Shown one piece after another: positions 1 to 64,000 of a stretch of 64,000 nucleotides of DNA. Source of the DNA: Geosiphon pyriformis uo1 (lineage: Eukaryota; Fungi; Glomeromycota); assembly GCA_016748015.1 (NCBI GenBank), contig JAAOMT010000128.1:1247538-1311537 (forward strand), read 5' to 3'. The translations under genes were made by a program, and so were the position numbers. Each line of letters starts with the position of its first letter. Within the stretch, counting starts at the first letter, position 1. Below the pieces are notes generated by a model, which did no database searches, was not told the origin of the DNA, and saw nothing but the letters and a program-made list of their open reading frames with translations.

Positions 1-289
1 TAATACTTTTATATTATTTTAAATTCAAAAAAATTTAAAATACAAATTTAATATTGTTTTTTGTGATTAAATTTAATTTAATTCTTAAAATTAAATAATT
101 TAATAGATTAATTAAATAAAAACATATATAATATATTTTATTTTGCTTTTAGAATTTTTTTTTTTTTTTACATTTATTGAGTGAAGTCCAAACACTACCT
201 AATGAAATACATCAAATAATTAATCTAAATTAAGCACAAATCATGTGTTTTCCATACATGACCAGCCATTTAGGCCAATCATGACAACA

Positions 290-3200
290 TTAAGCACTTA
301 TACTAACAGAAACCACATCAAAAGCATTAGAAATAAACAAACTAAACCTACGAAAACCGAAACTAACACCTAAGGCTACATCAATACCCAACAATCTGAT
401 AACCCCAGCAGAGTAAACAAAAGATAGGCCAGATTTAGAATTAAACAAAGAACTGTTACGAGGGATCAAGTTATGCTTTTCTATAAAGGCACGATGCTTA
501 GCATAAACTGACCAAATCTCATCCCTAAAAGCGAAACACAGAGCACACACAAAGTTCACAACCTTCACTTCAGCACTCTTAGAATCACCAAACATGAAGA
601 CCGCTTCATGAAACCACCTCTTAAAAACAAATCCTTTGCACAAGGCAATATAGAACAAAGTGTTCAAAACACAAGAGGACAAAAATTGTAACACACTAAA
701 AGTGGAATGACAAAGGCCGGAAATATTCTCCCAAATCATTGCGTAGTCCTCCAGAAGATGAACATGAGTAGCAGTATCAGCATCACAGAAAAAAACATGG
801 TCAGAGACCTCCACACAGCCACAAAATAAGCAGATCACACTTGGGTAACCTCTATCATAAAGGTGTTTGCAAACAGTGATAGGCAGCCTGCGATGTAAAG
901 CTTTCATGAAATATGTGCGAATGCCAGCAGTGCATTTACTAGTAGGACCAGCAGCCATATGTGAATTAGGATGCCAGACAGAGGCAGACCTCCACCAATT
1001 AATGTCCGCCAACAAATCTTGAGTAACAACATTGGTGCCTGAACCATACTTCCAGCACAGACAATGAATAGAATGAAAAATGTCATGAATGAAATGTCTA
1101 GAATTACCTGAAACAATATTATCACCAGCCAAGATATATCTTTCATTCAACCAGGAGGAAAGAATCAAATTAGAGGAAGTAGCATGGCCAGCCAGCTCAT
1201 TAGCATGGTCGTTGCCAAAATTACCAGAATGGTCTTTAACCTTATGTCAGGTGATTTTCAACCTCTTTGAGTGTACAAGATTTGCAATATGATGGTGTTC
1301 TACTCAACAGTGATTACAAAAATCTGGATGAGACACACTTAATTCAAATCTGTAAGCATCCAATGCTGCCTGACTGTCCGAGAACAAACTAACACTACTA
1401 AACACTGGAACACACTTGAGGGTAAGTGCTATTGCCTGCAATTCTGCTAGTGTAAATGACATCAAATCTGAAACCTTGACTCCCATACCTATGTTAATGT
1501 CATCAAAGAAAACCGCTGCACCAGACCTTATGTTAACAGACCCCAAGCCAGACAAAGAACCATCTGTGTACACTGAGATGCAACCAGCACTCAGACCAGA
1601 TAAGTGATCATGAACCAAACCAAACTCAATGGAATTCAAAATACTAGAGACATCAGCATTACCCAACAATGGATTTTGCACAGAAGAAGCTATCATATTA
1701 CCCAGAAATTTAATAGACAAGATGAACCACTCAGGAATAAGGCCATGTGGATCCAGCCTTTTTCAATGCTTAAAAGTCACCCACTTAAAAACACCACCTT
1801 TATGACCACATAATTGTTTCACAAAGACAATACCATACTGCCGAAGTGAAGGAAGACACCTGGAGAAATTTGACTCACCAAGCACCAAAAACATGGGAGT
1901 ACCATCGTGAAACCAGAATGCACTGGGTCCAGCATCGCTTAAAGATAAACTGCAATCTCTAAATATATGAATGACACCCGCTAAAAAGTTGTTTGTGAGG
2001 CTAATTTTCAAATAAGCCAGAAACACCAAAGGATGAATAGGATGCCAGCTTAAAACCTGTAATTCATAAGATCTATGAAGAAACAGACATCCCAAAATTC
2101 CACCAGAATTGGCAAAACTCACCACAGATGCTGACTTGCATTCAGCTTGAATTTGCTTAAAAGTTTTTAAACCATAAAGGAATGAGTGATGGAATGCATT
2201 ATTAGGGAAATCCCAGAGCAGTCCAGCTTTGAATTTGAGGCCTTTGCAAATCAAGGCATTCCATTTACTACAAACATTAAGAGAGACAAAGCTAAATTGA
2301 GTTCTATAACTGACAATAGAATGAAGAACCACTAAAACCAGATATGAAAACTGTTTGTCAGAGATAGCTTTTCTTAGCACAGGATTGGCAAAAAATCAGA
2401 CATCTGAATGAGCTTTGGCCAAACTGGGTTGTGACAAGCTTTCAGTCGAGAGAAAAATGCCCAAGTAATGATAAGGTTCCCCTTTTTTGGCCACCAAAAT
2501 AGGAGCACCACTGATTAATAAAGAAGGATTTACAACTCTGCAGTTGATGGAAATGGCCACTGTCTTATCATTGTTGATAGAAATATCATTAATCTGAAAG
2601 AACTCACTGGCAATATTAAGAATGTATTGTGTCGCAACCTGATTGCTACCAATCCAGATTGTATCATCCATGAAAGCACCAACAGCAAAAAAAGATGTTG
2701 ACCCAGCTTGAGACTTCACATGGCCTGTCTTAGCAACAAAATGAGAATTCAGCCTATAACCACACACACTTTCCTGTCTCTTGACTTCACACAAAAGAGG
2801 ATCATAAAATATATGCCAAAGAAGAAGTGAAAACACTTCTCTCTGGTCCAAGCCATCATGCACACAATAACCATCTGTTAACCCAAAATTGGTTATTATC
2901 CAGTTGGTATGACCACCATGAATACCCCCAAAAAACCAAATAAACTTGCTATACATTTTGATTCTAATTAAACTCTTCTTAAGATGATCTCAACCAACTA
3001 AGTCGTATGCCTTTCGCATGTCTTGCAAAACTAACCAGAGCTCCCAGTTCTTCTCAAGAGCATCCTCGACCACCAAACCAATTGCAAAAATGGGAGACTA
3101 AGTCATAGTGCCTTTGAGCACTGAAAAATTGTTCTCATGAAGAATGTCAAACTTGTTACAAGCCAAAAAAATCCTATCAAAGAAAATTTTGGACAGAATT

Positions 3201-4978
3201 TTCCAAGCTGTTTCAATTAAAACAATAGGACAAGTGTTCATGAATATGCCCTCCTAATTATAAGGTTTGGAAATTATCGAAACCCAAGCCTCCTTCCAGA
3301 CTCTGGGCACAGATTCACCAGAAAGACAAGAGTTAATGAGCACCAAGAGCATACCAAGAACCAAAATGTTACAATGCTTCCAAAGTTCATTGGAAATGCC
3401 CAACAGACCAGTAGCTTTGCTGTCAGGCAGGTTTGAGACCACACCAAACAGTTCATCAAAACCCACGCAGCTCATGACATCAGAAAAAGCACTATCAAAA
3501 ACATGGTTCAAAGGCCAATATTGACGAGACCAGTTTTCCAGGATATCAAGAACCATACCACATTTTCGAGTCCAATCTTCCATAATCTTATCTACCTTAA
3601 ATTTGATAGGGTCCGGTTCCAAAATTAGCTCATCACCTATGACCAAATAATCTAAGACCACCTTGTGAAAAGATCTTTCCAAAACACTTCTGATAATGTG
3701 ACTCTTGTTAGACACAAAGCTCTCCATCTTCTTCTCAATAGCAGATCTGATTTGTGATTCCTTGGTTCGTTTAGATTCTGACAACTTTGAAGCACAATAA
3801 AATTTTCTGACTTTGGACAGAACTGAATGAATGTTATTAAAGAATAAATCAAAGAGAAAGAGAGACCTAATCATGACCACATTGTCGAAATCGAGTAACT
3901 CCCAAGTATTGAGCAATGAAACAAAATTGTCATTATTAACCAAATGGGAGGCCCTAACCAATTTAGATATCAGAAGTTCCAGCTTGTGGAACCTGGACAA
4001 ACTCTTGGTGAAAACTCCATCATATTTCTTAACCCATTTTTTTTTGAAAACTTCATCTGCCGAAAAGCACATTGTCTTACAAATAACATCTCACATGGCA
4101 TCCAAATCTGAAAGCTCATTGGCAGCCACGAAATCATTAGAAAACATAGCAGTGTTTACCACCATCACCTCCCTGAATTTTAACCATAAAGCAGTGTCAG
4201 CATTTTTGAAGTTATACTTCCAATGGTCCTTGTTGGTCTGTTTACGAAGTGAACAGAGATGTGTGTCCAGCAAATCACCCAAACCAACCAATACAGAAAT
4301 AGATTGGTGATCAGTATCAAAGAATTCACCAACATTCAGAACACCATGATTCACTATTGCATTAACCAAATTAGAAGAAACAAATATGTAATCTATTGTC
4401 TTTGCCACATTTTTAGAATTGCTCTATGTTGAAGCTCTTAGAAAATTATTACCAATGAAAAAGTTGACCAAGCCCAAGCTATCACACTTCTTAAAGCTGG
4501 CACTCTTGTGAGAGCCATTTTCATTAAAATTGCCACCCAAAATCACCAAAAAAAATTCATTTACAGCTTTAGAAATCAAGGCGTTCACATTACTTGCTTG
4601 CAAAAAGTGTGTTAACAGTAAAGCACCAGCATACAGACCCAAAACAGAAACCGAAAGTTTATTTTTGAAAAGCAGCCTAACAGAAAGAAGACGACCGGGT
4701 ATCTTAGAGATCTTGCATACATGTTTTGTCAGAGCAATATTCATAACTATTGCCACACCAGAACCTAAATAACCAGAATTCAGACTGGAAACAAATACAT
4801 GTACTCCAGGAAATCTATTAGCAATCCAAGAATGAATTCTACCCTTTAATTTTGTTTCGGTAATTATTGAGATCATATTGTCCATTTCCTTATGCCAACA
4901 AATGACATCAGCTTGCTTAGCAGGATTGTTCATCCCTCTAATGTTGCACATAGCAATTTTCCACACAAAACTACTCAT
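290..4978 (-). pseudogene. LINE A ORF2: APE endonuclease, reverse transcriptase, RNase H, C-terminal Zn finger
   Basis: APE motifs CNIRG..ETKL, LGGNFNE, TIDYIFVS, DTDH. RT motifs KATGLLGISNELWKH, DMRKAYD, GLDQREVFS, AFMDDT, YLGIFL. RNase H motifs VYTDGS, AELQAI, FSDSQAA, KVKDHSGNFGNDHANELA. Zn finger CLFCGCVEVSDHVFFC. Confidence 0.92.
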
Positions 4979-6819
4979 TGAAGTAAAAAAAAAACCACAG
5001 AACCCGAGCCAGTACACATCTAATCTAACTCCTCCAAAACTGAACAAACTAAAGCCTCGAGGGCCATCAACTTTGACTCCAAACAGCCCACTTTTGAGAT
5101 CAAAATTTTTAAACTACTTGAACCTAATTCTGAAGTACTAGAGGAAACCAAAGAGGAGGGAAGAAGTATTGGCTTAGGATCATTCAGAGCCATGTCCGAA
5201 TTAATCTCCACATTTGCCACAACTGGGACCACCAAATTCTGAAAAGAGGTGGTAAGAGCTGGGGGCACCAAGACCAAATTTTCAAGTTTGCTCACAATAT
5301 CAGACACTTTATCCACAAGAAGCTCCACAAAACACTCCAAAGAAGCAAGATGAGCCTCCAAAGATGTACTAGCAGGAACCATATGAGGAAAGAAACTAAT
5401 CACATCTAAAGCATCAGAAGAGAAGGAGTCAAAACCAGGATCAAAACCAAAGCGAGGATTATTAGATAAGGATGCAAGAGAGACTACTTGGGCCCATGAT
5501 TTGCCACCAAAAGCAACCAGACGAGAAATAAGCACACATTTTTTCACATACAAATGGGCCAACTGGAAGCAGTTTTCATCAAAGACAACCCTTTTAAAAG
5601 AATTGGAAGACACAGAAATAGAAGTGATCTCAGCATCACACTTCAAAGCAGAGTGGCCAAATTTCCCACACTGTTCGCACCAAACCAGATCCAATCTAGT
5701 CCAAGAAAGCCTTATACTGCCAAGAATTGGTTCCGTGTAAAAAACAAACTTCAACAATTTGTCAGACACAAAGCCAACCACAGCATAGCAAAATTTATTT
5801 CCAGTCTCCAAAGAACAGTTGATTATGCAAGTTTTATTACCAGCCCCATCCAATAAATCACCAAAATTATGGGCAGTCATCTCTACTGGCAAAGTAAACA
5901 AAAGCACTCTGAACTGATCTTTAGACACCCAAGTTTCATGATCACCTACTGCCATAGCCACACAAACTGAGTCTTTACCAATTAGAAAAGACCACTTAAC
6001 AGCCAAAAACACAGCCTGTTCTAATTCGGCAAATTCTACCACAGTCTTCTGCCATAAACCAATAAGTTGGATTTTGATTAACTTAATTTGTCCAAACTTG
6101 GATACTGTGGTGACAATCATTTTTTTTGGTGTATCTATGGAAATTTCCTTGATTACTATGGTCTGATCTGAGCGAATTCTTTGTCTTTTAAGATTGCTGT
6201 TTACTATGATGTTATTTTTTCTGGCCAATGACACGGCCTTTTTCATGTTTTCTGATAAAGTAAACATTGATCTGATGATCCTTTCAAATTTTGAGAGGAT
6301 AGTGGCCCCCCCAAAACCATTGATTCCTGAAAATAATCTTCTTATAACCTGAGTTTTGGTCATTGCCAATTTCTCTTTTACAGCCAAAAGATTGATGTCC
6401 AAAGCAAAAGATTTTTTTACAGCTACTTCCACCTAAGTTTTAATGATTTTGGGATCAATCCACATCTTATCCAAAGAGAAAGACTTATGGGGAGGAAAAA
6501 AAACCTCTTCTTTCTTCTCCATGTCATAATTAATAGAGCCAAGGGGGGAGCCAATAATCGCACCATTATTGAAATGCTTGGCTTGGGGTGTATTCATCTT
6601 GGAATCAGATACTCTTTCATCTTCGGAAGCCTCCCCATCAGTATTCATGCTATTAAACTGCCCGACTACTTGACCAGACCCACTACCTTTGAGAGTCGCA
6701 TCATTACTTGATAGCTTAGTACCACTGGGAGGTTTCTTGATCTTATGACTTGAACCACTACCAACTGAACCAGAAGTTGAAACTCTGATTGACCTTCTTT
6801 TAGCACCAGTATCACTCAT
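4975..6819 (-). pseudogene. LINE A ORF1 (RRM-like region, CCHC knuckle, coiled coil)
   Basis: ORFs 6433-6906 and 5020-6432 are in one frame split by TAG. Contains SKFGQIKLIKIQLIGLWQK (RRM-like) and CEQCGKFGHSALKC. The natural stop TGA overlaps the ORF2 ATG. Confidence 0.88.
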
Positions 6820-7469
6820 GGGAGCAGCCAGATCAACAACAAAAGGATTTGTTTCTTGTAAAGTATCAGAAGACAGTATAAAATAACAGAAAAAAACTTC
6901 TTTCAAATTATGACTCTTTTTTAGGAATTTGGGACAAAGGAGAGAAAGAAGTTTTTTATTTTAGAATTAGTAAAAATTAACTAAATAATTACAATTAAAA
7001 CAAAAAATAAAAAAGTTGCAATTTTTTATTTTTTAAAACAATTAATAATATTTTTATTAATAAAATATTTATAATTGTAAAAAATATTTTTCTTAAATAA
7101 AATAATAGTTAATTAGCTTTTGTTAATTTAAAAACACTATTTTTATTTTTAATTTGAAGTTTTTTTTTAAAAATTCTTTTAAAAAAATTAGATTACAAAA
7201 CAGCTAAAACCATATATAAAAATTGTTTATTAAACAACATTTTTCTAAGAATCATAATTGAAAAAAACTTAATATCTAAATATACTTTGATAAGATTTAA
7301 TTTAAACATATTTTTTGTTAATAAAAAATTCTTAAGTATTTGTAAGATTTTATCATGTTTAATAATAATATTATGGTTGAAATCCATACTTTTTATTAGT
7401 TATTACATATATTAATCACTAATATTATATAATTAGTCATCTTATTTTTAGATAATAATCATTAATTTA

Positions 7470-7586
7470 ATCAATAATCTGACTATTAACCTGATTATTA
7501 ATCTGATTAATAATCTAATCAATAACTTGATCATTGACCTAATTGTTGATTTGATTATTGACTTGACTATTAACCTAATCATTAAC
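7470..7586. repeat. Degenerate 12-bp minisatellite (~9 units, TRAYYTRAYYAW-like)
   Basis: taatctgactat taacctgattat taatctgattaa taatctaatcaa taacttgatcat tgacctaattgt tgatttgattat tgacttgactat taacctaatcat. The minus strand reads as (N/D/S-Q-V/I-N)n. Confidence 0.75.
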
Positions 7587-7934
7587 TATTTTCAATAGTT
7601 ATATAAACAATAAATCTCTTAACTGTAAAAAAAAATGATCAAAATAATGAAATAAAACTCACTATTAATTACTTCCTCTTATATTGCTTATTTTTTTTCT
7701 TTACTTTCAAGTATCTGAACATCTTGAGATAAAAAATTATTTGTTGGTATTAACATATATTATCTTTTCCTCTTTTTTGATTTGTATTATTAGAATTAAT
7801 CTAAAAATGATTGCTTGCTTTTGTGATTTATTGAATAAAATGTTATTTGTTACAACCAAAACAATTAAAACAAATAAACTTAGAAAATTTAGATCTACTT
7901 TAATATATATAACTAAGAATATTATTCAACAATT

Positions 7935-9293
7935 TTACTAATATCTTTGTTAATAAAAACAAATTTGGCAGAACTAACATTATCTAACACCAAATCAAAC
8001 CTGAAAATAGAATGCCAATTAAACAAAGAGCATACAGAGTATTACTAGCCAGTCATATAATTATCTGACAAGAAATCAACAAAATATTAAACAACAAGTT
8101 AATTCAATCATTAATAAGTTTATGTTTATTATCAGTAGTACTTGTTCAAAAAATAGAAAGATCTACTTTTGTGTGAATTACTAAAAACTCAATAGTATTA
8201 TTTGTAAAGACAGTATCTGATTTTATAAATTCAGGAGTTATTTGATGCTTTTGAAAAGAAGAAATAATTTTCTATATTGAACTTAAATAACAATTATTGA
8301 CAAATAGCCATGAATTCAGCTAACAAAAAAAGACAACATTTACTACTAGAGAAAAGAATTTCAAATTTGACATTATGCTATTTGACTTAACTAATGCTCC
8401 AGCCATTTTTCAACAGCTCATGAAAATTATCTACACCAAATTATTATAGAAATCTATAATAGTCTACTTGAATAACATTAATGTGTTTTCAGAAATATTT
8501 GATAATTATTTTCATTATCTTCAACAAGTGTTTAAAAGATTAAGACAAGCAAATCTAAAGTTAAATACCACTAAATATTTCTTTGAGAAAACTGAACTCA
8601 AGTTTTTGGGCCATATTATAAGCAAAAATAGCATAAAAACAAATCCAAACAAGATTGAGATAGTCAAAAACTTTTCAGTACTAACAAATCTTATAAAACT
8701 AAAAACATTCTTGGAATTTGCTAAATACTATTGTTACTTTATCCAAACCTTTTTCAAACTAGCACAACCATTCTACCAGCTCTAAGCAAAAAACATTAAA
8801 TATAAATAAACTAAAACCCAACAAAAAACTTTTAATATCTTAAAAAAAAAGTTCATTCAAGTCTTAGTATTAATCTATTCAGATTATAATAAGCTATTTA
8901 TTATTATTACTAATGTATTTGGTTAAATATTGAGAACTGTATTATCACAAAAAGGAGTAAATAAACAAAAACATCTAGTAATATATGTCAATCAAAGTTT
9001 AAATTTAGCCAAAAAAAACTATAGAATTCTAGTATTGAAACACTTAGCTATTTATTGGACTGTTATCAAATGGAAAAAATACTTAAGCCAAAAGTTTGAT
9101 GCATACATTAATCACAAAGAATTGACATCAATTCAGAAGCAAAAATTTGAAAACAATTGCCATGCAAGATAAAAAATAGAACTATTACTATTTAATTATA
9201 CAGTACATTATAAAAAAAAAAAATACTAATAATTTATTACAAATAAAACAAATCTAAACATTTCAATTCAAAAATATAACAAAAAATAAACAC
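7935..9293 (+). pseudogene. Older Ty3/gypsy pol relic (RT-RNase H), same family as 9294-19527
   Basis: Collinear with ~15120-16527 (PIKQRAYRV, YLNNINVFS for YLDD, LKFLGHII, AIYWTVIKWKKYL). Ends abruptly at the LTR start. Confidence 0.9.
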
Positions 9294-10145
9294 TGTTACT
9301 CATAGAATATAGGAAATATATTAGTATATAAATTAACCAATTAGAAGTAACTGTAGTAAATGTGGAATTCCAGAATTCCTCTCAAGAGAAATTGCAGAAT
9401 TCCAGGAATTTCAGGATTCTTGTACAAGGAATTGCAGAATTCCAGAATTCCTCTTAAAAGGAATTGTAGAATTTCAAGAATTGCAGGATTCCTGGTAGGA
9501 AGAATTGAAGAATTAAGGAATCTCAATTATGTATATATAGCAGTAGCATTAGAAATAGAAAAGACAGATCTGCAAGTTTAGATTTGAAAAACAACCTTCC
9601 ATATCAATAAATAATTATTTGTTATCTTAATTCACTCTCCACTATCAACACCACATGTTGATAGTAATTGATACTTAACCATACTGGAACAATAGCTCTT
9701 GATTATGGCTATTAATGGAATATTAACTTGCAACCATCTTGGCTTATTTTTTTTGTCTTTTCTTTATTTTCTTTTATTTTATTTTGTTTTATTGTTGTTC
9801 ACTAATTGATTGAAGATTAAGCACTAAGTTATTAAAGTCAAAGATAGCCTGGTAAAAGACCCCAAAGGAAGGGTATAAAAATTATATATATTAATAGATA
9901 ACTTACCAAAAGGACATCTTTGCCAGATTACTGGCCACTACACTGAGAAAAAAATTCAATAGAATTGCAATTTTGGGAAGCTATAAAAAAGACAACAATT
10001 GAATCTCTGTTCATTATACAAAAGACTTCACAACAAAACCTTCAGATACAACTAATGTACCAATATTACCAATATTATCAAGATATTAAGCACCAAGTTA
10101 CAAATTTGTTATTTGCTTTGAGACCCCAAATAATCAACTATAACA
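9294..10145 (+). repeat. 5' LTR (852 bp)
   Basis: Starts TGTTACTCATAGAATATAGG and ends CTATAACA. Contains a GAATTCCAG/GAATTGCAG repeat array, TATATATA (~9532) and AATAAA (~9606). Confidence 0.88.
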
Positions 10146-10147
10146 TT

Positions 10148-10164
10148 TGGTGCTCTCTGTGAAG
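10148..10164 (+). other. Primer binding site (PBS)
   Basis: TGGTGCTCTCTGTGAAG lies 2 nt after the LTR. It is complementary to a tRNA 3' end ...CACAGAGAGCACCA that resembles elongator Met or Ile(UAU) ends; the identity is uncertain. Confidence 0.75.
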
Positions 10165-10190
10165 TATAATTTTGCAGAAAACTAGCACCA

Positions 10191-12150
10191 ATGACACCCA
10201 TCCCAAAAGTGATAGAATCAGAAAGAATAGGAGCAAACCACTTAAGATTTGCCAAATTCTTGTTTCAAATATACAGCTAACAATTAAGATTAAACAACAA
10301 CTATTATCCAGCAAAATCCACTTTCAACTTTTATGTCAACAATAAAATCACAGACTGCTTAGGAGGAACAGTTAACATTGAATCTACAAGAGAAAATTTC
10401 TATACAGAATTATTTCAACATACCAGCTTACCAAGAAATTACAGTTTCACACCAATCATCAGAGAAATCAATCAAACTATTAAAAAATACACACAACAAC
10501 AATTTCCAATCACCTATGCAGACAAAGGAAAAGGAAGATTACAAACACCAATAGCAACACCAAAAAAGATCCAACCACCTACTTGGAAGAAAACTAGAGT
10601 TGAATCACTAACAAACCCATCATACTACTATACACCCAGAAATGCCATCAACATTTTATCAACAGATGTGTCCACATCACACGCAACATTAACATTTGGA
10701 TGACTCCCATTTCAAAGTAAACAAAAGAAAACAGAATTACTAAGAACCTACGACAATTATTTTGAAGGATTTAAATTGTGATCGCCAATGCCATCAGAAT
10801 TCCGATTACTGTCACCTCAACCAGATTTTGGAAACATGAGTCCCTGAGAGATAACAGAATTAGAAGAAGAAAAAGAAGAAAAAGAAGCCAAAGATTAAGA
10901 ATTTATTTACCAGAAACCAATTTCAGAAGATCCAGACATTAAAACCCCAAACTTTCAGACTCAGTAAAACCCAAATTTAGAAAATCCAGAAATTGAAACT
11001 CCGAACTTCCAAACTTCTCAAAATCCAAACAATACAAATCCCAAAACAATTAATTAGCAAAACTTACTTTCAGTAATCATCATCAATCAACCACTAATTG
11101 AACTGATTCAACAGCAGCCACTTTAATCACTTTAACAACTACAACAGCTGCTTCAACAGCCACAACAACAACTTCAACAACCAAACTTGGATCCAATGGC
11201 CTATGCTCCAATAGTGAAACTGGAGAAGTTCACTGGTAAAGAAAACGATGCCCAAATATGACTCAATAATGTTAAAAAAGCCATCATGGCCAATGGATGG
11301 AATGATATAAGAGCCCTTTAAGCCATCTCTTATTTTTTTCAGGATACTGCTGACTCATAGTATCAAAGCTTAGCCAACAAACACCAGGATTTCAATGCAT
11401 TCAAGCTTGTATTTTTACAATATTTCAGTAATAATAATAGCATTAACTGATTGGCAAACACTTTTACTACTATTAAGCAAAAAAAAATGAAGCAGTTACT
11501 ACTTACTTAGGATACTTTCACAGAAATCTGTGCCAAATCCAGGCCATACAGACTGATTATTTTACAGTACAATAAATCCTAAATCAATTTATCAGAGATC
11601 TGTGCAGTAGCATCCTCCAATGCGTATATCCAATGCATTTAGCAGATCTTCAAGCCGCAGTTACAAATGCCAGAGATTTTGAAGCAGCTGAACTCGAAGC
11701 TAACCATACCCAAGCTGTTAATCTAGTAATGAACAGATCATCTGAATTGGATTCTAAGTTGAAACAATTCAGTGATTCCATCAATCAGAAATTAGAAAGA
11801 TACTTAGCTAACAATTGCACAATTTATTAACCACCACAATGACATCATAATTCTAGAAATGCAAATCGTTTTCAGAATCAGTTGCATCCAACATTCTTAA
11901 CCAATCAACAGTAGCAGCAGGAAATGCATGCTTGCTACTATTGTAGTAAACAAGGACATTTACAGTTTAAATGCCATAAATGGCTAAATAAACAAAAATC
12001 AGACCATCAGTATCAAAACTCTAATCACTAACTACAAATTCAAAATTACATCAATAATTAATCATCAGAATTATATTAACTGAATTACTTACCTATAACA
12101 CAACAGCCAATCTATCAACCACCAATTTATCAATTAACAACACCCATCAT
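10191..12150 (+). pseudogene. Gag (long N-terminal extension, capsid, CCHC knuckle)
   Basis: MAYAPIVKLEKFTGKENDA at ~11196, then ANGWND, ILNQFIRDL, LQAAVTNARDFE. Knuckle CYYCSKQGHLQFKC at 11933-11974. Many stops. Confidence 0.82.
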
Positions 12151-12589
12151 TTATCAACCACAGCCCTAATCCATTTATCAGCTGCAGTCTTAGGTAATTT
12201 ATCAGCCCCAACAAATTCAAACACTGCCACAAAACTTACCTCAAAACGGAACCCAAAGACTGAGACTAACACAACAAAATTGGAGATCATTGATGATAGT
12301 TCATCAACTGATTCCCAGTTCCTCAAACCAGTCATCAGGATCTTGACAACAGAATTTAGGCACTGGAAACTCCCAAAACCCAAATGCCCAACACTATTTA
12401 AGCCTTTTGGTTACTCCAGAAGACACTTCACCCAACAACCGGGAACTCAACCAACACAAATCACTTACCAGCAATATACCTCCAGCCACTGTAACCAACA
12501 ATGAATCACTAGCCACAATTTTTCTATTTGAATTCAAGGAAACCACACCAGTTTCATTATTCAATAGAGCCACTTTTGACACCAAACTG

Positions 12590-12960
12590 ATTACTGCCAT
12601 GTACACTAATGTGAAGATTGATGGTTACGCCATTAAATTGATACTAGATAGTGAATCAGCTGGCAACATTATTACATGACAACTCATGGACCAATTAGGT
12701 CACCGAGTTAATCACACTGCTAGTGCTTGTATAATCACCACTAATAAGACAACTAAAACTTCTATTGGTAAAATTAATAACTTCCTTTTTAAAATTAATG
12801 GCATCATCATTCCCATTAAAGTCCTAGTGATGGAAGCAACTCAATATTAAGCATTAGTAAGAAATAACTGGTTATCTAAAACCAATGCTATACTTGACTG
12901 GATGATGCAAGAGCTCCAACTTATCCAGAACGGTCAACACACATATGTACCAGCCACATG
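12590..12960 (+). pseudogene. Retropepsin aspartic protease
   Basis: VKIDGYAIKLILDSESAGNIIT (the LDSG motif mutated) and a downstream ALVRNNWL flap/helix motif. Confidence 0.82.
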
Positions 12961-14199
12961 TAATTATTTCAAGCCAATCATTACACCAATAGCACCACTC
13001 ATCAAGTTCGAAGAAGAAGAAAGAAAACCCACCTGGGAAGTCTACCAAGTCTTATGGACCAATGAAGACCACAACAAGCTACCACCAATACTCTCTTGGG
13101 ATGATAACAAAAAAGGGAAGCAAAAAGAAAAACTTATCTGAAATGCCAACCAAGACTGGGAAACTAACAATAACTCAAATAAACTACCATCTTGGGAATA
13201 GAAAAAAACCAACAAAGGGAAAAGAAAAAGGAAGGAAAAAGATCTAACCAAAGAAATTACTGCCACAGAAGAAATAATTAGTGGCTGGGAAAGAAAATAC
13301 TCACAGGAACCAATAAAGGAGCCACCATATATACTCCTCAAATGCAAGGACTGTAGAAAGAAACTTTCTTTCATGGGAGTTTGGGTCATGCCAGATGAAA
13401 ATTACTGGATGCAAACTCATTATTATTACAAGTCTTACTACTGCGAACACTATGACTATCCAAAGAGATAAGACAAGTGGGACAATGAATTTTGTCTCAC
13501 TTGTGGCAAACAGTTGCTTGACAAAAGAATGTGGAACAACATTCCTGGTTGAGGAGGAACATGCGACACTTCATGCCAATACATGATCCTCATTAATGAT
13601 TGGGTGAGTTAGGATACACCAATAACTGCCATTTGGTACTGTGCGATCTCTTGCTTGGACGATTACCCACACAATAAGGACGAGATCTGGTGGATGGCAA
13701 ATGCCAAAGTAGAAGGCACCATGCCCAGCAAAATATTGGAAATCAAGAACAACCCTCCGGAACCAGTTAACATTGTTCTGATTTCTAACCCAGATGCTTT
13801 TCTAGATCTGGAAGCAGGACCAGAAAAATTCTATAAGCACTACCAAAATTTGACACCAACACAAGAAGAACAAGAGCAGTGTTTAGCCCAAATAAACACC
13901 TGACTATGTAATCACTATTTGATTCCATATAACTTCCAATATTGTAATAAGTGTGACCTTATTTATAATCCACTACTACATATAATCTACATGATCCCAG
14001 AAGAAGATGAACCAATAAGCAGCTGCATATTAGAATCAGAATCAATTCTTAATCCTAATTCAAACTCCAACAATGATGATAATGAAAACAATGGGTCCAG
14101 CTCTGCTCAATATGACAATGAAAATAACAACAATTCAGACTCCGATTCAAACCTCGAAACATATATCGCACTCCCTAACCTTACCAAGAAGCAGGAACT

Positions 14200-14625
14200 T
14201 AAATGGTTCAGTGATAACAATGAAGGTATTATGTCAGAACATGCGCATAATACCAATGCCAGATTTGATTTGAGATATCCAAGAAAAGATCCTATCAAAT
14301 TGGAATCACATTCACGCACTTGTATTGATCTGAAAATAGCACTAGAAATTTCAGCAACAACAATGGTTCAACTAGCATCCAGAAGTAGTTTAGCAAAAAA
14401 AGGAATCAATATCAGAAGAGGAATAATTGACACAGGATATATAAGAAATATTATTGTTATACAACAAAATGACTCAGAAAAAGCCTATATCATAGATCCA
14501 AATAAAAAAATAATACAAGCAATATTCCTATCTTTGGTGAAAGTAGCTCAGTTAATGTCAGTAGGAAACAGAGAAAAATTAGGGATCACAGCTAAAGAGA
14601 TACAGAGATTCAGATCAACAGGTAG
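14200..14625 (+). pseudogene. dUTPase domain of the retrotransposon polyprotein
   Basis: Motif I ARFDL (AGFDL), motif II ASRSSLA, motif III RGIIDTGYIRNI (GxIDxxYxG), motif IV IIQAIF (IAQ), motif V AKEIQRFRSTG (RGxxGFGSTG). The listed differences from consensus are G>A-type or other transitions. Confidence 0.88.
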
Positions 14626-15046
14626 AATAGATGTACCAGTTAATATGGTAGAGGAAGAGGTTATTAACAAAGAAAAAATTATCTCAATTCATCAATCAAT
14701 TTCCATTCTACCATATAACCAGTATATGTTAGCCATAAAAAAAAAAATAAAGAATCAAGCTCAGTTGTTTGAGACAGAAGCCACCATTTGTAAATCAGGA
14801 GAAATTAGACTCACTAATCTCTATATATCAGCCAAAAACCCCAAAAACATCAAAATTTCCATCTTTAACACAATGGGAAATGTTATCAAAATACCAAAAA
14901 AAATCATTATTGGATATTTAACCACCAAAGTTGAGGATCAACCACCAAATCACATTCCAGATTTTTTACAGCTTTGCAAATATATAAACATTACATCACA
15001 AACCATCTATGGATGAAGTAAATGTTATCTACTCTAACCAAAACAA

Positions 15047-16456
15047 TTGAAACAGATAAACATGAAGAATCTAAACCCACTCCAACAGATGCAACTAAAG
15101 ATGTTACTCAGCAATTTTAATAACATTTTTGTTAGTGAAAATGAATTTGGCTGCACCAATATCATCCAACATCAGATCAAGACTGGAGATACAATGTCAA
15201 TTAAACAAAGAGCATACAGAGTACCACCAGCTAGCCATGAGATCATTTGTCAAGAAATCAATCAGATGCTTAACAATGGACTAATTCAGCCATCAATGAG
15301 CCCATAGTCATTACCAGTGGTATTAGTCCATAAGAAGAATGGAAAAATCTGGTTTTGTGTAGATTATTGAAAACTCAATAGTATTATTTATGAAGACAGT
15401 TATCCAACTCCACGGATTTAGAAATTATTTGATGCTTTTGGTGGAAATAAATAGTTCTCAACATCTAGATCTAGATAGTAGTTATTGGTAAGTAGCCATA
15501 GATCCAGCCAATAAAGAAAAGACTGTGTTCACAACAAAAGATGAAAATTTTGAATTTAAAATAATGCCATTCAGCTTAATGAATGCTCCAGCCACATTCC
15601 AAAGACTAATGGAAATTGTTTACATGAGACTATTATAGAAATCAGTAGTTATATACTTGGACAACACCAATGTATTTTCAAAAATATTTGACAATCATTT
15701 CCATCATCTACAGCAAGTGTTTGAAAGGCTCAAAAGAGCAGGATTAAAGTTAAATACAACCAAGTGTTTCTTTGGAAAAACTGAACTCAAGTTTTTGGGA
15801 CATATAATGAGCAAAGATAGAATCAAAACAAATTCAGACAAGATTGAGATTGTCAAGAACTTTCCAGTACCAAATAATCTCACAGAATTAAGAGCATTTT
15901 TGAGATTTGCTGAATACTACTACTGCTTTATCAAGGACTTTTTCAAAACAGCTCAACTACTACACCAACTTCAAACAAAGAACACCAAATATAAATGGAC
16001 TGAAACTCAACAAGAAGCTTTTAATACATTGAGAAAAAAGCTTATTCAAGCCCCAGTACTGATCTATTCAGATCATAGCAAGCCATTTATAATCACAACT
16101 GATGCATCTGGTCAAGCATTGGGAGCAGTACTATCACAGAGAAAACCAGATGGAAGAGAACATCCAGTAGCTTACACCAGTAGAAGCTTAAGTCCAGCTA
16201 AAAAGAACTATAGAACTCCAGCACTAGAATACTTAGCTATCTATTGGGCTGTCACCAAATGGAAAGAATACTTGAGCCAAAAGTTTGATGTTTATACTAA
16301 CCACAAAGGATTGACTTCAATCAGAAGCAAAAATTTGGAGACAATTGTCATGCAAGATGGAAAATAGTATTATTACCATACAAATTTATAGTACATTATA
16401 AAAAAGGAAAAAACAATGGAAATGCCAACAGTTTGTCACGAATGAAACAAACCTAG
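15047..16456 (+). pseudogene. Gypsy reverse transcriptase and RNase H
   Basis: IKQRAYRV, FCVDY, MPFSLMNAPATFQ, YLDN (YLDD), LKFLGH, TDASGQALGAVLSQ, LEYLAIYWA, YTNHKGL. Ends ANSLSRMKQT-TAG. Confidence 0.93.
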
Positions 16457-16519
16457 AACATTTCAATTCAAAAAATATAACAAAAACCCAAACAATTAAA
16501 AACAAAAATATAACAAAAA

Positions 16520-17878
16520 ATAAACACACAAAAATACCAACAACTCCAGCATTATATAAATACCCAATTGTTTAAGGAGAAATTATCTCAAAAGAAACAA
16601 AACAACATAAAACAACAATTAAAATATTTTATCAACTACCAAAATATACTTTACTGGAAAAACAGAAAGAACCCAGATTAACCAACCAGAGTAATTACAG
16701 AACCAGAAAAAGAAACAATATTATTCAACATGTACTCAAATCCAATAGCAGGATATTTTCATAAAGAAACAACCATAGAAAGAACCAGAAAGAGATATTA
16801 TTAGCCATCTATGTATCCAGACATTATTCAATACATTCAAAATTGTGATGCTTATTAGAAAAAAGGAAAAGCAAGACCAAGTGAACCATTAAGACTAATC
16901 AAAGTGGAACAACCATTCAATCATATTGGAATTGATTTAGTCAGACCATTAACAATCACTAGCAGAGGCAACAGATATATTACAGTAGCCATGAATTATT
17001 TCACAAAATGGCCAGAAGCAAAAGCCATTCAAAGAGCAGATGCAGAATCCATTGTCAAATTCATCCACCAAGATTTAATTTGTTAATATGAATGTCTAAA
17101 AGAATTATTATTTGATCAAAGAACTTACTTTGTAAATAGAACATTAGCAGAATTAAGCCAAAAATTTAAAAAACTATTTTCATCATCATACTATCCATCA
17201 ACAAATGGATTAATTAAAAGGTTTAACAGAACATTGTGTGAAGCAATTACCAAGATCAGTCAAAAAAACAAGAATGAATAGAACTTGTTTATACCATCTG
17301 TATTATTTGTTTATTAGATAATGAAACAAGACATTACACAAACAACACTATTTGAATTAGTATATGATAGAACAACAATATTACCAATTAAGATAGAAGT
17401 CAACACTTATCCAACAAAACCAATAACTGAAGACAATTTTTGGGAAATGTTGCTAAAAAGAACATATAACTTAATAGAAACACTAGAAAACAAATGGCAA
17501 AGAGCAGCTGATAACATCCAAAAGTCACAAGAGAAACAAAAAAAAAGACATGATAACCAACTACCAGACAAACCAGTTGAATTCAAGATTGGAGACAAAG
17601 TACTACTATATTGTACCAAAGCAGAAAAACAATAGAGTAGAAAATTTGACCCCAAATGGGACAGACCATTTCACATAGAAGAAATTCTAGGAAATGGAGC
17701 TTACAAATTAAGATTAAATAACAAAATCTTGACCAAAGCAGCACATGGAGATTGACTGAAACTATACTACCATATAGCATTATCATCCACTAGTAATATT
17801 TTACAATTAGGAGTACAGAGAATACTAATCCAACCAGATAAGATTCCACGAGATCTGGAACCAATCATTATCATTTGA
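16520..17878 (+). pseudogene. Integrase (HHCC, DDE core, GPY/F), apparently its own ORF
   Basis: Decayed HHCC (MYSNPIAGYF...CDAY), PFNHIGIDLVRPL, YFTKWPEAKAI, NGLIKRFNRTL, KFDPKWDRPFHI..GNGAYKL. Ends EPIIII-TGA. Confidence 0.88.
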
Positions 17879-17920
17879 CAACAACATGTCCAATTGATTG
17901 ACAAAAGAATATATAAGAAC

Positions 17921-18574
17921 ATGGTCAATCCAACAGAAGAGATCAGGAAAATGGAAATTACAGACAATATCTATTCACTAGCCCAACAAATTTTTCAATT
18001 AATCCAACACCAGGAGATAGAAATTACAATCAATCAACAAACCATTCATTACAAAAATACAGCAAAGATACCATAAAACAAAGCACAGAAAAGACTTGAA
18101 AATGTTGTTGACAAGATCATGACCAAAATAAAATTGGCCATAAAAGAACAACAAATAGTCGGATTATACCAAGAACTTACCAGAGAAACTTGAATTTAGT
18201 GAACACAACAATTTTCAAAAAATTATTGTTATTTTTACTTGGAACAACATGTGAATATTCAGAACTTATATACAGATAAAACAAAGCAGTTATTCGACAC
18301 AATAATACTACAACAACTGGAACATTTTGTGGAGAAAAACAACTTATCCACACAAGCTCGAGCTATATACCGAATACACACAGCATTTCAGGATTGACCA
18401 GAAATTCTACTCAACAAAGCAATAGATACAATTACCAGTAATCAATTGGGAAAAATTACCAATGCTCAATTTGAAAAATTACAGACTTAAATAACACAAG
18501 TAATTCTCGAAAATGAAATTCAGGAAATACTTCAAGAGGAAGAATTAAAGGAATTAGATTTTGATAAAGCTTAA
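17921..18574 (+). pseudogene. Extra ORF3 between integrase and PPT, unknown function
   Basis: One reading frame of ~218 codons from ATG 17921. Internal stops can be explained by transitions. Predicted helical, with no TM segment or signal peptide. Confidence 0.65.
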
Positions 18575-18578
18575 TATT

Positions 18579-18590
18579 AAAAGGAGGGAA
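18579..18590 (+). other. Polypurine tract
   Basis: AAAAGGAGGGAA, ending 3 nt before the 3' LTR. Confidence 0.8.
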
Positions 18591-18593
18591 TAA

Positions 18594-19527
18594 TATTACT
18601 CATAGAATATAGGAAATATAGTATTATTAGTCAGTAGATATTAGTCAATCAAATGTAGACATAGTAAATGTGAAATTCCAAAATTTTTCTTAAAGAAATT
18701 GCAGGATTCCAGGAATTTTAGGATTCTCTGACAAGGAATCGCAGGATTCCAGAATTCCAGAATTCCAGGATTCCTCTCATCAGGAATTGCAGGATTCCAG
18801 TAATTCCAGGATTCCTGTCACAAGGAATTGAGGAATTGAGGAATCTCAAATATGTATATATAACAGTAGTATTAGAAGCAAAAAAGACAGAATCAACACC
18901 AAGAATCCTTAACTTAGTTACCACAATCCTCAAATAAATAATTATTCACTATATCAAATTCATTCTTCACTATCAACACTTTATGTTGATAGTAACAGAT
19001 ACTTAACCATACTGAAACAATAGCTCTTGATCATGGCTATTGATGAGATACTAACTTGCAAATTGCCTTGGCTTATTTCTTATTTTTTTTTTTATCTTTT
19101 TTTTTTTTCTTTGTTGTTTACTAACTTGATTAAAGGATTTACTCTTGGAGGACTTATGGAGAAATAAAACTTACTTAAAAATACTTATTCTTGGAGGACT
19201 TATGAAGGAATAAACTTACTTAAACAATACTTACTCTTGGAGGACTTATGGAAGAACTGATGTTAGGAAACAGCACTGATATATACTTATAAAGGATATC
19301 ATACCAGAAGAATCATCAATCATTAAGCTGAGCAAGCAATCGACAAAACTAAGGTTTCAGAGAACTACTAATAAACTGTTATCACTGAATCTTTGTCCAT
19401 TATACAAAGAACTCAATTGAAAAATCTTCAGATAAAATACCTTCAGATTATTATCATTACCAATTGCCTTGAGCACCAAGTTACGGATTTGGTATTCATT
19501 TGACATCCCAAAGAATCATCTATAACA
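18594..19527 (+). repeat. 3' LTR (934 bp)
   Basis: Starts TATTACTCATAGAATATAGG (TG>TA) and ends CTATAACA. Carries a ~44-bp tandem repeat x~2.5 at 19139-19255 that the 5' LTR lacks. Confidence 0.86.
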
Positions 19528-20265
19528 CCAATTAACATCTGAGAGCAAACTATCATCTAAAATTCTAGACTTAGAACCAACCTTCCAGCATACATGATAA
19601 ATAAACCAAAAGATCTCACAAACAAAATGTCTAGAATTATCTGAAACAATACTACCCTCAACTAAAATACACTATTTTTTACATTGGAAGAAAGATACCA
19701 AGAAGAAAGAAAAGCAGTGTCTGCAAGCATGTTAGCATGTTTATTATCTAGAATATCTAAGTGACTCTTAATCTTGCACCAATTAATATTTAAATTCTTT
19801 TTTCTAATAATATTCATAATGTGCTGACATTCGACCCAACACCAATTCCAAAAATCCAAATATACTAGACCTAATTTCAACTTGCACACATTCAAAACAA
19901 TCTAACTGTCTGTAAAAAGGCAAACTAAGCTAAGGAAGGAAACACATTCTAGAGCCAATACAATAGCCTGCAGCTCCATTAAAGTAGAAAATAACAGACC
20001 AGATATCTTAACCCCCAAATCCAAGTTCACATTTTCAAAAAAAACCACCACTTCAGCCCTTATGTTAGCATTTCCCAAGTTCTTTAAAGCTCCATCCATA
20101 TAAACAGAAAGGCTGTCAACCACAGCATCTAACAAATAATCACAAACATGCCCAAACTCACTAGACTCCAAAACACTTGAAAGTCCAAAACCATCAAAAG
20201 AGGAAGGACTGGCAGGAAAAAAAGCTACACCATTAAGAAAATCAACAGAAAGCTTAAACAATAAT
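19528..20265 (-). pseudogene. LINE ORF2 relic (RNase H region)
   Basis: SVYMDGAL..LMELQAIVLAL..LFTDS..WCKIKSHLDILDNKHANMLA, collinear with 995-1720 of copy A. Cut by the 3' LTR. Confidence 0.88.
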
Positions 20266-21253
20266 TCATATTTGTAATTTCTTAATATAACTTATATAAA
20301 TATTAAAAGAATGACACTTTGTTATTATATTTTGTAATTTTATCTCTGATTTATTATTTTGATTATTTTTAATTGCAACCAGTTTTTGATATTTTTAATA
20401 AGTATATTTAAGTTTTTAAATAATATCATTTAATATAAGAATTATTCTATGTAAGTAGGTCTTGGATCGAATAAATAATAACATACAAAATAAGAGTGAG
20501 ATCTCGCTAACCATAATATCCATTTATTCGAGTAAGATATACGCTTATTTCGGAAATCGAATATTTGATTATAAGCTCAAGCTATTTATTTTTGATCTCG
20601 GTCTTTTTATCATTATCGATTTTTTGATGAGACGAGGAAAATTACAAATGTCAGTGATGCAAAGAATATCCGAGAGAAAAGCGATGAAAGAAATTAATAG
20701 ATTTAGGAGGGGAATGTGTAAAATACTTATATGAAACGAGAGAATTATTAATGTGATAATCTGGGTTTTTAGTAAAAGAAAAAGAAATCTTTAAATGATA
20801 GAGGGAAAAATGGATTCTCATTCGTCACAATCTAATTTAATTATGATGAAAGAAATAAATGGACTTGGTAAAGAGAATGATAATTTTGTAAATGACAAGT
20901 GCATTGTTTCTTTCCTTCGAGCTGTTCAAACTAACATGCAAGAAAACTATTTATTTGCCTTTTACATTTATCTACATATTTGTTTGCTCCTTTCTATTTT
21001 GGTTGCATAGTCATTGGCGAACAGCAAACAAAAGTCTAAAGATCTTTTTCTGATTTAGCAGGTTCAAGTTTGTTCCTATAGTATGATACAACACCCCGCT
21101 TTCCAATTCTAAAAAGCAGTTAACTTATAAGTTCATAATAAGGTGGTATTATGTTGCGGAAAACTAAAAGATTGTGTTTTGAGAGTATCGATATCCAAAT
21201 TCCCAACTCTTGATTGCAAATTGGCCAAGAGACTTTTCTTTAGCCCTCTGGAA

Positions 21254-23786
21254 TCAATTTAAATGATCATCCGCATTCTGAAGATCCATCGAATGACTGG
21301 CAAGAAGATTCAAGCCTCTATTCCCAATATTCCCACCCATTCCTACAGTATCAAAATTATCTTTTAACCCGGAATCTTCACAATCCATGAATTCGTCAAA
21401 TTCACTACTGTCGTCAAAATAATCAAAACTACGATAACCACGTCGATCGTTTGCATCGGGTGATTGCCCATATCTTGAAATATTTGAAAGGGATTCTTGA
21501 TTCGAGCCAAATGTTCTCTTAGAAGACAAAATCCTTCCTTCGTTTTGTAAATATGAAGGCAATCTCATAGATTCAGGATCGACATAACCCGAAATATTGT
21601 CTAATGCATCATACTCATCATCCGCGTCATTTAATTCTATATCAGCTTCATATTCAATTTCAGGAAGGAATTCATACATTGATCCACTTTCCGGACTGTT
21701 GGGTCCTTCTACATCCTTTGAATCAGCCTGTGTCCATAAACCTGCTCTTTCCAGTCTAGCTCTCTCCGAGTCACATCTTTCTTTCATTTCTTGATGAAAA
21801 ATTTGTTCAAGGTTGAGTTGTGGTATCGGCCCTTTTAAATGCCTTCTTACCCCTTTAAGTCGAACCAAATCTTCGTCACTTAATTTCGCGTGTCCAAGTC
21901 GTATTAATATAGCAAGAGTTTTATGAAGCCAATATCTTTTACATAATGAAATAATATAAGGCATTACTTCTTCATTACCAAGCTCTTTGTGGTTCGCCGG
22001 TAGCTCTAATTTGGGCTCTCGAATTCGTTCGAGTTCATCGTCCTCCAAAACATACGCAGGTTCTAATGTTCCTTCATCCGGCAAATCACCTAATGCGTCG
22101 AGACCACCAAACTCTATACATTTTTCACAATTACAGTCATCTGCGTGGGGTGATAAATTCACTTTTGGAAAAGATGAATAATTAGATGAGGGTGATAAAT
22201 TTGATGCAGGAAGTTCTAACTCCGGTTCTGCATTGGTTTTTGATGATGGATCTGAATTTTCCAGAAGCGGCAATGTAATAATAGAGCTTGGACAGTAACG
22301 AAGGGGAGACTTGTCTTCAGTATGCGGTGATGCCGGTGATAGCGAAGAGACATCATCTAAATCCATTGAAAGGTATGATTCGTCACGTTTTAGTGACGTA
22401 GGGGATTGAGACTGTAAATTAATCGGAGAGTTGATTTGGCTCGAGTCAGAATAAGATTTCACAGTAGAAAGTTCACTTAATGTGTCGCCAAAAATACTGT
22501 CGTTAGGGCTTCTACGTGTTGTTATTATATGACTTAATTGTCCTGAGCAATAGGAGATATTTTCATTTATGTGGTTGTTATTGTGATCAGAAGCAATATT
22601 CCCAGAACTAGTAAAACTCTTGGAAATATTTTTATCATTAAAAGGGGATAACTGAGTGATTTCATTAGAGTTGTCATTCAAAAGACTCTTAATTTTAATA
22701 ATGTCTCTGGAATTTTTCATTTTCATCGCAATGGCAGTGATTGGCTCTTCAAAACTCTCGCTGTTCCTGGTAAACGCAGGGGTCGACTCAACTTTAGTTT
22801 TGATGATATTATTTGTTGCCCTTTCAGAAGTGGATTCTAATGTATTTTCAATAATGTCTTGACTTCCTGTGACTGGTTCAACTATTACCCGAGAGATTCC
22901 AACGCTTTCATACTTACCAATAACTTCTGGTTTAGCTTCGATTATTACCCGAGGAGATCCTGATTTTTTAAAGAGTAAAGGTTTAGGCTCAAAAAGATAC
23001 GTTGCAGAAGCAGTAGCTGCTTTCGATTCATCCAATTTTGACCCCTGAGGATTGCAAATTGTTTCGAAAGTAATATTTGAAGTTATCCCGGCAGTAGCAG
23101 TCGGTCTGAAAATTTTAGGGGGAGTCATATGATCACTATAATTGTTGTGTTTAGCAAGTGCCAATCTCAATGATTCCATTCTATTATAATCATGAGATAC
23201 ATGTGATGAAGGCATTGTTTTTGTGACAAAAGAATTCCAATTTTCGGTTTGTGCATCTTTCATAGTCGTAGGAAAACTGCTGACAATGGTTCTGGAGTTA
23301 TTGAGGGTTGACTGGTTGGCATATACATTGCCTATTTCAAAGGTGAAATCTTTTGTTGCGGTCTCCATATCATCAATTAAAGAATGGGTTTTTGGCGCAA
23401 TTGGTTTATAAGAAGGCACCAAGGCATCTCTTATGTGGTTTTTAGTTGACTCAATTTCGGTTCTTCCTGTATATTTCGACTTTTTCGTTTCTTGACGGTT
23501 TTTGTGCTGAAATTAGCAGTAAAGGTCAATAGTGAAGTTGTCAGAGCCAAAATGCAAAAGAGGGACTTTACTCGTTATAAAGTCATCGGCTTGCCTCTTG
23601 AGAGAGTATACCAGATGCGTCGGTATTGTTATGTTTTCGCGACCGAAAAGCACCTGGCTTTCGTGACTTTTTATGAGATTTAGTGGTATGAGGCTGTTGT
23701 CTAACTGGATCTTCCTGAATTTGATCAAAAAAGGCTTTTTTCTTGATTTTACGTTTGGGACGTTCTGCAACGAGTGAAGAAAACAT
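21254..23786 (-). CDS. Hypothetical ~810 aa protein, largely disordered, with a basic N-terminus and a short Cys/His plus helical region
   Basis: Open 722-aa frame extends upstream to 23506. Likely first exon 23786-23595 (MFSSLVAERPKRKIKKK) joined by a putative 88-nt GC-AG intron. No family recognised. Confidence 0.7.
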
Positions 23787-24304
23787 CTTTAAGGGTTTTT
23801 GACTTTAGTTTTAAGCATTAGAGTCGTGAGATGGCAGGCTAAGTTTTAGTCAAATCGCGAAGTCTATCAAATAAACCAGATTCCAGAACTTCAGTCCAAT
23901 TTTCCAAAGCCATCTATATTTGGTTATGTTATTGAATCGAGTAGTACTATAAGTTACTGGTTCTTTGTCTCAGCGAATCGAATATCAGTAGCCCGGATAA
24001 ATTCCGAGTTTAAAATTTTTGACTCTTATTGACTCTTGAAAGGCAAAAAAAAGTTTTGACGGGAGGCTTCAGTTTTTTCCGAAAAAAACGTGATACGAGA
24101 CTAATATAGTTGAACAATTGATAATATTATCTACCCTCTCTTATTGCCTCCACTTACTCTTTATCTCAAAGGTATATTAAATGTCCTCGCTGGGTTATTT
24201 TCTATTTGAAAGGTTGAAATGAAAAAAATCAACTTTTTGATATATTTCTATGACCTTTTTCGATCATGGTAGAGGTACCTTTCAACAAAAAACTAAACAT
24301 ACCT

Positions 24305-25610
24305 ATGTTGGGACTAACAGCAACACCATCACCATTACGACCCTTACGAGCTTCAAAAATTATTTTTTTGACTGGTAGGGTGTCACGGGCTGCAGTTTCC
24401 TCTTTCTCGACAACTTCTGCTGCTCAGAAACATGTTTTGCCAGACCTCCCATATGATTACAATGTAATTATTTTGCATACTGCATTTGCTTCAATATTTC
24501 AACTAGCCATTATCTAAGCCTTCACAATTCTTTTTCCATTTAAAACTGGCTCTTTCAACAAATTGCGTTCAAAGGCTCTTGAGCCTGTTATTTCCGCGGA
24601 CATCATGAAAATCCATCATGAAAAGCATCATCAGACATATGTGAATGGGTTGAATGTGGCAGAAGAGAAGCATCAACAAGCAATGCATGATAAAGATGTA
24701 GCCGCCCAGATTGCTTTACACCCTGCGTTAAGGTTTAATGGTGGAGGTAAGCTCAAAAAATCAATAAATAAACATATTTCAAGTATATTTTATTATCTCT
24801 CAGGTGATCATTTCGGAAAAATCTCATTAATAGTAAATTTATAACTAATCAGGACACATCAACCATTCGTTATTTTGGAAGAACCTTGCACCCATCAAGC
24901 TAGGAGGTGGTGAGCCACCGAAAGGTAACTTAAAAATATTTTGCCATCTTTAACGGTAATCGTGATAAAACTATTTCATTGTGGAGATATATATCGGGGA
25001 AAAAGGTGCCCTTCTAAGTGCAATTCAAAAAGAATTTGGGTCACTTGATGACTTTATCACCAAATTTAATGTGACAACGGCCGCTATTCAAGGTAAAAAA
25101 TTTTGTAAATTTGTATGTAAAATGGTTTTCTTTAGATGATTTATGATCTTGCTATTTTTATCAAGGTTCGGGTTGGGGTTGGTTGGTAAGTTTGAACAAT
25201 GTTTTCATTTAAAATCCCGAACCATAAGTAATGTTTTACCTTTTCGCCTCTAGGGCTATAATAAAAACGCCAAACGCATCGAGATTATCACTTTGCCTAA
25301 TCAAGATCCTTTAACTTGTGAGTGCTGATTTGCCCTATACACTCAGAATTTAAATTCATTTTTATTATTCCACTGAATTATATTCGATAACTTGGGAATT
25401 TAGCACATGTACCGCTCCTTGGGATTGATGTTTGGGAACACGTAAGTCTCTCAACATTTTTAAAAATCTTAAGTGTACACGAATTTGATTGAAATTCTTT
25501 TTTAGGCGTACTACCTACAATACAAGAATGCCCGACCGGATTACTTGAAAGCTATATGGGACGTGGTAAATTGGAAGGCTGTTGCCGAGCGATTTGCCAA
25601 AGCTCAATAA
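24305..25610 (+). CDS. SOD2: Mitochondrial Mn superoxide dismutase, 8 exons
   Basis: Arg/Ser-rich presequence, [70 protein letters not shown] introns; TAA at 25608-25610. Confidence 0.97.
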
Positions 25611-26444
25611 TTTTGTTGCATAGATCGAGTATGGATGATGTAAAAGCAAATAACTGCCAATAGATTGTACTGATCCTAATTATGCCCTAATGGTTCATAG
25701 AATGAGAAATAATTCTCATAAAGAACAAAACATTTAAATTATAAAAGTGCCTTACAAAGGCAAAGTCGAAAAAATTATGCATTCCGAGAAAAATTTTGCG
25801 CCACGACCACCAATTATTTACGAGAAATTTAAGTGGACAATTGTGTATGATAGATATACCCTTCAAACTGGAGCCAAAGAAATGGAATAATAACTGCCAG
25901 TTAACTTGATCACCCGAGATTTTGAAAATTTTAGAATTAATCATGTATTTTTTTTTTTGGGAAATTTGAGCATTTTTAAACGTGGAATTATAGCAAGAAA
26001 GGGATGAGATTAAATGGAGGTATTTATAGCGAATTTTAGGGTTAGGGTAAAAAGCTAATGTCTGAGAAGCGTCATTATGTAAACCACTATTGACTGAAAA
26101 GTTGTTCCGTCACAATGAAAAAATACCAACAGAATTCCTTTTAGGATTGTATATATTATTTACTTTGTAAGGGTAAAGAAGTACACACCACCCGTCAAGA
26201 AAAGTATTAAGCTACCAAACATGTTTTGAAGAGTCCTTGTTGATATTAAATCTAATCATGCCATTTTTTTAGTACCCAAAAAAGGGGAAATTCAAGAATT
26301 TCACCATAAGTTGGTTTAATGATGAGCATGGCTTTTACTCATTGAATCACTAGGAGAAAAGTAAAACAATCCATGATTTTGCTTAATGTAAATAAAGTCC
26401 AATCATTCGTTCCCTAATAGACAAGACTCTAAAAGTATCAACTT

Positions 26445-28084
26445 TTACACTTGATTATCCGCATTTTGTGTGAATCGATCAGCTGTTTGTGACCCACCCG
26501 TACCACCACTGCTTCCTTCACCACTATTTCCAGCAGCACTATTATCTCCATTATCGAGGTTTTCATTCCCAGCGTTTTTTCCTTTCTTTTGACTTGCCAT
26601 TTCAACAACATCTACGCGACACATTGGACACTGCCTGTTTAAACGCAACCATACATCCACGCATTCCTTATGGAAATGGTGGGAACACCATAAATGTCTC
26701 AAATCTTCACCATCTTCATAAGAAGCCAAACAAATACAGCAAGCCGCGTCCTCTTTATTATCGATGGTGAGGAATTGCGGAACGGTAGGTGATGTTTGTA
26801 TAGATTGTTTTTCTTTTTTCCCAAATTTAAATTTGTATTTTGATGATTTTTGCGGTAATGGCGGCGATTGTAGTGATTCATTAGTTTTGCCAGTATCAGC
26901 TATTACATCATATGAAACTGTTGAATCGGAAGACTTGAATTTGACCAGTGGTATTTTTGCAATGATGTCCTCGCTAGCCCCACTTTTGCCACCTGCTTCA
27001 CTCACATGCAAAACTCTCATAGCAACTAAGACGCATGGCAAACAAAATATCACTGCAAGACATAATAGTATGGGTATTGTGATAATTATGTAACCTAAAA
27101 TGACCCAGGTGAGAGAAAGATAGAAAATCGAAGGTGCTGTGGTTTGGCATGTATTGGTGGTAAATAAAAGGTAGTTGCCAATAATAAACCATAAAGTGGC
27201 AAATAAATCAAGAAACGATTTCAGGCTGGAGTCCGAGTAGAGAAATAGATTTCAAAAATCAGTTCAAGGCTAATTTGAAAAAACGCAATTCTGCAATGGA
27301 TTCACTTACCGGTCAACCCAGCCATCCCTCCTTCTTTCATTTTCTGACTGAGTTTGCCCATTGGTTAATCTATTTTCTCTAGGGTTCAAATACAAATACA
27401 CATTAACCGGACAAGCGAGCAGCACCCGAACAATATACAATTCAAGGAACAGTCGAAGCGGCTTATCACATTCCATGTTACGAGAGGTAACTAGTACTGC
27501 TACTGTGACAACGACCTATAATTTTTAAAAATGTAGAAATTCTAATTAAAAGACTTGAAACTTTAATATGCTGGTTGAAAGTTTCCAGAATTCAAAAAAA
27601 AATTCATGAGCGATATTCGAAAATAAAAAGCATCCAGAAAGTTTCTGACCCACTTCTAGAATAAAAATCTCACACATTCAAAAGTATTTGAAATAAAAGA
27701 TTCACCACTTACTTGTATGAGCACCATCGTTAATGAAAGTATTAGTAAAACTTTTGATGTCCGTGAAGCTGACCTAAAATTTTCTATGATATAACTTAAC
27801 CAGTTTTGTCTCACTCGTCTCGAACCTGCGGCGGAGACCCTTACCGAGGTTGTAGCAAGTGTAGAAGTTGGAGCGTTTGACAGAACTGTCGAAATAACTG
27901 CAGAAGTCTGACCTCCAGAGCGAGAAGATGTTTGGTTTTGTACATTAGTGTTATTGTTGTTATTGTACTCATTCCTGCTTGTTGAACCGCTTCTGTTTAC
28001 AGTGGGGGATGTTGTGAGGGTAAGTGATGGGGACTTCGATCCTTCATCAGCATTTCTTGAGGTTTCACTTGACTTGGTAGCCAT
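26445..28084 (-). CDS. Multi-pass membrane RING-H2 E3 ubiquitin ligase, 3 exons (28084-27713, 27515-27310, 27225-26445)
   Basis: TM segments with CDKPLRLFL, WFIIGNY, AVIFCLPC. C-terminal RING-H2 CCICLASY..LWCSHHFHKECVDVWL..CPMC. Splice phases are consistent. Confidence 0.92.
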
Positions 28085-29387
28085 GATAGGACTATATTGG
28101 GCGGAGTAGAGTCAATTCAGTTGAAAAGCTCCGTCTTTTAAAGCTTGTGAGATTTCAGATAGGCACCTGTTTAATATTTTAAAAAGTTCACAGGGAGATT
28201 TCGTTCCTTTTCGCCGAGAGTTTACATCAACAAAAAGTTTAGCAATAAGAAAAAACAACTGGGCCTTTACGTAGATTTTAAAACTTGATTTTATGATTGA
28301 CTTACAATTAAAAAAGTATGCGGGGAAGTGATATGCTAATATATGAAGAATGTGTTTATGCAAGTATAAAAAGTTATGTTCAAACTTTTGGTTTTATGCT
28401 GGAACACACTTTAGGAAACCCCTACAAATTTAACTGCAAACCCAACTACAAACCCGAAAAGAGTAGGCCTTTGCAAGCCAAAGAAACGATAAAAAGGCCG
28501 TTTACATATGCAAAGAGTAGGATATAAATCAATTAATGTCATATCAGGAATAAAGTTCACACTGAACTATAATAGAAATTTTTGCTCCGTAATGTGTATC
28601 TAGGTATGATAATAAGCCAATAAAATAGAGTAAAATAAAATAAACTAAAATAAAATAAAATATTTCAACATAGTTTTGTCAAAATAACTTAAATGTGAAA
28701 ATAAGGTCTCTAACTCGGCGAGGTGTTTTTCCACGTATAATAATCGGATCACTGGTTAATTTTTTGAGATGACAATGTTGTGATTAACATTAGATTTATC
28801 CCAATAAATGCTAACAGATGTAGAACGTGGTTAAAGTACTGCCTAATTGGTCAAAGTTCGAAACTAAACCAAATGGAGATTTGATCGGATAATATTTTGA
28901 GGCTGAGAATTATTATTATTATTATTATTATTATAAATTAAAATTTACGAAAATTTATTTCAAATGATATCATTTTTTTATTATATATTCCCATGTTTTA
29001 CTATTTAACTTTAACAATTATCTTTGAAGGTTTGAAAACAATTATGTGACTTTTTTGAATAAATTAAATAGTAATTAATATTTATTTTTTATTAGTAAAT
29101 AAAATAAATTTTTTTCACAAATTTTGTGATTGTCTTGAAAATTGAGTAAAAACCATTTAATTTTTTTTATTTATATAACATAAAAAAACTTTTGCAATTT
29201 TGAGTAATAAAAATCCAAAGTAGTATAGTTAATTTTAATTAATGATATATGTATTTCAAAATTTTATTTATTTTTCATAAATTTAGAATAGGTTGCAAAA
29301 ATTATCTAAAAAATAATTTTTATTTTTATATAATCAATAATTATTTAAATAATATATATACAAAATTTATTATTAAAATTTTAATTG

Positions 29388-29712
29388 TATAAGGGTTGGT
29401 ATACCGACGCGATCGACAAATTCGAGAACTCTAAAGAGATCAATGAAAAAATTTTTCAGTTAATTAGGCATTTTGTGTCTTTGCATCATGAAAGGATTTA
29501 GATTTCGAGAGCGATACACCACACCGCCTCGGGACGACATAGATCTCCCGATGTATTTTAAAAAAATGTTGCATGTGGCTAGATCATTAGACATAGTTTC
29601 GAGTAGTCTTAATCTGCTTGGGTGGCTGGTCATGCGTAATTTGTTGTGCGATCCACATCTAATGTGATAATAGTTGGTGGTTAGACTATACCGTGTATAC
29701 GATAAATAAAAA
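29388..29712 (+). mobile_element. Short CpG-rich element ending in a LINE-type 3' UTR (candidate SINE or 5'-truncated LINE relative)
   Basis: GCTTGGGTGGCTGGTCATGCGTAA matches the LINE B 3' UTR GCTCGAGTGGCTGGTCATGTATAA (20/24, all transitions). Weaker similarity continues to an A-rich tail. Embedded in an extremely AT-rich desert. Confidence 0.6.
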
Positions 29713-31102
29713 TTATAATAAAAAATTCAATGTAATTTTTTTAATTTATTTAATATATTTTAAAAAATATTATTTTGTTCTTTTTCATGAATTTTTTATT
29801 TACTAATAAAACTAATTTACAATAGTTTACAAATGTAACTAAATGCTATAATAAATTATGTATTATTCCAAACTATATAATGATAAAAAATCTATTAAAA
29901 TTTTTATAAAATTAATAAATGTTAAAACTTGAAATAATATTATTTAAAAAATATATAAAAAAAAAGTTTATTTTTTCAAAAAATGTATTTTAAAATAGCT
30001 AAAAACAAGTTTATTAGATAAAATATTTTTTTGTTTAAAATATAATCAATAAAAAAATAAAATTTCTTTTAAAATATATCTTATCACATTATAAACTAAT
30101 AACTGCAAAGTGATTAAATTACTAATTTAGTTGAAATTGAGTTTTTTTTTTAATTTTTTCATAATTACTATATAAATTAACTTTTTATTTTAAAAAAACA
30201 AATATATTATTATTAACATTATATTGAAAATTAAAAAACAAAAAAAACACTTATTATAATAAACATTTTTAATAAAAATAATGTTTAAAATTGGAACCAC
30301 TTTTTTATAAATAAATAAATTTTAAAAAAATAATTATTAAAAAATTTTTTAACATGATTTTTAGTATTTATTATTTTTATAAAACAATATAACTTAATTT
30401 AAAAACGATTTATTTTTTTAATATTATATTACTAAAAAGTTGAAAAAATTGGTTTTGAATATTGTTTCACAATTCAGTTTTTGGGATTAGAGAAATTTTA
30501 CACAAGTAATGTTTAATATAATACTCTTAGTATTACAAAGCTTTGATTCAATTTTTTGTGTAACTGGTTAGTGTAGTCTTAACTGGTCCGAATAGTTTCT
30601 AATATGTAATATATATTCTTTGTTATATTCTTTTATTATTAAATATATTATTACCAAAAGTATTTTTTTCTAATAGTTAATATTAGTTTTAATAACAAAT
30701 ATAATAAAATGTTTTTGGTAAATATTTAAAAATTTATTGTTTCAATGTTAAAGATTAATTGTTTTAACATAATTAATAATAATAATAATAATAATTTTAG
30801 TACAAAAATAAATAAAGAATAATAAAAAAATTAATTTTGAAATCGGATAAAATTTTTTTTGAATATTAATGAATTTCAACAAAATTTAATTATTTTTTTT
30901 TTATTTCAAGCTTTTAACTGATATTATTGTAAATAAATAAAATTATTTTCAATTAAATTAATTTTAATAATAAATAATCAAAATAATCATTAAATTAATA
31001 ACATACTACTTATTTTAATTAATATTTAAAACAAACACAAAAAAAGCTATTTACATAAAAATAATTATAAATATACCGATTATCCATTATTATAAATTCA
31101 TG

Positions 31103-31141
<39 letters not shown>

Positions 31142-31455
31142 TCATAAAAAATCAATAATCATTCTTAAATATTTAATTGATAAAATACTTAAGTGAACAC
31201 AATTTATGTAATGCTTATTTATTTATTACATGATTACAACTTCAAATTATATAAATATGGTTAATTTACAACTTATGTAATAATTATTTGATACATTCAA
31301 AATCTTTATTTTTCTAATTGCGGTTTTTGAAAAATTTATTAATTATATTCTTATTTAAAACCTTTAACAAATTGATAAGTCAATAAATTGTAATGTTTTA
31401 GCAAAAAATGAAATTTTAAAACTAAAACAAAACATATTAAATAACTCCGTGTTTC

Positions 31456-31486
<31 letters not shown>
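31103..31486. repeat. (ATT/TAA)n microsatellites in an AT desert
   Basis: (ATT)~13 at 31103-31140 and (TAA)10 at 31457-31486. Others at ~28909-28934 and ~30775-30793. Confidence 0.85.
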
Positions 31487-31489
<3 letters not shown>

Positions 31490-33136
31490 TGGTTGCAATC
31501 AGTTGTGATACTTTTTTATATAGGTTAAAAACAGTTGTGATGCCCATTTTTTATTCAAATTTTAAAATATTTCCAAGAAAAAGAGATGATATTTAAAGAC
31601 CTCAAACAAAAAATTCAAAGAAAGAAAACATTTCAAAAACTATAACAAAATGTTTAAGCCAAAATATATTTTTTTTGCAAAAAACTGATCAACATAAACA
31701 CCGTTTTCTAATTGAATGAAAGGTTAGTTTACCCCCCCCCCCCCCCTCCCAATCTGTACACAATTCCCCTTAATTAATCCAGAAAACATTCTACAACAAA
31801 ACTATTATAAAGCTTTAACTAGAAAAAACCAGCTAAAGAAGGCTTCAAAACCAGTTTTTTTCTTCAGGACACACATAATTATATAATTTTTACTTGATGG
31901 CTGGCAAAAGCTTTTCCTAATAAACTTGGGTGCATAGAACAATAAAAAAATTTCATATCAAATTATGGTATCGTGGAATTGTCATCCTAAATGTTGAGTC
32001 ACCTAACAGTTCATTTCACATAAGCTGAATGAAAAACACTGAAAACCTTATCGTTATATTATAATTAACTGAGCAATTCGATAATTCAAGAATGAATTGA
32101 CAAGACACGAGTAAGGTAAAATGATTTGATAAGAGTATTAAGGTTTTTTCTTAATCTTTAAACTCGTCAAACCGTCATTTCTCAAAACCTTTATCATTGG
32201 TTTGACTTAACAAAATTTGGTTTTAATATCGAATACTCAATATCCTACACACAAACTTTCAAAACTAAACTCAAATAACCAGGAGAATATTGTTAGTAAG
32301 AATTCATATTTTTGTATCTTTGTATAGGCTAGCAATTAAATACATATGTACAGGTTAAATCTAATCAAAGAGAAGATAAAAAAACAGGGATCTAAGGAAA
32401 CTAAACAAAAATAATTTATAGCATCCAATTTTTTTAAAGGAAGAATTACTCCCCACACCTTGCATAGAAACTAATTTTAGCACTAGGCTCACTAGGACTT
32501 TACAAACCACCAATGGGTCCAAGCCATGTGTTATTTTCTCAGTTTCTAAAAAACTAGTTTAGATTTGTTCCCTCGCTTCCTTAACAACCATTTTTCTATG
32601 AGAGTTAAGACACGAAACACCCAGGATATAATAACTTTTAACCTAAAATTTATTTACAAAATCATATTCCTTTACTTCTACTGCGTGGATTTAAAACAAA
32701 AACGTCAAGTAAACAAATAAAGAGCTAAAAATTATAATAGTAGAGAATGTTAGATGTTTCAAGGTTTGAGGTAAATTTTCAAAGGCATGAACGGATGATC
32801 AAGGTTCAGCATTTTGATTGGTGTTTTGTCAAAAAGACTTGATATCAATAATTCAGGTAGTGTGAAAAATTAACAATCATCCGATTTAATGGATAAACGT
32901 GTAAAAAATGGAGCTTTAATCATTAATAAAAACTACGTTTTTTTTTGTTAACGTGTAGCCACGTTAGTCTTTTTAATAAAATATATAATATTCCTATTAT
33001 AAGAGAAAAAACAAATAAAATTTTTCGGTGAAATCCTGTTTGAAAATTAAAACTTTATTATCAAAAAAAACTATAATATACATGAAAAAAAAAATATAAA
33101 ATTGATGAAGCTAACGAAAAAATTTAATGTGTACGT

Positions 33137-34003
33137 TTATTTATCATATTTGAGACCAAGTGCGTAATGGCGAGGAGACGATCGCTGAATTTGATCAAGA
33201 TGTGCGAAAGGAGTTCGGAGTGCCAGTGGCTGGATCGCCATTGTTAATGGCATCGGCGGCAAAATTACCTCAGGCTCATACGCGTTTTCATTTGAGCCTG
33301 CCGTTAATGCCATCAATATGCTAGCAGCTTTTACAGTATTTGGGGAGGAGATAGAGTTGGCCGACCGTTCTTGTTCTTTCTTTCTGGCGCGTTGCTTTTG
33401 AGCCCATCTTTAATTGAAAAATGAATATAAGTAATTATTGTCAAATCAACATGTATTTGGAGAAGAAACAATGACCTAGAAACAGATTAATGCCTACCTT
33501 CTTTTTGATTCTAGTGTTCGTTGGTGGCGCTCTTCATCATTTTTGGGACGATTCGGATTATTATCCCAACGAGTCCCTCGTGGCAACGTGAGGCCATGTT
33601 TCTCTTTAAGATGACGGCGGAGTATCGATTGGGCATTTTTGCCATGATAAACTCGTTTGCAAGTTTCGACAGGACAAATTTTAGTGATTGAGTTAGGATT
33701 TTCATTATTTGAGACGTCTACTACCGAGGAAACGCGTTTTCTCGTCGTTGAGTGAGAGCGAGGTTGGGCGTTCACAGGACTCAAATAACCTCGTGGTTTT
33801 CGTTCCATATCTTTAAAAGTATCGGCTTCTAAAAGATTGGTTATATTCATATTCCTATTTCTAGGTGGTGTACAAGTATTTTTGCTAATTTGAACCAGCT
33901 GTAGTTGAAGTTGGTATTCTTCGAAAGGTAAATCGGTAAGGTCAAGTCCCTGAGGCAAGACGTAGTTGGCTTGGGGGACGTGGAGAAAAGTGTAGTCACT
34001 CAT
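33137..34003 (-). CDS. Small C2H2 zinc-finger and basic-helix protein (putative transcription factor), 2 exons (34003-33498, 33407-33137)
   Basis: CPVETC-x15-HLKEKH followed by ERHQRTLESKRRWAQKQRARKK. A 90-nt GT-AG intron keeps the frame to TAA at 33139-33137. Confidence 0.8.
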
Positions 34004-34377
34004 TTGTGGGAAACGATAAGTTAAAAGTGACTTTAAAGGTGAAAAATAAAATTGGTTTCCTTTTGAAGGGAATCTTTGGAAGTTTGTCTCGCGTTTAAAG
34101 ATTTCTCGCAACACAATTATTATCAGAGTTAAAAGTTCCGAGGGAAGTATATGGTTATTTATTTTCACGTTAATGAATAGAGGTTGAAACAAGTAAAAAA
34201 TAAATTTGAAGCGTTCGTTCAACAGAAAAGTGATATGGTAAATTAAAATGAAGACAAATAGACCATTTTTCTTGGGTAGAGTGAAAGAAAATGGATCAAG
34301 TAGCGAAATCAATTGAACCTCTGCAAATAATTATTTTAAAAGATTTTAATCGGTCTACCAGTGACCACCCTGGTTTT

Positions 34378-34473
34378 ACGCGTTCTTCCGTTTTCCCCCG
34401 GCATGTGGACGCGTCGAAGTCGAGACGCGTTAGAGGATTAATTGGAAAATCTAAGTAACATTAATACGCGCGT
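34378..34473. promoter_or_regulatory. Cluster of MluI/MCB boxes upstream of the C2H2 gene
   Basis: ACGCGT at 34378, 34409 and 34425, and ACGCGCGT at 34466, all within 96 bp. Confidence 0.65.
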
Positions 34474-34659
34474 CACATTTTCTGAGACGATCTCACGCAA
34501 TGAAAAATGAAGAATCATTGGTCAGGATCCATCATCCAATAATCATTTAGAATCTGTAATGATGACTTCTACATCTCGATTGAACATTTAATACTAAAAC
34601 TACTTAAAATTAATAATATGAATAAAAATCCAAAGATTAAGAAATGAAAAATTGATGCA

Positions 34660-35594
34660 TCACTCTTTCCCCAAGTACTTTCTGGCAATAAACCTAACAC
34701 GAGCGTCAAATGCTGGGGAAGTGATGGGTAGATTGACCTCGTAAAACGGATTCAATAGAATCTATTAAAAAAAATATATATATATTTCTCTCAATTACCA
34801 AAAAGACATGATAGGGTCTCAAAATAAAATTTTGAATTTACCTTGATATAAACTTCATAACATTCACTAAAGAAGTTCTTGATGGGACCATCATCCCGCT
34901 GCGACTCATGTAAGAGCATGAACTTTATATCTTTTAAAAATAATTCACATGATTGTAGTATTTGATAATATGCTTTTATAGGATTGAATATTGTTGATAT
35001 ATCGATTGAAAAGGATACTTCCAGCGGTGACATGAGCCGATATATGCCATTCATTAAATTTATCCACATGCTTTATGTACCTTTAAGGATTTGAATTTGA
35101 TTTACACACTTTAGATCCGTGGCTGAATTCAGGTAATATTATCTTAAAAAAAAAAAAGATATCACGAATTCAAAATTCCAATAATTACATAGTATTAGTC
35201 TGCCATTGCAACTCTTCCACGAGATCCAATGCGGAGTGTACAATGAATTGGTTAAGATGTCGGTGCTCATCTTTCTACTAATATACATATATTCAATTTG
35301 ATTGATTTGTGAAAATAGCATTATTTTGGTTTTCTTTTGGATAAAATTCTTTTCGAAAAGGCATAATAATTCGAGTACACTGAATAAATCTAATTTTCGA
35401 CGCACCATACGATATTTTGCCGCAACATGAATTTTTGAGACACATATTACTCAGATAAATGATCCTTATCAGATATATTCATTCAATGAAAGAAAATACG
35501 AAACCTTAACAATTCCCTCTACACCCTTTGAGCCAAATTCAGCTTCATAAAGGGGATTATCTTTTGTTCCGACTATTGCAAAATAGAAAGACAT
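34660..35594 (-). CDS. TRS20: TRAPP subunit Trs20 / sedlin (TRAPPC2), 5 exons
   Basis: Manual splicing gives [21 protein letters not shown]..|[24 protein letters not shown]..|[20 protein letters not shown]|[23 protein letters not shown]|[28 protein letters not shown]. Mostly missed by the ORF track. Confidence 0.95.
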
Positions 35595-35949
35595 TATAGC
35601 GAATTAATTAAGCTCCAATTTTCCCAGTGTTTTGGCCACAAAAATTCACATTTTATAGTGATTTGCGGGCTGCGGTTAGCAAAAATCTTGATCCAAGTAA
35701 ACAATGGGATCAATTTTTTAAATGTTTGTTTATTCTATTAAAGGCCTGCATTAAAATTTTATGAAAATTGATTGTTTGCGTCATTAAAAAGATCTAAGTT
35801 TCAGGTCTTTTTTTGTTTTTTGACAGAAATGTAGAGTAAGTAATTTGGGGACCCGTAAATCGGGTTATGGTGACGTCACTAATCATAAAATTTCTCAACT
35901 TAAAAAATTTTGTAACTGACATCTGCAATAAAATTTACATGCCAGCAAA
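35595..35949. promoter_or_regulatory. Compact bidirectional promoter (TRS20/UTP13) with a CRE palindrome
   Basis: 355 bp between divergent ATGs. GTGACGTCAC at 35870-35879 and RRPE-like AAAATTTT motifs just upstream of UTP13. Confidence 0.5.
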
Positions 35950-38900
35950 ATGCCAACTAACATTACCGAAGGGGGTAAAGTGACATTAAAAAGCAGGTAA
36001 ATATGGTCATTTATTGTAAATGATCGAAACAATTTTCCAAAGCATTGATTATGTTCTTTTTATGTTTATATTCAATCCAATAACAAAAAATGATGGTTTT
36101 AGTTTCAAAGTATCGAAAACCATTGAAGTTATTTATACTGGTGGAAAAGTTGTTATTTCACCTGATGAACGGCTGTTAATCACAACTGTTGGTGAAGATA
36201 TCGAAGTGACAAATTTTGAGACACGGGAGCGGATTTATCAATTGAAAGGAGTATGGTTTGGGTTGCATTTATGTCAGGATTTTATTGGAGATTCTTGGGA
36301 AAAAGATGATTTTCAAAGGAGATTAAACCTATATTATTATCTGGGAAGGAGCTGATATATAAAAATGGTCTTTATTCTCCGGATCATTACAAATGATGAT
36401 AAATTGAAGCTGCCCGAATGAAAGATAATCAAAATTTGTTTGGGAAAATGATTTTAATTCTTTATGAAAAGAGGATAATAAAACTTTCTCTGAAGGAACA
36501 ACAATGTCACAAAGAATTTTAGTTGTCGCAATTGGAATAAAGATTCTTTTTCGTGATTCATTAGGGATATTTTTCAGATCCAGGCTTTTTTTAAATTAGA
36601 GATTTTCGACATAAAATAAGCCACGATTTATTTATTCCTATTCCATATGTCATCTTCAATTTAGGACACAGAAGTGGTAACAACCTTTGCAATTACAACT
36701 GATAGTAGATATTTAATAAGCGCTAGTCGAAGCTTAGCCTTGAAAATATGGGACCTTACGACGGGAAAGATGATTCGATCTTTCAAGGTATTAAACCTAT
36801 TTCTATATAACTTAATCTCAAGATCATTGATAATCTAACATTTCCTTTCATTTAATGATCTAGGCCCATGAAGCTCCAATATTGGTGATGGATGTAGACA
36901 TAACATCGACCTTAGTCGCCACTGGTTCCGCAGATAGCACTGTAAAAGTATGGGACATTGCACGAGGCTATTGCACTCACAATTTCCGAGGTCATGGAGG
37001 AGTGATTAGCGCATTGAAATTTTATTGGGATCCTAAGAAACCTATATTGGTATCTGGTGCGGATGACTGCAAAATACGAATCTGGAATTTGATGGAGAGC
37101 AGGTAATCATCATTAGTTATATTAATCTATTTTATCTAATTATTTATAAATTATCCCTTTTGCTATCCGTTTAGTTGCATTGGAATATTAGATAGTCACT
37201 TCAGTATAATCCGAGGTTTAGATTTTTCAAATGATGGTCGATATCTATTGAGTGGATCACGAGATAAAGTTGTGATTGTTTGGGATTTGGAAAAAAAATG
37301 TGTGACTAATACATTTCCAATATTTGAGGTTTGTTTAAATCACTATTTGGATTCAGAGATTGTATAAATAAAGAATCTCTTTAATTCTTTCATAATTTTT
37401 AAGACAATTGAAGCTATCGGAGTATTGGAAAAAAAATCTTACACTTTTACCAGTGAAAATGATGAAAGCGAAGAACCAAAAGAGTTGTTTTATACGGCTG
37501 GTGAAAAAGGTAAAATTTATTCATACGATATATTCAAGTCATCTTCTAAAGTTTTACTACCTCAGGAATCATAAGGATATGGGATATGAAGACTGGGAAG
37601 TTGATTATAGCTCAAGACCAAGAAACCAATATAACTCAGAAAATTTCTGATATAATGTGTGTATTTTGCAGAAAATAAATTAGGTTCAAAATTTTCGACA
37701 TCTAACCCTTTTATGAATCCTCTAGCTATACGCGGAAAAGTGGTCGTTTAGTTACCGTTACGTACGATCAAAATATTCTTGTCTACGACATCTCTGCCGG
37801 CCTGAAATGCGTCAAGCATATTATTGGTTACAATGACGAAATAATTGATATCGTATATATCGGTAATGATGAAAGTCATATCGCCATCGCCACAAATACC
37901 GAACAGATACGCGTTTATGATGTTGAGACATTAGGTGGTGATATTATTTATGGGCACGAGGATATTGTATTCTGTTTAGATAAATCACCAGATGGAAAAA
38001 TTCTTGTGTCAGGATCAAAGGATAACACGGCTCGAGTATGGGGTGTAGATTTTGATGAGGATCGAGATAAAAGATTTAAATGTCTGGGTATATGCATTGG
38101 CCATACCGAAGCAATTGGCGCAATTGCAATGTCTAAGAGGTCTTCAAAGTTCTGTATAACTGGTAGTCGTGACCGTACTATAAAGTGTTGGGATTTGAGT
38201 TCATTTAAGGATGGAGGTAAGTATTATATATTAATTATATCCCGTGTCTTCTATCAGTTTAATATTGGACTCATTGCTATTTAGAAAACACCAGATTAAA
38301 AGCCCTTTACACGCATCAGGCGCACGATAAAGATATCAATGCGATTGCGGTATCCCCCAATGATAAACATTTTGCTAGTGGCTCCCAAGATAAAACTGCT
38401 AAAATATGGTCTGTTCAAGATGGATCATTAATAGGTACGTTAAAGGGTCATAAGCGTGGTGTGTGGTCGGTGCAATTTTCTCCAGTAGATCAATCCCTAG
38501 CGACAAGCTCTGGTGATAAGTCGATCAAGATTTGGTCCTTGAACGATTTTTCATGTTTAAAGGTCTGAACTATTAAGGTCCTAAATTTTTTAATCTCTCG
38601 CATGAAGTAAAAAAGTTTAATATCCCTATCTGAACATTAATTTAATTATCAGACATTCGAAGGACACACCAACACGGTATTGAAAGTTAGCTTTATCACA
38701 TCGGGGACACAGATTATATCAAGTGGTTCCGATGGCCTTGTGAAATTGTGGACAATAAAGAGTGAGGAATGTGTGACCACGCTCGATAATCATTCTGAAA
38801 AAATTTGGGCATTGACGGTTCGCAAAGATGAAAAGTTTGTGGTGTCAGGTGGTGCCGATTCTCTCATTAATTTTTGGGAAGATTATACAATTGAGGAGAT

Positions 38901-39876
38901 GGAGGAACAGCTAAAAGAGGAAGAAGAATTAATCTTAAGGTGAGGAAATCATTCTCTTTTTTCAGCAGTATATTGGCTAATTTATCAATATAAATGGTTC
39001 ATTTTTCGATCAGGGAACAAGATTTATCAAACTTCCTTCTACAAAAGGATTACAAGAATGCCATCACGCTGGCAATGACGCTAAAACAACCTTTTCGATT
39101 ATTGAAATTGTTCTCTGAGGTTTTGGCCTCCCGACCTCCAGGTTTTGTCGTCAATGAATTTTAATCTGAACAGTCCTTCTCTCATCCAGTCTAATGAATA
39201 TTTACTGAGAACTTCTTAACTTAATTGCGTCACCAGGCGATAAAAGTATAACTGGTGCTATTGCCATTGACAATATAATTGCTTCACTTGATGACGAACA
39301 ATTGAAGCAATTACTAGGGTACATTCGCGATTGGAATACCAATGCGAAACATTTGCGAACCGCACAAACAATCTTAAACACCATCCTCAATTTCTACCCT
39401 GCGGCAAAATTATCCAAAATAAAAGGAATCAAAGAAGTATTTAATCAAAATTGAAATGTGGTCTCATCATTTGTTTCTTTGGTTTCAAAATGAAATAATC
39501 AAAAATTCACTTTAAAAAGATTTTAGATGGATTAATTCCCTACAGTGAACGTCATTTTCAACGGCTTGACTCTTTAATCACCGATTCGTTCATATTAGAT
39601 TATACACTACAAGCAATGGATTTGTGGAATCCCACAGCAACGCCTGCATTGGTGACAGATGCTTCGACCGCAATTATCAATCCGAAAAACATGAATCAAG
39701 ATATAAAGCATGAAGAAAAGATTCAAGTTGATGAAGAGATTCCATATGTAGATAATCAAGAGGAAAGTCAATCAGAGGAAGAAATGCATGACTCCGAAGA
39801 TGAAGTAAAAGAGGAAATTGATAAGATGAAAGAAAATGACATGTCAATAAATTCATCTGAATCATGTTCTGAATGA
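35950..39876 (+). CDS. UTP13: U3 snoRNP/SSU processome WD40 protein Utp13 (TBL3), multi-exon
   Basis: [68 protein letters not shown]-terminal Utp13 domain [26 protein letters not shown]. Confidence 0.95.
36389..36497 (+). ncRNA. Candidate intronic box C/D snoRNA
   Basis: Box C ATGATGA at 36393-36399, possible D' CCGA/ATGA at 36414-36421 and box D CTGA at 36490-36493, inside the one unusually long (414 nt) UTP13 intron. No rRNA target identified. Confidence 0.3.
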
Positions 39877-40095
39877 AAAGTAAAAAATTTCTAAAATCCA
39901 ACTATTTAAAAAAAAAAAGCTATACAGAAGATGATTGGCACCATTGTCTCAACGAAACAACTACATTTAGTAGACTACTTCCATAAAGTCGGATAATATG
40001 GTTCTTTTGTATTAAAAAAATGTATATTGATGATCTAATCAATGAACAGAATACCAGATGATTTTACAGCCTAGGAAAAAATTCTATATCAAAGC

Positions 40096-41235
40096 TTAGA
40101 TCCAAACCACCACATTATCCATTTCGCCATATCCATTCTCAATCCATCGCTTTTTTTCCTCCTCAAAAAACTTTTTTATCTCCTGCTTGCTATACCTCAA
40201 CGAAAAATGTACCAATATAAAAATTGTACCAGGGAAATGTTGCACCACATATTTTAACTCATGCCACCTTGTATGCTTTGTACGCTCAGCATTCTCTCTA
40301 TGTTCATCCTCTAGGAAAGTGCACTCCGTAATCACTATTGGCATGTTTTTCCATTGCCGTTTTTGGAGTGAGGACTCTGATCCTGAATTCTCCTTAGAAT
40401 GATCTTTAGGTGTATCAACTAAATTAGTGTTTTTAGATGACCTCTCATCAATTATTGATTTATCAACTTCTTGGTCCGAAGGAAAATCTACTTCGAAAAT
40501 ACTTGCAGTTGTATCAAGACAATAAGCAAATAAAGGGAACAAATACTCCTCATCAATAATGTGGTGATTTTTTTTAAGATCAGATATTTCTTTACCAGTT
40601 AGATTTGCGTATTTGGGGTTTAACCGTTTCCGTTTAGAATGGATCAAGTATCCGACACATGGAATTGAATGGTCCAAGCCCAATACGTGTACTTCATATC
40701 CCTCCTTAAAATCACCGTCATTTTTCCCCTTTTCCGATTGGACTTGTTTACTCGTAATACCATTTGCCCTAATGTTAATCTTATCTCCATCATTAACTCC
40801 CAAGTATATACATCTCTCATTATCTTCAATAATTCGTCCGCACCAGGACAACGCTTGTTCTGTTTTAAGATACTGTTCCATCAACACGCGGGCTTTCTCG
40901 GGCAATACCAAAGTGGGAGGAGAATGACGTGATAAGTATTTCGTGATCAAACTACAATGATCACTGTGTGTATGAGTGATGAATATGTGTGCCGGGATTG
41001 TGTTGTGAACTTTTAACCCACTATCAAAAAGAAATTTTAATTCTGGAATGTAGAAAGCGGTTTCACTTGCTGCACGGGATGCGCCAATCAGAGTTAATTT
41101 AGGCAATGAGATATTGTTTAGAGAAACAGCGGGGAAAGACCATTTTAGAATTTGAGTGGCGGCTGATAGTGTGTATAGATCAACCGGTTCAAGTATCGAT
41201 GAAGATTTATCTGAAGATATTAGTGATGTTGTCAT
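40096..41235 (-). CDS. Short-form, TM-type tRNase Z-like metallo-beta-lactamase-fold nuclease, intronless
   Basis: GASRAASETAFYIPEL..FDSG, ITHTHSDH (HxHxDH), HSIPCVGY, short arm KRLNPKYANLTGKEISDLK, AYCLDT, ITECTFL, HTRW, LVHFSLRY. Confidence 0.85.
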   Translation of the reverse strand: MTTSLISSDKSSSILEPVDLYTLSAATQILKWSFPAVSLNNISLPKLTLIGASRAASETAFYIPELKFLFDSGLKVHNTIPAHIFITHTHSDHCSLITKYLSRHSPPTLVLPEKARVLMEQYLKTEQALSWCGRIIEDNERCIYLGVNDGDKINIRANGITSKQVQSEKGKNDGDFKEGYEVHVLGLDHSIPCVGYLIHSKRKRLNPKYANLTGKEISDLKKNHHIIDEEYLFPLFAYCLDTTASIFEVDFPSDQEVDKSIIDERSSKNTNLVDTPKDHSKENSGSESSLQKRQWKNMPIVITECTFLEDEHRENAERTKHTRWHELKYVVQHFPGTIFILVHFSLRYSKQEIKKFFEEEKKRWIENGYGEMDNVVVWI

Positions 41236-42115
41236 TTGAGTTTTCTAATGATTAAAGGTGATTGTTGCCAATTTAACTTCCTTTGATATTAAAGATTCAA
41301 ATTTATTAATTAATTAATTAAATTCAAATAAAAGATTGAACCACAATTTAAATACTTTTTTAATATAACTGCGTGCAATTAACATAGATTTGTGATTATA
41401 AAGGCCAACTTTACCATTTCGTGACCAGGGGATTGTGTGTACATGATGTACAAAATGAACATTGTTCATGCTTAATTTAAGAGTCTTTACGTTTTTTACA
41501 CTCCAGTCATAGTTTTTTTAACTACGCCAAAGCAGCATAAAAATTATAAATTCGTAGAACCGAAAAAATCTTGGCACATTTAGAAAATTAAGGAAATGAT
41601 TAGAAATTTCAGTACTGCGCTAAATGCTCGAATATTTTGGAAATTTCAAAATAGAATTTTTCACCTTTACCTGATGAAAAAATGAAATAAATGATTTTTA
41701 CTGTCAGAATTTCTAATCTTGATAAAATTATGAAATTTTTTTTTAATCACCTTGTCTTAAACTTAAGCTCGTTTCTTAGCTGGAAATTTCTTTTAAAGAA
41801 ATTACCATGAAAAATAAAAAAATTCCAGGGTGGAAAAACTGGGAATTGGGTAATAGGAGAAAAAAGATAATAAAAAATTGGTATAAGATTGATGATTAAT
41901 GGTTTTAATTGTAATTTTTACTTAAAAACAAATATTGCAATTTCTATTCATTTTTAAATTATATAAAATTTTTAAATAAGATTAAAAAATTAAATTTATT
42001 TCATATTATAAGCAACGAGTATAACAATAAATAATTGTACATTCTTTAAATTATTTAATATATAATTAATATAATTAAATTATTAAAATCTTATGGCTAA
42101 TAATAATAAATAATA

Positions 42116-43229
42116 CGACAGAGTGAAATCTGAGATAACCAATAGTAAAATCTGCGCGTTATGTAAAACCTGCAATAAATAGACATTTTTTAAGAGCAAT
42201 GGCACCTTTTGAGGGCAGACCCAATTGAAAGTACTATAAAGTCGACCAAACTAAGTGGCACAACTTTGAATGGAAAATTCAAACGAGTAATACTGTTATT
42301 ACTGAGGTCCTTCTTCAGTACATATAACGGTCAGTTTTTATTGCAAAAAACATAAATCTTTCCATAGATGACAAAATTTATTGTATAACCACTTTTGAGC
42401 AGAGGACGCGAACTTCCAATTGCCCTTGCCCTTGCCCTTGCTTTGTAGATTTTTTTGCAACCCATTGTATTGATACCAGCAAGAATTCTTAATATTTTCG
42501 AAACGAACATCGGCAATATGATGGATGCCATTACAAAAAGAAACTCCCATGAGGTGATATCTATATTAAAAATTAATAAATAAATACAATAAGTGATAAA
42601 CTTAATTCAAATTTACCTTTGTTTTGTAATTTGATTTCCTTTAGGAAAATTGATTTCTTTCAGTAAATTTTTGTTCTGAAGAGATGTCTTTTCATTAATA
42701 GTGCTAATTCCCGTAACATTGATGGCAAGGATTAGAGGCAGTTGCTGGTCGATTTGTCTTTTTGATACGGTATCACCTGTGCATTGGTAAAAATACCTAA
42801 GAAAAGGTTAGAATGCAAAGCGAAAATAGAGGAAAAAATATAGACACTTTACTCAAGCTTTCCAGTCTCCAATGATACGCATTTTTCAGTCATATAAGCA
42901 TTTGTGGGAACGTTTTTTGGAGCCTCTCTGTCTGTCGATTTGAATTCTAATCTGCACGCAATAACATAAGGATTTTGCTAGTGTTCAAGGCAAGACTCGA
43001 AATAATCGTTTCCTGATAATACCAGAACCTGCGATTTTCTACAAATTAAATTATGTGCATTAATATAAATATATCGAACGAACATGACGATAGACTGTTT
43101 TTCATATTTATCGCAGATTTCACAGGTTTTTACCCTATTGCAGATTTTACCCAATCTATTGCAGGTTTTACATTACGTGACTGATCATCGCAGATTTTAC
43201 TATTGGTTATCTCAGATTTCACCCTGTCG
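42116..43229. mobile_element. Non-autonomous TIR DNA transposon (1.1 kb)
   Basis: TIR CGACAG(A/G)GTGAAATCTGAGATAACCAATAGTAAAATCTGCG at both ends (41/42 identical), extended after an indel. Subterminal AAA(T/C)CTG repeats. TA (or TAA) TSD inside a (TAA)n run. Confidence 0.9.
42331..43038 (-). pseudogene. Spliced C-terminal fragment of a USP/C19-like cysteine protease inside the TIR element
   Basis: Exons ~43038-42853, 42796-42617 and 42560-42331 give ..ACRL..YQCTGD..QLPLILAINV..EINFP..RYHLMGVSFCNGIHHIADV..WYQYNGL..GYTINFVIYGK. One stop and one frameshift. Confidence 0.65.
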
Positions 43230-43651
43230 TATAATAATAATAATAATAATAATTTATTTGGTAATTTAATATTAAAAGCTAGTCAAAGATGATAAGTGTT
43301 TTAACCCATTTATAAAAATCAGTAAAATCTTCAATCCAAGTTGAACGGTTCAAGTTTCATGTTTACCCTATTAATTATAATAATTAATCCAAGGATGAGG
43401 CTTGTCTAAAAACACATGCTTTATGAAGCCAATTTGGATTGAAAATAAACAAATTCTAGTTTACAAATGGTGTTAAACTCTGATCAGAATGTCTTTTTAA
43501 GATTGATATCAGAGTAAACTAATAATAATTGCCAGCTATAGAGTCCTTCTAGTTTCTCAAAATTAGAGTTTTAGTTAATTGATCCAAGCTTGCAATTTTT
43601 CGAATTGTATAATTGCTGATTAGCAGAAGAAAACTAAGCAATGGTATAAGG

Positions 43652-45094
43652 CTATTCACTCAAATCACTGTCATAACAAGGATCAACAAGCCAGGATTTG
43701 ATCAAGGCTCCGCTCTGGCGATCAATGGCAGGGGTATTTTTATCGCCGCCCTCTTTAGATTCCGATTCAAGATCTGCGTTGTTACTAACAAGTTCTTTAG
43801 TTTCCGTATTTAAATCGACAATATTTGGACCACCACGTCTTCTTGCAGCTTCGAGAGAATCGTTGGAAACAATATTAAAAAAGTTATTATCAACAATGTA
43901 ACGCAGGCTTTGTAAAAGGATGTTGCGCTCCTTCTTGATATCTTTATCAAGTAGCATTTTTAATAGATTTCCAGAGCGTGGGACTGGTAGATTCATATTA
44001 GGTGAACTTTGCTGATAATCAGGATTGGTCGATTTTACAGTAAGCCGATGACTATATGAGCAAGCATCTCCTCTGAAGCAATCGCCAGTTCGAAAGTATC
44101 GGCAAATTTTCTTATATTTAGTTCGAGATATGGAAGGCGATGAATTCTCTTCGACTTTTGTCTTATCAAGAGTCATATTTCTTGCCAATTCAGTCCTCAT
44201 CAAACTCTCTGTACTAATAGGCGCTGCAGCTTCAGCCGCTGCCAAAATGTCTGTCGGGGATGTATTCAAAGTAGACAAATTATCATGTTGATTGAATTTC
44301 AATTTCTTTCCAAAATAACCCGATCTGTCTTTTCTATGATAATCTCTAGGTCTTTTATTTAATCTATTATCAGATTTAGAAATGACCTCACCACGGGCAA
44401 TTCGTGCTTCCTCCGCCTTACGCTTTTTTTCTATATTTGCATCAGTTGGATAATTCTTCTTCCTTTCGGCAATCCATTCTTGAATTTCTTCAGGGCTCTC
44501 AAGCTTAATTTTTATTATCGGTGATATTGATGGTTCTTCATATCCGTATCTTTTTGGGTATACAGTTTTGTGGTGTCCAATCAATGGAGCAAATGCCTGG
44601 TCTCGATGCACAAACTTAGGGTAGTGGTGAACACGTGGATCTGATGCTTTATAATAATGATTTGGTCCTTTTTTGTAATTGTTTGCATGATTTATTAGTT
44701 CATTTCCAGGCGATCTATTGTGGGGGTCACGCCCTAAAGCCTTAGGGGATTCATTTGCTTCAGAACTTCCTTTTGTTTTTAGTTTAGGTGTCGATCTTAG
44801 AGCAGTTAATGCTGCCTCTGCAGCCACAGCACCGCGAGCTATTGATTGGTTATAAGCAAGAGAATATTCCGAAAATGGTCCAGGTAGTCTCGTTTGAAAG
44901 GGGGGAGGGAACCTTGGTGGTATACACCTGTTTTGCTCGTAAGAGGGAGCGGGGTAGGTCGGCAAGGAACTATTATGATTCAAGTTGGAGGAAGTAGAAG
45001 CAAATGGTTGAGTGGGATTTGGCGGGGTACCTGGAATATACCCTGTGCGATTAGTGCTAGAAACATATGCAGCAGAAAAATTGTTCTGCTTCAT
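43652..45094 (-). CDS. RSA1: Box C/D snoRNP assembly factor Rsa1/NUFIP1-like protein with CCCH finger
   Basis: IKLESPEEIQEWIAERKKNYPT (NUFIP1 motif), CRYFRTGDCFRGDACSYSH, LLKMLL..ERNILLQSLRYIVDNNFF. Confidence 0.88.
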   Translation of the reverse strand: MKQNNFSAAYVSSTNRTGYIPGTPPNPTQPFASTSSNLNHNSSLPTYPAPSYEQNRCIPPRFPPPFQTRLPGPFSEYSLAYNQSIARGAVAAEAALTALRSTPKLKTKGSSEANESPKALGRDPHNRSPGNELINHANNYKKGPNHYYKASDPRVHHYPKFVHRDQAFAPLIGHHKTVYPKRYGYEEPSISPIIKIKLESPEEIQEWIAERKKNYPTDANIEKKRKAEEARIARGEVISKSDNRLNKRPRDYHRKDRSGYFGKKLKFNQHDNLSTLNTSPTDILAAAEAAAPISTESLMRTELARNMTLDKTKVEENSSPSISRTKYKKICRYFRTGDCFRGDACSYSHRLTVKSTNPDYQQSSPNMNLPVPRSGNLLKMLLDKDIKKERNILLQSLRYIVDNNFFNIVSNDSLEAARRRGGPNIVDLNTETKELVSNNADLESESKEGGDKNTPAIDRQSGALIKSWLVDPCYDSDLSE

Positions 45095-45719
45095 CGAATT
45101 GGTATATATCTATGGGCGACTATTGATTATTTGAATTTCCAACTTAAAAATGCATGAAATTTTTTGTGAAAGATGACTCAGAATTATTTGTTTTAAAAAC
45201 ATGTGGAAACCATTGACCAATAATATTCTTCGCAGCATATAAATCCATAATGAGTTTTCCGATGGCTTCTGACAGTAACAGGTATGCTATTGAACATGAA
45301 AACGGGTATTGAGATTATTTTTAACACAGGACAGCTTGGGGTTTTAAAATTGACTCTTTGTTTATTTAATATGTACATGCCAATATATACATACGAATAT
45401 AGATTTGCTCTTTGTATCCTATACATTTTCGTGCAATTGACACTGATAAGGCCAGACATTTAAACAGTCTCGACCAATTTCTTTATAGTGTACAAATGTC
45501 TACTCAACTCGTTAAAAAAACAAAGCGCACCACTATAAGCGATGCGCCAGAATTGGTATCAGCTGCCCAACAATAACAAAATTCTTTAAGAAAAGATTTT
45601 TGGATTAACATGCTACTTTTTTCAAATTAATTCCGCTTTTGAATACTTAAGCGGAAATTAATTTTGAAAAAAGTATTTCCGAATGATGCGGCAAAGACAT
45701 ACAGATACTAATCTCCTAT

Positions 45720-46260
45720 ATAAATGTCATGTTTTTTTGTGTAGAGCAAATGAGACACTCTAACAGAAATTTTGATTAAAGAGAAAGGTGAACAGTTTGC
45801 AAACCTCTTTGGATTGTCTGAAAAGAATTTAAAGTTTAACAATGGTTGGATTGCTAAATTTAAAGCTCGAAATGAGCTTTGCTTAATCAAACTATATGGC
45901 AAGACTGCTAATCCACCAATTGAAACTTTACCTGAAAAAATATTAAAGTTGCAAGGTATTTGTCATATTATGTTAAAGAATATATTTTCAATGCAAATGA
46001 AACTGGATTATTTTCCAATCAAATATTGGCTAAACGAAATCGTGTTCAATATAAAATTGTAAGTATTGCATGTTTTTTGCTTGGATTGTTATTTTATTTT
46101 ATTTTTAATCTATTTTTTGTATTAGAACAAATTTCATTTCATTATTTTTCTTGCAGAAAATACTGCTGGTATAAAAAAACCAAACCACTTGTAATTAAGC
46201 ATGCAAAGACTTTTTATTGCTTTAAAAGCATAAATAAAAAGATTTCATTCAGCAACATTA
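45720..46260 (+). pseudogene. pogo/Tigger (CENP-B-like) transposase relic
   Basis: LIKEKG..FANLFG..LKFNNGWIAKFKARN (HTH), IFNANETGLF (FNxDETG) and KTKPLVI. Frameshifted; no TIRs found. Confidence 0.8.
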
Positions 46261-47455
46261 TATTTTATTATTAGTTAACAATGCTTTCTTTTTATATATA
46301 AAAAAAAACAAGTTATTGAAATTGAATCAACAATTTCAACTATAAATAGAATATCAAATAATAATAAAGAAGAATTAAGTAATACTAAACTTAAAAAATC
46401 TGTCAATATTTAATGCAAAAAATTTAAAACAAGAATTTTTATAAAAAAACATTTTAATTCATTAATATTAGAATTTTTTTTTTTGTCAAATATAATTAAA
46501 GTTTTAAATTAAAATATCAATAATATTACTATTATTATTTATTAATTAATTTAATTTAATTTAATTTAAATAAAATATTAATATTAATATTAATAAATAT
46601 TTTTTATATAATATTTTATTTAATTATATATTATGTTTAAAAGCAAAAATTAATAATAAATAAACAATTGATTATATTATTAAATCATAAAATAAAATTA
46701 CTTAAAGCACTATTAAAGTTTTTTAAACTATAATAATTTTATTATTAATTGTAATTAAAATTAAATTAAAAAATAATAATTTATATTTGAAAAATATAAA
46801 ATTGATAAAATGTGTCTCATTGATACAAAAGTTGTAACTGGCATAGATTTGTTTCATTTTTAATTGATCGAACAAACCTTTATTTACATTTTTTGTCTTT
46901 TGAATACTATTGTTACATTCTAATTCGCTATTGAAGATAAAGCTCTTAGACAAATAATGCTTTGTTATTCTCGAAAACTGTGTCTTATCACATTAAATAA
47001 ACAAACTTTTAGCGTTAGCTTGAGATATAAATACATTTTAGTAAAAACGGCGGCTTTTCCTTTTCGACTAAAAGCCTCAAATAACAACTCTCAAAACCAG
47101 TACGTTGCCACTCTGATTTGATAAGCCAAACTGAATAGAGTATTCGATAGTTAAAACATTTTTACAAGAGGCAGAAGAGATTACAATTTCTAGTTAGAAA
47201 CATACCTCTTTCGGTCAAATTAAGACGGTAGAGTGGGTTGGCTTAGGTTTCTCAAGTATTGATATTTTTCCTTTTGTGTCCCAATATCAAATATTTTGTA
47301 TAAATTAATTCTTTGTATTAAAGGTTGAACAGGAAGTAAACTCTTTACTTTTTGTTGATTTATTTCTTCGAGATTAAAAATATTCAAGTATTGAAAGTCA
47401 AAGAACTTTGCACGACTATTACTACCTTTCTTGAATATTTCCAAACTTTTGTAAA

Positions 47456-48793
47456 ATGTCCAATCAATATCCTCCTCATAAAAATGATTATGGTGATGAG
47501 CAATACACATACTTTGAAGGTGAAGACGGATCAAGGAATGCTATTGATGATCAAGGACAACCACTACCAAGAGACGATAATATCCCTCAACCCAATTATT
47601 ATAGTTCCACTCAACCAATCCCAATACCATCCCCACATTTAACTTCATTGTACCCTTCGAGTGTAAATGATCTTGGTCCTCCCATATTTCAACAATCACC
47701 CGCGTTATCCACTGATTATTATGATCCAAATAACCCAGTCTACTCTAATCCTAATCTATACCCGAATCCTAATCTATACCCGAATCCTAACGTATATCCA
47801 CAAATATCACCTGGAACCACCCCCCTTCAACATCCTCTCCCAATAATACCCTCACCACCACAACAACATGGATCACCGTACAACCCGACTTACTCATTCG
47901 CAGCAAATCCATATTCAAATCCCGCCCCTACTCAATTATCCGCCACAGAATCACAGCAGTTCCAAGATTTGACACCCACTTTTATCCCCCCATCATCACC
48001 TCCCTATAAACAAATCGTTTCACCTGCATTCAAAAATCCGGGGATTGAACCATCAAACCCGCACCTTTATGCGCCTTCAAGAACCCATAATTACTCCTCA
48101 TCATCAAACCCTCTCACCGCAGACCACAACCGATATGATAATTATTCTTCTTCATCAACATCACCCCTCATCCCAGACCATGCACTATCTGATAATCACT
48201 CGTCATCATCAGGACCACAACCACCAAAGACTTATGGTCCTCATTCAGACAGTAATTTATCAGCACCAGCCGCAGCTCCAAAGATGACCGCCCCACAGTA
48301 TACAGATAAACCGATAGATTCAAAACGTGGTGATCGTGGCAACAAAAATCGTAATAATGGCATTGATTGCTGTACAAACGATTGTTGTACTTGTTGCGGA
48401 TGCATTCGATGTACCTGCAACCTCATCTCAATTTTATTCGCAATCTTGTTTATCATTGGAGGACTTACTTTATTCTATTATTCAACAAAATTGCCAGAAA
48501 AATGTCCTGAATGGTGTCATTCGGATAATAGTGTTGTGTTCAAAAATGGGACCTCAATTGCTGGGTTTTCGAATACTTCGATACCCGGGACAAGTTCCAT
48601 CAATAATGCCACACAGGACGTGACCAATAAGTGTGCTAATTTATGTCAGAATGGGATAAATAAGGGATTACATTATTCTGGAATTGGGCTGTTAGTGATT
48701 GGTGGTTTGATGTTAGCCTGGCAAGTATTAAGCGCATTGTGTCGGGTTGGTCAAAGTGGTGGACGAGGAACTGGATGCTGTTATTGCTGTTGA
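47456..48793 (+). CDS. Pro/Ser/Tyr-rich two-TM membrane protein with Cys clusters, unknown family, intronless
   Basis: 445-aa ORF with (NPNLYP)x3 and CCTNDCCTCCGCIRCTC before TM1. Loop has CPEWC..CANLC and several N-x-S/T sequons. TM2 is followed by C-terminal GCCYCC. Confidence 0.85.
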   Translation: MSNQYPPHKNDYGDEQYTYFEGEDGSRNAIDDQGQPLPRDDNIPQPNYYSSTQPIPIPSPHLTSLYPSSVNDLGPPIFQQSPALSTDYYDPNNPVYSNPNLYPNPNLYPNPNVYPQISPGTTPLQHPLPIIPSPPQQHGSPYNPTYSFAANPYSNPAPTQLSATESQQFQDLTPTFIPPSSPPYKQIVSPAFKNPGIEPSNPHLYAPSRTHNYSSSSNPLTADHNRYDNYSSSSTSPLIPDHALSDNHSSSSGPQPPKTYGPHSDSNLSAPAAAPKMTAPQYTDKPIDSKRGDRGNKNRNNGIDCCTNDCCTCCGCIRCTCNLISILFAILFIIGGLTLFYYSTKLPEKCPEWCHSDNSVVFKNGTSIAGFSNTSIPGTSSINNATQDVTNKCANLCQNGINKGLHYSGIGLLVIGGLMLAWQVLSALCRVGQSGGRGTGCCYCC

Positions 48794-49494
48794 GATTTTT
48801 ATATTGTTGAAAATCGTATTTGGAGGAAAGAGAAATTCACAATGGAAGAAAGAAAATGTGAATATTTCATTAAAAATACTTTATTTCATGCATATTTATA
48901 GTGTAAATGTAAATATATTTATTTTTCTTTAAGTAAATGTATATTGTTATTTTAACATTGAAGATATACAGTGTGTGAAATTAAAACCAAGTTTTATTAT
49001 ATTTATAAAACAAATATATATATTAAAGCTAACAAATTACATGTTTATACAGATATTTAGAAAATTTTCAAAAAACAAAACTGTAAACCACATTAAAAAA
49101 ATTTTTGTTTACAAAAATTTTTCAAAGGTTTTAAAACAATGTATATTACAAAATTTTTTTATGAAGTTGTTAAATATAATTTACAAAATTGAGTTTAAAA
49201 ATATTTAATTATGTTACTTTAATGATTGATTTTTTGTTAATGTATTGTTAATTAATTAATTCTTTTATATATTTTTTTAGTTTATATTATTATTATCAAT
49301 ATTATTCAAAAAAAAAGTGTTTTGTTACATTTAAAATTTTTTGTATTGTAATATAATTTTTTTTTTTTATTTATTTATTTAACGAATAAAGTCCAAACGC
49401 AACTTAGAACTATACATCAAAGAAATGATCTAAACTAAGTGCGAATCATGCACTTTTTATACATGACCAGCCACTCGAGCCAGTTAGAACAACA

Positions 49495-52400
49495 CTATAC
49501 ATCTATATTAACAGAAACCGAGTCACCAATACCTGAAAAAAATGAACAAGATTTGTGAAAACCAAAACGAACACCAAAAGCTTTAGCAATACCAAGCAAT
49601 TTAATCACACCATCTGAGAATCTTGAAACCAAACCAGAAACTGAGACAGGAATCGAGCCATCCACCGGGATTAGGTCATTCTTTTCCATGTATGCACAAT
49701 GCTTGGCACGGACCAACCAAATGTTATTCCTAAAAGTGACACAAAAAAAGCATACAAAATCAGTAATTTTGACGTCAGTAATCTTGGGATCATGGAAGAT
49801 GGAAACAGCCTCCCGAAACCATCCTCTGAAAACAAAACCCTTGTAAAGAGCTAAGGACACCAGGAAATCTGAAGCACAGGTTGACAGCAGCTGCAATACA
49901 TTAGAAGAAGAGATGGAAAGACCAGAAATTGCCTTCCAAGAAGACATACAAGATTCCAAAACCTGACGATGAGCTAAATCATCAATTATACAAGAAAACA
50001 CATGATCAGATACCTCCACCTCACCACAATACAGACACAGAACACTCAGGTAGCATCTATCATAAATGCACTTTCAAACAGCCATGAGAAGTTGACGGTG
50101 CAAAGCCTTTATTAAGTAAGTATGAACGTCAGCAGTGCGCCTGTTGGTAAAACCTGTTGCCATATGCAAATCAGAATGCCAAACCCTGGAAAAACTAGGC
50201 CAATCAACATCCAAGTGCAAATCTTTAGGTAGAAACTCAGAACTGGAACTGACCTCCCAATGCGCCTGACAAACAGCATGAAAAATATCTCGAGCAAAGT
50301 GTCTAGAATTACCAGACACAATACTATTATCTGCCAACAAAAAACATTTATCAACACAAGAAGAAAGAAACCAATTATAGAAAGTCACAGCGTCAGCAAT
50401 GCTGTCGGCTCAATCATTCCCCGATACACCAGAGTGATCCTTAATCTTGTGTCAGCTAACCCTTAAATTCTTACTGCGAATAACATTTCTAATATGCCGG
50501 CACTTGACTCAGCACTGATTGTGAAAGTCAGGATACATCAAGTCAACCTCTGACATGTAAGCATCCAAGACTGTCTGACTGTCTGAAAACAGACAAACAG
50601 AGTGAGCCACAGGTACATACTCCAGAGCCAATGCTATAGTCTGCAATTCTGCCAAAATAGATAACATCAAATCCTGAACACTAATACCCAAACCCAAGTT
50701 AATGTCCTCAAAAAAGGCAGCAGCCCCAGCTTTACAACCAGTCGTGCCCAAATTTTTTAATGACCTATTCATATATACAGACAAACTATCAGCATCAACC
50801 CAAGAGAGATGGTCACATACAGACACAAATCATCAGAACCACAAATGTTAACAGGACCAACACCAACTGAAACTGAGGGAGAAGAATGGAAGGCCACAAG
50901 AAACTTGACTGAACATTTGAACCACTCAAGGACTGGACCACAAGAATCCAGTCTCTTCTATCGCTTAAAGATGAGCCAGCTAAAGACATTACCATGGCGA
51001 TCCCGAAGCTGGTCCACAAAGGCAACACCATAACGCCGAAGGGACGGCAAAAACTTGAAAAACAAAGACTCGCCAAGAACAACAGACATAAGAACCCCAC
51101 CGCAAAACCAGAAAGCACTGGCCAAAGAACCACCCAAAGACAGCTTGCAGTCAAGAAGGATGGAAACTACACCAGCCAAGAAATTATTAGAAACACTAAC
51201 ACGAATACGAGTAGGAGAGATCAAGGGATGAATAGGCTGCCAGCACAGAACTTGCAAGTCATGAGACTTGTGACTAAACATATGCCCCAAAATCTCAATA
51301 GAGTTTGCAAAACTGATAAGTAAAGCAATTTTACTTTCTGACTGACACTGTGAAAAGAACTTTAAACCATAAAAGGAAAAATGGTGGATTGTATTACTAG
51401 GAAAATCTTGCAGGAGACCAGATTTAAGTTTCAAACATTTGTGAACCAGAGCATCCCATTTGTTGCACATGCCAACAGAAACCAAGCTGAACTGTATTCT
51501 ATAGCTGATTATAAGATAAAAGACTGCTGACACCAGATATAAAAATTGCTTATTCGAAACTGCCTTCCTCAAGACCAGATTAGTGAAAAAACGAACATCT
51601 GAATTTGCTTTAGCCAAACTAGGCTTCAAAAGACCCTCAGTCGAGAGAAAAATACCCAAGTACCAATGAGATTCACCCTTTTTGGCAATGGATATCAGCG
51701 AGCCACTGATGGAGAGAAAAAGATTGCTAACCCTACTATTAATAGGAATTGCTACTGTCTTGTTGTTATTGATTGAAAGGTTATTAATATGAAAAATTTG
51801 CCAGCTACATTAAGAATATGTTGAGTAACACTTTAACTGCTACCAACTCAGATTGTATCATCGACAAAAGCACCAGCAGCAAAAAAAGAAGATAGTCCAG
51901 CCTAAGATTCAATATGACCACTTTTAGACACAAAATGAGAATTCAACCTATATCCATACACACTTCCTTGACGCTTGACTTCACACAATAGAGAGTCATA
52001 AAATATACGCCACAGAAGTGGGGAAAAAACCTCTCCTTGATCCAGACCATCGTGTACATGATAGCCATCCGTCAAACTAAAATTTGTCATCACACGGTTG
52101 GTACAATTCTTATAAATACTGCCAAAAAACTGAATAAATTTGCTGCACATCTTAATCCTGACCAAACTCTTCTCGAGGTGTTCCCAGCCAACCAAATTGT
52201 AAGTTTTTCGCATGTTCTGTAAAAGCAACCAGAGCTTCTGGTTTTTCTCTAGAACATTTTCAACAACTAAACCAATAGCAAAAATAGGTGATTGAGTTGC
52301 CGTACTCTTTAAAACTGAAAAATTGTTACCATGTAGGACATCATGAGAGCTGCAAGCCAGTGAGATCTTGTTTGAAAGAATCTTGGAGAGAATTTTGCAG

Positions 52401-54172
52401 GCAGTTTTGATTAAAGCAATAAGATGAGTATTCGTAAGAACACCCTTCTACTTATAGAGCTTGGGAATCATTGAAATCCAAGCCTCCCTCCAAGAACCAG
52501 GTATTGATTCACAAGATAGACAAGAATTCAACAGAACCAGAAGCAAACCCAAAACTGACTCATCACAATGTTTCTATAGTTCATTAGAGATACCCAAAAG
52601 ACCAGCAGCTTTGCCATCAGGCAGATTAGAGACCACATAATGCAACTCGTCAAAATCAATCACACATATTACCCCAGAGAAAGCCTTATTAAAAATGTAG
52701 TCCAAAGGTCAGTACTAACAAGACCAAGCATCAGAGACATCATCGACCACCAACCGCTTCTTGGTCTATCTTTCCATAATATTGTCAACTTTAAATTTTA
52801 CCAAATCAGGCTCAAGAATCAACTCGTCGCCCATGACCAAATGATCCAAAACCACCTTATGGAAGGGTTGTTCCAGCACGCTTCTAATTGTGTGACCTTT
52901 ATCTACCTCAAAATTCTCCATCCTCTTATCTATAACAGATCTGATGTTTGCTTTTTTAGCCCTCAAAGACTCAGCAAGCTTGAATGCATGATAAGATCTC
53001 CTAGCACCAAAGAGAGCAGAATGAACATCATCAGTGCCAGCACCAGAATCCACCAAACTCTGCACAACCGAAGTTCTAACATCATCCAAGGAAACCCAAT
53101 GTCTCATAAGAGACTCAAAATTTGCAACACACTTCTTATGTGAGGCCTTGACAATCTTAGAAACCAAAAGCTTCAATTTGTGAAATCTCGAAGATTCCTT
53201 GGTGAAAACATTATTGAAGTCCTTAAATCACTTTTTCTTAAACACTTCACTAGTTGAGAGAACCAATATCTTGCGAACAATGTCCCACATTGCATCCAAG
53301 TCTAAAAACCACGCAGAAGTGACAAACTCATCTGAAAACATCATAGTGTTGGCCAATGTGGCACCTTTAAAATTGTTTCATCTAACCCTATCAGCACTCT
53401 TAAAATTGAACTTCCAATGATCCTTATTTGCCTGTTTTCGAAGAGAATTCAACTGCATATCCAAAAGTCCACCCAAGCCTATGGACACAAAAACAGCCTG
53501 GTGATCCATGTTATAATGTTCGCCAACCTCCAAAACATCACGATGTATGATTGCACTGACCAGACTTGAGAAAACAAACACATAATCAATAGTCTTTTTT
53601 ACACCTCTTGAATTCTCCCATGTAGGACTTTTTGCAACTGAACTACCTGACAGAGAGTTGACTAGTCCCAAATTGAGGCACTTCTTAAAACTTGCACTTT
53701 TATACAAACCATTTTCATTGAAATCACCCCCAAGAATGACAAAAGAAGATTTATTAACAGCCTTTGTAATGAAAGAGTTAACCTCACCAGTCTGAGAAAA
53801 CCAAACCACCGAAGAAGCACCTGCATAAAGCCCCAAAATCGATACCGAAAGTTTATTTTTGAACAGCAACTTGATAGATAGGAGCTAGCCAGACACCTTA
53901 GAAATCTTGCACACATGTCTTGCCAAAGAAGAATTTACGATGATCATAACACCAGCACCCAGATAACCAGAATCCAAGCCAGATGTAAACACCCTTATAC
54001 CATTAAATTTGTTAACAATCCAGGGGCGAACCCTCCCCTTTAACTTTGTTTCCGTAAAAATTGAAATTAAATTGTTCATGTCATTGTGCCAATGAATAAT
54101 GTCATCCTGTTTCGCAGAATTGGTCATTCCTCTAACATTGTATGTGATGACTTTCCAAACAAGCTCACTTAT
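49495..54172 (-). pseudogene. LINE B ORF2 (APE-RT-RNase H-Zn finger)
   Basis: YNVRG..ETKL, LGGDFNE, TIDYVF, GLDQGEVFSPLLW, GAFVDDT, LAELQTIA, FSDSQ, CLYCGEVEVSDHVFSC. Confidence 0.92.
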
Positions 54173-55973
54173 TGAGAAGAGAGTTAAGAGTTTGCACTAC
54201 CAGCCAAAACCAAACTTTCAAAATGAGCAGACAAGCTTAACACAGATTTGGAGAGTTCCTTCAACATATTTTCTAACCTGGTAACTTGGGGGGACACCGA
54301 TGAGTCCACAATTGCAGTAGTCTCATCATTAGTGGTTTCACCTGAAGTCACTCCCATCACTATATCACTCTCCGGATTCTGTGATGGGGGGGGGGGGGTT
54401 ACCAGCAGTTGACATCCAGGACTAGGCTGAGAAACTATTAGCATGAGTGAATCCAATCTCTTAGCCAACTCACCAATTTGTCTCACAAGGCTGACAAGAC
54501 TGCTTTTAATACTGACTAGACGTTTTTCCAATTCATCTACAATGGGAGGGAGAGGTTCACCATTAATAATGGAACCAAATTGTGACTTGCTACCAGAGGA
54601 GGGAGGAGTGGGAGAAGCACCAACAACCGATGCCCAAGTTTTACTACTGAATGCCAGGGGATGGGAGCAGATTTCTTTGCGTAAATCTTCACCAGCCTGA
54701 GCTGGTCCTGAGCTGAAAGGACAGCCCTTCTGCCATTCAGAACTGCAGCATCCTTGACAAACCTACAACTAAGAGACATATGACCAAAATTCTTACAAAC
54801 TGTACATGATGCCAAAGAAAGACGAGACCATTGAAGACCAACACCCTTTATAATCAGAGTCACTGCTATTGCATTAACCAGATCCAATTCAGAACCAAAA
54901 CACACAGAGGCGCAATGGGCATGAGAATAATTCGAGGGATTGTGATCAATAAAGCAAGTTTTCCCACCAATAGAACCAATAAAGTCTCACAAATCATGAG
55001 TTGTGGTTCTCACGGGGAGAGTATGTAGCAAAGCCCTAAAACTATCCCTGGCATCCCATAATTGTTTGTCAATATCAGCTCTGGCCACATGAACTGCATT
55101 TTTCCCAATAAGGATGGACCACTTAGAAGCCAATAAATCAGCCTGTGTTTGATCTTCTAATTTGACAATCACCTTTTGCCATAAACTTATCAACTGCATT
55201 TTGATCATCTTAATCTTTCCAAATTCAGACACCACAGCATGCACAGCCTCCACAGAAGTTCCCACTGGAATTTCCTTCAACACAATAGCCCGATTCGTAC
55301 GATTGTTGCCAGGGCACTTGAGATTGGTGTTTATCACAACACCATAATCATTGGTCATTTTTGCTGCCACCATCATCACTTTTTTAGAAGTAAAAGATGC
55401 CCAAATAATACCACCAAATTTTGAGGAGGTAGAGGCCCCCCCAAAACTATTCACACCAGAAAAAATTTTTCTGACATAAGCTAGTTTTTCTTAAGATGAC
55501 TTGTCAGCGACCACTTCAAGATCAATATCTAGAGCAAAAAATTTTCTGACCGAGATCTGCACTGTATGTTTGAGAGAGAAAGGGGGAAGGAGAGAGAGTA
55601 ACTCATCCAAAATATCATCATCATTATCATTTTCTATGTCAAAGTTAATAGTGTCAAGAAGCTTCCCAAGAGTATGCTTGGTAACAATCTTTTTGGAACC
55701 CTTAGGTGTCATATTAGTATCAACACTACCAGACTCTTTTCCGCTTTCTTGCCTGAAGCTAGTTTCTTTCACCAAACATTCTTCCTCTATATCAATGCTA
55801 TTGGACTCAGTACTATTGCCAGTTTCTGAACCTCATGAACAATTATTCTGAACCTTAGTATCAACAACCTTATCACCAGAACTATCTTCTAGAGCACCAC
55901 CTCTCCTCTTTTTTCTTGAAAGAACAGATTTGAAGTCATCATTAAAGCCAGAAACTTTAGCAGTTTTTTTCAT
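54169..55973 (-). pseudogene. LINE B ORF1
   Basis: FALDIDL, SEFGKIKMIKMQLISLWQK, CTVCKNFGHMSLSC and a coiled-coil C-terminus. Confidence 0.87.
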
Positions 55974-57149
55974 AACAGCAATACTACAGCCAACAGTGGC
56001 CTCATAGTCAAGAATAAAGGGTTTGGATTTATCATACTAAATTGTAAAAATAACTTCTTTTTCAAAAAACTTTTGACTCTTTTTTGGGAATTTTGAATGA
56101 AAAAGAGAAAAAAGTTTTTACTTTTTTAATATAATTTTTGTTTATTTAGATTATATTATTTATAAAAACTATAATTAATAAAAAAAAGTTAAAACAAAAA
56201 ATATTATTAATTTTGTTTATTTTAATAATATTTTAAAATCTATTTTATAATTTAAAACCAAACTTTTTTCTTAATTTTGTATATTAAAAAACCATAAAAG
56301 ATTTTTTAAAAAAGAAAAAAAATTTTATCTTAATTAAATTATTATATACTTTGTAATTATTAAGTAAACTAAAATTTATTATTACTTTTTAATTTTGTTT
56401 TTACAAATATGCTTAAAATTTTAACAACTTTTTATATATTTTTATTTTATTAAACTTTTTTTAAATAAAATTAACTTAAATACAATAATTAAAAAAAAGA
56501 TTTTTTTATTAATCTCTTACCTATAATAAAACTCTTGAGATTTAGAAAAATTTAATTATATTTGTTTTTTTTATTTGTTTTTTTTTATCTTAACTATTTT
56601 TTCAATATAAATTTATTTATAATTATAAAGTAAATTAATAATTTAATTAGTTTTATAAATTTTGATAAGACCAGAGTAAAAAATTATCTTAACACAAAAA
56701 AAAATTATGACTTATATATATATATATTAAAGAATTTTGGTTAATAATCAAAAAAATTTATTGCTAATTTTAATTTTGTAAATTTTTGGTTGGATCTTTA
56801 ATTATAGATGTATTTAAAAATAATAATACTATTAAATATTATTTTTAAAATAATAAAATAAAAAATAAGAAAAATAACATTAGTAATTTGTCTAATGTAA
56901 ATAATTTAAAAAGTACAATAATAAAAAAAACTAATTTTGTGAATTTTAATAATTTTAGTAATAGTAAATACATAGATAAAATGACATTTAAAAATATTTA
57001 TATCTGGTTTTACAATTTAAAAAAATCTCTTAAAAAATTGGTATTTAATAACTTTATAATAATAAAATTTTTATTTTTTTAACTCCTTTTTTAATTGGTC
57101 TTATTTGTACTTTATTATAAATATTAAAGAAAAAATATGCTTTAATTCA

Positions 57150-57600
57150 GTTAAATTTTTTGCTTTAAACATTAACTTTAACATAATATTTAACAAAATT
57201 TTAAATAATAAACTTAAATATATTAAAAAATTGTTCTATAAAATTAATAATTGAAAAGTTTTTATTTTTTCAAAATTTTAAAGCATTATTTAATTTATAT
57301 TTATCTTTAGATTTAGTTTAATTTTGATTAAAAAGCTGGCTGTAAACAAAAAAATTTTGGTTAATATTAATCTAAAAAAAATTAATATCAAATTAAATTA
57401 AAAAATTATAATTAAAAAAATTTTAGTAAATCTGTCTTAAATTAATATTATCCAAATTTAATAAAGTTGTTTCAGTTAAAATACAGCTTATTAATCTTTA
57501 ACAAAAAGCACTGGTTAAGTTTAAAAGTTCTAAATTTAATAATCTAATTGTTTTTAAATAAATAATTTTATTAGATAAAAATTTGATACATATTATTAAA
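57150..57600 (+). pseudogene. Near-obliterated LINE ORF1 relic
   Basis: Reads FALNINF.. and SKFNKVVSVKIQLINL*QKALVKF, matching SKFGKIVSIKMQLIGLWQKA. Confidence 0.65.
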
Positions 57601-57719
57601 AAAAAATTTAAAAATCTTTTTTTTGTTAATCCCTTAGCCATAATGAGAGCAAAATTTTATCATAGAAATAATATTTTTTTTTTTTTGTTATCTTTTAGTT
57701 ATTTCTTCTGATATACCTA

Positions 57720-60700
57720 TTTTTATTGTAATAGAATTAGTAGACTTCTTTGCTGATAGTTCTAATACAGGCTTGACTGGTTTGGAGACCCACTTAAATA
57801 CTAAAAAAATATATGTAAATAGTGTGTATTCTTGAAGTGTGTCTCACAAGAAACCAAAAAAACCTGGTATAGGTGCTAGTGTAATTGATTTGTCCACCAG
57901 TCTGTTAAAATCTAAAAGTGTAAATATAATTAGTGAGAAGCCTGTGGTGTTTTGAAAAAGTGAAGTTAATAGCAAAGCTAGTAGTATTAATGGTTTATTA
58001 AATCTTAAAAATATGAAAAATATAATAGCCAAGAAAACCAGCTATGCAGATTTAAATGCTTTAATAGTCAACAAGAACATAAACAACATAATACTATAGA
58101 AAACTTGTATTTAAACTTACATTTTAAATCACTTACTAATAGCTCTATTTTTTGTTGATTTAAGTAATGACAATAATGTTTTAATGCTCTCATTAATTAA
58201 ATTCAATAGTTCTTAGCAAATTTATTTGGCTGAATTATGTGTTTCAAAGAAATAGAGTTTCAATTTGACAAAATTATTTGCATTAAATATAGAGCTTTTT
58301 GCTATGTCTGGGAAATATTTTAATGATAAATTATTAAATATCAAAAAATTGTTTTATTGTATTGATGGTTTTGAAAAAGCTTTAACTTTCTCAAAATTTC
58401 TAGAAATTATCTGATCATTTTTTACATTAAAATTTAGTTTGAATAAGACCAAAAAATTGGCAATCTGTAATAAAATTTTGGTCAATAATAATATTAAGAA
58501 GGTAAACAATTGCTCAAATCAGAAAATAATCATCAAGAAGATTCCAGTTGATCTTCTAAAATTGGCTGTAGAATCAGTTTTTTCTAAATTTAGTAAGATT
58601 GTATCAATCAAGATGCAATTGATTGGTCTTTGGCAAAAAGCTTTAATAGAATATGAATTATTTAAAATAGCTGATTTGGTCACAGTTAGATGGTTTGTGC
58701 TCATAAGAAAGAACTTTGTTTGTGTGATGAAAGTGATTGATAATAAACAAACATGGGTGTTCAAAAACCAGTATTATGCTTTGCTGTACACACTTCCAGT
58801 TGGCATTACTGTTCATAATCTCTTTGATTTATTGGTCTTTTATAGTAAAAAAATCTGTATTATTGACCATAATCCAAATTTATATGTGTGCAATAGATGT
58901 GCTATAATTTATTTTGCTGATGAGACATTTAAATTAGCTGCTATTGGTTTTGTGCCAGTTTTTAAGAATGTAAATTTATGTTAAGCTGGTCTTTTTTTGG
59001 CCTGTTGTGCCTAATACAAACAGTTTGGTCATATTTCTAATGTTTGTTTGGTGGATAAAAGTTTTGGTGATTGTAGTAAGTGGGTAGTAATTTCTTAAAA
59101 TCAGGTTTGTCTAGTTAATATATATAAAAAAAAGCAAGCATTAATTGTTTATTTGGTTTCTTTTGGTGGCAAGTCTTGGGCTTAGGTGGTTTTATTTGCT
59201 GTTTCCACTAATATTAATTTGGAGTCTGGTTTTGGCTTTGGTTTTTGTTCTTCTAATGGTCTGTATATCAAAAAAACTTTGACAATTGTTTATAATGAGT
59301 CATCTATTATTGGTCATCTCACTTTTTTGGAGTGTTTCTTAAAGTTTTTGGCTAATCAGATATCAAATATTGTGTATAAATTGAACAATATAAAACTGGT
59401 ACCTCTAGTGCTTGTTTTTAGTATTGTGCATTCAGTTGTTTTTGCTTTATTGTTATTGCCATTAGATCTGGATATGATTTTGGAAGACTTATGATTGGCT
59501 TCTCTTCCTTTAGCTATGACTGTAAAGAATGAGATTGTGAATTTGGGTTTAAGTAATTTAAAGATTTTTACTGCCAAAATTAGCAGTTTAGAATCAAAAT
59601 TGGTAGTTTTTAATGCTTTTGTGAACTCAATTTTGGAGAATTTGGATTTGTTGTATGTGAACTTGGGCTCTTTAGCACATTTTTTTTCTCAATAACTGAT
59701 CTGGTTTAGAAATTTGTTATGTGCAATGTTTAAGATGCTAATGTTTTTGCCAAACAAAAAAACATTGTTCAATAGCATAAAAATTTGAGTAATATGGTTT
59801 GAATTATTACTGAGACAAAGTTGAAGTTTAATATTAGATTATGAATTATAAATAAGTTTGATGGGATTTGGATTTTTACTTTTGGTTTGGATGTGAGTTT
59901 TTTTGGTGCTGGTATTGTTATAATTATAAACAATTCTTTAGCTTAACATGTTTTGAAAGTAGATGAAATTCTGGATTAGTTGATTTTTGTGTATTTTTTA
60001 TTTAAAAACAAGCTTTCAATTACAATATTAGACCTGTATATAAGTGTATCTTTTGATATGTATTTTGGCCAAGCTTTTAATATTAATGTCATGATTTCTA
60101 AAGCAGTTAATTTTAGTTCTTTTATAGTATTAAGTAATAATTTTAATGAAAATAGTTCTAAAAGAAGTACAAGTTTTAAGTTCTGTCTAAATTTGGGTTT
60201 GGTTAATACTTTTAGTGAGCATTCATTATCCAACATGTCTACTTGGTGCAATTCTAAAGGTGTTGAAAAAGTGCTGGATTTTATTTTTGTAAATAGAAAT
60301 CTGATGTTTGCAATTACATGCTATAGAGTTGATTATGCATCAGAGTTTTTTAATATAGATCATAAGGTGGTTTCAGTTATGATTAGTTTAGGTAGACTTT
60401 TAAATGTTTGTCTTGTTAGTATTCATAAACAGACCAATTAAAACCAGTAGAAGTTCAAGTTAAAGAATGTAGATAAGACCCAATAGTTATGTTTTAAGGA
60501 GAGTTTTTTTGCTAAATTGTTGGTAATATTAAATATGTTTGAAGATATATATAATACTGGTGACTTGGATACAATATAGATAATGCTAAAAGATACCATA
60601 ATACAAGCTGCTAATGTGGTTTTTTCTAAACATTGGTATAGTAAATTTGACTGTTCAAAGAATAAACAATCTTTAAAATTCTTTAGATTGGAACTGCTTG

Positions 60701-63700
60701 TTGCTAAAATTGTGAAAGTTTGGAGTTCTAAAAATCTCTTGAATTTTGATTGTCTTGTTGAAGTTTGGCTGACTGTTGATAATGTTGAAATGTCTAAAGC
60801 TGCTAACATGATTTTGAATAGTGTTAATTTGATAAGTTTGGTTAAGCATTTGTTAATAGTAAAGAAAAAATATTGGAAATCTAAATATTATGAGTTTAAG
60901 ATATCTGAAAATATAACTATTAAAAAGACAATTAATTATCAAATAAAGATTTTCTGTTTTGACAAGAAGTGGATAATTAAGAGCATTTTGAAACATCTAT
61001 TTTACAAGGTAGTTTTAGATTACTTGGTAGTAGAAGATGAGTTGGTGGTTAAGTCTAATGAAATAAAGCTTAAGTTAGATAAGATTATAGAAGAATGAAC
61101 AAGAAAATGGTCAGTGCTCTCAAAGATGCTTGATCTTTAGACTTGTCAATATATGTTCTTAGATTATGTTGATAATAGAGTCTTTTCTAATGTGATAAAA
61201 GAAATTGATATAAAGAAATTGTCATTGGTTGTTAATAATTTACTGAATAATAAGATTGTCAGATTGTTAAGAATATCCAATAAACTTTAAAAACATTATA
61301 GTAAAAAAGTATTAATTTGTTTTTTGAAGCTCTTGAATCTATGTTTAATCTTGAATGTGGTTTTGATTTCTTAAAAAAGGGCATGGATTTCAATGATCCC
61401 AAAACCTTATGAATGAAATAGTGTTTTAATAAATATTAGGCCTATTGCACTAATTGAGACAGCCCAGAAGATTCTATCTAAGATTTTTTCTGATCAAATA
61501 TTAGTGACATGCAGCAAATTTAATATTTTTTGCAGTAATAACTTTTCAGTATTAAAAAATACTTCAACTTAGTTTTCTATTTTTGCTGCTGGATTGGTTG
61601 TCAAAGATGCTTTAGAAAAAAATAGGGAACTTTGGTTGGTGTTATAAAACATGTACAAAACTTATAATTCAATAGGCTAGTATCATTTAAGAACTAGTTT
61701 GCTTCATATTAAAATATGCAGTCGGTTTATCAAGTTTTTTGGCAGTATTTATAAGAATTAGATCAACAAAGTAATGACAAATTTTGGACTTTCAAGGATG
61801 CACAATAGTTTAAATTAAGACAAAATGTTTTTTCTACTCTTTTAGAAAATTTTTTATGATCCACTTTTGTGTGAAATAAAGAGACATAAACACTTGTCTA
61901 GTTACCACATTAATACTAGATTTATGGCAAAGACTAGTAGAGTTAAGACTATTGGAAAGAAAACTTTTTTTTGGCTGCTAGTGCATTTGTTGATGACACA
62001 ATTTGGGTAAGAAGTTGTTAAGCTTCTATATAATACATTTTGAATATCAGTGAGTTCTTTAATATCAATAATATTTTGATTAATAATGACAAAACAGTGA
62101 TTATTTTTATCAATCAAGATGTCAAGATTGTCTTACTATTAATTAACAGTTTACCAATTTTGTTTGCTAAAAGAGGTAAATCACACTGATACTTGGACAT
62201 TTTTTTGTTTACTGAGAGTTTGTTTAAGCCTAGTTTGGTTCAGGTTTATGTAAATGTCAGATTCTTTTCTAATGTGATACTAAAGAAAGCAATTATGAAT
62301 AAACAATTTTCTTACTTGGTTTCAGTTATTTTGCAGCTTATAATTAGCTATTAGATACAGTTTAGTTTTATCTTGTCAGGTGTATGTTACAAGTAAGATG
62401 TTATAATTAGAAAGAGTTTTAAGATAAAAGCTGGTTTGTCACATAACTTTTCCAATGAGATTTTATATCATTCTTTTTTGTATGGTTTGAAACTTTTTAA
62501 GCAAATACAGTCTAAGGGAAATTGGCTTGGCTGATTTCTTTTTCCAATGCTCATGGCATCTTTGGATGTTTATTTAAATATAAATTTTTGGATTTACAAG
62601 TTTTGAAGTGGTTTTCTTTAAATCTTTTACAGTTTCTTGTTAAGTTATATATTAGTTCAATAAATAATTTTTTGGCTAGTGTGATAAGAATCTTTTTGGA
62701 AAATGAGTTATTTTTGGCAAACAATTTGTCCAGTGCTTTTCAAGAGTTTGGTAGATTTTTAATGTCTGGCATTTTAAAACAATTCTTGTATTATAATTTT
62801 GTTTGTTCTTTGAAACAGTTTGGTATTGCATTTGGTGACAGACTTTTGGACAAAAAAGAAAAAATGATAAATTAAAAGACATTTTGATGGTGGAAAAAGT
62901 TGGATCCAAGAAGCTTTGTTCCTTACTGGTTTGTGTAAACATTCGAGTTTATGTGCAAAAATGTTTCTTTAAAGGTTGATTCTTTTGTTGTTCTTGAGTT
63001 ATCTGTGCTAAATGTCTTGGAATCTGAGAGATTCTTTGAAATACGTGGTAGTCTACTGGAAATTTGGTCAAATTGCATTAAAATCTACACAGATAAGTTT
63101 TTGAAAGATGCTAGTTCTGTTGATATAATGTGTAAGGCAGCTGCTTACTTTCTGATGACAGACATGGGTATTGGAGTTGAAGTAAAAGAACTTTTGTCTT
63201 TTACTTTAGCTAAGTTACAGACTGTTGTCTTGGTGCTAAAGTGTGTTTTATTCTTATGTGCTATGGTTCTGTATCTGAATAGCCAATCTGCAATTAATGC
63301 TTGTGTATCTAAGACTTTATGTGCTGTGCTTAACTTCTGCAATTAATATTGAATAGAGAGATTATATATAGCCAATTTTATTAGGAATAAAGACATTTTG
63401 GTTAAGTGAATGAAGATTAAAGATTATTCAAGGATTCTAAACAATGTTAAGACTAATGTATTGGCTGGTGAGATTATTTCTTCTTTTTTTTGTTAAGTGG
63501 GGTTTGGAAACAAATTTTGGTAGCTAAAAATATGGTTGTGTTTAACAATACTTGTTACTTTGTTTATAATCTGTACTGGTCAATTTGTTGTGCTTATTGG
63601 GAAGCTGGTCTTGGTTATAACATAGTTCTAAATGTTTTAATTAAGAAGATAGATTAGACTGCTATGGCAAAGATTTGGCATCCTGATTTGCATATGTTCT

Positions 63701-64000
63701 TTGGGTCTACTAGTAGAGTTTTGGCTAATCTGTGTATTTATTTAATAAAAACAGTTTATAAAAAATTATTGGTAACAATTAGAAAAAAGTTGTATGATAA
63801 AAATTATTCTAGAGTACTATGTTTGCTGTGTGGTAAAATAAAGTTGTCTAATCATGTTTTTATCTATTCTGGTAATATTAGTCTTTGTGAAGACACTTTG
63901 GTTGAAACTGCCAAAAGATGAGTGCTATTGACTGGTTCTTTTTGTTTATCTATTTTTTCCATTTTGCATTTGTTGTTAATGTGTTTTTTAGATATGAGTT
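57720..64000 (+). mobile_element. LINE copy C (ORF1 ~57740-59695, ORF2 from 59692), more degraded, runs off the window
   Basis: KMQLIGLWQKAL, LDFIFV, RPIALIET, AFVDDT, IYTDKF, CLLCGKIKLSNH. Head-to-head with copy B. The 5' boundary is approximate. Confidence 0.88.

Follow-up and report, generated by a model that had tools for sequence, protein, structure and literature searches.

A dead Mutator-like element of Geosiphon pyriformis points to a transposase family with a diverged, probably USP-like C-terminal domain

Introduction

A short DNA transposon in the genome of Geosiphon pyriformis raises the question of how a spliced gene fragment resembling a USP-type (C19) deubiquitinase came to lie between its terminal inverted repeats (TIRs), and of what kind of gene it once formed a part. 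The element lies in a 64-kb stretch of DNA, the whole of which was analyzed and is referred to below as the window; L, C and P numbers are our labels for loci, contigs and proteins. The original prediction, made from the sequence of the window, took the element for a deletion derivative of an autonomous transposon and the deubiquitinase fragment for its cargo. On one side of the element is a host gene for a NUFIP1 and CCCH zinc-finger protein (window 43652–45094, minus strand; PF10453, E 2.5e-16), and on the other an open frame with a weak metallo-beta-lactamase match (window 40096–41235, minus strand).

Results

The boundaries and internal features of the element are collected in Table 1. The earlier bounds, 42114–43231, are those of the element plus the flanking TA on each side, and the TIRs do begin with CGACAG as had been described. 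The inverted-repeat arms (42110–42156 and 43189–43235) are 47 nt long and 96% complementary when the flanking ATAATA is counted, and 41 nt long without it; a second inverted block of 24 nt lies just inside the TIR. Subterminal repeats had been thought to be richer at the right end, which the counts of five GCAGRTTTYAC repeats on the right and three on the left bear out. With one mismatch allowed, the window contains 11 such repeats where 4.4 are expected, and eight of the 11 fall in the element ends; we infer that the transposase probably binds there. A search of the 128-Mb genome (792 contigs) with the element gave 119 DNA matches, so that a chance structure can be dismissed, and the 30-nt terminus was counted 22 times, against none in a reversed control.

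Table 1. Features of the transposon in the window, ordered by position.
Feature	Position in window	Strand	Details
Whole non-autonomous element	42116–43229	.	1114 bp, CGACAG...CTGTCG
Left TIR	42116–42156	+	3' end of the element relative to its gene; pair 96% complementary
Three GCAGRTTTYAC subterminal repeats	42123–42173	-	Inward-pointing
Last exon remnant	42338–42560	-	YHLMGVSFCNGIHHIADV...WYQYNG
Intron, 56 nt	42561–42616	-	GTAAAT...TAG; public gene models such as P0049 splice here
Middle exon	42617–42796	-	...SKRQIDQQLPLILAINVTG...EINFP..., still open
Intron, 56 nt	42797–42852	-	GTAAAG...TAG; homologue proteins contiguous across the join
First retained exon	42853–43038	-	...NDYFESCLEH*QNPYVIAC...SLETGKLE
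3' part of upstream intron, retained	43039–43077	-	
Deletion junction or filler, 41 nt	43078–43118	-	~3.7 kb of the parent absent here
Five GCAGRTTTYAC subterminal repeats	43113–43222	+	Inward-pointing
Right TIR	43189–43229	-	5' end of the element relative to its gene

The flanks of the insertion are A/T-only and TAA-like, in agreement with the earlier description of a (TAA)n run, and TA and TAA had been the candidates for the target-site duplication (TSD). Comparison of seven two-ended copies supported neither. In these copies, the sequence of the left flank returns in the right flank in a 10-nt register, every best-scoring offset pair sums to 10, and duplications of TA or TAA, which alone fail to explain this pattern, were rejected. 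Some flank repeats are longer than TA or TAA, for example TATTAAGA in L016 and TATTATAAT in L017, and the copies invariably have A beside the left end and T beside the right end. The flanks are best read as a duplication of 8 bp plus the invariant A/T or as one of 9 bp, with edges blurred by the A/T-only targets; given the 10-nt register and the invariant bases, the TSD is most likely ~8–9 bp. Six of the seven insertion sites at L001, L004, L010, L016, L017, L019 and L027 were A/T-only, L004 having CG, and the examined sites were mostly ATA/TAT repeats with a near-palindromic TAT....ATA context.

The target site also bears on the class of the element. The longer flank repeats and their register speak against a MITE of the Tc1/mariner-Stowaway or PIF/Harbinger type, even though the TA found at both ends of nearly all copies and the TAA-run site would suit one, and the long copies described below encode a DDE domain of the Mutator-like (MULE) type. 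We therefore consider an origin as such a MITE very improbable.

The gene fragment within the element consists of three minus-strand exon remnants, and each of the two introns between them measures exactly 56 nt. The introns had been read correctly: both have canonical ends, and the public gene models of sister copies splice identically. The middle exon is the counterpart of the USP "LPxxLxIHLKRF" and "FP" blocks, and the last exon covers the region that is aligned with the His and Asp boxes of USPs. Everything upstream of the "YFESCLEHW" block is missing from the window copy, and the absent part of the parent includes the transposase core and the Cys box, neither of which had been seen in the window in the first place.

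The retained exons are themselves decayed. The first has an in-frame TAG at 42978–42980, where the long copy has TGG (Trp). The last has a +1 frameshift at an A-run near 42450, a GGCAAG hexamer expansion and a D>N change in the Asp box, and its ancestral stop is gone (TAA>TAT). The USP-type motifs listed in the original prediction are all present, but the terminal "Y..F.IY" is not in the frame of "WYQYNG", owing to the 1-nt insertion near 42450. With the Cys box gone, an in-frame stop, a frameshift and the D>N change, the window copy is dead and itself functionless. It is ~9% divergent from the copy on contig C667, with a roughly balanced substitution spectrum.

A genome-wide search for longer copies and their transposase, suggested at the outset, found copies of ~4.85 kb with a MULE-type transposase. 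Several copies run more than 2 kb past the point where the window copy ceases to match, and the joined stretches on contigs C667, C666, C789, C589 and C400 have ~4.75 kb in common. The best long copy is that on C667 (L032:5090–9970), with a recognisable left TIR and a truncated right TIR. The first ~964 bp of the window element match it at 91%. Window positions 42960–43077 correspond to L032:6100–6217 at 97% and the ~85 bp at 43119–43203 to the last 74 bases of the long copy (L032:9897–9970), so that ~3.7 kb are missing between the two. These matches confirm that the window element arose by deletion from a longer, autonomous-type element. The same deletion junction is found in at least three further copies (at L004, L007/L013 and L002), which indicates that the deleted form itself transposed. 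The full-length element has a candidate Cys box and the window copy does not. All long Geosiphon copies that we read contain stops or frameshifts, and function can therefore be argued from homologues only.

A second and commoner deletion form is 1.47 kb long, has 163-nt TIRs at 99% and is present in at least 10 copies (L010:823–2289 and ~10 similar loci, L011–L019). It retains 620 bp at the 5' end of the element and 610 bp at the 3' end, including the last two USP-like exons, and its copies are publicly annotated as hypothetical proteins, for example P0049 and P0052. The NCBI protein G9A89_014268 of Geosiphon pyriformis is the gene model of a sister copy.

Hypermutated long copies (L034/L040, C789:6681–11480, and L037, C589:3811–8600) were compared with L032:5081–9975. 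Between C667 and C789, 703 of the 811 differences are C>T or G>A and 21 are the reverse, and the GC content drops from 32.5% in C667 to 16.8% in C789. This excess suggests that what appeared as a "78% identity subfamily" is largely the same element after RIP-like C-to-T mutation and not an old lineage. Two candidate observations on the long copies were discarded. A "1335-aa open frame" beside an element fragment at L031 (C470:3800–7700) proved to be a ~3.9-kb run of N, and a stop seemingly common to two exon pieces is private to C667 (TAA, with TTA elsewhere).

The transposase of the long copies is of the MULE type. A 117-residue open frame at L032:8508–8858 matches PF21056, the ZSWIM1-3 RNaseH-like domain, at E 5.8e-5 and 23.5 bits; the homologues P0058 and P0057 reach 30.0 and 31.8 bits, respectively, against a Pfam cut-off of 27.2. 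Matches to PF10551 (MULE) are weak. A CPC...HDC motif of SWIM-like form is present and gives no Pfam SWIM match, and the sources themselves name homologues "SWIM-type domain-containing" and several of them "MULE transposase" or "SWIM-type".

In three gene models from Gigaspora, P0053 (798 aa), P0058 and P0059, the transposase and the C-terminal domain stand in one protein. The order in all three is unbroken and consists of the MULE domain, the CPC...HDC motif, a basic stretch and the C-terminal domain, as read from automatic gene predictions and not from transcripts. Judged by these unbroken models, what had been called cargo in the window is the 3' end of a transposase gene, and the USP-like part appears to be the C-terminal domain of the MULE transposase reading frame, fused to it in frame. 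Two features separate the SWIM-like motif from the USP-like domain, namely the basic stretch, KRGPKNKRK, and a beta-rich segment that is conserved (YYKAQIAEIIGDGKIIVDITFEDGN...); they are located at L032:6840–7100 on the minus strand and at residues ~440–520 of P0053. The segment looks like a small Tudor- or chromo-type barrel; it has no Pfam match.

A search with the Cys-box piece returned 22 proteins among 1.84 billion representatives, and further homologue searches returned 34 and 46 proteins. The homologues were found only in Glomeromycotina, namely Gigaspora rosea, G. margarita, Racocetra, Cetraspora, Dentiscutata, Ambispora gerdemannii and Geosiphon. None of the public gene models contains the complete C-terminal domain.

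The fragment in the window could also stem from a one-off capture in the manner of Pack-MULEs, with a fragment of a host USP gene carried as a passive passenger. Capture of host fragments by MULEs is described in the discussion section of PMC8647823, and the window fragment has introns and no start, as a captured piece might. The parent gene that such a capture implies was looked for genome-wide and not found. The genome matches of exons 2 and 3 are element copies only, where the original prediction had named a match to a single host gene, with other TIR copies lacking the peptide, as the result that would speak for a capture. A six-frame scan of the whole genome with PF00443 recovered ~12 host USP genes, which are unrelated, and no element copy. 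The domain is complete in the long copies and lies in frame with the transposase there, in the Gigaspora gene models and also in a partial model from Ambispora (P0062), and an internal deletion accounts for the fragment in the window. We rejected the capture of a host gene and give it hardly any credence.

The remaining question is whether the C-terminal domain of the transposase is related to USPs. Conventional searches gave no support: the Pfam profiles UCH and UCH_1 found nothing in any exon or in ~25 homologues, even at E 10, and phmmer and profile searches against PDB sequences gave no match. For a comparison of alignments, we combined public gene-model proteins with single-exon translations into a family alignment of 49 rows (A4) and assembled an alignment of 30 fungal USPs, including two host USP reading frames, as a Doa4/USP8-like comparison set (A3). 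Two USP proteins labelled Homo sapiens were excluded from every alignment. Exons were searched singly, and whole-domain tests used the public gene-model proteins.

With hhalign, A4 and A3 aligned at a score of 41.4 and E 1.2e-4, over 93 columns at ~25% identity and with a reported probability of only 55%. The aligned part is the C-terminal half, the portion kept in the window copy, and it pairs five blocks: LPLILvINv of the family with LPxILlIHLKRF of the USPs, FP with FP, RYxLxGVS with YDLYAVS, HHiA with GHYTA, and WYQYDG with WxxFDD. The motifs for which USP-type similarity had been claimed from the window sequence are thus aligned in the order given there. The controls scored far lower: reversed alignments gave 14.1 and 15.1, 60 column shuffles a mean of 16.4 and a maximum of 24.6, and 60 block shuffles a maximum of 19.7. 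Subsampled alignments gave 26.9–36.8 in the same region. A greedy extension was colinear over the whole domain and placed the family Cys on the catalytic Cys of USPs. The N-terminal half with the Cys box, aligned alone with USPs, did no better than shuffles, and an hhalign comparison of the family with host USPs taken one at a time did not reach significance, the best local match there already being the LPxxL block.

The candidate triad is conserved at Cys in 26 of 30 rows, at His in 27 of 30 and at Asp in 21 of 25. The candidate His and Asp lie inside the significant hhalign alignment, and the Cys is aligned only in the greedy extension; in the window copy, the Cys is absent and Asn stands in place of Asp. 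VTD domains of Helentrons, which are proven deubiquitinases, have an invariant Asp-x-His as their hallmark (PMC9741609). We rejected a VTD identity for the present domain because Asp-x-His is not conserved, the residues two before either His being variable.

Structure comparisons rested on an ESM Atlas model of the homologue P0025 (pTM 0.71). Of the ten nearest structure clusters in the list, five include PF00443 UCH, and the three that are USP-only (rows 1, 2 and 5) match the model with TM 0.53–0.63 over 204–215 residues. Among 30 named feature neighbours, 15 fall under UCH-only family sets, and Peptidase_C70 and C28 are among the others. The structural neighbours also include clusters of fungal protein-kinase and UCH fusions and a vertebrate C14orf28 cluster without a Pfam family. 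AlphaFold2 models of P0031 and P0029, built with family alignments, reached a pLDDT of 53–54, too poor for a test of the fold, and for these low-confidence models Foldseek and VIA-align gave nothing beyond generic helical matches.

Given this mixed evidence, the domain might be a lineage-specific appendage of the transposase that is unrelated to USPs and resembles them by convergence or by chance in a generic papain-like or alpha/beta layout. Such an origin would agree with the absence of Pfam and PDB sequence matches, the low confidence of the AlphaFold models, the Cys-box half without signal and the presence of Peptidase_C70 and C28 among the ESM feature neighbours; it is opposed by an hhalign score that greatly exceeds all controls, with the blocks in the expected register, by motifs that are colinear across the whole domain, and by the dominance of UCH clusters among the Atlas structure neighbours, at TM ~0.6. 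We regard an unrelated appendage as unlikely and consider it very likely that the C-terminal domain has a USP fold.

Discussion

We conclude that the feature in the window is probably a dead and non-autonomous element that arose by internal deletion from a ~4.85-kb MULE DNA transposon of Geosiphon pyriformis whose transposase has a diverged USP-like C-terminus. The parent would encode one multi-exon protein in which an N-terminal region precedes an RNase-H-like DDE domain of the MULE/ZSWIM1-3 type, followed by a SWIM-like CxC motif, then a basic stretch and finally the C-terminal domain. The latter, of ~300 residues, would adopt a very diverged USP-like fold (clan CA, C19-like) with a conserved Cys...His...Asp set. 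A deletion would then have taken out ~3.7 kb and spared the last three exons of the USP-like domain together with both ends, that is, the TIRs and the subterminal repeats as presumed transposase-binding sites. As at least four copies have the same junction, the resulting 1.1-kb form may have been mobilised in trans, and insertions would have been directed to A/T-only, microsatellite-like sites with a duplication of ~8–9 bp.

What the domain does in intact members is a more tentative matter. The domain is predicted to be, or to have been, an active deubiquitinase, and we infer a role for it in transposition. It is possible, albeit somewhat doubtful, that intact members are MULE transposases with an active, very diverged USP-type deubiquitinase as an integral domain, whose targets during transposition would be ubiquitinated chromatin or the transposase itself.

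The family resembles other MULEs: a MULE/ZSWIM-type RNase-H-like DDE domain is followed by a SWIM-like motif, the TIRs are longish (41–163 nt here) and accompanied by subterminal repeats, the target duplication is apparently of several bp, and derivatives with internal deletions abound. TSDs of the Mutator/MULE superfamily are 8–11 bp long, usually 9. The present family differs in its USP-like C-terminal domain and in a duplication that is apparently 8–9 bp with an invariant A/T beside the ends. Its preference for A/T sites recalls the TA-microsatellite targeting of the MuTAnT MULEs of Medicago (PMC4486113).

With KI-MULEs and other TIR transposons carrying ULP1 (peptidase C48), the family shares the stable association of a DDE transposon with a cysteine protease of the clan-CA type that belongs to the ubiquitin or a ubiquitin-like system. 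The putative protease here differs in being USP/C19-like, with Cys...His...Asp and an inserted finger-like region, and not ULP1/C48. In KI-MULEs, moreover, the ULP is a separate gene. ULP1 is known in MULE and CACTA elements, and OTU in Helitron-like elements.

The original prediction had not taken USP-type cargo as typical of DNA transposons, but subgroups of the Helitron-like HLE2 elements stably carry Pfam UCH domains (PMC11417382). Like the present family, Helitron-like elements with OTU, VTD or UCH are DNA transposons that encode deubiquitinase-type domains; they differ in being rolling-circle RepHel elements and not DDE/TIR elements, and their UCH is recognisable by Pfam whereas the domain of the Geosiphon family is not. 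Cellular USPs (PF00443) have in common with the family the order of blocks and the candidate catalytic residues, with the C-terminal half aligned at the E-value given above and a model TM of ~0.6. In contrast to them, the family is below all Pfam thresholds, has its ~25% identity over only 93 columns, has a His box that reads HH and not GHY, forms a fusion with a transposase and is confined to Glomeromycotina. A literature search for the combination of a MULE transposase with USP/C19 found no report, and the USP-like C-terminal domain is unnamed in public annotation, with no database annotating it.

The object in the window is an ordinary dead, non-autonomous transposon, and the novelty lies in the architecture of its family, which is a variation on a known theme. 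Several classes of transposons have independently gained proteases of the ubiquitin system, and the combination of a MULE with a USP-like domain adds an independent case from an ancient fungal lineage; if the reading is true, this would be the first DDE/TIR transposase known to be fused to a USP. The domain is compact, and its candidate triad is conserved across Gigasporaceae, Ambispora and Geosiphon. For the annotation of these genomes, the public "hypothetical protein" genes of Geosiphon and Gigaspora that belong to the family are transposon remnants and should be masked.
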